A stretch of DNA of 64,000 nt from the NCBI RefSeq assembly GCF_009914755.1, contig NC_060934.1; one strand, 5' to 3'. The position numbers and the translations under genes are program-made. The notes under the pieces were generated by a model. That model made no database searches. It had not been told where the DNA came from and was given only the letters and a program-made list of their open reading frames with translations. The DNA comes from the human T2T-CHM13v2.0 reference genome, Homo sapiens. How positions within the stretch are numbered: position 1 is the first letter of the stretch; each line of letters opens with the position of its first letter. Positions 1 through 64,000 of the stretch are shown one piece after another.

Positions 1-110
1 AAATCCTTTCACTGTACTGCTGAGAGGCTGTGCATGCCTCGCACCCCAACTCACAGCCACGGTCACAGCTCAGCTGAGCACCAGCCACAGGCCAGGACTG
101 TGTTGGCTAT

Positions 111-461
111 TGACATGGGTTGGCTGTGTCCCCACCCAAATCTCAACTTGAATTATATCTCCCAGAATTCCCATGTGTTGTGGGAGGGACCCAGGAAGAG
201 GTAATTGAATCATTGGGGCCCATCTTTCCCGTGCTATTATCGTGATAGTGAGTAAGTTTCATGAGATCTGATGGTTTATTAGAGGTTTCCGCTTTTGCTT
301 CTACCTCGTTTTCTCTTGCTGCTGACATGTAAAAAGTGCCTTTTGCCTCCCACCATGATTCTGAGGCCTCCCCAGCCATGCGGAACTGCAAGGCCAATTA
401 AACCTTTTTATTCCCAGTCTTGGGTATGTCTTTATCAGCAATGTGAAAATGGACTAATACA
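111..461 (+). mobile_element. THE1 (THE1A-like) MaLR solo LTR
   Basis: Starts tgacatgggttggctgtgtccccacccaaatctcaacttgaatt and ends aaaatggactaataca; ~350 bp, TG...CA. Confidence 0.88.
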
Positions 462-504
462 ACCATTAACACGCTTTGTGGCTATGAATCCATTACATTA
501 ATTC

Positions 505-620
505 CACACATTCACCAAGTGCCTCCTCTGTAAGTCCCTAAGGGCTGGGAACGCAGTGGTGATAAGGCAGACAGTGTCACAGCATCTCACGCAGGCCAAT
601 TCCTAATGGACAAGACAGGT
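505..620 (-). mobile_element. L2 3'-end relic
   Basis: cattcaccaagtgcctcct...gctgggaacgcagtggtgataaggcagac resembles the reverse complement of the L2 tail; boundaries approximate. Confidence 0.45.
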
Positions 621-2693
621 GACAGACGCTGTGGCAACTCCAAACTGTGAAGCCAGGGAAGAACCCTCTCAACACAAAATCAGAATAACAGGCTTCAAGA
701 CAAGAATCTTCGAGACACAGGCAAAAACCCACTCAAAGGCCCTAAACTGTGAGTGAGAACGGTGTTAGCAGAATAAAATCACCACCAACCAAAATGGCCA
801 GTGTGAGTGAAGACGGGTTGGGGGAAAGGGTCCCCAGGACGAGGCAGTCTTCTCTGAAGCTGTGAGAATGATCCCACTGAAAGGGAATCAGACATGTCTT
901 TCCTGCTTAAACCCCGCGAGCTGCCACCTGAGACAGGACCCAGACCCGCCGCATCACGCCCACAATCAGCTCATCACACTGCTTGGTCTTGGTCAGCCTT
1001 TGTGCGTACTTCTCTCTCTAACTAGATAAAGAGCCTGGTTTTCTGGCCACTCTTTCTAATTCCCAGGTCAAAAATCAATATGTGACTGACTTGGGCTCAT
1101 GGCCAAAAACTGAAGGGCTCATCAGTGAGGTGACACAGTCCACTCACTTCCCACAAATCACTTTTTGTTTTGCATATTCTCCATTTTAAACTTTTTGGAT
1201 ATAATTTCAGATACACAGAAAATCTGCAAGACCAGTGTAGAGAATTCCCATATAACTTTTACCAGGCTCACCAACTGCTCCTATCTTACACCACTGCTCT
1301 CCCCGCTCCCCCATGAATTTTCTAAGTCAAATGAAAATAAATTTCAGATACTATATTCCTCTATACCTAAATGTTTCAATGTATTTCCTAAACACAAGAA
1401 TATTCTCTCACATACATTTTCCTCAAGATCAGGAAATTTAGCTGTCATATACAAAGTTCACATTCAAATGGTGTCAACTGTCTCCATAATTTTCTTACTT
1501 TGTCTTCCTATTTTATGATCCAATCCAGGATCATGAATTGCATTTATTTGTCAAGTGATTTTTACCCTTCGTGAATCCAAGTTTCTCAGCTTTTTTGTTT
1601 CTTGAAATTGGAAATTTTCAAGAATACAGGTTAGTTATTTTACAGCTTGTCCTTTATTTTGGTATCTTCCGGACTAGACTCAAGAGTATGCATTTTAGCA
1701 GGGATACCGCAGAAGTCTGTCCTGTGTGGCAATGTTAATGTCGGCAACTCAGTGAAGGTGGTGCTTAAGTTCCTCCAAAGCAAAGATGCTACTACTCACA
1801 TTGCAATTAAGATTTGGGAGGAGAGACTGTGACACTATGTACATATTCTGTTTTTCATCGATCCTTCACTACTAGTTTTAGCATCCACTGATGATTTCCT
1901 GCCATTCCTTCTAAATCATTAGATCTTCTACATTCACTTAAAAATATTTACTCATTTTATCTTTCATCACTCATTTACTTCTGTCAATATGAACTCATGG
2001 AGTCTGGCTTGGTGGGTCATAATTCATAATTATAATGGTTTGTTTTGGTGCTCAATTGGTTCCAGATTTGACACCAGATTCCCCAGCCCTTGGACCAGGG
2101 CTCCTGCTAGTGAAGTATGGTGTTTGGAAGCTAAGACTAGGAACCGGGTGTGCTGTCACTGGGGGTCTCTGCTGCTGGGCACTGCCAGCAAGCAGAACAC
2201 ACAACATGTGTGTACACACATGTACACCCACACCCATCCACAGGCACTTCTGTCCCTGTCTACATCTGTCGGGAGCCACCAGCTCATACTGGTACCTCCT
2301 GCTGCAACCCAATCCCACATGATCCATTCCAGGCTTTGGCCTTTTCTTATTTCTACCTCTCTTGCCAAAAAAGAAACCTGGCTCCTGTTACCCTCAATAT
2401 ATTCACTAATTTATTAAGCTTATTTGCTTAAGCCTGGAGATACAGAAATGCTTTCAGAATTGCTATCTAGTACCACTGTGAAAAATCTATCAAATAGAGT
2501 TCAGTGTTCATTTACAATTATTTTTTCATTGTTTTCTTTTGGAAGGGCGGGAGTACAAAGTATACACAGTGAAATGTTCAGATCTTAAGTACACTTGGTG
2601 CATTTTGATAAGTGGAAATCTACCTATTACCCTGATCAAATCTTTTGCCTCAAAGTTCCCACACATCCCCTCCCGGTCAATCCTGGCCCTCGT

Positions 2694-3356
2694 GAGACAG
2701 CCACTGTTCATTCATGAGGCGTGTTCACTGGTGCTCTTCCGTCACCTGAGACTCGTGTAGATTCCCCATCGTCACATGGACTCCACGCCATGGTGTTCCC
2801 TCAAGAGACAGCCACTGTTCATTCATGAGGAGTGTTCCTTGGCGCTCTTCCATCACCCGAGACTCGTGTAGATTCTCTACCATTGCATGGACTCCACGCC
2901 ATGGTGTTCCCTCAAGAGACAGCCACCGTTCATTCATGAGGAGTGTTCCTTGGCACTGTTCCGTCACCCGAGACTCGTGTAGATTCTCCACCGTCACATG
3001 GAGCCCACGGCATAGTGTTCACTCAAGAGACAGCCACTGTTCATTCATGAGGAGTGTTCCTTGGCGCTCTTCCATCATCCGAGACTCATGTAGATTCTCC
3101 ATCATCACATGGAGCCCACGCCATGGTGTTCACTCAAGAGACAGCCACTGTTCATTCATGAGGAGTGTTTCTTGGTGCTCTTCCGTCACCCGAGACTTGT
3201 GTAGATTCTCCACCGTCACATGGAGCCCACAGCATGGTGTTCACTCCAGAGACAGCCACTGTTCATTCATGAGGAGTGTTCCTTGGCGCTATTCCGTCAC
3301 CTGACACTCGTGTAGATTCTCCACCGTCACATGGACTCCACAGCATGGTGTTCACT
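2694..3356. repeat. Minisatellite, 111-bp unit x ~6
   Basis: gagacagccactgttcattcatgagg recurs at 2694, 2805, 2916 and onward at 111-bp spacing. Confidence 0.95.
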
Positions 3357-3821
3357 CTCTGCTCAATTCAAGGCTCCTGGAACTCATCGCCGTTGCCTAT
3401 TTTGGTTTCAGTATTTTGTACATTTTTCCTGATGGGAACTAGGACAATGTATGAATATATCATAATTTGCTCATGTTTCTCCAGCTGAGAGAGATTTACG
3501 TTGTTTCCAGTTTTTGGCTATGAGAATTTACTCTGGAGATAATGTGCATTCTTTTACACGGACACACATTTTCATCTCTCCTTGGTGAACATCTACAGCA
3601 TACCTGCTGGGCCATATGGTAAATGTACACATTTTAAAGAAACTGCCACACTGTTTGCTAAAGTGGCCGTGCCGTTTTAAGTCTCCATCAGTCTGAGATC
3701 CAGCCTGTCATATCTTCACTAGCACCTGCTACCATCCTCCTCCTCCACTCTTGTGAAGTGGAACCTCATGGGTTTAAGTTGTACTTACCAAATGACCCCT
3801 GGTGAGCGCCTTTCATGGGAC

Positions 3822-5101
3822 CACTGGGCATCTGTATACATCTGTTGTGAAGAGTCTATCTTGCACTGGGCATCTGTATACAACTGTTGTGAAGAGTCTC
3901 ATGGCCCATGGGGCATCTGTATACAACTGTTGTGAAGAGTCTATCTTGCACTGGACATCTGTATACATCTGTTGTGAAGAGTCTGTCTTGCACTGGACAT
4001 CTGTATACATCTGTTGTGAAGAGTCTCACAGGCCCACTGGGCATCTGTATATATTGGTTGCAAAGAGTATATCTTGCACTGGACATCTGTATATATCTGT
4101 TGTGAAGAGTCTCACAGGCCCACTGGACATCTGTATACAACTGTTGTGAAGAGTCTATCTTGCACTGGGCATCTGTATACATCTGTTGCGAAGAGTCTCA
4201 CAGTCCACTGGGCATCTGTATACATCTGTTGTGAAGAGTCTCATGGTCTACTGGGCATCTGTATACAACTGTTGCGAAGAGTCTATCTTGCACTGGGCAT
4301 CTGTATACATCTGTTGTGAAGAGTCCATCTTGCACTGGACATCTGTATACATCTGTTGTGAAGAGTCTCACAGTCCACTGAGCATCTGTATACACCTGTT
4401 GTGAAGAGTCTCACAGGACCACTGGGCATCTCTATACATCTGTTGTGAAGAGTCTCACGGTCCACTGGGCATCTGTATACATCTGCTGTGAAGAGTCTAT
4501 CTTGCACTGGCCATCTGTATACATCTATTGAGAAGAGTCTATCTTGCACTGGCCATCTGTATACATCTGTTGTGAAGTCTCACAGGCCCACTGGGCGTCT
4601 GTATACATCTGTTGTGAAGAGTCTCACGGTCCACTGGGCATCTGTATACATCAGTCGTGAAGAGTCTATCTTGCACTGGACATCTGTATACATCTGTTGT
4701 GAAGAGTCTCACAGGCCCACTGGGCATCTGTATACGTCTGTTGCAAAGAGTCTCATGGTCCACTGGGCAACTGTATACATCTGTTGTGAAGAGTCTCACC
4801 GTTCACTAGGCATCTGTATACATCTGTTGCAAAGTCTATCTTGCACTGGGCATCTGTATACATCTGTTGTGAAAAGTCTCACAGTCCACTGGGCATCTGT
4901 ATACACCTGTCATGAAGAGTCTCACGGTCCACTGGGCATCTATATACATCTGTTGCGAAGAGTCTATCTTCCACTGGACATCGGTATACAACTGTTGTGA
5001 AGAGTCTCATGGTCCACTGGGCATCTGTATACCTCTGTTGTGAAGAGTCCCATGGTCCACTGGGCATCTGTATACATCTGTTGTGAAGAGTGTATCTTGC
5101 A
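3822..5101. repeat. Minisatellite, 42-44-bp unit x ~30, two interspersed variants
   Basis: cactgggcatctgtatacatctgttgtgaagagtct followed by either atcttg or cacaggcc/catggtc. Confidence 0.96.
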
Positions 5102-5787
5102 TGCTTGCAAAATTCACACCATTTCTGGTTGCTTCTAGATTTCCTAAAATTTTCTAAATAAGGCCCTGTGTCTTCGGTAAATCAAGTGTCTCATGCCTTC
5201 CAAGTCTGTGCCTTTTAGTTCTCCTGACTCACTTCATTGACGAGGGCCCCAGTGAGTGCCATGCAGACCTGAACCACGGAGAATGGCCATGATCCCCTGA
5301 CACCCAACTGTGGGCAGAGCGCCCCGGCTGCCACCATGGAGGAGGGGCATCAGCTCTCATTTTTCAGGAAGGGCCCTTATCAAACAGAGAAAGATCCCTT
5401 CTGTTCCTGATGTGACAGGAAATTCGTATAACGACTATTAAATTTCAACAGATGTTTTTCAGCATCTTCTGAGATGATAAAATGGGTTTTCTCCTTTATT
5501 TTTTGTCAATGTAGTGAATTACATTGATTTTTGAATGATGAGCCAAGTGTGCCAGGCAAAACTACACCACATCAAGAGAACAAACTCAACTGGTTGTGAT
5601 ATTCATATCCCTTTTACATATTTTGGGTTTGATGTAGTAATAATTTGTAAAAAGCTTCGGCATCTATATGTCAAGAAGAGTGAAAAGTGTGAGATTTTTG
5701 TCTCGCATGCAAACTAACAAGGGAGCCAGCACCAGCCCAACATGCTGACAGAGCTGGGACATTCCCAGGCCAGAAACAAAGAGCTTG

Positions 5788-7884
5788 TCACACACAGTGG
5801 GGCAGCAGGACCCACTCACCCCTGTCGATACTCAGGATCACACACAGTGGAGCAGCAGGACCCACTCATCCCCATCTATACTCAGGATCACACACAGTGG
5901 GGCAGTAGGACCCAATCACCCCCGTCGATATTCAGGATCACACACAGTGGGGCAGCAGGACCCACTCACCCCTGTCGATATTCAGGATCACACACAGTGG
6001 GGCAGCAGGACCCACTCACCCCTGTCGATACTCAGGATCACACACAGTGGGGCAGCAGGACCCACTCATCCCCATCTATACTCAGGATCACACACAGTGG
6101 GGCAGCAGGACCCGCTCACTCCCATCGATACTCAGGATCACACACAGTGGGGCAGCAGGACCCGCTCACTCCCATCAATACTCAGGATCACATGCAGTGG
6201 GGCAGCAGGACCCACTCACCCGTCGATAATCAGGATCACACACAGTGGGGCAGCAGGACCCACTCATCCCTGTCTATACTCAGGATCACACACAGTGGGG
6301 CAGCAGGACCCAATCACCCCCATTGATATTCAGGATCACACACAGTGGGGCAGCAGGACCCGCTCACTCCCACTGATGCTCAGGATCACACACAGTAGGG
6401 CAGCAGGACCCACTCATCCCCGTCTATACTCAGGATCACACACAGTGGGGCAGCAGGACCCGCTCACTCCCGTCGATACTCAGGATCACACACAGTGCGG
6501 CAGCAGGACCCACTCATTCCCATTAATAATCAGGATCACACACAGTGGGGCAGCAGGACCCACTCATCCCTGTCTATACTCAGGATCACACACAGTGGGG
6601 CAGCAGGACCCAATCACCCCCGTTGATATTCAGGATCACACACAGTGGGGCAGCAGGACCCGCTCACTCCCACTGATGCTCAGGATCACACACAGTAGGG
6701 CAGCAGGACCCACTCATCCCCGTCTATACTCAGGATCACACACAGTGGGGCAGCAGGACCCACTCATCCCCATCTATACTCAGGATCACACACAGTGGGG
6801 CAGCAGGACCCGCTCACTCCCGTCGATACTCAGGATCACACACAGTGCGGCAGCAGGACCCACTCATTCCCGTCAATAATCAGGATCACACACAGTGGGG
6901 CAGCAGGACCCACTCATCCCTGTCTATACTCAGGATCACACACAGTGGGTCAGCAGGACCCACTCACCCCATTGATATTCAGGATCACACACAGTGGGGC
7001 AGCAGGACCCACTCACTCCCGTCGATACTCAGGATCACACGCAGTGGGGCAGCAGGACCCACTCACCCCTGTCGATAATCAGGATCACTCACAGTGGGGC
7101 AGCAGGACCCACTCATCCCCGTCTATACTCAGGATCACACACAGTGGGGCAGCAGGACCCGCTCACTCCCGTTGATACTCAGGATCACACACAGTGGGGC
7201 AGCAGGACCCGCTCACTCCCGTTGATACTCAGGATCACACACAGTGGGGCAAGCAGGACCCACTCACTCCCGTCGATACTCAGGATCACACACAGTGGGG
7301 CAAGCAGGACCCACTCACCCCTGTCGATATTCAGGATCACACACAGTGGGGCAGCAGGACCCGCTCACTCCCATCAATACTCATGATCACACACAGTGGG
7401 GCAGCAGGACCCGCTCACCCCTGTCGATACTCAGGATCACACACAGTGGGGCAGCAGGACCCACTCATCCTCATCTATACTCAGGATCACACACAGTGGG
7501 GCAGCAGGACCTGCTCACTCCCGTCGATACTCAGGATCACACACAGTGGGGCAGAAGGACCCACTCATCCTCATCTATACTCAGGATCACACACAGTGGG
7601 GCAGCAGGACCTGCTCACTCCCGTCGATACTCAGGATCACACACAGTGGGGCAGAAGGACCCACTCATCCTCATCTATACTCAGGATCACACACAGTGGG
7701 GCAGCAGGACCTGCTCACTCCCGTCGATACTCAGGATCACACACAGTGCGGCAGCAGGACCCACTCATCCCTGTTGATACTCAGGATCATATACACTGGG
7801 GCAGCAGGACCCACTCACCCCTGTCAATACTCAGGATCACATACAGTGGGGCAGCAAGACCCACTCACCCCCGTCGATACTCAG
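5788..7884. repeat. Minisatellite, 50-bp unit x ~42
   Basis: tcacacacagtggggcagcaggacccactcacccctgtcgatactcagga repeated at 50-bp period. Confidence 0.97.
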
Positions 7885-8246
7885 CGGCATCCTTTACCAC
7901 TTAAGGGACTTTCAAGCTCATCTTGTGTAACAAAAGTCGACTTCTCCACCTCCCCATACAAAGGCAAGATGTTATTTAGGCAAACAAAATTAACGATCAA
8001 GTAAAGAAATGCTTACAATTTTCTCTTCTGAGAAAATTTGTTTTTAGTGACTGCGGCTATCAAGGCACACACTTGCATATTATACATAATACTGCTTGTG
8101 GCCAAAGTCACGGTACTTTCCTACTCTTAAATAATTTATCAAGAGTCCTGAAAAGTGAGTATCTTAAAGAGAAAAGTGGTATGTGGCTTACTCCAGGCTA
8201 AGGAGTGAGTAAGGCAGCCTATTCTTGTGAAATATGTGATTTTTCT

Positions 8247-8449
8247 ACAGGAAGGGGAATATCACACTCTGGGGACTGTGGTGGGGTCGGGGGAGGGGGG
8301 AGGGATAGCAGTGGGAGATATACCTAATGATAGATGACACGTTGGTGGGTGCAGCGCACCAGCATGGCACATGTATACATATGTAACTAACCTGCACAAT
8401 GTGCACATGTACCCTAAAACTTAAAGTATAATTAAAAAAAAAAAAAAAA
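8247..8449 (+). mobile_element. Severely 5'-truncated young L1 (3' UTR plus poly-A)
   Basis: acaggaaggggaatatcacactctgggg...gatgacACGttggtgggtgcagcgcacc...taaaacttaaagtataatt(A)n. Confidence 0.95.
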
Positions 8450-8766
8450 GAAGTAAACACATTCAGTTACCTAATTCCATGAAGAAAATATTAATAAACT
8501 ATTAATAAAAACACATACACACACACAACTACAGTCATGTGCCAAATAAAGATGTTTCAGTCAACAACAACAACAAAAAAAAAAAAGAAAATCTGAGAAC
8601 AAGATATCATTGTGAGATTGTTATCTCCAGGAAGGAGTGAAATGGGTGCTGGGAAATTGAGGGAGCCTTGGAACAGGAATCTCACCATCTCGAATGGGGA
8701 ATCCAGCAAATGGGAAAACAGTCGCTCTGATTCACGGACGTTTCTGAAAGCTTCACGTCCACTCCA

Positions 8767-9051
8767 TGTTGCATTTGAATGACTTTTCTCCTTGTGATGT
8801 GGACCCGACACAAGAGAGGTCCCACGTAGACATTCGGCATTTGTCAGGGTCTGGCACCGTGGCTCACTTCCACAGATTTAACATGTTTATGTATAAATTA
8901 CAATGGTCCCGTGTTGCATTTGAATGACTTTTCTTCTTGTGATGTGGACCCGACACAAGAGAGGTCCCACGTAGACATTTGGCACTTGTCAGGATCTGGC
9001 ACCTTGACTCACTTCTACAGATTTAAGATGTTTACGTATCAATTACAATGG
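8767..9051. repeat. Tandem duplication, 145 bp x 2
   Basis: tgttgcatttgaatgacttttct starts at 8767 and again at 8912. Confidence 0.9.
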
Positions 9052-10615
9052 CTCAACTGTATAAAAGCTGGTATCAGTTATGGATCAATTCCCTTATTTC
9101 TCTCTTGGGCCACACTTCCTGCTTCTGCAGAACATATCACTTGGCTGCAACACACAATGTTGACATTGAAAATAAAAAAGACTGTATAAAAATGATGCAG
9201 AGAATTCTTCTGAAAGGCCACTGGGACACACACTTTGTTGGTGATCAGCTGTCTACTAGCAGCAGCAAGAGAGACAGAGCTCCACGCATGAGCAGCCACA
9301 GCACCTGGGTCTGTGACCCACACCAAGACCCCCAGGGTGACGACAGGCCAACCAACAGCCTTGGAAAGTACACTTCCTTCCCAGAAGAGCTTCCCAAGAG
9401 AAAACAGAAACACTGATAATTGCAGGCATTTCCATGACTGGTCTGGAACAATGAAACCACTCACCTCCAACAAGGAACACATCTTGTTTCAACTGAGGCA
9501 ACTAAAAAGACGAAGGAAATAGCACAAAAGCCAGGTTGGTTCTGTCACTTACACACACACAGACATGTACAGGTCTGTATGTGCGTACATGTATGTATAT
9601 GTCCATATGTGTGGGTATAAAATATACTGTCTATGCCTCAATAACGGCATCGTCTAAATTCAGCCTGTGAGTTCCTCAGGGCCAGGGAGGGAGTCTCAAA
9701 GCCCATCTCTGCAGCACCGGGCTGTGCTCCCCAGCCCCTGCCTGTGGGCGGTGACTGGTGAAGCAACAAACCCTCCCAGCCCTGTTCCTTCTACACCACA
9801 TCCGGAACAGGCGTACGTACACCTGGTATAGAAAGCTCCCACAGCCTGAACAGATCATTCGATTCTAAGTCAGGTTAACCTAATCTCTGCAGTGCAGTCC
9901 TACAAACAGATTTTCAAAAAGTTACCAAACCACCACCTCAAACCTCAACACTTTGTCTACTTGGAAAGAGGACGTGGGACTGGGATTTACTCGGCCACCA
10001 AAACACTCACAGGGTATTATCCTATCGCCCTTCAGTGCCCAGAATAATCATGTGGTCTCTCGCAGTAAAAACAAAACCACAACCACCGCAACCCAGCTTT
10101 TCTTCAAGTTGTAGGGAGTTTTACAGCCTCTTTCTATGTGGTCTTTCTTTTTGCCCCAAACTGGATATTCTTTTTACTTTCTCCTTATTTCCTGACTATA
10201 ATTTAATCAATGTAATTAAAGTGCTTGTGTTAGAAGCAATTTTACTTAAAAAGAATTGAAAGAACTACATCAAAATATTAACAGTAGCCATTTCAGGATG
10301 ACAAGATGACAACGTATTGTTTTTTGTTCATTCTCTTCAACATTTGCGAAGTTTTCTGCCTTGAGTGTAACCACTTTTGCCATCAGAGGTTACATATAGT
10401 GCTTGATGGAATGAGGCCATAGAGCACACACACCACCCTCTAACACAAAGCAATCATGTGGGGAAGGATGGAGACACAGGAAAGGTACATCTTGAAGAAA
10501 TGCGGGTTTTTTTCCATAAAGGCAAAAGACATTTTAAGAAATGTTTGCACCATACACAAGTCTGCTACATTTGGTCAAAAAACTGAGAAAACAGTAACAG
10601 AAGAATACTTCTGCC

Positions 10616-10682
10616 CACAAGGAGACCAGCACACCCAGCTCAGGGCGACACAAGGAGACCAGCACACCCAGCTCGGGGCGAC
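10616..10682. repeat. Tandem duplication, 33 bp x 2
   Basis: cacaaggagaccagcacacccagctc(a/g)gggcga twice. Confidence 0.88.
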
Positions 10683-13053
10683 TCCAGACGAGGACAGAGA
10701 GTGGTTTCCTCACAGCTGACCCACAGGATCGGGTAACACGAGCAGGAGGGAAGCATGGGGACCACAAAGATGTCAGACTGTGGACTGCACAGCAGAAGAC
10801 AGCAACACAAACCAGTGGAGTCACTAAAAACAATTGCAAAAAGATGTCTACATTCTGCTTTAACCGGAAATCAGTGGCACAGTGACACTTCAAAACATCC
10901 ATAAACAGCACCCTGAAGATTCCGTCAGACTCTACATGGAACAATGTTAAGGCAAATAATGATAACGGGATAGCGCTAAGGGGTCTTCTCAGTGCAGACC
11001 CTTAGAGCGCGCACTAACCCCATCATCAAAACACGGCAAACACGTGGAAAAAGGACAACCTGCCCAGGGGTGAAGAGCAGCTTCTGAAGCACGCAGTGTA
11101 ATTATGAGTGACTAAAGTGAGTCAGAATCTACCTCCATGTGCTAAGTTGTTGCTGTGTTTAATAATCCCAGTCCAACTCAAAATATCCAAGCCAGAAAGG
11201 AGCATCCGGCCACTAACATCTACAATAGCGATTAAATGGACAGCGCTTTGTCGAAAGACCTTTCACAACGTGACACCTAGAGGGAAGCGAAGCAACCAAG
11301 CCACGATGGCCCCCTGGTTCCTCTCGCTGCTCCTCCTGGGTCCTCAGCACAGCCGGGTGGCTCTGCTGGTGCCCTCCTGCAGAGAAAACACCACACACCG
11401 CTACTGAGGAGGTCTCTTATGACATCCAGCTTAAAAGGCCGCATGTCCACTGGCCAGTGGCCCAAATCCCACAGGTGAGGCGAGAGAAGAGGGATAGACT
11501 TGACCACAGGGCACGGGGCAGGATGGACCCATCTCCCTTGAGAGCCAACGCCAGCGGATCACCGGGAGGCCTGGCCAGTCTGAGGCCCCAGTGCGAGGAA
11601 GGGGGCAGTGTTGGATTAACACACAGTGCTGGAAAGGGTATGAGCTGAGAACAAAGACGTTTACAGAGCTCTGCATAAAACCCAGATCACTGTGAGAAGA
11701 GCTCATAAGATGAAGAACTTTTAGGAAAATATAACATGGGTAAACAGGTTGCTACAAAACAAATATTCCCTTGAAAACACAATATCCTTTTCATAAAATG
11801 AGCTGATAAATGAAATCTAGCAGCTGTGCAGCATCAGAAATCCATTACAGCATCTGATCAAGCGTCCTCCAAAGCCTTAATTACAAATGCCCTGAATGCA
11901 GTTTTACCCGGCCACATGAATGAGACACCAGATGAGAGGCCGTGGAATGGAAACAATGAGAAACAGAAATCTCTCGGGTGAAGGTACCAGGCAGGATTGC
12001 AGCGGAGTCAACAGACATGTGTGCAAACATCACGAGAGTAACAAGATTTGCTGGTCATGCTGGACATACAGTGTCAAAGACTCCAGCAAATGCCTGAAAT
12101 ACAAATGCTTAAAACGATAGGAGAAAATAATCTGGAGGCTCAGCAGTCAGGACAGAGGGCAGTGATTGTCTAGTATTTTTAAGTATCTTTGAGGAAGAGC
12201 ACTGAAAGTGGTCAAGGATACTTCCACTTAGGGAGAGGCTAGGAAGTGACGGCTTAAAATTTCACGTAAATGGAAGATGATTCTAGTTTGGGATCCTAAA
12301 GCAGCATTAACGTGTTATCAAAGCAAAGAGAAAAGAAGCAGATGCATAAATACTGAATGAGAAAGGAATGAGGGAATGTAACAGGTACAGCTGGACTCAG
12401 GGCTGTCAGGGCAAACACAGCACAGGGGCTCCAAGGAGACCACGCTGCCTGCAGCCATCTCAGGCAGGGAGGGATATTGCTGGAGAAGCTCCTACAAAGC
12501 TGTCGGAGCTGGGGGTGAGCTGCTGGCTGCCATGCAACACAGAGGCCAGAGACCCCAGCAGCAGCAGGACCTGCTAGAGCCTCTGTGCACAGCCCTGAGA
12601 CTAAGAAGTGAAACCACTGTCCTCACATGCCTCTGTCACACTTCACAAACACAACTCAACAGAATTTGCAGGACTCAGATCCATGGTTTCTGAAGAAGGC
12701 AATAAAGGGTGAATTTGGAGCTGAGAGGCAATAAATTGATAGAGGTGCATTTGGTGACTCCAAAAGAGGCAGATCTTTCTCGTTTTTTCTGCTGTGGCTG
12801 CTAACAGTTCATTCCCTTTAGGCCTTTCACTCTAAGAACCCAGAAGCACCCATCTATTAAGAGAAGGGCTTATTCAGGATCAGCTTCATGCAGCATTGAA
12901 TAAATCACTATTGCTAGTGAAGAGTTTGTTGGTACTACTTACATTTATAGTGTTAGATAAATTGGTTAACTAAAATACATTTAACAGCGTTTCTTAAAGT
13001 ACTAAAAAGGGATAAAATACTAAAAATACTAAAAAGGGATAAAGTACTAAAAA

Positions 13054-13522
13054 GGGGATAAAAATGTCAGCACCCCTCAAACCCCTCAGAGAAAGAGGTA
13101 GTATACAAATGCACCCTGTATGCTTGATGTCATTATTGCAATGAGATATTCAGGGATAAAAGCATCAGCACCTATCAAACCCCTCAGAGAAAGAGGTAGT
13201 ATACAAATGCACCATCTATGCTTGATGTCATTATTGCAATGAGATATTCGGGGATAAAAACATCAGCACCCTTCGAACCCCTCAGAGAAAGAGGTAGTAT
13301 ACAAATGCACCATCTATGCTTGATGTCATTATTGCAATGAGATACTCAGGGATAAAAACATCAGCACCCCTCAGAGAAAGAGGTAGTATACAAACGCACC
13401 CTCTATGCTCGATGTCATTATTGCAATGAGATATTCGGGGGATAAAAACATGAGCACCCCTGGAACCCTCAGAGAAAGAGGTAGTATACAAATGCACCCT
13501 TTATGCTTGAAGTCATTATTGC
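13054..13522. repeat. Minisatellite, ~98-bp unit x ~4.7
   Basis: cagagaaagaggtagtatacaaa at 13087, 13185, 13283, 13372 and 13470. Confidence 0.94.
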
Positions 13523-13764
13523 TGTTACTAGTATTCTAGATTACTATGTATATCCACAGCTTTAAATCTTTAGAAAAACCCATACCCTTCACTTCCATCT
13601 TTTGAAGTCATAAATCACAATCCATTTCCTAGAGCTCCTGCCATTTGCACCAAGCTCACAGCATTACACAGTGAGCACACACACAGCCTGGGGCTGCTGT
13701 CCAATGGCAAAGACAACCATGAGTCAACAGAAGAGAATGTTCCTCCAAGGTAGATACGTGGCTT

Positions 13765-13950
13765 CACAGCAGCAGAGCAGGAAGACGTAGGTTCGGGAGC
13801 CAGGCCGCACCGGTTCAAACCCCAGCTCCTCTGTGACCTTGGGCAAGTTGCTTAACCTATTTGCACCCCCATTTCCCTGGGTGCAAATCAGGAACAGTGA
13901 GTCCCTGCCTGAGGGGTGGCCCATGAGGAGTAAATGAGATGAAAACACTC
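13765..13950 (+). mobile_element. MIR element running into the 57-bp minisatellite
   Basis: ggttcaaaccccagctcctctgtgaccttgggcaagttgcttaacct is the MIR core signature. Confidence 0.8.
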
Positions 13951-15075
13951 TGCAGTGAGTCCCTGCCTGAGGGGAGACCGTGAGGAGTAAATGAGATGAA
14001 AACACTGCAGTGAGTCCCTGCCTGAGGGGAGGCCGTGAGGAGTAAATGAGATGAAAACACTCTGCAGTGAGTCCCTGCCTGAGGGGAGGCCGTGAGGAGC
14101 AAATGAGATGAAAACACTCTGCGGTGAGTCCCTGCCTGAGGGGAGACCGTGAGGAGCAAATGAGATGAAAACACTCTGCAGTGAGTCCCTGCCTGAGGGG
14201 AGACCGTGAGGAATAAATGAGATGAAAACACTCTGCAGTGAGTCCCTGCCTGAGGGGAGACCGTGAGGAATAAATGAGATGAAAACACTCTGCAGTGAGT
14301 CCCTGCCTGAGGGGAGGCCGTGAGGAGCAAATGAGATGAAAACACTCTGCAGTGAGTCCCTGCCTGAGGGGAGGCCGTGAGGAGTAAATGAGATGAAAAC
14401 ACTCTGCAGTGAGTCCCTGCCTGAGGGGAGGCCGTGAGGAGTAAATGAGATGAAAACACTCTGCAGTGAGTCCCTGCCTGAGGGGAGGCCGTGAGGAGTA
14501 AATGAGATGAAAACACTCTGCAGTGAGTCCCTGCCTGAGGGGAGGCCGTGAGGAGCAAATGAGATGAAAACACTCTGCAGTGAGTCCCTGCCTGAGGGGA
14601 GACTGTGAGGAATAAATGAGATGAAAACACTCTGCAGTGAGTCCCTGCCTGAGGGGAGACTGTGAGGAATAAATGAGATGAAAACACTCTGCAGTGAGTC
14701 CCTGCCTGAGGGGAGGCCGTGAGGAGTAAATGAGATGAAAACACTCTGCAGTGAGTCCCTGCCTGAGGGGAGACTGTGAGGAGTAAATGAGATGAAAACA
14801 CTCTGCAGTGAGTCCCTGCCTGAGGGGAGGCCGTGAGGAGTAAATGAGATGAAAACACTCTGCAGTGAGTCCCTGCCTGAGGGGAGGCCATGAGGAGTAA
14901 ATGAGATGAAAACACTCTGCAGTGAGTCCCTGCCTGAGGGGAGGCCGTGAGGAGTAAATGAGATGAGAACACTCTGCAGTGAGTCCCTGCCTGAGGGGAG
15001 GCTGTGAGGAGTAAATGAGATGAGAACACTCTGCAGTGAGTCCCTGCCTGAGGGGAGACTGTGAGGAGTAAATGA
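13895..15075. repeat. Minisatellite, 57-bp unit x ~21, MIR-derived
   Basis: cagtgagtccctgcctgaggggaggccgtgaggagtaaatgagatgaaaacactctg, highly homogeneous; gives the 19-aa periodic ORFs. Confidence 0.97.
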
Positions 15076-16151
15076 GTGACTGAATCAAAGCACTCACAGC
15101 GGAGCTGCCTCCTGGTGATTAAAACACTCTGCAAGTGCAAGAGCTTAAGATGCTCCTCCTGGTTAGTGTGACCCAAGTCTGGAAAGAGGACAGAGAAGAA
15201 AGCCAAGCCTGGGAGAAGCCAAAACTGTGCAAGAGGCCAGACGAGACAGGCTGCATGGAATTCCACCTGTCCACGGCCACCGTTTGTCTCCACTACACAG
15301 GGCCATCTGTGTTCCCTCCCTTTTGTCTCCACTACATAGGGCCATCTGTGTTCCCTTCCACGACGATTTTTGTTCCACCGTTTCGTTCTTTGGTAAACTG
15401 CACACAAAAGCAGAGGTGTGGAGAGTTGTGCAAAATGGTCAAGACAGAGTGAAGGCAAGAAGATTTTATTTTATCCTCACTCATTCCTTCTCTAAGTCTT
15501 TTCTTCATGTGGACTGGATTCTCTGACCTGCCATGTCCAGGCTATTGATGGGCCCAGCAAAAACATACTTCATTTCTCTTACAGTGTTTATTTCTAGCAT
15601 TGCCTTTTGATTCCTAGATTTTCCATCTCTCTGCTCACATATCCACCTCCAATTACGGCACAATGGTTTGAGGTTATAATCTCAATTCTTTGACAGATCT
15701 AGGAGGAGTTGCTTATTTTCGGTTTGTACAGCTTTTTGCTCAAGAGGACAAGCGTGATGACTTCCAAGCTCCTTAGGTGCTGGACTGGAAGCTACAAGTC
15801 TATGCATCTCCTATTTTATTTTATTCTTTTTATTATTGTCTCACTTCTCCCTTCTGTGGACTTAATTTTTTCTAACATGTTAAGATAAATGCTTATTTCT
15901 TCAGTTTCCAAGATGTCTTCTGACTTAATATAAAGATTTTAGTCTATAAATTCAAGTACCATTTCCACAGCATCTCACAAATTTTGATTCATCATTTTTC
16001 ACCTGAAATACAACAGCCCCCTAACCTGTTTCTGCCTTCAGTCAGGAACCCAATCCAATGAAACCAATCTATCCTATATATTTCTGCTACATTGATATGT
16101 CCAAAATTCCCTCTTTAGAAATGACGAGGCACAGATAGCAAGATTAAATTC

Positions 16152-16447
16152 TTTTTTTTCTTTTTAGAGGCAGGGTCTCACTCTGTCACCCAGAGTGGGG
16201 TGCAGTGATGTGACAACAGCTCACTGCAGCCTCCAGCTCCTAGGTTGAAGTGATCCTTCCACCTCAGCCCCCTGGGTAGCTGGGACCACAGGTGTGTGGC
16301 CACCACACCCGGCTAGTCTTTCATCGTTTGTAGAGATGGGCTCTGACTTTGTCACCCAGGCTGGTCTCGAACTCCTGTCTTCAAGCTCTCCTCCACCTCG
16401 GCCTCCCAAAGTGCTGGCATTACAGGCGTGAGCCACTGCACCTGGCC
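16152..16447 (-). mobile_element. AluJ-like
   Basis: T-tract then agaggcagggtctcactctgtcaccc...gtgagccactgcacctggcc. Confidence 0.9.
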
Positions 16448-17025
16448 AAAAGTCACTTTCTGTAGTGTGGGACATCTTTATGCTGCGTCCTCAGCTGTGC
16501 CTGTGGCCTCTCCTCCCACAGCTGCGGCCCCAGAGCAGCACGTGATGGGGACTGTCTGCAGGTCTGGCAACAGTCCCACCCACACCATCCAGCATGAGAG
16601 CCGCCCAGCCACCCGCCCGAAAGTGCAGTGATGAAGCAGGAGGATGATTTTATATATCATCTTAACACATTTAAATGTAAAAGGCCCCACAAGGCTACTG
16701 CCCTCATACTGGACAGGGCAGCTCCCACCAGACAGAGCCTGTCACCTCCTCTGGGGACATCACAGTGGCTACACAGTCCTACTTGGCCGCACTGTAGGCC
16801 GCCTTCTCTCCTAGCATCATTCTGATGTAAATAAGGAAGTAACACTATGTGTATTGGAATCAATGAGAAAATTGAGTTGTTCAGAGAGAACACAGGTCAC
16901 AGGACAGGAACCTCATCAAAATCAGTAAATCCAGACTGACTCAGGAAAGATAAACCTTCTCAGTCTAGAAAATTAAACTTCGGCATAGAGGAGGAACTTA
17001 TACGGTGACCCCCATGATGGCAGAT

Positions 17026-17445
17026 GACCCCGTGACAGCAAGGAGGATGCCCTCTACATTCCTGCCTCACCGGCAGCGCGTGACAGAGTGCTTGGAACCT
17101 GTGACGGCAAGGATGCCCTCTACATTCCTGCGTCACCGGCAGCGTGTGACGGAGTGCTCAGAACCCGTGACGGCAAGGAGGATGTCCTCTACATTCCTGC
17201 CTCACTGGCAGCACACAGCAGAGTGCTCGGAACCCCGTGACAGCAAGGAGGATGTCCTCTACATTCCTGCCTCACCAGCAGCGCATGGCAGAGTGCTCGG
17301 AACCCATGACAGCAAGGAGGATATCCTCTACATTCCTGCCTCACCGGCAGCACATGGCAGAGTGCTCGGCACCCCGTGACGGCAAGGAGGATGCCCTCTA
17401 CATTCCTGCCTCACCGGCAGGGCACAGCAGCGTGCTCGGAACCCA
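17026..17445. repeat. Minisatellite, ~70-bp unit x 6
   Basis: ccgtgacagcaaggaggatgccctctacattcctgcctcaccggcagc repeated. Confidence 0.93.
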
Positions 17446-18106
17446 GAATCACCTGCACATTTGCTGAAAGAATACTAGAACACAAGTCTATTTCCAAAAC
17501 TGACACTAAACTATCCTCAGCATAAAATCCACCTCAAGGATGCGTTCAGAAGCACAAGTTTCCAGTTTACCTCTCAACTTTTTCAAAAAAAAAAAAAAAA
17601 AAGCTTTAAAAATCTAACAATAGTTCTCAAACTCTTTGACCCAAAGAGCACTTTAAAGACTGTTGAAAACCTTAAAAAGCTTTCGCCAGTGGGGCTAATA
17701 TTTTGATATTTGTGGCATTAGAAAGTAAATCAAAACTTTTTAAAAAACAAGATGTCACAGTCACAGAATCCACTGGCTCTCAGAACCCTCCCCCACCCCC
17801 AAACAGACAGCCAGCCTTGGAAAAACCCACTGTGCACTCAGGAGACAAAGAGTCAACAGGAGACATGGCCGTGTCATTCTGGAAAGCACAACACTGCAGA
17901 CATCCCTGGGAGGGTCTCGAACCCCTGAGGGTCCCTGGGCTCTGTTGGAAGCTTGCTGTCCCAGAGGACACAGGGGACCGGGACATTCTACTGCAAAGGA
18001 GGGGCAAGGCTGAAGTCAGATGCTGATCCCTGAGAGGGCAGCCCAAGCCATGCATGCTCACACATGGAAGTTCTTAGTTCATCAAAAGACACAGCAGTAG
18101 CTCCAC

Positions 18107-18773
18107 CCACATCACAGAATGGCCTGCTGCACATGGGTTCTAGTATCTTCCTCTCAGTCACATCAGGGAACCACATGCTGCACGTGGGCTCTAGGATCTT
18201 CCACAGCCACATCAGGGAACAGTGTCCTTCATGTGGGCTCTAGGGTCTTCCTCCCAGTCACATCAGGGAACGGCGTGCTGCACGTGGGCTCTAGGATCTT
18301 CCCACAATCACATCAGGGAACGGCGTGCTGCACGTGGGCTCTGGGATCTTCCTCCCAGTCACATCAGGGAACCACCTGCTGCACGTGAGCTCTAGGACCT
18401 TCCCACAGCCACATCAGGGAACTGCGTGCTGCACGTAGGCTCTAGGATCTTCCTCTCACAGTCACATCAGGGAACCACCTGCTGCACGTGAGCTCTAGGA
18501 CCTTCCCAGTCACATCAGGGAACCAACCACCTGCTGCACGTGAGCTCTAGGACCTTCCCACAGTCACATCAGGGAACCACCTGCTGCACGTGAGCTCTAG
18601 TATCTTCCCACAGCCACATCAGGGAACCGCGTGCTGCACATGAGCTCTAGTATCTTCCTCCCACAGTCACATCAAGGGATCGCGTGCTGCACGTGGGCTC
18701 TAGGATCTTCCTCTCACAGTCACATCAGGGAACGGCATGCTGCACATGAGCTCTAGGATCTTCCTCTCCCAGT
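18107..18773. repeat. Minisatellite, ~47-52-bp unit x ~13, containing E-boxes
   Basis: cacatcagggaaccacctgctgcacgtgagctctaggatcttcc repeated. Confidence 0.93.
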
Positions 18774-21700
18774 CTTGGGTGGAATGGGCACAACACAAGT
18801 CTCCAGGTTTTCTTTTCCAGAGTTGTTGGTTGGGGAAAAAAAGGTGATAACTAAAGCTAGAATCTAAGCTCTAACTGAGAGTTTATCAAGTAAAGGTAAT
18901 GAAGTGCTTAAAATCGACTCCAATACATTCTAGGTGCTCAATAAATGCCAGCTCATTCACTTACTTCCCAAATCAAGCTCAAGTTCCAAAAGAAAGCTAT
19001 TTATAAAGAGAAGATATGTACTATGATGAAGAGCTTTCATAAGAATTCATTACAAAGTAAGGTCATGGGTTTAGAAATGAAATGAGAAAATACATCCAGT
19101 AGAGGTTAAATGGCTGAGTAGATTAATTATTAACTAGGTCAATTATGTAAGCAATAACAAAATTATTTCTGGGCTGCTAAAATTCAGTCATTGATGGGGA
19201 GAATGGAACAAGTTGGAAAACACTCTTCAGGATATTATCCAGGAGAACTTCCCCAACCAACCAAGACAGGCCCACATTCAAATTGAGAAATACAGAGAAT
19301 ATCACGAAGATACTCCTTGAGAAAAGCAACCCCAAGACACATAATTGTCAGATTCACCAAGATTAAAATGAAGGAAAAAATGTTAAGGGCAGCCAGAGAG
19401 AAAGGTAGGGTTACCCACAAAGGGAAGCTCATCAGACTAACAGCGGATCTCTCTGCAGAAACCCGACATGCCAGAAGAGAGTGGGGGCCAATATTCAACA
19501 TTCTTAAAGAATTTTCAACCCAGAATTTCCTATCCAGCCAAACTAAGCTTTGTAAGTGAACGAGAAATATAATCATTTACAGACAAGCAGATGCTGAGAG
19601 ATTCTGTCACCACCAGGTCTGCCTTACAAGAGCTCCTGAAGGAAGCACTAAATATGGAAACGAAAAACTGGTACCAGCCACTGCAAAAACATAACAAATT
19701 GTAAAGACCACTGACACTGTGAAGAAACTGCATCAACTAATGGGCAAAATAACCAGCTAGCATCATAATGACAGGATCGAATTCACACATAACAATATTA
19801 ACCTTAAATGTAAATGGGCTAAATGCCCCCGTTAAAAGACACAGACTGGCAAACTGGATAGAGTCAAGACCCGTTGGTGTGCTGTATTCAGGAGACCTAT
19901 CTCATGTGCAAAGACACACATAGGCTCAAAATAAAGGATGGAGGAATATTTACAAAGCAAAAAAAGCATGAGTTGCAATCCTGGTCTCTGATAAAACATA
20001 CTTTAAACCAACAAAGATCAAAAAAGACAAAGAAGGGCATTACACAATGGCAAAGGGATCAATACAACAAGAAGGGCCAACTATCCTAAATATATACATA
20101 CCCAATACAGGAGCACCCAGATTCATAAAGCAAGTTCTTAGATACCTACCAAGAGACTTAGACTCCCACACAGTAACAGTGGGAGGCTTTAACACCCCAA
20201 CGTCAGTATTAGACAGATTGAGACAGAAAATTAACAAGGATATTCAGGACTTGAACTCAGCTCTGGGCCAAGCGGACCTAATAGACATCTACAAAACTCT
20301 CCACCCCAAATCAATAGGATATACCTTCTTCTCAGCACCAAATTGCACCTATTCTAAAACTGACCACATAATTGGAAGTAAAACACTCAACAAATGCAAA
20401 AGGATGGAAATCATAACAAACAGTCTCTCAGACTACAGTGCAATCAAATTAGAACTCACAGTTAAGAAACTCACTCAAAACTGCACAAATACATGGAAAC
20501 TGAACAACCTGCTCCTGAATGACTACTGGGTAAATAATGAAATTAAGGCAGAAATAAATAAGTTCTTTGAAACCAATGAGAACAAAAGACAATGTACCAG
20601 AATCTCTGGGACACAGATAAAGAGGTGTGTAGAGGGAAATTTATAGCACTAAATGCCCACAAGAAAAAGCAGGAAAGATCTAAAATCGATACCCTAACAT
20701 CATAATTAAAAGAACTAGAGAAGAAAGAGCAAACAAATTCAAAAGCTAGCAGAAGACAAGAAATAACTAAGATCAGAGCAGAAATGAAGGAGACAGAGAC
20801 ACAAAAAACTCTTCAAAAAAATCAATGAATCCAGGAGCTGGTTTTTGGAAAAGATCAACAAAATAGATAGACCACTAGCCAGACAAAGAAGAAAAGAGAG
20901 AAGAATCAAATAGACACAATAAGAAATGATAAAGGGGATATCACCACTGATCCCACAGAAATACAAACTACCAGAGAATACTGTAAACATCTCTATGCAA
21001 ATAAACTAGAAAATCTAGAAGAAATGGATAAATTCCAGGACACATACACCCTCTCAAGACTAAACCAGGTAGAAGCTGAATCCCTGAATAGACCAATAAC
21101 AAGTTCTGAAATTGAGGCAGGAATTAATAGCCTACCAACCAAAAAAAGTCCAGGACCAGACGAATTCACAGCCAACTCTTACCAGAGGTACAAAGAGGAG
21201 CTGGTAGCATTCCTTCTGAAACTATTCCAAAACAATAGAAAAGAGGGGCTCCTCCCTAACTCATTTTATGAGGCCACCATCATCCTGATACCAAAACCTG
21301 GCAGAGACACAACAAAAAAAGAAAATGTCAGGCCGATATCCCTGATGAACATCAATGTGAAAATCCTCAATAAAATGCTGGCAAACTGAATCCAGCAGAA
21401 AGCCGATCCACCATGATCAAATAGGCTTCATCCCTGGGATGCAAGGCTGGTTCAATATATGCAAATCAATAAATGTAATCCATCACATCAACAGAACTAA
21501 TGACAAAAACCACATGATTATCCCAATAGATGCAGAAAAGGCCTTTGATAAAATTCAGCATCCCTTCATGCTAAAAACTCTCAATAAACTAGATATTGAT
21601 GGAACACATCTCAAAATAATAAGAGCTATTTATGACAAACCAACAGCCAATATCATACTGAATGGGCAAAAACTGGAAGCATTACTTTGAAAACTGGCAC

Positions 21701-22328
21701 AGGACAAGGATGCCCTCTCTCAACATAGTATTGGAAGTTCTAGCCACAATCAGGCAAGAGAAAGAAAGAAAGGGTATTCAAATAGGAAGAGAGAAAGTCA
21801 AATTGTTTCTGTTTACAGATGACATGATTGTTATTTAGAAAACCCCATCATCTCAGCCCAAAATCTCCTTAAGCTGATAAGCAACTTCAGCAAAGTCTCA
21901 GGATACAAAATCAATGTGCAAAAATCACAAGCATTCTTATACCCCAATAATAGACCAACAGGGGGCCAAATCATGAACTCCCATTCACAATTGCTACAAA
22001 GAGAATAAAATACCTAGGAATACAACTTACAAGGGATGTGAAGGACCTCTTCAAGGAGAACTATAAACCACTGCTCAAGGAAAGAAGAGAAGACACAAAC
22101 AAATGGAAAATCATTCCATGCTCATGGATAGGAAGAATATCATGAAAATGGCCATATTGCCCAAAGTAATTTATAAATTCAATGCTATCCCCATCGAGCT
22201 ACCATTGACTTTCTTCACAGAATTGGAAAAAACTACTTTAAATTTCATATGGAACCAAAAAACAGAGCCCACATAGCCAAGACAATCCTAAGCAAAAAGA
22301 ACAAAGCTGGAGGCATCACACTACCTGA

Positions 22329-22457
<129 letters not shown>

Positions 22458-23262
22458 TGACAAACCTGACAAAAAGCAAGCAATGGGGAAATTATTCCCT
22501 ATTTAATAAATGGTGTTGGGGAAACAGGCTAGCCATAAGCAGAAAACTGAAACTGGACCCCTTCTGTACACCTTATACAAAAATTAACTCAAATTGGTTT
22601 AAAAACTTAAACGTAAGACGTAAAACCATAAAAACTCTACAAGAAAACCTAGGCAAAACCATTCAGTACATAGACATGGCCAAAGACTTCAATACTAAAA
22701 CACCAAAAGCAATAGCAACAAAAGCCAAAATTGACAAATGGCATCTAATTAAACTAAAGTGCTTCTGCACAGCAAAATAAACTACCATCAGAGTGAACAG
22801 GCAACCTACAGAATGGGAGAAAATTTTTGCAATCCATCCATCTGACAAAGGGCTAATATCCAGCATCTACAAAGAACTTAAACAAATTTACAAGAAAAAA
22901 CAACCCCATCAAGAAGTGGACAAAGGTTATGAACAGACACTTCTCAAAAGAAGACATTTATGTGGCCAACAAACTTAGAAAAAAAAAAAAGCTCATCATC
23001 ACTGGTCATTAGAAAAATGCAAATCAAAACCACAATGAGATACCATTCCACGCCAGTTAGAATGGTTATCATTAAAAAGTCAGGCAACAACAGATGCTGG
23101 AGAGGATGTGAAGAAACACCACTGAGGGAAGTGTAAATTAGTTCAACCATTGTGGAAGAGAGTGTGGTGATTCCTCAAGGATCTAGAACCAGAAATACCA
23201 TTTGATCAAGCAATCCCATTACTGGGTATACACCCAAAGGATTATAAATCATGATACTATAA

Positions 23263-26173
<2,911 letters not shown>

Positions 26174-27073
26174 AAAGAAAATGTGGCATATATATACCAT
26201 GGAATAGTATGCAGCCATAAAAAACGGGTAAATTCATGTCCTTTGCAGGGACATGGATGAAGCTGGAAGCCATCATTCTCAGTCAACTAACACCAGAACA
26301 GAAAACTAAACACCACTTGTTCTCACTCATAAATGGGAGTTGAACAATGAGAACACATGGACACAGGGAGGGGAACATCACACACTAGGGCCTGTTGGGT
26401 GCTGGAGGACTACAGGAGGGATAGCATTAGGAGAAATACCTAATGTAGGTGATGGGTTGATGGGTGCAGCAAAGCACCATGGCACATGTATACGTATGTA
26501 ACAAACCTGCATGTTCTGCACATGTACTCCAGAACTTAAAGTATAATAAAAAATATATATAAATTAAAAAATTCAGTCCCTGGGGCAACCACAGTAGCTC
26601 TACTGCAAGATGAGTGGTCACAGACCTCGAGCTGCCAAGTCTCCCTAGAAGCCACAGCCCTTTCCTTGTGAATGATTCCAGTCTTCCCGGTCGGTTCAGG
26701 AGAAAGAAAAAAGCAGACAGAAAATTGTGAAATCTGTCTATTGGTAATAAACTAACATAAGCTCCTCTTATCTCACACCTTATTGTTAAAACTACGTGAG
26801 CATATACTCTAAGTAAATTATAGTATATCTAAATTTAGAGAACTCACAACTAGATTCCTGTAACAGCAAGAAACAGCAAAGAATAAGGAAACCCAGTAAT
26901 GACCCCATGCCCCTCCTGCTTTCCTGAAGGGTGGCTGCCATGACACATAAAGGGGAGTTGCTCTGTGTTGGCTACAGAAAATGAGAACCCCACCTGAGAC
27001 TTCACAGGCAATGCAAAGGTCATGGGGTGCGCTCCATATGCCAATCAGTCATTATTGATTAAAACAAAGATGA

Positions 27074-27387
27074 GACCAGGTGCAGTGGCTCACACCTGTA
27101 ATCCCAGCACGTTGGGAGGCCAAGGCAGGTGGATCACTTGAGGTCGGGAGTTCTAGACCAGCCTGACCAACATGGAGAAACCCTGTTTCTACTAAAAATA
27201 CAAAATTAGCAAGGCATGGTGGCGCATGCCTGTAATCCCAGCTACTTGAGAGGCCGAGGCAGGAGAATCGCTTGAACCCACGAGGCAGAGTTTGTGGCGT
27301 GACCTGTGTCACACCACAGAGATCACACCATTGCACTCCAGCCTGGGCAACAAGAGTGAAACTCCATCTCAAAAACAAACAAAAAAA
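27074..27387 (+). mobile_element. AluS-like with a short anomalous internal segment
   Basis: gaccaggtgcagtggctcacacctgtaatccc...ctcaaaaacaaac; TSD aaagatgag. Confidence 0.92.
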
Positions 27388-27578
27388 GATGAGTACCCAA
27401 CTTTTAAAAACTACAACGGCATCCATGGAGTAATAGTGCTTTCCATTATATCTCAAATAAATGACACTTCAAGGACTGTCTTCCTAATCGTTCATAGTAT
27501 CTTCTACACAGTAAGGCAAATTCTACCACCTGTAACCTATACACAGTAAGCTTGATTCCCTAAAGAGAAGGAGCTGTG

Positions 27579-27821
27579 GAATTGGAGACCATCATCTGTG
27601 CAGGTGCATGAGCTGACACCTTGGTGTCACCCTGGGTGCAGAATTGGAGACCATCATCTGTGCAGGTGCATAACTAGGACATCTCGGATTCACCCTGGGA
27701 GCAGAATTGGAGACCATTATCTGTGCAGGTGCATAAGCTGGACATCTCGGAGTCACTCTGGGTGCAGAATCGGAGACTATCCTCTGTGCAGGTGCATAAC
27801 TAGGACATCAAGGTCACCCTG
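27579..27821. repeat. Minisatellite, ~62-bp unit x 4
   Basis: gaattggagaccatcatctgtgcaggtgcat repeated. Confidence 0.9.
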
Positions 27822-27822
27822 A

Positions 27823-28212
<390 letters not shown>

Positions 28213-29399
28213 TGACAGATATCTCTTAAGTACACATCAGTTTCAGGCATTCAGGGTTGTTTGGACTCCCCCACTTTCAGCCCATGCTCCATGCTGCTGC
28301 TAAAGTGATCTTCAAACCCTGACTGGCCCCCACTGTCCCTTCACCTAAAATATTCTAGTGGATCCCATCATCTTCAGGATCAAGTCCAAATTCCCGAGCG
28401 TGATGCACAAGATGCTATAACCCAGCCGCTCCTACCTAACTTCTTGCCGTTCCCCAAATGTGTCACACTCCCTCATCTTCCTTCAAAATATAGAAGCCAG
28501 GCAGTATTTCAGGTGCTTGGCCTACACGAATGAACAGAACAGAGATCCTGGCCTGTGTGGACCTCGTATTCTTATGGAAGAAAGTGAGAGGTGGGGAGGT
28601 GGATGGTGGAAGAATGGCTGAGTAGTGGGGTAAATGGATGAAATGTTTGATAGATGGACGGATGGTGGACGTAAATGGATGCTTGATAGGTAAGTAGATG
28701 ATTGGCGAATATGTAGACAGATGCAGAGAGGTTGATAAATGGATGGATGATTGACAGGTAGGTAAATAACGAATACACAGACATGCAGATAGACAGAGTA
28801 TCATGTGGTTATAATGGCGATGGAGACATGAGTCAGGATGGGGAACGGGAGAGATTGTGTGTGAAGAGGCGCCATATTTCACAATTTTACAAAAACAGGA
28901 GAAATGAACCGTGCTTCTCACGTTGGGTCTAGCTTCCCCTCCAGAGCAGAGCCTGCAGACTCTGAGCTGAAGTGTCGGTCTCCTCCACCCATCCTGCCAC
29001 TCTCAGCCACCCCCTCTGCCATGTGCCTCTCTCTTCCACACCTTCCTGCCTTTGAAGAGGTGAGGTAAGGTGCACGGATGAACAGAAAACGCACCCCAAG
29101 CCAAGAGATAACCATCTCCTACTACACCCACCTCTCTCAGGCTTTTATCAAGAGAGAAGACCGTGAGACAACCACAACCCGCCATGCTTATCTCGTGGAG
29201 TAGCTGGGATTGTGAAGATGGCATGATCCGAAGGTAAACACAGGGTTTATCAACACCCCTGCAGCATCGTGGAGAGAGAGAGAATGTAGGAAACACGCAG
29301 TGGCGACTGACGCGGATCTCCTGTGTGGTAAGATGGCCGGCCAAAGATGGGCTTGCATCCTCCTGCGAGGAGCGACCCCGTGTGATCGTCAGCCATTGG

Positions 29400-29490
29400 A
29401 CAGCCTCCCTGAACTTCAGTTTCCTCATCTATAAAATGGAAGATAGACCCCCACTGGCCTCTGTGAGAACTGAAGCCATGTGAACTCAGC
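29400..29490 (+). mobile_element. MIR fragment
   Basis: cctccctgaacttcagtttcctcatctataaaatgg. Confidence 0.7.
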
Positions 29491-30333
29491 CTGCGTGCAT
29501 GTCTGGGTGTGTTGTGTGTTCACAGACAGGGTGTCTGCATGGCAGCACTGACACACAGTGAGGGAAGCGTTGGTCACAGGCTGACAGTACGCAGGTGCCT
29601 CCACACTCCTGAACTCGACAGGGGCCTCCGAGACACCCACATGAGTAAGAGAAGGTCTCAATATGTGTCGGGGCTTAAGACAGGTGTGAAACAACAGAGG
29701 GTGGATTTGGGAACAAATTCTCCTTCATTCCATCCGCACACATTTTCCTGGGTCACAGCCTCCTTGGAGAAGGCAGCAGGGGCGCCCAGGAGGTGGCACC
29801 AGCTTTTCATTCAGGCTCTCAGGTGTGTCCTCTTTTGCATGGGTGACACTCTCTGAGGCCATAAAATCTCCTCTCCAGAAAGAGGAGCAGAGCCAGGAGG
29901 CCAGGCAGACGGCAACTGAGGATGCAGAAGCAGCTAATCACATGAGCCTGCATGGACAGAGAGATTCATTACAGCACGACTGACACTCACAGGCTTCCTC
30001 GACCACCAGGTGAGTTCCGAGACTCACAGGCTTTCCTCGAACACCAGGTGAGTTCCGTCATCCCTTAGCCTCACTTTTTTCTTCTGACACAGAAGACAAC
30101 AGTCAGGACTTCACCTGCTTATCATGAAAGCTCCATGTGAGAACAATGTGAGGATGCCAGTGAAGGGCATTTGCAAAACAAAGGGATTCACGAATCGGGT
30201 CCATCACCAGCGATCGCCCCTACCCTCACCGGTGCCCTGGGAACTACAAAAGAATTCACAGGTAATTTTCTTTTAAAGAAGCAACTTTAACCTACATGTT
30301 GGAAAAACTCTCTCAGAATAATTCAAACATTAA

Positions 30334-30509
<176 letters not shown>

Positions 30510-31033
30510 ACAGCCTAAGTTTTCTGTTGCTAAATTAATGAAATTTCAGCTGGCCAAGCCCAGGTGGCACTGGCAACTCAGTCTCCAGACAACCCTTTGC
30601 AGACGGCATCATAAAACACAGATGAAAGACAGGAAACACATAACAATGTATGGTTTTCATTTCTGTTTAGAAAAGTAGACCTAGAAAACAAATCACTGAT
30701 GGTAAGAAAAAGAAAAAACTATACTAGCAACCACGATTAAAAAGTTATTTAACAGTGACACCTAAAAAAGAAAAATTTGGCACGAGATTATAATCTTTTT
30801 AATTAATATGAAATTCTGAATAGTAGCCAACATGGGCTTGTAAACCACGTGAAGAGCTATTTACCGGACACTGGCGTCTCCCGAGAGGGTGTGTCCGTGC
30901 AGAAAGCTGGAGGCCCCTCGCGTGCTGCAGGTCCACGCCCACTGCACTTCTGCCTCGCCCAGTGGCTGGGCACAGGCACCGTCCTGGCACAGGTGGCAGA
31001 TGGACGTATTGTATCACCCCACCCCGTGCTTAC

Positions 31034-31144
31034 CTGACCGATAGCGCTCATCTCGTGACCCTGAAGACCGTCGGCGGTGGTAGCGAGAGGCGGAGGAAGG
31101 AGTGACAGGAGCCCGGCGTTCTTGCGGCAAAGCTTGGTCCACCC
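31034..31144 (-). CDS. DIP2C: DIP2C coding exon 3 (111 nt, phase 1-1): (R)VDQALPQERRAPVTPSSASRYHRRRSSGSRDERYRS(D)
   Basis: Minus strand ttttattgaaatccag|GGGTGGACCAAGCT...CGGTCAG|gtaagc; frame continues from exon 2. Confidence 0.95.
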
Positions 31145-31884
31145 CTGGATTTCAATAAAAACAGCAGAGTGAGGTGTGACTGTACTCAGCGGAGTCAGCA
31201 GACTCTAACAAATCATGCCCTCCATCCCCACAGCAAAGCCAGAGCTACCCACGGGACTGGGCATGGCGGCGCCTCAGAGCCCACAGACAGGAGGGCCAGG
31301 ACTGAGGAGGAAGCTCTCCCACCGCCAGGGAGACCCCTCCTGGCTAGACGCCGCCACGGTCCCTTTCACAGCACAAAGGTCCACTGACAGGCAGGGAGAG
31401 ACACAAACTCAGCCACAGGTGGCAACTGAATTCCTGGGAGTCAGGATTAGAGCAACAGGGCCCAAGACATAGACTCAAGTTATGACCTTTTAATGTAATA
31501 AATATACAGAATGAGCTGTATAAGCTCTTAAGAAAATTTAAAAGTATATTTGTTATTAAAGTAATTGTTAAAATAAATCTTAGATAATAATTTAACAATA
31601 TAATTCAGGTAACCAGGACATACCATGAACGTCCAGCTTTGCTCATTCCAGATTACTCTCTGGAAACTTACTCCATTGGATGCCAAGTGTTTTAACAGAT
31701 TATGTTCGACTATGAATCACAATTACTTGGTGAATAACAAAAAACATTAATGCGGTCAGATAAAAACGGTTTAATGGTATTGGTCAAAACATTGATGTGA
31801 ATCCACCTGTCACATATTGATTACATTCAGGCAATAACAGGGTGGCAAGGAACACAACTAGACAAAACTAAGCCCCCAAAGGAA

Positions 31885-32292
31885 GGACATCATCATCACA
31901 GTTCCACGAAGAACTACTCTGACACCACGGGAACAATATCACCCCACAGTTCCATGAACAGCTCTGATACCACAGAAAGGACATCATCCTATGTCATCCC
32001 CACAGTTCCGTGAACGGCTCTGATACCACAGAAAGGACGTCATCCTATGTCATCCCCACAGTTCTGTGAACGGCTCTGATATCACAGAAAGGACGTCACC
32101 CCCACAGCTCCGTGAACGGCTCTGATACCACAGGAAGGACGTCATCCTATGTCATCCCCACAGTTCTGTGAACGGCTCTGATACCACAGAAAGGACGTCA
32201 TCCTACGCCGTCCCCACAGCTCCGTGAACGGCTCTGATACCACAGGAAGGACGTCATCCTACGTCGTCCCCACAGTTCCATGAAGAACTGCT
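31885..32292. repeat. Minisatellite, ~46-56-bp unit x ~7
   Basis: ccccacagttccgtgaacggctctgataccacagaaaggacgtcatcctatgtcat repeated. Confidence 0.9.
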
Positions 32293-35200
32293 CTAAGAGT
32301 GAGCACCAATCACTAATAGATGCTTCTTCAGAAATGGATCAGTAATATCTGATTGAAAGTAAACCAGAAATAAAAGTTTTAAGTTAACAAAAGAAATATT
32401 TAGTCCCTGGTTTTCCATGATGGGCTCTTATGAGAGTTGTAGAGTCTGTGGACTTCATATTCCTTACTCTGGTGGTTTCTGAACGTCAGCTTTTGATGGT
32501 GCGTGTGTGGGTCTCATGTATCAGGCTGGCGAATTCAGAACTAAGTTAAGCATGGCTCCTACACCGTCATTTTGCTAAGTTTCATGTGCTTTTCTTTCAG
32601 GGCATCCAAATCACCATCAGTTCCTGAGGACTGAACTGTCTGCTGCTCCAACCTCTTCCAGTCATCATCTACAACTGATCTTTTAAAAATGATCTTCAAT
32701 TACCTTTTTATCAAACAGATGCATTTTAGGAAATCAAAGAGTATTATCAAGTCTCACATGAAAAACAGTAGCTACCTGGCACTTACATTCATAAACATGG
32801 ACTTACCACATGACTTCCCGAATTGTCCTTTTTAGACACCACCCCTCACGCCACTGTGGTCATCAACATCAGCGTCCGCAGTGTGCTACAAATACCGTTC
32901 TATCTTACGCTTTTCAATGATTCTGGAGTTAATATTTTATCTATTTTCCACTATCTTGGCTTACAATGTACCTATTGCCAATCCTTTCACAATTCTCCAG
33001 CAGAACTGAAAAACTCTTTCCCGTACCTTCTTGCCCACGATCAAACACTGACAACCTGGTGAGAATCTGTTCAATTTTCCTGGAAGTCCTCTTGGAGCCC
33101 CCGCCCCAGTCCCAAACGTGCTACCGTCACTGGGCCACGCCTTTCTTCCCGCTGGCTGTGGCTGCTCACTGTGTTGGTCACTTGTTCTCATGCTCTTCGA
33201 TGCCCCCTCGTCTCTCCACACTCCCGTGCTAAAGGAGCACCTTGAATGTTTCAGAAAGGAAGAACCAGAAGGAACACTTGGGGGCCCCACACATCCGAAA
33301 GTGCTTCTCTTTCTACCCCAGTGAGACCGAGTCTTTCGCCTAGATACGGACTTCTGGGTGAAAATTACTTTTATTCATTGCCTTTCATTTCCATTATTGG
33401 TGAGAAGTTAAACTTCACTCTGATGCTATAATCCTTATGTAATACCCATTCCTTTCTCTTCTCCTTCAATAATCTTTTATTCATTCCCACTGGAGGAGCT
33501 GCAAGCCAGGTTGTAATATCCATTCCTTTCTTTTCTCCCTCGATAATCTTTTTGCTGCAAATCAGGTTTTTCTTCTCACGGGGGCACACCACCAAATCTC
33601 TCCCCAAGGAAGGCTTCAACGGGGCTGTTTCGTTTGCCCGAAGAGCCCTCTCCTCTCCTGTTTCCAACACAGGCATGTTCACCCTCTAACCTGGAGCCTC
33701 TGTTGTCAGTATCATCCCCAAATCTGGAGCCTCCCAGTTTAATTTCTCCAGATAACACACATGGCTGGGAGGAGGAGGAAAAGCGGCCGCCTGCTTCCTG
33801 GACACCGTTCTCTGGGCTCCATGTGTACAGCACCCATGGCTGTCCGCCGTGTCTGCATCTTGGCTTTCTCCATTTTGCTAAATGATGAACCACAAATTTC
33901 TCTAACTTCTCTTGTGCTGTGGACTTATATAGTCACTGACAGCACAGTTGGGAGAAACAGATAAAGGCACACTTCCAAGTTGCCAAGCGTATCCAGTGGC
34001 CTGACGTTTTTAATGTTTCACCTTCAATCTCAGTACCACACCTATCTGGTCCACTCAAACAGGCTTCCTGTGATTACCTCCAACCCTAATCTCCTCTTGG
34101 TGCCCATGGACGATGGTGCACGGAGTTCCAGGCTGCTGCTTGGCTTCTCACAGACCTTACATGTCTGATCTCAGAAAGCTACTTTTGCATACCATCCTCG
34201 TGAATATCTCCTAAGTGGAAATGTAAAGTTTGCAACAAAAGTCTGAAAACAAATGAATAAAATAGAAGAACTAGCTTCTACAGGTTGCAATAAGACGGCA
34301 AAAGAAACGAGTATGAATGTACATGTTTCCTTCATTCATTTTCCTTTGATGTCATTCCAAACGAGGCTGCAAGTGGCTTAATGATATGTTCCTGGAAGAA
34401 AAAAGCCACAAATAGGCGTCGCTCAACTGGATTCCAGCCTGTGACCGCACAGGGCCCAGGGGCAGCAGAGGGGCATACCCACTGTCCCCGTCACAGGGAA
34501 ACCAAGCATGGCTGCTGGAACAGATACCTCTGGGTAGCACAAACATGAACAATCACTAAGACGCATGACTGCAGCATACCGCTCTGCGCTGCTGAGGGCT
34601 CACGTTCACAGTCACGTTCAGTTTGGGGAACTGTGATTGAAAACCAGCTCTCAGGAGCATCACAGGAAGACTAGAAGCCTTATGACAGAAGGCGTGGTCA
34701 GGGGAGAGAGGCCGGCATGGTCCCTGGGAAGGAGGTATCCCCAGGGAGATGGGGTGGCTGCCTTCACACACTCAAGAGTCTGGAGAACAAAGAGCAAGGT
34801 CTCTTGAGGCAAGAAAACGGCCGAGATGGAGATGAGGTTCTCCTCCCAGGAGCACCTGCTCAGCTATCATGCATTGGCCACGTGAGGCACCAGCTCAGAT
34901 CCGGTCCTCCGGGGACGGGAGATCCCATGCCTGCGGTCGTGGCCCCAATCCGTCTGGCTCCTGTCATTCTGTGGGATCCTAGGCAAGTTTGTGAACTTTC
35001 CTAGGCTCAGCCTCCTGCCTCTGGACAGAAGCAGCAGTAGCTAACACTGCAGCCCTGGCCTAAGCATTTGATACGTCACTCATTCCTCAGCACAAAAAGC
35101 ACCAAGCCAGGACTATTACTTCTGCTGTTTTCTTGACAAGGAAATACAGGTGCAGAAGTGATCCATGAGTGCGAGCGGCCCGGTGTCACCCTTGTGCGGT

Positions 35201-35819
35201 GTCTGAACATTCTCCCGTGACTGCCTTTTCATTTGCAATGGGGGCCCCTCTCCCAGGCCCCTCCACACCCTCTCCTGAGAGCAGAGGCTGTCATTCTCCT
35301 GGTACCTGCAGTGGTGTCCAGAGCCTCAATCTCTGTTACAAGAACAAAATCTGGCTTGTTTTGAAAACAGGAAGAAGCATTTTTGGAATCCCATTATGAA
35401 AATTAAGAAAACACGGAAACTGCTAAAATTTCAGATCCAAGAATGAATCTTGGAGCAAGGAAAAGCTATCAAGGTCGCCCGAAAGGGGCATCTGTTGGGA
35501 TCCTGGAGAAGCAGGCAGGAGGTGACCTTGCTCTCGGTGGAGCTGGCCACAGGATGGGCTCGGGAAATAATTCTGAACCCTCAGGGCTCCCACAGAGGGC
35601 TGGAACATTTCCATTTAAATCCAAAACGTCAGTGACATTTTTACTTTCCTCTAGAATTACAGCAAGACCACAAATAAAACTTGAGCACAGACAGCAGGAG
35701 ATACAAGGTACACAGAAGGAAAAGAAGGCAGTGAGGCCAGCACAGGAAGAAGGAAAAGGTCAAAGAAACAGGCTTAGCAAAGTCAGCAAAGAATAGACAA
35801 ATGGATGGAAACACACACA

Positions 35820-38800
35820 GGAAGAATGGAGGAACGAATGGAGAAAAGAATGGATGGATAGGAGGTAGAGAAGGAAGGGAAGGAAGAGACGGGAGGAAGG
35901 TGGATGGATAGGAGAGAGGAGAGGGAGGGGGAGGGAGGGGAGGAAGGGGGAGGGAGGGGAGGAAGGGGGAGGGAGGGGGAGGGAGGGGAGGAAGGGGGAG
36001 AGAGGGGAGGAAGGGGGAGGGAGGGGGAGGGGGAGGGAGGGGGAGGGAGGGGGAGAGGGGAGGAAGGGGAGGGGAAGTGGATAGATGGCAGGTGGGGGAG
36101 AGAGAGGAGAAAGGTGGATAAAGGGAGGGGGAGAGGAAGGAGGGGGCACAGGGGGAGGAAGGGGCACGGGGGAAGGTGGGGGGGTGGGGGGAGGAAGGTG
36201 GATGGGGGGAGGCAGGGGGAGGAAGGTGGATGGGGGGAGGCGGGAGGTGGGGAGGAAGGTGGATGGGTGGGAGGAAGAGAAGAAAAATAGATGAACAGGA
36301 AGTGGTGAATAGATAGGAGGAAAGCGGAGGAAAGGAAAGAATAAAGGAGAGAGAAGAAAGAGAAGGAAAGAAAGAACGAGAAAGAAAAGGAGAGAGAAGA
36401 AAAAGGAAAAGAAGGAGAGAGAAAGAAGGGAAGGAAGGAAAGAGAAGGAAAACAAGAGAGAAGGAGAAGGGAGAAAGAAAAAAGGAGAAGTGAAGGAAGC
36501 AGAGAGAAGAAAACGAGAGAGAAGAAAAGGAAAAGAGAGGGAAAGAAAAGACAGGAAAAGAGAGGGAAAGAAGGAAGGAAAAGAAGGAAAGAAAAGAGAA
36601 GGAAGGGAACAGAAAGTAGAAGAGAAGATAGAAGAGGAAAAAAGAGAGGAGGGGAGGGGAGGGGAGGGGAGGGGAAAAGGAGAGAGGGGAAGGGAGGGGA
36701 GGGGAGGGGAAAAGAAGAGAGGGGAAGGGAGGGGAAGAGAGGGGAAGGGAGGGGAAAAGAAGAGAGGGGAAGGGAAGGGAGGGGAAAAGAAGAGAGGGGA
36801 AGGGAGGGGAGGGGAAAAGAAGAGAGGGGAAGGGAGGGGAGGGGAGGGGAAAAGAAGAGAGGGGAAGGGAGGGGAGAGGAGGGGAGGGGAAGGGAAAAGA
36901 AGAGGGGAAGGGAGAGGAGGGGAGGGGAAAAGAAGAGAGGAAGGGAGGGGAGGGGAGGGGAGGGGAGGAGAGAAGAAGGGAGGGGAAGGGAGAGGGAAGA
37001 GAGAAGAAGGAAGAGAGAAGAAGGGAGAGAGAAGAAAGGAGGGGAAGGGAGAGGGAAGAGAGAAGAAGGGAGGGAAAGGGAGGGGAAGGGAGGAGAAGGG
37101 AAGGGAGGAGAGAAGAAGGGAGGGGAAGGGAGGGGAAGGGAGGGGAAGGAAGGGGAAGGGAGGGGAAGGGAAGGGAGGAGAGAAGAAGGGAGGGGAAGGG
37201 AGGGGAAGGGAGGGGAGGAGAGAAGAAGAGAGGGGAAGGGAGGGGAGGAGAGAAGGAGGGAGGAAAGGAGGGAGGAGAGGAGGGGAGGAGGGAGGAGAGG
37301 AGGGGAGGAGGGAGGGGAGGGGAGGAGGGAGGGGAGGAGGGAGGGGAGGGGAGGGGAGGAGGGAGGGGAGGAGGGAGGGGAGGGGAGGGGAGGGGAGGGG
37401 AGGGGAGGGGAGGAGGGAGGGGAGGGGAGGGGAGGAGGGAGGGGAGGGGAGGAGGGAGAAGGGAGGGGAGGGGAGGGGAGAAGGGAGGGGAGGGGAGGGG
37501 AGGGGAGGGGAGAAGAGGGGAGGGGAGGGGAGAAGAGGGGAGGGGAGGGGAGAAGAGGGGAGGGGAGGGGAGAAGAGGGGAGGGGAGAAGAGGGGAGGGG
37601 AGAAGAGGGGAGGGGAGAAGAGGGGAGGGGAGAAGAGGGGAGGGGAGAAGAGGGGAGGGGAGGGGAGGGGAGGGGAGAAGAGGGGAGGGGAGAAGAGGGG
37701 AGGGGAGGGGAGGAGAAGGGAGGGGAGGGGAGGAGAAGGGAGGGGAGGGGAGGAGAAGGGAGGGGAGGGGAGGAGAAGGGAGGGGAGGGGAGGAGAAGGG
37801 AGGGGAGGAGAAGGGAGGGGAGGAGAAGGGAGGGGAGGGGAGGAGAAGGGAGGGGAGGGGAGGAGAAGGGAGGGGAGGGGAGGAGAAGGGAGGGGAGGGG
37901 AGGAGAAGGGAGGGGAGGGGAGGAGAAGGGAGGGGAGGGGAGGAGAAGGGAGGGGAGGGGAGGAGAGGGGAGAAGAGGGGAGGGGAGGGGAGGGGAGAAG
38001 GGAGGGGAGGGGAGGGGAGAAAAGGGGAGGGGAGGGGAGAAGAGGGGAGGGGAGGGGAGAAGGGAGGGGAGGAGGGGAGAAGGGAGGGGAGGAGGGGAGA
38101 AGGGAGGGGAGGAGGGGAGAAGGGAGGGGAGGAGGGGAGAAGGGAGGGGAGGGGGGAGAAGGGAGGGGAGGGGAGGAGAGGGGAGAAGAGGGGAGGGGAG
38201 GGGAGAAGGGAGGGGAGGGGAGAAGAAGGGAGGGGAGGGGAGGGGAGAAGAAGGGAGGGGAGGGGAGGGGAGAAGAAGGGAGGGGAGGGGAGAAGAAGGG
38301 AGGGGAGGGGAGAAGAAGGGAGGGGAGAAGAAGGGAGGGGAGAAGAAGGGAGGGGAGAAGAAGGGAGGGGAGAAGAAGGGAGGGGAGAAGAAGGGAGGGG
38401 AGAAGAAGGGAGGGGAGAAGAAGGGAGGGGAGAAGAAGGGAGGGGAGAAGAAGGGAGGGGAGAAGAAGGGAGGGGAGAAGAAGGGAGGGGAGGGGAGGGG
38501 AGGGGAGAAGAAGGGAGGGGAGAGGAGGGGAGGGGAGAAGAAGGGAGGGGAGGGGAGGGGAGGGGAGGGGAGAAGGGAGGGGAGGGGAGGGGAGGGGAGG
38601 GGAGGGGAGGGGAGGGGAGAAGGGAGGGGAGGGGAGGGGAGGGGAGAAGAAGGGAGGGGAGGGGAGGGGAGAAGAAGGGAGGGGAGGGGAGGGGAGGGGA
38701 GAAGAAGGGAGGGGAGGGGAGGGGAGGGGAGGGGAGGGGAGAAGAAGGGAGGGGAGGGGAGGGGAGGGGAGAAGAAGGGAGGGGAGAAGAAGGGAGGGGA

Positions 38801-39390
38801 GAAGAAGGGAGGGGAGAAGAAGGGAGGGGAGAAGAAGGGAGGGGAGAAGAAGGGAGGGGAGAAGAAGGGAGGGGAGAAGAAGGGAGGGGAGAAGAAGGGA
38901 GGGGAGAAGAAGGGAGGGGAGAAAAAGGGAGGAGAGGGGAGGGGAGGGGAGAAGAAGGGAGGGGAGGGGAGGGGAGGGGAGGGGAGAAGAAGGGAGGGGA
39001 GGGGAGGGGAGAAGAAGGGAGGGGAGGGGAGGGGAGGGGAGAAGAAGGGAGGGGAGGGGAGGGGAGAAGAAGGGAGGGGAGGGGAGGGGAGAAGAAGGGA
39101 GGGGAGGGGAGGGGAGGGAAGAAGAAGGGAGGGGAGGGGAGAAGAAGGGAGGGGAGGGGAGGGGAGAAGGGAGAAGAAGGGAAGGGAGGGGAGGGGAGGG
39201 GAGGGGAGGGGAGGGGAGGGGAGGGGAGGGGAGAGGAAGGGAGGGGAAGGGAGGGGAGAGGAGGAGAGAAGGAGAGGGGCGGGGCGGAGAGGGGCGGGGC
39301 GGAGAGGGGCGGGGCGGGGCGGGGCGGGGCAGGGAGGGGAGGGGCGAAGAGGGGAGGGGCAGACGGGGAGGGGAGGGGCAGACGGGGAGG
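35820..39390 (+). repeat. ~3.5-kb polypurine/polypyrimidine tract, (GGGGA)n-based with 15- and 20-bp higher-order units
   Basis: I see no C or T between ~36630 and 39279; ends in a GGGGCGGGGC cluster at ~39276-39330. Confidence 0.98.
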
Positions 39391-39828
39391 GCATGCTGGG
39401 GGTACAGACACACCCCAATTCCCATCTTTTTCTCACTCATCTCATGTCCGGGCATGCCGGGGGTGCAGATGCACCCAAATTCCCATCTTATTCTCACTCA
39501 TCCAGTGTCCAGGCATGCTGGGGGTGTAGACACATCCAAATTCCTGTCTTATTCCCACTCATCCCGTGTCCGGGCGTGCTGGGGCTGCAGACACATCCAA
39601 ATTCCCATCTTATTCTCAACTCATCCCGTGTCTGGGCATGCTAGGGGTGTAGACACATCCAAGTTCCCGTCTTATTCTCACTCATCTCGTGTCCGGGCGT
39701 GCTGGGGGTGTAGACACATCCAAATTCCCGTCTTATTCTCACTCATCGCGTGTCCAGGCGTGCAGATACATCCAAATTCCCATCTTATTCTCACTCATCG
39801 CGTGTCCGGGCGTGCTGGGGGTGCAGAT
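39390..39828. repeat. Minisatellite, ~61-bp unit x ~7
   Basis: ggcatgctgggggtgtagacacatccaaattcccatcttattctcactcatcccgtgtcc repeated. Confidence 0.93.
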
Positions 39829-40288
39829 AGCAACGTCTCTATGGCTCACCTTAGCTCCCAGAGAAGATAGGGGGAGGAAGAGAGGGGTAGGGAGGGAGGA
39901 GGAGAGGAGGGCCAAGAGGCTCTCCTGCCCTCCTTCCCCAGCACCCAGGGGCAAGCGCTCTGGGCTCCACAGAGGCCTCCACAGGAGTGTCCTGCAGGAG
40001 AAGCCTGCTCTGGGCCCTTAGTGAAACTGCCGGGGATTTTTCTGTATTTTCAGGTCTGTCCCAGAGCAGTTTCTAAATCCAGTCCCATTCTCTCCAGGTC
40101 TCAATTACATGCTCTTGTTCACATCGTAAAACTTTCTAAAATAAGTGCAATCAAGGACTTTGCCAGAAAGCAAACAGGACAACTGTTGTAAACACTGGTA
40201 AGAAATTTAATAATTTTCCTTGTATTCACTGGGATGGGAACATCATACAATGGTAAGACTGAAATTCCATTCTAAGCACCTGCCCTAA

Positions 40289-40617
<329 letters not shown>

Positions 40618-40784
40618 CCACACTGTCCTCCTTTCTATCCATCTTTCATGAGCCCAAATCTTTGCCACACATCAGTATATATTTGCTTAGCAACCCTTTT
40701 CCTATTATAATGTTTTAACTTGATTAGGGACTCATACACTGGAAATTGTCAGTGATCCAGGGACGGGAGAGTCTGACGTCTGCA

Positions 40785-41504
40785 TCTCATCCGCCAGCCT
40801 GAGCTCCAGTCGACGCTCACTGGATGAGGGTTCTCATCCGGCAGCCTGAGAGCCGGTTCACGCTCACTGGATGAGTGTCATCCGCCAGCCTGAGCTCCGG
40901 TCCATGCTCACTGGATGAGTCTCACCCGCCAGCCTGAGACCCGGTCCATGCTCACTGGATGAGTCTCACCCGCCAGCCTGAGCTCCAGTCGACGCTCACT
41001 GGATGAGGGTTCTCATCCGGCAGCCTGAGACCCGGTTCACGCTCACTGGATGAGTGTCATCCGCCAGCCTGAGCTCCGGTCCACGCTCACTGGATGAGTC
41101 TCACCCGCCAGCCTGAGCCCCGGTCCATACTCACTGGATGAGTCTCACCCGCCAGCCTGAGCCCCGGTCCATGCTCACTGGATGAGGGTCTCATCCACCA
41201 GCCTGAGCTCCGGTCCATGCTCACTGGATGAGGGTCTCATCCACCAGCCTGAGCTCCGGGGTCCATGCTCACTGGATAAGACTCATCCACCAGCCTGAGC
41301 TCCGGTCCATGCTCACTGGATGAGGGTCTCATCCACCAGCCTGAGCTCCGGTCCATGCTCACTGGATAAGACTCATCCACCAGCCTGAGCCCCAGTCCAC
41401 GCTCACTGGATGAGTCTCACCCGCCAGCCTGAGCCCTGGTCCATGCTCACTGGATGACGGTCTCATCTACCAGCCCGAGCTCCAGTCCACGCTCCTTGGA
41501 TGAG
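40785..41504. repeat. Minisatellite, 44-47-bp unit x ~16, with self-complementary ends
   Basis: ctcatccgccagcctgagctccggtccatgctcactggatgag repeated. Confidence 0.95.
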
Positions 41505-44500
41505 ATGCCAATCTCACCATCAGGACCGGGCCTTCACGTTTCTGCACTTTGCTTACACCTCGGATTTTTCACAAAACCCACGTGAGCAGTTCCAAAGTGG
41601 GTGCTACCCTCCCCACTGGAGACACACCGCATGGCGTAGGCTCAGCTGCACTCCCTCCATAGCGGCTGGCGCCTAAGACGAGGAATGCGATTCATTAAAT
41701 GTTGCTGAAAAGACCAGGAAATAAACGTACGGGATCAAACTGACAGCTCCCTGTGGCAGAACACGTCTCCGGCAGCTAAGCGTGGTACCCTGTGAAGTGC
41801 CGACGGGAGCACGGCTAATCTGGAACACAGGTGATTCACCTGTCACTACAGCAACGCGGTCTAGAAAGATTCACGCTATGTCACAGGCAATGCCATCTGG
41901 ACACCCACGTTTCCCCTCCTCTGGGATTTAAGTTTAAAACACCCTTACCCTGTGAGCTGCCACATGGCCTGAGACCCTAAGTGGAGGCAACCTGCCCGGG
42001 ACAGGTCCCCGGGACCCTCCAGCCCAGGTGAGGAGGCGGTCCCTCCCCAGCACGTCTAGGAAGCGCTGCCTTGGGGTCACCAGACTGTAACTCTCATGGC
42101 ACAACAAGAATACGGACCCACTGCGCACCTGCCCCGGGAAAGCACAGCCTCTGCTGACACGAGGAATCAGAACAACCAACGGCCAGCCCAGGTGAACAGG
42201 CCAGGGCCAGCCAGCCACGTCTTCTAAAGACGACAGAACAAAATGGCATTTACGTACTTAAGAAACTTTCTCATTCCGTATGTAACCAAAGTGCAAAATT
42301 CACAAATGCCAACTGCAGGGACCTCCTCCCTCACAACTGTCAAAGCCCAGTGGGAGAATCTGCAACGGGACCTCAGAGGAAGTCCTCTCCGTGGCGACAG
42401 GGCAAGGCAGCCACTGCAAGCAACAGCACTCAGGCCAGAGCAGCTGTTCTCATGAGAACATGTGATCCAGTCACAGGATCAAACACTGGGATGGGAGCCA
42501 AGTTCTGAAAAGATAATAAAATTCCACTGATTGGATGGTGCTGAGGTACATGTTACCCTCTGTCATTTCAGTCATTAATTAGCCCTTACATGTTACCATC
42601 TGCCATTTAAATTTACCCAAATCAAGAATAAAAATAAAACTGCAGCCCAGATAGACACCTGAGGCAGTGGAAGGTCTCCGGTGCCTGTTCAGGGCTTCAC
42701 GTGGATCTGAGCATCATGCGGACACGGTGGCGTCTGCCCTCAGGGACACTGCACATCCATCCTCGTACCACGGTAGGGACGGTCACTCAGTGGGGCGGGG
42801 GGAAGTGAGGGCTGCCCCGGCCCACCCCCACAGGCAGACTCAGCCCCTCCGTGCCGCACCCACACATCCATACAGCAAATACCTGCCCAATGTCCACTTT
42901 CCGTGAGCAGGCAGCCGGGGCCTCAGGTGATTTACATACTGCTGCTGGGGGTTGGGGTGGAGACTTAGCGTTTAGTAACCACAACCCAACTATGACAGTG
43001 GTATTTCAGAGACAGGACGACATGGAGATGGGAATCCGGATGGTCTGACTGAAGGATCAGGGGAGAAATCCCTCAGGACAGAGCATCCAAACTGAGCTTT
43101 AAATGCCACCTGGACACGGCCAAGTGCACGGCCTGAGCAGAGTTCCTCATGTGGATGCAGCGGCATGGCTGTCGGGAGGGACAGCGGCGTGGCCATCGGG
43201 AGCCCTGGTAGCAGGGAGGAACTGAGACAAGTCCGTATTTGTGATTTGACTCAACAGTTGGACAGCACAGTGCAAGCCTGCAGGCCAGAGGCCTCCGGTG
43301 CAGACAGTGTAGAGCTTAACTCACACTGACCATGGGAGGCCTCTTCCTGGAGAGGCTGCTCACGCGACCCCATGATGGAAAAAGTGTGGGGCTTAACTCA
43401 CACTGACCACGGATACCTCTTCCCTGGAGAGGCCGCTCACGTGACCTCATGGAGAGAGGCTGTGCCGCACAGACAAACCCCCTTACAGAGTCCTTGTAAC
43501 TTGCACCTGGGCATCAAGCTGTCCGGCTATTGAAGGAAAAGCAAGCTGGGCTTGGAGAGGAATACCAGATCTTCATAAATCACTCAATACCAAGAAACAT
43601 TTCACAGACAAACACATAAGAAGTTGCTGTGAGAAAGAGGAGCTGTATCTGAGCAAAGAAGGTTCCACCATTTATAGCCACACTGAAATTTTACTCTCTA
43701 AATCTCCACGGCCTGTGTCATACAAGCAGTGAGGCCTTGTTATCCAAGTCGACACTGTTATTAAGATCTCTCTGAAGAGGCTGCCAGGCAGTGGATTTTA
43801 TTTCCTAGGTTTACAACTTTGACTGGGCTTAGAGACTGATGAGGGATGGGTTTGAACCGCAGAAGGGTGAGAGCGAAGTGGGCAGCTTCCCTAAGCAGCG
43901 TCTTCTCCCTGAAGATGATCTTCCAGGCACCCTCTCTGACCCTTCTTTCACTGCATGTATAACTCACATTTCTTCCTGGCTCCGGACAGTCTTTTCCTCA
44001 ACTAGATTTAGGCAGGTGCTCAGCACCAACGCTCACTTCTGAATCCCGACTGGAGGCCCCGACAGACGCTGCCCTCCTGAGCAGCTGGGACGTGCCTGGC
44101 TGGCCTAGGGAACAGAACCCCCATTGTAGCTCGTAATTCTGCATCCCAAACAACATCCTAGAAACACTTTTAGAATAGTTTCTGGAGAAATAGGAGTGTA
44201 AATGTTAGGAAAAAAGGGTGGAAGTTAATCAGAACACAAACCCCTTACAGGCAAGTGCGCAGCAGCACAGGGGAACAAGAAAGAAAGATGTTTTCCACGA
44301 AGATCCTGCACAAAGGAAGTCACGTCCCATGGGGCCAACCAAGAAAGCAGCCTCGGCTTTGGAAACGTCTGCGTTCCTTGCTGCTTCCCAGGACAGCTGC
44401 ACATGGTGCACACTTGCGTGTCACAAGCAACGTCTCCAAATGAAGGTCGGCAGGGAAACAGCCTCGCTGGGGCCCTAGCACCGCTGTCCGGAGTCCCCCC

Positions 44501-44806
44501 ATCCTGAGTCTGGTGTCTGGGCCTCAATCAGGCGGCCCGGGCCGTCCTTCTCCTGTTTTCCTCACGTTTCCGGCAGATAAATTCTGAAATGGACCTCGTG
44601 GCTAAAACCCAGCCCTGTCGCCTTCTCATCAGCTCTGCCCCTTGCTCCTGAGAGGGTGCGAGGGAATCAGCCCAGAGAGGGCTCCTGAGAGGGCCCAGAG
44701 AGGAGGAACGCAGTGGAGGCCAGGAGGCGAGGCGGGGTGTCCTCTTCTGAGACCCCAGTGGCCAACTGTAATAATAAAGTTTGCCTCTATGACTTCATTT
44801 TACCAA

Positions 44807-45092
44807 TTTTTTTTTTTTGAGACAGGGTCTCGCTCTGTCCCCCAGGCTGGAACACAGTGCCACAATCATAGCTCACTGCAGCCTTGACTTCTTGGATTCA
44901 AGCAATCCTCCTGCTTCAGCCTCCCATATAGCTGGGATCACAGGCACCCACCATCATGCCTAATTTTTTCTTTTGTAGAGACGGGGACTCCCTTTGTTGC
45001 CCAGGCTGGTCTGAAACACCTGGACCTAAGCAATCCCCTTCCTCAGCCTCCCCAAGTGCTGGGATCACAGGCGTGAGCCACCACCCCCGGCC
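44807..45092 (-). mobile_element. AluJ-like
   Basis: (T)n gagacagggtctcgctctgtc...gtgagccaccacccccggcc. Confidence 0.9.
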
Positions 45093-45763
45093 TTGTATGT
45101 GATTTTAAAACACATTTTGAAGTGTAACCCTGAACACGAACCTAAAACTTCCACCTGCATATGATTTTCTTCATTCTGGTGGAAAATGCACTGAACTCCC
45201 TTTTTGCATCATGAAATTCCTGTATTCAAAATACTGTCCGCCAAAGTAATTCTTACCTTTGAACAGAATCCTTACCTCTAAGAACATACTCTATGATTAA
45301 CTGCTTTTTCTATTTCAAAAACCCTTACTTTGCTCTTTGGAGATGGAAATCTCAAAATCACTCCTTCTAGCAGATCTCAGAGGCCAAGACCCATCAGCTC
45401 ATCCTTTAATTGGGTCTTTGGCTATAAGATGAAAGTCTGTAGAATACCAGTGGCTTTAAGAAGTTTTATAATTTGTCACGCATTCTTCTTAAGTGTTTTC
45501 TAAGTGGTGCCCAACTGAGAAAGGGGAATTGTAAAAGCAACGTTCTACTTCAATAGGAAACGCAGAACTGGGCCCTGATTCACAGGGACAGACCTGGTCT
45601 CTGGCGAGCTCTGGGCCTGTGGAGCGACCTGGCTCACTGGAGAATGGGACCCTCAGGCCCCCAAGGCCACACCCTACACGTCTGTACAGGATGGCACTCG
45701 GCGGGTGGCCCTTTTCTAATGTGTACCCTGCTGTGGGGCTGGCTCTCAGCAAAGCAGCGCTCA

Positions 45764-46165
45764 CCGAAACGAAAGTAAAACAGAGGCCGGTTCCCTGCGG
45801 TGCTGGCCACCCGCTCCCGAGCCGCAGCTTCTCGGACGTCGCACACCCCGATGTGGGCAGAGCGGAATGTTCTCCTCGGCGCTCCTTCACTGTGCTGCAG
45901 TCTACACCGAACCACGGCAGCTCCATTCGCTGCTGTAACAAGTTGAAAAAAAACTAATTAATTCAAACTTTAGTTTTTTTTAAATTTGTTACAGCGCTGA
46001 GCAGAGCTGCCGACCCCATGCAGGACAGCACACAGACCACCAAGGGGACCACAGGGCACGACCGCCCTCTGCGCCCGGCTAAGGCCAGGGCCACCGCGGG
46101 AGGCACGGTGCGCTGGAGAACCGTCCTGGCAAGCGAGGAACCGCTTCTGTTTCACTTTTGTTTGG
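45764..46165. repeat. Imperfect ~400-bp palindrome with 12-nt loop at 45958-45969
   Basis: Inner arms gctgtaacaagttgaaaaaaaactaa / ttagttttttttaaatttgttacagc; outer arms ccgaaacgaaagtaaaacagaggccggttcc / ggaaccgcttctgtttcacttttgtttgg. Confidence 0.88.
45765..45932 (-). CDS. DIP2C: In-frame cassette exon of DIP2C (168 nt, phase 1-1): (T)ANGAAVVRCRLQHSEGAPRRTFRSAHIGVCDVREAAARERVASTAGNRPLFYFRF(G)
   Basis: Acceptor ttttttttcaacttgttacag|CAGCGAAT, donor CGTTTCG|gtgagc; length divisible by 3; no stop in the exon 2/exon 3 frame; CpG-rich; overlaps ORF 45634..45915. Confidence 0.75.
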
Positions 46166-47445
46166 CAAGGCAAGAAAGTTAAAACCAACAGCGTCCGTGG
46201 CCTACAGTCAGACCCCACCTTCTGCAGCACATGAGGGCACCTGCAGAGGGGAACTCACAGGGACAGGGCGGGGGCAGCTGTCGCCCCATGGCTCTGCGAG
46301 AAGAGAATGAGGGAGGGGGCGCAGGCCATCAGGGGATCTACCCAGCACTGCCCTGAAGCCTCTCGCCCCAGCATTCCAGCCCAGCCCTCTGCTCCCCTTC
46401 TCTCGGGTTCCTCGGCGTCTATCCCTGACTTAAGCCTCTGCTAAGCAAGGTCCACAGAAACATGTTCACTGTTACATCACTGTCTCAAAAATCAAGGCAA
46501 GAAAAACACGAAATGAAAACAAAACTACCAATAGCAGAATCTCCACACCGTTTCCTGCAGCCTGAGCCTCAGGAAACTTTCCTTACTGAGTCAACAGGAC
46601 CCGGACGGGCCTCGGGAAGAACAGAATCGGGGTTTGTGCAGGTGTGGACATGTGCATCCTTAAACCTTCTAAAATCTTCTTTCAATGGTAAGAACTATGC
46701 AAGTTCAATTTCCACCTTTAAAATTTATGTTGCTAGCCTTTATGTTTGAGGAAGAAACTGCTTGTGTTAGCTTTAAGCCATTCCTCAAGCCTACCAAATT
46801 TTCAAGGTCGCTCTTGGGCTGAATTGAGCTTGCCAGCTGGGAACTGAGGTGCTAGAATCCCCATCTAATATGAGATTCTTTTTCCTGACATTTACAGAAC
46901 CCAGCTCAAGTGCAGGAAAGCTGCCAATCTGCACACGTAGAAACGCTGGCGGGAAACCGACTGCCCTTCTCAAGAATCATCATGGATGTTTGCAACCACA
47001 TCTCAACACACAACCAGCTTTCACGATTGCCAAGTCCTGGGCGGGGTATCACAGCACTGTCTAGATTTGGCCTGTGCCACCAACAGAAGCCTTGGATTAA
47101 ACCAGAATCAATAGTAATAAATAGCTCTCTAAACCAAATAATATGTTGAAATCACTAATGCACTCATATTTTTACGATTATAGCATTTTAAAGTAACCAA
47201 CCCAATACTGATCTCTACTTATAGAGAAAACACCTATTAGGCACACTTATAGAAAAATCCTCTGTGCCTTGTATATTCACACAGCACGTGTGATCACTCA
47301 AAGGAACTGAATGCCTGGAGGGTGAACGCCAGACGCCTCCTCCTGCCGACTGGGAAGCAAGGGAGCGTCTGCCTCCAGATGTTTCTCTGGCACATAGTGA
47401 ATGCGGGAAATGAGAGGACTCATGCTACTCATGGGGGTTACCTAC

Positions 47446-47517
47446 TCGGAGGCTGCGGAAGGTAGGCTCCAATTAACTTTGACCTCTTCTTTTCATATCC
47501 TTTTTGTGTGATGTCAC
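47446..47517 (-). CDS. DIP2C: DIP2C coding exon 2 (72 nt, phase 1-1), DMAP1-binding domain region: (G)DITQKGYEKKRSKLIGAYLPQPP(R)
   Basis: Minus strand ccttctcttgcag|GTGACATCACACAAAAAGGA...CAGCCTCCGA|gtaggt; open frame; GDITQKGYEKKR is the DIP2-family motif. Confidence 0.95.
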
Positions 47518-48554
47518 CTGCAAGAGAAGGAAAATGAAGTTCAGTATGGTCTCCGTGGATAGAGCATTATCATTCAACGGTGCCCAAGAAGACACAGTTA
47601 TCACAGTATCTTCTGTGTGCCTCATTGTTAGAATTTTAAAAGCAAGCACTGCACATCAAACAACTTCAGTTCCTCCCCTGCTCTCGAACAAAAGCCCACA
47701 GCATGTAAGTCACTAAAACTCATTTGTTAAACACACGCCTGTTTCTGGCCCCTTCTGTATTTATCCGGATGGGGTCCAGGGTTAGACCCCTGCCATCTCA
47801 TCCCCACCCGCTGGCACAGGAAGCCAAGCCTGGTGGCCGGGGCTCTCGTTAACTCAGTCAACGACAGATCCTGCAGCTGCCAGGGCCGGGATGGCCGACA
47901 CCAGCACCTATTGGCATCTTCTTCATTAACAAGATGTTTTCTAACCAAGCAGGTCGGTCACAAGGACTTGAAGCCGCCACAGTGTTTTTGAAAAAGGAGT
48001 GACAAAGGCTAAGGGAAGAAGCAAAAGGTGTGAAACCTGCAGAAATCCAGAAGACAAGAGAAAGGTGCTTGTGGTGAGGCAAGAATCCACATGTTAAAGC
48101 TCACAGACAGCCACGGACGCGCAGCAGCCATGCCTTTCCTGGAGCCAGCGCAAGCACACAGGACAAAGCCACCTCATCGACACACAGAGGCCCTTCCCAT
48201 TCACAAGCTCCAGCACACACAGAATACTCATTCGCTGTTCATTTTTTTGGATCTGTTGTATTGTTTTCTAAGACTGATCAAACCATAATTCCAAGAAGAG
48301 TGAAAAATTCAAGCTTTAACAAAAATATAGCAAATGAATGAAAAGTTATCAAGGTACACACACAAGCTGGTCAACTCGCTTTTCCTAGTGAAAGGCGGGC
48401 AGTCTCGGATGCTGCCTCTGCCTCCACGGCTGCCTCCACCAACTCACAGCTCATGATACAGGTTCTCGTCTCCCCCACGGAACACAAGGCTGACGTCTCA
48501 ACACGGAGCCAAGAACCAAATGACACGGAACCCGCATCCGCCCATCAATGAGTG

Positions 48555-48860
<306 letters not shown>

Positions 48861-49384
48861 GATGCTAACTAGGTAGCTGGCCACTGACAACAAAGGACAA
48901 TTTCTGCAGAAATGTTAAAGCTTGCCGGGCACTCCACACCGGCAGCCATCAGCTGCCCACTACGGAGACGCTCAGTTGCTTTTGGAAATGCCTTGTTAAC
49001 CCGTTTTACAAACAATGTCCAAAATCTGAACCACAGAAGCAGCCACATGTGCACGTGCTTGATTTAAATCGAGCCCCCAGTCAATCAGCAAAGAAAATTT
49101 CCAGACAAGACTTTAATAAATCCTAGGTTACTATCATCTCTCAAAACCTAGGAGGTGGGAAAGGGTGGCAGCACTGAGTAACTTCCATGCCCCGCATTTT
49201 CCCCCAAACCAGGGTCTGGGAACTAAGTCTCGAGGCTGAGCCCAGCTTCCAGGCCACTTCTGGAGACACGCTCTGTGCTCACGGCCTGCTCCTTGCCGAG
49301 CTGCAAGGCAAGACAGTTCAGTGCAGCTCTTCACAGGAGGGTTTGCTGGCCCATCCCCAAAGATGAAAGTGTTTAATCCTTATA

Positions 49385-49520
49385 AGAACTTATTTTACAG
49401 ATGAGAATTTGAGGCACAAATGGTACTCACGTTCCTCACCCAGGACCACAAATCTAAGACAAAACTCTGTCCAGCTCCAAAACCATGTCCCATGAAAACC
49501 ACACCTAGAGTCTTCCACTC
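49385..49520 (-). mobile_element. MIR fragment
   Basis: tattttacagatgagaatttgaggcaca; boundaries approximate. Confidence 0.55.
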
Positions 49521-50523
49521 TAAAGCTGGTGTGGTGCCCAGAGGCCGCAGCCCTGGCTTCCTGGGCTTTCCTCGCATGTTCACGCCCCGTACATCCTCCT
49601 GACTCCATAACCTGCCTGGGAAGTGCCCTTCTCCGAAGGAAACGGGACTCTACTTCCTGCTTTGCCCTCTCCCAGCCCCTGCCCTGCATGGATGACGCCT
49701 CTGGGTACCCACGGCATAAATCACACGCTGTAGCTTGCGTGATGTCGTGGATGACTGTTCATGGTTTATTTGTAACACACATGCACAGTTATCCTTAAAA
49801 CCAGACAATGTCCCATAGAACTGTGCCCCAACCCAGTTGTCTTACAAACTGAAGCCAGGGTGCTCCTGCGTGTACCACATGTACCACACACACAGACGTC
49901 TGTGCCTGACGCAGAGAGACCTGCAGGTAAGTGACTGGCTGGGAGTGCGCTGAAGACCTGGGCAGACGCGGGGTGATCATTTACCTGTTCAGTTACTGGG
50001 GGGCGGGCAAAGGGGAAACTTACGATGATTCTATCCCAAAATGCAGAAGACGACGGCTTGATGTGCATGCTACCCCAAAGCCGAAGCGCTGGATGCCACG
50101 GCCCTGAGACCAGGCTCACTCAGGCCCCAAAGCTCATGGCTCACAAACTCCTGCTACGTTTTCATGGAAAAAGTCCAGTTATTTTTAACTCTGGACTGCC
50201 TCAGCATCTGGTAGACAGAGGTCCACCAGATTCCCATGATAGACTCGCTGCAGGTTTACATGAGCAAACCTTCTAGCAGCACTTTTACATGCCGTCCTTT
50301 ATTTTGAAGAACCAATGTTTCCCGTGCGAATACAATCAGGTCATAGGTGACAGGTAGATAATAGATGATGCATATAGACAGACGACAGAGATGATGGACA
50401 GATGGCAGGTGGTGGGAGGTGAGAGACTGACAGGCAGAAGCTAGCTGGCTGACTACACAGTATCCTCCCTGAACAGCTTCTTGGGTTGGGCCCAAGGCCT
50501 GACCTTCAATCAATGCCACGCTG

Positions 50524-51017
50524 TCACTAGGGAGACGGTGGCTCTGACAGTGCCTGGTGCTTCCTCCATTTCACACTAGGGACACAGTGGCTCTGACAGA
50601 GCCTGGTGCTTCCTCCATTTCACACTAGGGACACGGTGGCTCTGACGGTGCCCGGGGCTTCCTCCACTTCACACTAGGGACACGGTGGCTCTGACGGTGC
50701 CCGGGGCTTCCTCCACTTCACACTAGGGACACGGTGGCTCTGACGGTGCCCGGGGCTTCCTCCACTTCACACTAGGGACACGGTGGCTCTGACGGTGCCC
50801 GGGGCTTCCTCCACCTTCACACTAGGGACACGGTGGCTCTGACGGTGCCCAGGGCTTCCTCCATTTCACACCAGGGACATGGTGGCTCTGACGGTGCCTG
50901 GTCCTTCCTCCATTTCACACCAGGGACATGGTGGCTCTGACAGTGCCCGAGCCTTCCTCCATTTCACACCAGGGACACGGTGGCTCTGACGGTGCCTGGG
51001 GCTTCCTCCATTTCACA
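50524..51017. repeat. Minisatellite, 49-bp unit x ~10
   Basis: tcacactagggacacggtggctctgacggtgcccggggcttcctccact repeated. Confidence 0.95.
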
Positions 51018-52696
51018 TTGGTTCAGGCTGAATGATCAATTAATTCCTGCCTCTCTTCTCTCCCTCTCACCTTGCGTCCATCAGGGCATGTGGTCATCAG
51101 CATGCAGCTACGTAAACTAAAGGCGCAAATGCTCCGAAAGAGGGCACATCCTTCCCCACGTTTCTAAGCTGGGGCCATCACGTGTCTGTTATCCCGCTAG
51201 GCGTATCCACTGCTCACAGCCTGCTTGTTCATATTTCCCCAAACCTGGAAGCGATGGGAACGTCATCCAAGGCTATTTCGAAAGTCAACTCCCGTCTCCG
51301 GGGAGGCCCTCCGGGAGGCTGGGTCTAAGGCACACCCTCAAGGCTGCTGTCAGAGAATGTGAACCACAGGAGCCCCTGCCAGAGCGCTTTCCACGTAAAA
51401 TTCCAAACAGCATATTTTCCTGCTTCCACATCAAGGTACCCATTTATTTAATTTCCTTTTCACTTTATGACAGAAAAGTAAATGCAGTAATTGTAACCTC
51501 AGTGAGAAAAATAAGTGATCTCTTTAGAAACATTTTCTACTTCATTAAAAAAACGCCACTTATGTTATTCTCAGAGACTTTCCGTAAGAATTAAAATTTC
51601 AGAAGCAGAAATTAAAATCACAAAGAGGAGAGATTTACACACAAGTCCTACTTTGGAAGTGAAAACCCCAGTGAGGCAAAGTCACCAGCAGAAGGTCGAA
51701 TGAGACTGAGGGATGATGCTTCTTTCCCTCCCTGAAGGGAACAATTCTTTTTCTCACTTATGTTGCAATCCAGAGTTTCAGGGCAAAACCCAATCTTACA
51801 AAAGCAGGGAAAGGTCTGCCTGGCAAACGCAGGGTTAAGATGACAGAACAGACAGACACCCAGCCCTTGTGGCTTCCTCTCGGCCTCAGGCACGCACCAG
51901 CCAATCTGGCCCAACTGGAACCAGTGCAGAGCCAGTGCTGTGAACGTCAGGCTCAAGACACGGACACTTGGGAGCCGCGTGACCCTAGGGGATGAAAGAA
52001 ACGGGCCACAGAGCTGCTTCCACAGCGTGGCTCAGCTCCAAGCACACAGACCCACTCGGCAGTGGCGGTTTCCATGTGCAGTGTCAGGAGACTATTTAAT
52101 GCTGGAATTAATAGTTTATATAACAAAGCAATCGTTTCCATGTTGGGAATTCTACGGCTGTCAGGAGCCCTGGTGCTGCTGCTCTGAGCCTATTGCTTTA
52201 TAAGGAGCCAGGAGGCCCCGGAAGGCAAGGCCGCAGCCTCGTTTTTAAATCTCCGATAGGCTTCTTCGTTCTCCAGCAGGCGCTGCAGACCGGTGACAGC
52301 TCCTGTGTGTACCCCTCGCCTGCACTGGGGACAGGGGCAGGAGGACCTGGGATGTCCTCTCACCCCAGCAAGCTGAGCACAGCAGGGTCCCCCATGGGCC
52401 AGCTAACTAGTGTGGGTCGCATTTTTCTCATGGATAAAATATTGGAGATAGCACCTATCTACTTGCTGCCGCAGATGGAGAGATCAAACACACAGGATGT
52501 GAAGGTCTCAAAGCACTAAGGACACAAGAAAATCTTTAAAAAAAGTTCAACAAGCATTCATTCAGTATCTATTTCACATTCAATTCATGAGAGACGTCCA
52601 AGTTGATGGGAGGACTCATGAACACAGACCTGCTGTGCACCCTGCAGGGCCACAGGTATCGCCCCGTCAGGGGAGGGAGGCAAAGAAGATGGACCA

Positions 52697-52860
52697 CAGA
52701 AAACCAGGGGCTAGGAAGAAGCTCAGAATCCTGACCCCAGAAAACAGGGGCTAGGAGGAATCTCAAAATCCCGACCCCAGAAAACAGGGGCAAGAGGAAT
52801 CTCAAAATCCCGACCCCAGAAAACAGGGGCTAAGAGGAATCTCAAAATCCTGACCCCTGA
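52697..52860. repeat. Minisatellite, ~40-bp unit x 4
   Basis: cagaaaacaggggctaggaggaatctcaaaatcccgaccc repeated. Confidence 0.9.
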
Positions 52861-55341
52861 GAACCCAGTTGTTGCTCTGCTCTGATGTCAACCACCATCT
52901 AGGGACCCCAGACGCCGCGGGCCCCCGTGTCGGAGACACTCCAGCTCTGGGGCTGAGGCTCCTTGCCCCAGGCATACCCCAGACAGCAGACAGAAGGGTC
53001 GCTGCAAGAATGCAAACGTGGTGAGCCTCTCTCCCCAAACTGCGTTGGAGGCTTCTCCCTGCTGTTTGGGCTGTGACCAAACTCCCCACAGGGCCTCCAA
53101 GTCCTTCCCAACCTGGCCCTGCCGCCTTGGCCACCCGTGCTCTGCCATGGCTCCACCTGCACCTGCTGTGCCCATCACCCCCTCATTCTCACAAGCCCCT
53201 GCCACATTTCCAGTGCAAGCATCGGCAGCTTAAATTCCATAAAGATCTTTTAAATAAGGTGCCAGGGTAAACATAAAGCCTGCACTAGGATTCATACATT
53301 CACCTGAGCTTTTTGCTTAATAAAAAACATTATTTATTGTTATTTAGTGCCTAGCGCCCCACACTCTGGGCGACAGAGCAAGACCCTGTCTCAAACAACA
53401 CACACACGCACACAAATATTTAATTAACGGTAGGAGCAGGAAAGAAACACATTTTAGACATGCTGTTGCAGTAAGATCTTACTCGGGCCAGGCAGGTGGA
53501 CAAGGTCACTTAGAGTTTTACCTTTTTGGTTTTAAATTTGTATTGTCCCCTGTAGCTCTTCTCTTTGGTACGTTAAGAACTCCAGTTAGAAAGGGGATTA
53601 AAGGAAACAGCATGTTTGGAATCCATTCTATTTGTAACACATGGATCAAAAGAACAGGTGAAAGATCAACAGAAGTTCACACCACCGCAGTGGTCTTGAA
53701 AATAAGCTTCTGATGTTAAAAGAGAATAATGTAGTATTAACAGTCCCTGAAGGGCTTAGAAATATGAATGCCGATGGAATTTTTTAAAATTCAAAGCACG
53801 TGTGCAGTGTGCCGCGCGGAGCAGAGGCTTTGTGAGTTTGAGGAGACTCCTGTCCTACTGCAGCCTCGAAACACCCCCTCCCTTCCAGTCCCTGGCAAGA
53901 CTGGGGGCTCTGCACGAGGTCCCCGGAGATGCCCCAGCAGTCATCCTGGCCAGTGGGAAGATTTAAACATGCCAGTTTCACACAAAACCGCTGTCATAAC
54001 TTGCTAAAAACTCTTCAGGCAAGCATAATTTCTCCAGTGTGTCCTGGGAGTTAGAAATCCCTCCTTCACACAAAAAGGAAAGAAACCCGACCTGTAGAAA
54101 GACAGCTCTGAGAAGACTATGCCGTATTAAACACAGCTACTTCCCTTTCCCATGACATTGATTCTCAATTTTGCAGATCTCAGGCCTCAGCAGTAAGTTG
54201 GTTTCAGTGGATGTTGTATTTACATTTTTTGGTGTTGGGGGGAGCGAGAAGGGGCAAGGTAGGGACAATGAAGCCCAGCTTCCATTATTTCCAGCTGGAC
54301 ATCGAGAAGCTGACGTGTAGAAGAATACCCAGCATGGCCCGCCGCCTGCTGTGGGCTCTTCTCAGATGGCCGCCGTGGGCCTCATGGCTTGAGAGCAAGT
54401 CTCTCACGCTCCACCCTCCGCTTCCCGACAGACAGAGGGAGAGACCCCCTCAGAGTTTTTTCTTTGGATTGGGAGGGAACATGAGCATGAGGACAGGTGG
54501 ACAGGAGAAAGGATGGAGGCCGATTATCCACCTACAAAGTCGGGGTCTTACTGCCAACTTTACAGACAACTATGTCATTTAAACACTCCACAAGCACTAT
54601 CATCCTTGTTTCACAGATGACAGTCTCAGCAAGTCCGAGATGCCCAAGGCATCTGGCCAAGGGCCAGACTGGTGGCAACAAAGTCATCGTGCAGAACCGC
54701 CTGGCCCAGTGCCGCCGTCCTACCTCCAACTACAGGAGACACTTCAGATGCCCCAGCAGGGAGAATATCACAGCCCTGCTGAAGGGGGAGGAGGACAACT
54801 GGAATAAACAAAATCCACGTCACTTCCAGGATCTGAAAAGTCACGCTGGACCACCCCGAGGTGAGTGGCAGAGTGGTCTATCCCGAGTGCTGGGCCACAG
54901 GGGATGGTCATGAACACACACTATGTGACCCCCTTCTTCATCAGAAAGTGCTTTTGGAGAAACAAGAGAACTGCTAAGGCTATCAAAGATGGAATCACTT
55001 TGACAGCAGAAAGAAGTGGGCTAACCTCAGTAAACACAAAAGCGCATGCAGTCCAGAGTCCTAAACCCCAGGAGGAGGACATCTCTGTCAACAGAGCTCC
55101 ATGGTCACTGTGTGTTCACACCAGAGTCAGAGGCGCGCAGTGACCTCAGCACCGGGGCCAACAGAGCCTCAACTTTCCACAACACATCAAGCATTATCTT
55201 CCTATTTTAGAAGCACACACTCCCTCACCCAGAGTCTGACTTTAAGTCTCTGCAGAATCATTTAAGCAGCTGCATAGTAGCTACGGCTTTCTGCTCAGTT
55301 GCCTTTTTAAGTCAAAGCTACCAAGAGTCAAAGCAATCCAA

Positions 55342-55467
55342 GAGGCTGCTCAACCAGTCAATATGCAGCATGAGAAAGCAAAGCTCAGAGAGAGGTGTAA
55401 TGAGGAGGCTGCTCAACCAGTCAATATGCAGCATGAGAAAGGAAAGCTCAGAGAGAGGTGTAGTGAG
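55342..55467. repeat. Tandem duplication, 63 bp x 2
   Basis: gaggctgctcaaccagtcaatatgcagcatgagaaag at 55342 and 55405. Confidence 0.9.
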
Positions 55468-55524
55468 CAGTCACGCCACCTGTGCCCATGTCAGGGGAAC
55501 CAAGGGGATCAGAAACGTAAATTC

Positions 55525-56243
55525 TGCAGTGTTGGCAAAGATGTGGAGCAAAGGGAACCCTTGCACGCTGTTGGTGGGAGTGCAAAGCAGAACAGCTGCT
55601 GTGGAAAATAGCATGGAGCATCTTCCAAAACTAGAAACAGGACTCTATGATCCAGCAATCCCATGTCTGGGTAAATATCCAAAGGAATTTAAACCAGTGT
55701 AAGGGAGAGATACCTGCATGCTCACATCCACTGCAGCACTATTGACAATCACTTCGATGTGGAATTGACCTACGCATCCATCAGTGGATGAACAGAGAAA
55801 TCATGGTGTATGGACAAAACAAATACTATTCAACTTAACGAACTAAATTCTGCCACTTACAAAAACATGGATAAACCTGGAAGATATTACGCTAAGTGAA
55901 ATAAAACAGGCACAGAAATACAAATACTGCATGATCTCACTTACATGTGGCATCTTAAAAAAGTAGAATTTGTAGAAACAGAGTGGAATAGGGGTTAGCA
56001 GGGACTGGGGAAGGGGAAACAGGGAGATGCTGGTCAAGGGCACACACTTCAAGAAAAAATGAGTCAATTCTGGAGACCGAATGTACAGTGTGGTAACTAC
56101 AGTTAATAACAATGTACCATCTGCCTGAAATTCAGTTAACAATGCATCATCTGCCTGAAACTGGGTAAGAGAATGGATCTTCTGTATTCTCACCACACAT
56201 ACAAATTAACTACAAGGTGAGGAATGTGTTATTAATAGCTTGA
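55525..56243 (+). mobile_element. L1MA/L1MB-type 3' end
   Basis: gttggcaaagatgtggagcaaagggaaccc...tatgatccagcaatccca...aacatggataaacctggaagatattacgctaagtgaaataa. Confidence 0.82.
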
Positions 56244-56484
56244 AGGGGCAGGAAAAAAACCTGAAATCCTTCCCCTCCTCCTCCCTAAAAACTATAGGTT
56301 TTGAATGTTGGTTTGTGTGGAAAAAATTCTGTTTCTTCTAGCGACTCTCTCAGTGAACAAAAAAAAAAAAATAAAGCATGCTGAAGTACAGTCACCCTTG
56401 GTGTCCGTGGGGGTGGGTTCCAGGGGTCAGGATCCCAAAGTCTGTGATGCTCAAGTCCCTGATAGAAAATGGCTCAGCATTTAC

Positions 56485-57629
56485 ATAGAACCCACATGTG
56501 CCCTCCCGTGTACTTAAAAATCTCTCTTACTCGCAATACCCCAATGTGACTGCTGAGTACACAGAACCCACAGTGCCCTCCCCATGTACTTAAATCTCTA
56601 CATTACTCTCAATACCCCAAAGAACATGAGTGCTGAGTACACAGAACCCATGGTGCCCTCCCGTGTCCTTAAAATCTCTACATTACTTGCAATACCCCAA
56701 AGTGAGTGCTGAGTACACAGAACCCACGGTGCCTTCCCGTGTACTTAAAATCTCTCCATTACTCGCAATACCTGAAGAAATGTTGAGTGCATAGAACCCA
56801 CGGTGCCCTCCTGTGTACTTACATCTCTACATTACTCTTAACACCCCAAACAACTTGAGTGCTGAGTACACAGAACCCACGGTGCCCTCCCGTGTACTTA
56901 AAATCTCTACATTACTCTCAATACCCCAAACAACGTTGAGTGCTGAGTGCACAGAACCCACGGTGCCCTCCCATGTACTTAAATCTCTACATTACTCTTA
57001 ATACCCCAAACAACGTGAGTGCTGAGTACACAGAACCAATGCATGCCCTCCCGTGTACTTAAAATCTCTACATTACTCTTAATACCCCAAACAACATGAG
57101 TGCTGAGTACACAGAACCAATGCATGCCCTCCCGTGTACTTAAAATCCCTACATTACTCTTAATACCCCAAACATGAGTGCTGACTACACAGAACCCACG
57201 GTGCCCTCCCGTGTACTTAAAATCTGTACATTACTCGCAATACCCCAAACAATGTGAGTGCTGAGTGCACAGAACCCACAGTGCCCTCCCGTGTACTTAA
57301 AATCTCTACATTACTCCCAAATACCCCAAACAACGTGAGTGCTGAGTACACACAACACATGGTGCCCTCCTGTGTACTTAAAATCTGTACATTACTCGCA
57401 ATACCCCAAACAACATGAGTGCTGAGTGCACAGAACCCACAGTGACCTCCCGTGTACTTAAAATCTCTACATTACTCGCAATACCCCAAACAATGTGAGT
57501 GCTGAGTGCATAGAACCCATGGTGCCCTCCCATGTACTTAAATCTCTACATTACTCGCAATACTCCAAACAATGTGAGTGCTGAGTGCACAGAACCCACG
57601 GTGCCCTCTGCTGTACTTAAAATCTCCAC
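56485..57629. repeat. Minisatellite, ~72-77-bp unit x ~15, inside MER2
   Basis: cagaacccacggtgccctcccgtgtacttaaaatctctacattactcgcaataccccaaacaacgtgagtgctgagtaca repeated. Confidence 0.95.
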
Positions 57630-57630
57630 A

Positions 57631-57930
<300 letters not shown>

Positions 57931-58660
57931 AATCTCTACCTTACTCACAATACCCCAAACAACGTGAGTGCTATGTAAATGGTGGGTGTACTGTATTGTT
58001 TAGGGAATAATGAAAAAGTCTACCCATGTTCAGAACAGGTTAGGCCATTCTTTTCTTTCTGAATATTTTCACTTTTAGTTTGGCTGCATCCAGGGCTATA
58101 GAACCCACGAATATGGAAGGCCAACTCTGCACCTTGGAAATTTTTAACATTCAGCAGGCAGGGGAAGGAATACAGGCTCTCCCCTCCCACACCCCTCATT
58201 ACTTCCTGGTCATTCTGCTGTGTCGGCTGCTTCTCTGTTGACCAACTTCACAGTCTGTCTTCATCAGCAATGGGGCAGCTCTGGACAGGGAGAAGCAGGC
58301 GTCCTTCACTTGCGAACTGTTTGCTGCGGCAACGAGCTCAAGACCTTGTCTTCTTCCAGACGCTCATACAAGGAATCCAAACCGTACGTAGTGAGGATCA
58401 GTCCTGCCACACACAGCAATGTCTTGGATCCAGAGAAGCTGAACATGCAGCCAGGGCTCCTCTGACACACGTAAGACCATGCAGAGAAGCGTCCGGTAAT
58501 GTTAGGGCACCTGGCTAGTTCCGCCATACAGATGGGATGCAGAGGAAGAATTTCTTGAAGCAACATTCATCATACATTTGGAGTTGAAATGCAAAATGCA
58601 AGCGCCAAAAAAAATTAGCTATTTTGGAATAGGTTGGGACAGGGAAAACATATGTCATGA

Positions 58661-58953
<293 letters not shown>

Positions 58954-60134
58954 TCTGTCATGCGTTTCATAAACACAGTACTTGAGTTTTCCCAACCTCT
59001 TGCTATCCAGCTGGCTTCCCCGGCTGCAGTGATGCTGCTGCTGTTTGGCATTGGTTGTCTCTTCACAAAGGGTGGGGAAGCAGATGACAGGGACACGCTG
59101 TACACCCAGGGAATGACTGGGCTCTAACAGGAGATGCCTCAGCTGAAGGAAGTCCTCAGAGCCCCTTGAATCTCCACACCTGAGTGAACTAATTCCACTC
59201 ACAATCAGCAGTCCGGACCACAGAAGCAGGCGCCAGTGGAGATGCTTGCCTCCCCTCAGGGGTCCTGCTGACAGACCCCACCAGGACGTGTAGAACACAG
59301 CGCAGTCATGCTTCTTCCTCCCTGCTGCCCAGGGGGCTCTCTCTTAGGGGGCTCGTCAGAGATGCACCTCTGTCAAGGGATGACTGACTTCCATTTCATT
59401 TACCTGAAGTTTCTGCCCATTCCTTCCCAGAGAATATAATTTTTCAATGAAGAAGTCAGCTCACCTCAAGACTCTGGGCTCAAGCGTGCCCCAACCTCCA
59501 TCCCCAAGTACAAAACCTCCTCTCAGCTCCAGCACACCTCAGGATGAGCCAGGACCCCACTCACCGTTTCCCAGTAACACCCCAGGCCTGAAAAAAGCTA
59601 CTGCTGTGTGGGCGAATTAAGGAGGCAATGCGCATTTGTTGAGTCCTGCCAGCTAATTATAGATAAAACAAGCTTTCTGAGAGCTGTGAATGTGGATTTT
59701 CTATGGTGTTACTTATCTGCATGCCGGCATTTCTCACCAACGCTGCTCTGCACCGCACAGCACTGCTGACTCGGAGAACAACTTCTGCTTTCCTTGAGGA
59801 ATTCTCAACCACCAGTTTTCATGCAAGGCACTGACTATGAAAACTTCAGTCCTATTATTTTGTTATCCTTTTTCAGACTTTGAAAATGGGCTGCTCAATG
59901 AGAACAGTATGGCTGAACCCCACGATGGTCACACAGCTGAGGTTCACCACACGCGATGCTGACTGACTCCTTGTCAGCATTGCAGCCCTGACCCCTCAAT
60001 GGCTACACAGCTGAGGTTTCCCACATGTGGTGCTGACTGGCTCCTCGTTGGCAGCGCAGCCCTGACAGCAGCATTTGCACTGTCACCTTCTCCCTGTGTG
60101 GACGGCTGGGCTCCCCCTCTGTGGACCGCTGGGC

Positions 60135-60583
60135 TGCATCAGTCTGTTTTCACGCTGCTATAAAGAACTGCCCAAGACTCTCTAATTTATAAAGGAAAGC
60201 AGTTTGATTGACTCACAGTTACACATGGCTGGGGAGACCTCAGGAAACTTATGATCATGGCAGAAGGCGAAGGGGAAGCAAAGGCCTATCTTACATGGCG
60301 GCAGGTGAGAGGGAGGTGTGCGAGGGGGAGGACAGGACCTACTGAAATAGTACCATATAATATCTGACAGAGCAGCCAAGGGCTGGTGGCTGCAGGTCGC
60401 AGGAAGGGAACACAGTTACCAAAAAAACAGATCTCGTGAGATCTCCCAATCGCGAGGACAGCATAGGGGAATCCACCCCCAGGATCCAATCACCTCCCCA
60501 GGTTTTGCCCTTGGCATGTGGGGGTTATGGAAATTACAATTCGAGATGAGATTTGGGTGGGGATACAGAGCCAAACCGTATCA
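60135..60583 (-). mobile_element. THE1/MST-type MaLR solo LTR with an 84-bp foreign insert
   Basis: tgcatcagtctgttttcacgctgctataaagaact...ggatacagagccaaaccgtatca; 5-bp TSD tgggc on both sides. Confidence 0.9.
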
Positions 60584-62552
60584 TGGGCTTTACTAACACC
60601 ATTTTAAAGGAACTCTGAAATGTCTAGTTACCATCTGCCAAATTGTTGACTTTATCATAGAGCAAGCATGGATATGCCAGCCCCTCGAACTTGTTAATAG
60701 CCTAGGTGCTGACTAGGACTTATCTCCAGTAACCTGACCCTGCCACAATGGGACTGGGGAAGGGGCCCCAACCCTAAGCCCAGCTCTTGCTCGGGTGGAT
60801 TTTGAAGGCAGACAGGGCCACTGAGAGCAAGTTCAGACCCAGGGAATAAAACTAGGGCCCCCTCAGCAAGCGCAGACTCCTGCAAGCCTTCACAGCAGAT
60901 GTGGGTTCAGCTGGGCCCTCCCCTACATCTGTACCTGCCAGGGACCCCTGCAGGCAATGTGCCAGCTTCCCTGACAACCACCTCTGTGCTCATCAGCGTC
61001 TGGGGCAAAGGTGGGTTCAGAGCCAACCCCTGGCCTGTCTCAGGAGCAGGGCCCATGGCTACTTCTGTGTTCTCTTCCTGAGACCTGCAGCCACCAGCCC
61101 TTGGCTGCTCCAGCAGACGTTATACAGTACTATTTCAGTAGGTCCTGTGACCCCACAAGTCCAGGATACATGAAGGGAAAGTGACTGCTCCTTAGTAATT
61201 AATCAAACAAATACTGCAGCTTTCACTTGGCCCTTGTTTGGGAACACTGTACGTGCCTAGGTTTTACACGAGAATTTCCAAATGCCATAGAAATTATCCT
61301 GAACTTTATTTCCTCATTCATCCCCCAAATATTTAATACCTATTGTGTGCCATGCAATGGACAGAGTACATAAAACAGAAATCCTACACAAAACAAAGTG
61401 CACACGAAACACAGACACAATATCACCAAATGTTCGCTGGATAAAAGATTTAAAAAGTTGTATTTTAACTTAAAATCTTTTAAAAGCTGGAAATACAGGG
61501 ATGCTTAATTCAATGACTCCAATGATTTTCTTAAACAAATCACCTCATCTGGGTAAGCAATGGATAACAAAACAAGACAGGCCAGGTCCCATCAGGACAG
61601 GAATGACTGCGATGTCTCCCCCCATAGGTTTCAGGCTTCAGAAAATGCTAAGATCTTTCTATCATCCTTAAAGCTATTTTTTTTCTGACAACCTTGCTGT
61701 GTAAAATAATGGCTCAGTCCCAAAAAGGCTTGTAGTTAATTTAAGAGGCCTGAGGTTTTCTTTTGGAGAGCGGAGGGGGCAAATGACCTACCAGAAGTTA
61801 TATGTAATAAGCTCAAGTTATTCCAGAGAAGTTTGTACACACATTATGACTTTCTCTGAGGCCAGTGAGCTGCGGGCAACCCTCCAGGAAACACTGAGGC
61901 TTCCTGTGCACTAATTCACATTGTGTCAAAAATACTGAGTTGCAGGGAGGAAAGCAGAGATGATTCCTGGTGCAACATGTAAATGTGGTAAGATTTTGAT
62001 GGTTTCACTAGCTATTTAAATAATAATGTTGATAGTACACACTTTAGTTTGTGGAAACATCCTTTCTAGAAGATCTTGCCCAACCTTTATTAAGTGGCAA
62101 TGATTAAGAATATACTTTAGAAGGCAAATAAAGTAGAATGTATGCAGTCCTATACTCATTGATACATTATGAGTAGAACTTGTTAAGATCTCTGCTTTGC
62201 AATACCAACTTTTATGAAACAAACCTGTTTATGTAAGCACATATGTATTCAAGGATTTTTATAATAATATGTTTATGAAAACACATGTGTTGATACCATA
62301 TTACCCCAATTATAGAGGGAAGATGAGAATATCTGATCAGAAAGAATGGGGAGGCTTCATTTAAAATGAAAAAAAGGTCAATAATCAAAGTGCAAAACCG
62401 ATCGAAGAATGTGATCGTATTACAAGGTGACTTGCAGAACAAAGCAGTCCAGACAGGCAAAAGGACTGGCACGGAGAAACACAACTGAGTGAAATTACAT
62501 TTAATTCAACACATAGGCACCGCAATATCCATTCATTCAGGAATATGCGTTA

Positions 62553-62930
<378 letters not shown>

Positions 62931-63099
62931 CATTCAAATTCCCACATCATAGTTTTTACAACACCAATATACCATGCAACCATCTCCCTGATAAGCCCAA
63001 TCATTTACTGGTCAATGCACAGAATGTGAAGATATTATGAGGCACACACAGGAACTAAACCTACATGAATTTTTATCTTTTGCTAAAATGAGATTTGGG

Positions 63100-63720
63100 T
63101 GAACTAAATAAAACCACCATGAGTGTTCAAAGGAAAATACTTTTCAAGTGAACTGAAACAAAAATTAAAATCTATGAAATGCAGCCAAAATAATGATGGG
63201 AAGTAAGCTCATAGGACGAAAGGCTCATATTCGAAAAAAGTAAGGTCTCAGGTCCATAATCTAAGCTTCTATGTTAAACTCAAAGCCAGAAAAAGACATC
63301 ATAATGAGCACAAATCAAAGAAACTGAAAACAGAAAGGAGGAAACTCAAGTCACACCAAAAGCCTACGTATAAAAATTCCCAAGGGATCTACAAAAGTCA
63401 GTCCTAGATCCAATACCTGAGTTCAGCCAAGTCACAGCACACAGTCAAAGTGTACTCTACGTATTGGCAATTAGTATTTGGGACCTAAATGTTAAAAACA
63501 ACACTATTTACAGTAGCTGTATAAAAAACACTTAGGTATACATTTAACAAAGCACACAGAGGATGTGTATGAAGAAAACCACAAAACACTGAAGAAAGAA
63601 AGGAAAGAGCTACCTCAACTGAGCCACGAGTCCAAGGAGAAGCGGCAACACAGTCAAGACACCAATTCTCTCCACGTTGACCAACAGACTTACCACAACT
63701 CCAACATAAATCCCGCCAGG
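63100..63720 (+). mobile_element. Old L1M ORF2 relic
   Basis: aaaatctatgaaatgcagccaaa; cacttaggtatacatttaacaaagcacacagaggatgtgtatgaagaaaaccacaaaacactga. Confidence 0.7.
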
Positions 63721-64000
63721 ACACTGACCTGCGGACTTACCACAATTCCAGCATAAATCCTGGCAGGACACCGACCTGCAGACTTATTACAATTCCAGCA
63801 TAAATTCCGCCAGAACACTAACCTGCGGACTTACCACAATTCCAACATAAATTCCGCCAAGACGCCTACCTGCAGACTTACCACGATTCCAACATAAATC
63901 CCGCCAGGACACTGACCTGCGGACTTACCACAATTCCAACATAAATTCCGCCAGGATGCCTACCTGCAGACTTACCACGATTCCAACATAAATCCCGCCA
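63687..64000. repeat. Minisatellite, 47-bp unit x >=6.5, runs off the window end
   Basis: gacttaccacaattccaacataaatcccgccaggacactgacctgcg at 63687, 63734, 63781 and onward. Confidence 0.94.

What the first reader, a model, noticed from the sequence alone, without database searches (positions are those of the whole stretch)
45764..46165. DIP2C cassette exon is one arm of a ~400-bp palindrome that could bury both of its splice sites
Seen: the 168-nt exon plus its polypyrimidine tract has a diverged inverted copy directly next to it, across a 12-nt loop (45958-45969). At the acceptor, exon-sense ttagttttttttcaacttgttacagcagcgaatggagctgccg aligns with plus-strand ttagttttttttaaatttgttacagcgctgagcagagctgccg. 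At the donor, exon-sense ggaaccggcctctgttttactttcgtttcgg aligns with ggaaccgcttctgtttcacttttgtttgg. The middle ~135 nt has similar length in both arms but only patchy identity, so complementarity is best kept at the two splice sites. Inference: the complementary arm is transcribed just before the exon, so the pre-mRNA could fold into a long hairpin hiding the U2AF site and reaching the donor. That would be a structure-based splicing switch and a possible non-Alu ADAR substrate. A likely origin is an ancient palindromic (MITE/Eulor/UCON-like) element with one arm exonised. I do not know whether this has been described.
Basis: partly seen in the sequence, partly recalled or inferred. Interest (0 to 1): 0.85.

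Follow-up and report, generated by a model that had tools for sequence, protein, structure and literature searches.

The report
Conserved DIP2C exon clamped by mirror
An optional, evolutionarily old coding exon of the human DIP2C gene sits next to two short intron stretches that are its mirror image exactly at its two splice sites, so the RNA is predicted to fold back and hide those sites, which is a plausible but untested splicing brake.

Summary
The inverted repeat is real, but it is two blocks, not a continuous 400-bp palindrome. The inner block is 45915-45957 / 45970-46012 (43 nt, 81%, 12-nt loop). It covers the polypyrimidine tract, the AG and exon nt 1-18. The outer block is 45767-45794 / 46137-46163 (24 matches, 3 mismatches, 1 gap). 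It covers the exon's 3' end, and in RNA it extends through wobble pairs over the donor. Both blocks beat shuffles. This is the only centre in the 64-kb window with such a score. The ~125 nt between the blocks is no more alike or complementary than shuffles.

The exon is a true cassette: it is in 4 of 9 RefSeq models and absent from NM_014974.3. Its 55-aa peptide is conserved in monkey, seal, bat, bird and lizard, so it is not a young exonised repeat. The sequence is single-copy in T2T-CHM13, so the MITE/Eulor origin gets no support.

Best reading: two intronic elements that clamp the splice sites of an old cassette exon. They are probably relics of an ancient inverted duplication, kept by selection. 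That makes this a new member of the known class of structure-regulated exons. Conservation of the intronic arms, editing and the effect on splicing could not be tested here.

The parts
45765..45932 (-). 168-nt in-frame cassette exon of DIP2C (phase 1; it inserts 56 residues after residue 52, inside the DMAP1-binding domain)
   Evidence: Present in 4 of 9 RefSeq models, all four Gnomon XM; absent from NM_014974.3. Phase from coding coordinates; translation. Peptide found in human, monkey, seal, bat, bird and lizard records. It splits Pfam PF06464.
45933..45957 (-). Polypyrimidine tract and 3' splice site of the cassette (two AGs 3 nt apart at 45930-45935). It is the exon-side strand of the inner helix together with exon nt 1-18 (45915-45932).
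   Evidence: Sequence; I1; pairing probabilities 0.86 / 1.00 / 0.85.
45958..45969 (-). 12-nt A/U-rich hairpin loop. It holds a branch-point-like motif whose A (45958) lies 25 nt upstream of the AG. The consensus is recalled, not tested.
   Evidence: Mean probability of being paired is 0.23.
45970..46012 (-). Intronic strand of the inner helix, complementary to the polypyrimidine tract, the AG and exon nt 1-18
   Evidence: I1, 43 nt, 81%; 0 of 2000 shuffles. Its best partner within 44500-47600 is the cassette 3' splice site at -46.9 kcal/mol; the next best is -30.3.
46013..46136 (-). Intronic spacer, G+C-rich. It is neither alignable nor complementary to the exon middle beyond chance. CpG observed/expected is 0.66.
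46137..46171 (-). Intronic strand of the outer helix, complementary to the last ~28 exon nt. In RNA it also pairs with donor positions +1..+5 through two G-U pairs.
   Evidence: (I2). Its best partner within 44500-47600 is the cassette 5' splice-site region at -41.9 kcal/mol; the next best is -25.8.
45757..45794 (-). Exon-side strand of the outer helix: the last 30 exon nt plus the first 8 intron nt, including the GU donor
   Evidence: MFE pair list and probabilities 0.85 and 0.71.
46259..46295 (-). 35-nt exon-like unit upstream of the mirror arm. Its ATG-led frame forms the N-terminus of a human protein record that is joined directly to the cassette exon.
   Evidence: ORF 46179..46289; P0001 sequence; acceptor-like and donor-like flanks.

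Best explanation
The 168-nt exon is an old, protein-coding cassette exon of DIP2C, shared at least by mammals, a bird and a lizard. Just upstream in the same intron lie two short elements. One is the reverse complement of the exon's polypyrimidine tract, AG and first 18 nt. The other is the reverse complement of its last ~28 nt, running into the donor. In the pre-mRNA they are predicted to form two helices that close a large internal loop holding the exon body. This bipartite clamp would hide both splice sites while leaving the likely branch point in the hairpin loop. The expected default is exon skipping, which fits the reference mRNA lacking the exon. Inclusion would need the clamp to be opened or outcompeted, for example by a helicase, an RNA-binding protein, editing or folding kinetics. 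The most economical origin is an ancient inverted duplication of tract plus exon. The copy's middle then decayed to randomness while its two ends were kept by selection.

Shown: the blocks, their significance, the predicted fold, the cassette status and the conservation of the peptide.
Inferred: selection on the intronic blocks, the repressive direction and the origin.
For: The blocks are real and symmetric.

Folds: z = -6.35 for 451 nt; inner hairpin -44.8 kcal/mol, z = -7.8; outer duplex -47.5 against a shuffle mean of -20.3, with 0 of 1000 shuffles as good. Splice-signal pairing probabilities are 0.71-1.00 in a 1.2-kb context.

Each intronic arm has the cassette splice site as by far its best partner within 3.1 kb: -46.9 vs -30.3, and -41.9 vs -25.8.

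The cassette is in 4 of 9 models and not in NM_014974.3.

The peptide is 79-100% identical in monkey, seal, bat, bird and lizard fragments. 37 of 55 columns are invariant. So the exon body has evolved slowly for roughly the age of amniotes (that age is recalled).

The intronic middle is at random identity to that slowly evolving exon, while the ends are at 81-86%. A single neutral decay rate cannot give both. So the ends evolved several-fold slower than the middle (inference).

Residues coded by helix nucleotides are invariant in 14 of 16 columns, against 23 of 39 elsewhere (one-sided Fisher p = 0.038).

CpG observed/expected is 0.70 in the intronic arm, against 0.31 and 0.37 in flanks of equal G+C and 0.32 window-wide. 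This hints that the arm has not decayed as freely as its flanks.

General background: conserved complementary regions obstruct weak splice sites, and looped-out exons have lower inclusion (PMC8052449, passages read).
Against: No orthologous DNA could be read, so conservation and covariation of the intronic arms are untested.

The fold is only a thermodynamic prediction. The core of the inner helix is an A8:U8 run, and proteins bound in vivo may prevent folding.

There is no strand signature of RNA-level selection. The antisense inner hairpin is even slightly more stable (-48.4 vs -44.8). G-U pair counts are the same or nearly so on the two strands: inner 2 vs 2, outer 4 vs 3.

The excess conservation of exon-end residues is weak (p = 0.038, six sequences) and is also expected from ordinary exon-end constraints. 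The arm's CpG value is reached by about 7% of G+C-rich windows in this window.

Arm-to-arm gene conversion could also keep the blocks alike without any RNA function.

No published duplex, editing or splicing data for this exon were found.
Confidence: 0.5

Rival explanations
1. It is a functionless relic. A small inverted duplication (replication template switch) left a DNA palindrome. The two blocks remain alike by chance, by low mutability of A/T-rich CpG-poor sequence, or by occasional arm-to-arm gene conversion. The predicted RNA fold is a by-product with no effect on splicing.
For: There is no strand asymmetry in wobble pairs or stability, as expected for DNA-level symmetry. The spacers are of near-equal length, 127 vs 130 nt, as a duplication would leave. 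There are no literature data on function.
Against: The exon body is constrained, yet the copy's middle is at random identity while its ends are at 81-86%. Slower mutation of A/T-rich sequence cannot produce that contrast, since most sites of the middle are not CpG. The blocks coincide with the two splice sites rather than with arbitrary parts of the arm.
Confidence: 0.25
2. The exon-intron duplexes mainly serve as an ADAR substrate, with the intronic arm acting as an editing complementary sequence. Editing would recode the cassette, or alter the AG or the tract partner, and splicing effects would be secondary.
For: The architecture matches the general rule that edited coding exons form a dsRNA with an adjacent intron (PMC10404624, abstract read). 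The predicted helices have about 40 pairs each. Stable complementary regions are enriched in editing sites (PMC8052449, passages).
Against: No paper holds DIP2C together with 'A-to-I' (0 papers), or with ADAR and 'editing sites' (0 papers). Site catalogues sit in supplements that I could not open. No reads were available.
Confidence: 0.1
3. The whole 400 bp is an ancient palindromic transposon-derived element (MITE/Eulor/UCON-like) with one arm exonised.
For: There is terminal plus central inverted symmetry. Rfam's nearest matches, all below threshold, are MIR5070, MIR9486 and MIR2599 at 27-37 bits. I recall these, from no call, as plant MITE-type miRNA hairpins.
Against: It is single-copy in T2T-CHM13 by BLAST and by motif search. 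No masked repeat of 100 bp or more overlaps it. No target-site duplication is evident at the ends (reading). The Rfam scores are far below the gathering scores of 100-120. The middle of the arms is not palindromic.
Confidence: 0.07
4. The intronic arm works on its own, as a plus-strand exon, a DNA-level binding site or a Drosha-type hairpin. On this view its likeness to the exon ends is incidental to splicing of the cassette.
For: The plus-strand copy keeps a tract plus AG and an open frame of 56 codons. The hairpin also folds well as antisense RNA.
Against: No plus-strand gene or small RNA gene is annotated in the window (annotation given). The plus-strand copy has no GT donor at the matching place. 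The miRNA family scores are far below threshold.
Confidence: 0.05

Closest known systems
Pairs of conserved complementary regions (PCCRs) and local hairpins that occlude splice sites or loop out exons (PMC8052449; passages read)
   Same: Complementary segments next to splice sites. They are predicted to be stable and are associated with lower inclusion of the enclosed exon. The complementary strands avoid the branch point.
   Different: Here one strand of each helix is the exon itself plus its own splice signals. That catalogue excluded exons beyond 10 nt, so most of this structure lies outside its search space. Conservation of the intronic strands is untested here. DIP2C does not occur in the main text of any listed RNA-structure paper; the supplements and track hub were not seen.
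Exon / intronic editing-complementary-sequence duplexes of ADAR recoding targets (PMC10404624, abstract; PMC7045468, search listing only)
   Same: A conserved coding exon base-pairs with a nearby intronic complement before splicing.
   Different: No editing site is known here. There are two helices placed on the splice sites rather than one helix centred on a codon. The complement lies upstream of the exon.
Competing RNA structures created by tandem exon duplication in mutually exclusive exon clusters (PMC6071210, abstract read)
   Same: The idea that duplicating an exon with its neighbouring sequence creates regulatory complementarity.
   Different: Here the duplication is inverted, not tandem, so the copy pairs with its own source. 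No competing selector was found within 3.1 kb. There is a single cassette, not an exon array.
Small stem-loops at single splice sites, such as the MAPT exon 10 donor stem (recalled; no call)
   Same: A local stem limits access to a splice site of an alternative exon.
   Different: Those stems are roughly ten pairs at one site. Here about 40 predicted pairs lie at each of the two sites.

Membership tests
Structure-regulated cassette exon (splice-site occlusion by RNA pairing) | Complementary segments overlap the splice signals of the regulated exon | tested here: met
   Inner helix covers the tract, the AG and exon nt 1-18. Outer helix covers the last 28 exon nt and donor +1..+5.
Structure-regulated cassette exon (splice-site occlusion by RNA pairing) | Predicted stability clearly beyond composition-matched controls, and robust in a larger context | tested here: met
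   z = -6.35 and -7.8; 0 of 1000 shuffles for the outer duplex; pairing probabilities 0.71-1.00 in 1.2 kb; cognate partners are best by 16 kcal/mol.
Structure-regulated cassette exon (splice-site occlusion by RNA pairing) | Both strands conserved, with compensatory substitutions across species | not testable with these tools
   No vertebrate DNA is within reach. There are only indirect hints: the rate contrast between the ends and the middle and CpG retention.
Structure-regulated cassette exon (splice-site occlusion by RNA pairing) | Disrupting and then restoring the pairing changes exon inclusion; the duplex is seen in cells | not testable with these tools
   This needs a minigene or antisense experiment, and PARIS, RIC-seq or icSHAPE data.
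Structure-regulated cassette exon (splice-site occlusion by RNA pairing) | Sense-strand signature: G-U pairs tolerated on the transcribed strand only | tested here: inconclusive
   G-U pairs: inner 2 vs 2, outer 4 vs 3 for sense vs antisense. The antisense inner hairpin is 3.6 kcal/mol more stable.
Conserved coding cassette exon | Frame-preserving, alternatively included, with the peptide conserved in distant species | tested here: met
   168 nt, phase 1, no stop. In 4 of 9 models. Orthologous fragments from five other amniote species at 79-100% identity. 37 of 55 columns invariant.
ADAR substrate (exon-ECS duplex) | Exon-intron double-stranded RNA of about 20 pairs or more | tested here: met
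   By prediction only: 39 (inner) and 36 (outer) Watson-Crick or G-U pairs.
ADAR substrate (exon-ECS duplex) | A-to-G differences between RNA and genome at the duplex | not testable with these tools
   Reads are off. 0 papers hold DIP2C with 'A-to-I', or with ADAR and 'editing sites'. Supplements are closed.
MITE / ancient palindromic repeat family (Eulor, UCON) | Several related copies in the genome | tested here: not met
   BLAST of the 451 nt finds only itself and its own inverted match. At 2 or fewer mismatches the 25-nt motif occurs only in the two arms; at 3 mismatches there are 26 other sites against 19 for the control. A profile search (Dfam) was not available.
MITE / ancient palindromic repeat family (Eulor, UCON) | Annotated or masked as a repeat; terminal inverted repeats flanked by a target-site duplication | tested here: not met
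   No masked stretch of 100 bp or more overlaps 45765-46165; the nearest are 44795-45019 and 48546-48865. No direct repeat abuts the outer block. Masked stretches under 100 bp are not listed, so a short annotated fragment cannot be excluded.
miRNA precursor families of Rfam | Score at or above the family's gathering score | tested here: not met
   Best is 36.5 bits against a gathering score of 100 (MIR5070). The others are lower.

The most novel reading that the evidence does not exclude
A 'mirror exon'. An inverted copy of an exon and its acceptor region has been kept for more than 300 million years, not as coding sequence but only at its two ends. It would act as a built-in antisense clamp on both splice sites of its source exon, and possibly as an editing partner too. 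That would make inverted micro-duplication a route to structure-based splicing control, the inverted counterpart of the tandem-duplication route proposed for mutually exclusive exons (PMC6071210). It would also point to a class that catalogues restricted to intronic sequence have missed by design.
Probability: 0.3. Interest if true: 0.7.

Novelty: new member of a known kind. Interest (0 to 1): 0.5.

Why it matters
DIP2C is a gene that papers link to neurodevelopment (background passages of PMC5513093). Nothing I could find describes this alternative exon. It inserts 56 conserved residues into the predicted DMAP1-binding domain (domain span 9-119 from PMC5513093).

If the clamp works, it gives a simple, testable handle on that isoform: antisense oligonucleotides against 45970-46012 or 46137-46171 should raise inclusion. 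It would also be a clean, non-repeat example of exon-intron pairing at both splice sites at once. And it suggests that searches for regulatory RNA structure should not exclude exons.

Tried and rejected
Repeat-family origin. The whole-genome BLAST, the motif search with a reversed control and the masked-repeat table were all negative.

Paralogous exon in DIP2A or DIP2B. A six-frame search of the genome with the 55-aa peptide found only the locus itself at E up to 10.

Homology of the arm middles. Ungapped offsets, gapped global and local alignment and RNA duplex energy against shuffles, and protein-level comparison all gave nothing.

Rfam. Only sub-threshold hairpin families turned up, plus an SRP/Alu fragment at 45000-45091.

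Strand asymmetry as a test of RNA-level selection was inconclusive.

Competing selector. An upstream U-rich stretch (46511-46527, I4) looked like a possible rival partner of the A-rich arm. It did not rank among the six best partners in a 3.1-kb scan.

CpG island or promoter explanation for the G+C-rich arm. The stretch 46200-46399, which holds the upstream exon-like unit, has CpG observed/expected of only 0.23, so a classic island is unlikely.

Structure of the insert. AlphaFold on the six-row alignment gave pLDDT below 50 for residues 52-115, which is uninformative. No fold search was run.

Literature, by terms searched:
- DIP2C + alternative splicing + exon: 13 papers, judged from the search listing only (titles and abstract starts); none appeared to concern this exon.
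- DIP2C + complementary regions + RNA structure: none of the 15 listed papers holds DIP2C.
- DIP2C + inverted repeat: 2 papers, both unrelated.
- DIP2C + DMAP1 + isoform: only PMC5513093 was opened, and the passages read there say nothing on this exon; the other listed papers were seen as titles and abstract starts only.
- Inverted duplication + cassette exon + RNA secondary structure + splice site: no listed paper joins 'inverted duplication' with 'cassette exon'; one unrelated clinical paper holds it with the other two terms.

The protein word searches can see only fragments of 54-457 aa. Candidates known from samples alone were left out: 29, 35 and 133 respectively. So the lack of amphibian or fish hits means little, and full-length isoforms were invisible.

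Full report
WHAT IS THERE. The region was read on both strands. The repeat finder reports two inverted pairs that share one centre:
- I1: 45915-45957 / 45970-46012 (43 nt, 81%, 12-nt gap).
- I2: 45767-45787 / 46143-46163 (21 nt, 86%).

A gapped local alignment of the reverse-complemented left side against the right side gives the same two blocks as the two best hits. The first scores 49 on diagonal 0. The second scores 34, covers 45767-45794 / 46137-46163 and lies on diagonal +4. The third best, score 27, is far off the diagonal.

With dinucleotide shuffles, 0 of 2000 reach the inner score. 1 of 2000 reaches the outer score anywhere, and 0 of 2000 do so near the diagonal. I slid the same test over the whole window: 3175 centres, of which 3068 gave an alignment. 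This is the only centre scoring 40 or more, and the 99.9th percentile is 36. Genome-wide, the central 98 nt matches its own reverse complement at E = 4.8e-9.

WHAT IS NOT THERE. The ~125 nt between the blocks in the two arms (spacers 127 and 130 nt) cannot be shown to be related.
- Identity is 22-37% at all 20 offsets tried.
- Gapped global and local scores, and RNA duplex energies on either strand, lie within the shuffle distributions.
- The arm's translation in the matching frame has no BLASTP alignment to the cassette peptide of monkey or lizard.

'A ~400-bp palindrome' should read 'a bipartite inverted repeat whose two blocks sit on the two splice sites'.

THE EXON. RefSeq has the 168-nt exon in 4 of 9 DIP2C models. 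All four are Gnomon predictions. It is absent from NM_014974.3. It starts in phase 1 and adds 56 residues after residue 52. The in-frame peptide has no Pfam match.

I expected a young, noisy exon, and that was wrong. Word searches for protein fragments returned these records:
- a human record (isoform CRA_d, partial);
- a snub-nosed monkey record, 100% identical;
- a Weddell seal record, 84%;
- a horseshoe bat record, 79% to seal;
- a fairywren (bird) record, 85%;
- a horned lizard record, 79-81%.

In the alignment 37 of 55 cassette columns are invariant. The exon is therefore at least as old as amniotes and is under protein-level constraint. The genome holds no paralogous exon, so nothing in DIP2A or DIP2B. 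The exon thus arose, or survived, only in DIP2C. It interrupts the Pfam DMAP1-binding domain (PMC5513093 gives the domain as residues 9-119, exons 1-4).

The human record shows that the cassette's acceptor is used. It joins an upstream ATG-led unit (46260-46289, donor at 46258) to the cassette and then reads on past the cassette's donor.

THE FOLD. All folds below are of the sense strand, i.e. the DIP2C pre-mRNA.
- The 451-nt stretch folds at -208.8 kcal/mol, z = -6.35, with 0 of 100 shuffles as good.
- The inner hairpin alone is -44.8 kcal/mol, z = -7.8.
- The outer duplex is -47.5 against a shuffle mean of -20.3, with 0 of 1000 as good.
- In a 1.2-kb partition function, the probability of pairing with the opposite block is 0.86 for the tract, 1.00 for the AG, 0.85 for exon nt 1-18, 0.85 for the last 28 exon nt and 0.71 for donor +1..+6. 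It is only 0.33 for the exon middle. The 12-nt loop stays mostly open at 0.23.
- The donor is reached through two G-U pairs.
- A branch-point-like motif sits at the 3' edge of the loop, 25 nt from the AG. This is my reading, with the consensus recalled.
- Scanning 3.1 kb for alternative partners, each intronic arm prefers the cassette's splice-site region by about 16 kcal/mol over the next candidate. I see no competing selector.

WHY I THINK THE INTRONIC BLOCKS ARE KEPT BY SELECTION (inference). Suppose the arm is an inverted copy of tract plus exon. The exon side has changed slowly, so the divergence of the middle is mainly decay of the intronic copy. That decay has reached randomness. The copy's two ends are still 81-86% like the exon's ends. 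One neutral rate cannot give both. CpG hypermutability cannot explain it either, since most sites of the middle are not CpG. So either the ends are constrained, or they are refreshed by gene conversion, or the two blocks arose separately yet symmetrically, which is unlikely.

Two weak side observations agree with constraint:
- Residues coded by helix nucleotides are invariant in 14 of 16 columns, against 23 of 39 elsewhere (p = 0.038).
- The intronic arm retains CpG at 0.70 of expectation, against 0.31 and 0.37 in equally G+C-rich flanks. About 7% of G+C-rich windows here reach that value.

WHAT SPEAKS AGAINST, OR IS MISSING.
- There is no strand signature. The antisense inner hairpin is slightly more stable (-48.4) and G-U counts are balanced.
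- No orthologous DNA, reads or structure-probing data can be reached here.
- The literature is silent. No paper joins DIP2C with RNA structure terms, with 'A-to-I' or with ADAR and editing sites. The two papers holding DIP2C and 'inverted repeat' are unrelated.
- The large catalogue of conserved complementary regions excluded exons beyond 10 nt (PMC8052449). It would therefore mostly miss this structure. Its tables are supplements that I could not open.

ORIGIN. The transposon reading fails its testable criteria. The sequence is single-copy, it is not masked at 100 bp or more, no target-site duplication is evident, and the Rfam hairpin families score far below threshold. A Dfam profile search remains to be done. 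An ancient inverted micro-duplication fits best. It explains the shared centre, the 12-nt spacer and the near-equal arm lengths.

COMPARISON WITH WHAT IS KNOWN, AND VERDICT. It works like known structure-regulated exons and like exon-ECS duplexes. It differs in three ways: it uses the exon's own mirror image, it clamps both splice sites at once, and it involves a deeply conserved coding cassette. I file it as a new, untested member of a known kind. Confidence in the clamp mechanism is 0.5 and interest is 0.5.

The bolder reading is a 'mirror exon' retained for over 300 million years as a built-in antisense clamp. That would be an inverted counterpart of the tandem-duplication model of PMC6071210. 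I give it 0.3.

Noticed in passing
window 38007-39375: A G-rich tandem array of 15-bp period, about 91 copies, 79% matches. It is probably the intronic DIP2C 'LG4' with 15-bp periodicity studied in PMC7293029 (passages). The paper's coordinates were not seen, so the identification is a guess.
   Followed up: partly
window 46259-46295 (minus strand): A 35-nt exon-like unit with a pyrimidine tract and AG upstream and a consensus-like donor at 46258. Its ATG-led frame is the N-terminus of the human protein record P0001, joined to the cassette exon. It is not in the RefSeq models of this window. At 35 nt it would shift the frame if used inside the main transcript.
   Followed up: partly
window 45930-45935 (minus strand): The cassette's acceptor has two AGs 3 nt apart (a tandem acceptor). 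Use of the second would drop one alanine (frame). Both AGs lie inside the inner helix.
   Followed up: no
window 45580-45591 and 46255-46266: An exact 12-nt direct repeat, 14 nt at 86% (D6/D3). The second copy overlaps the donor of the 35-nt unit. By my own arithmetic (no call), about 0.04 such pairs are expected in 1.2 kb of random sequence. It is not symmetric about the palindrome centre and is unexplained.
   Followed up: no
window 45765-46165 and flanks: CpG observed/expected is 1.03 in the exon and 0.70 in the intronic mirror arm. It is 0.31 and 0.37 in equally G+C-rich flanks and 0.32 window-wide. This is compatible with constraint or local hypomethylation of the arm.
   Followed up: partly
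window 46166-46177 and 46493-46504; 46511-46527: An exact 12-nt direct repeat lies next to the outer intronic arm and again about 330 nt upstream (D7). Beside the upstream copy is a U-rich stretch that resembles the cassette's tract and is 82% complementary to the A-rich arm (I4). It did not rank as a competing partner.
   Followed up: partly
window 44795-45091: A masked repeat at 44795-45019 and a sub-threshold Metazoa_SRP match at 45000-45091 (31.8 bits against a gathering score of 70). This is an ordinary Alu-type fragment about 700 nt downstream of the exon.
   Followed up: no
window 39389-39827 and 40785-41000: Two further tandem arrays, with periods 61/123 and 44/88. These are ordinary subtelomeric-style minisatellites in the same intron.
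   Followed up: no
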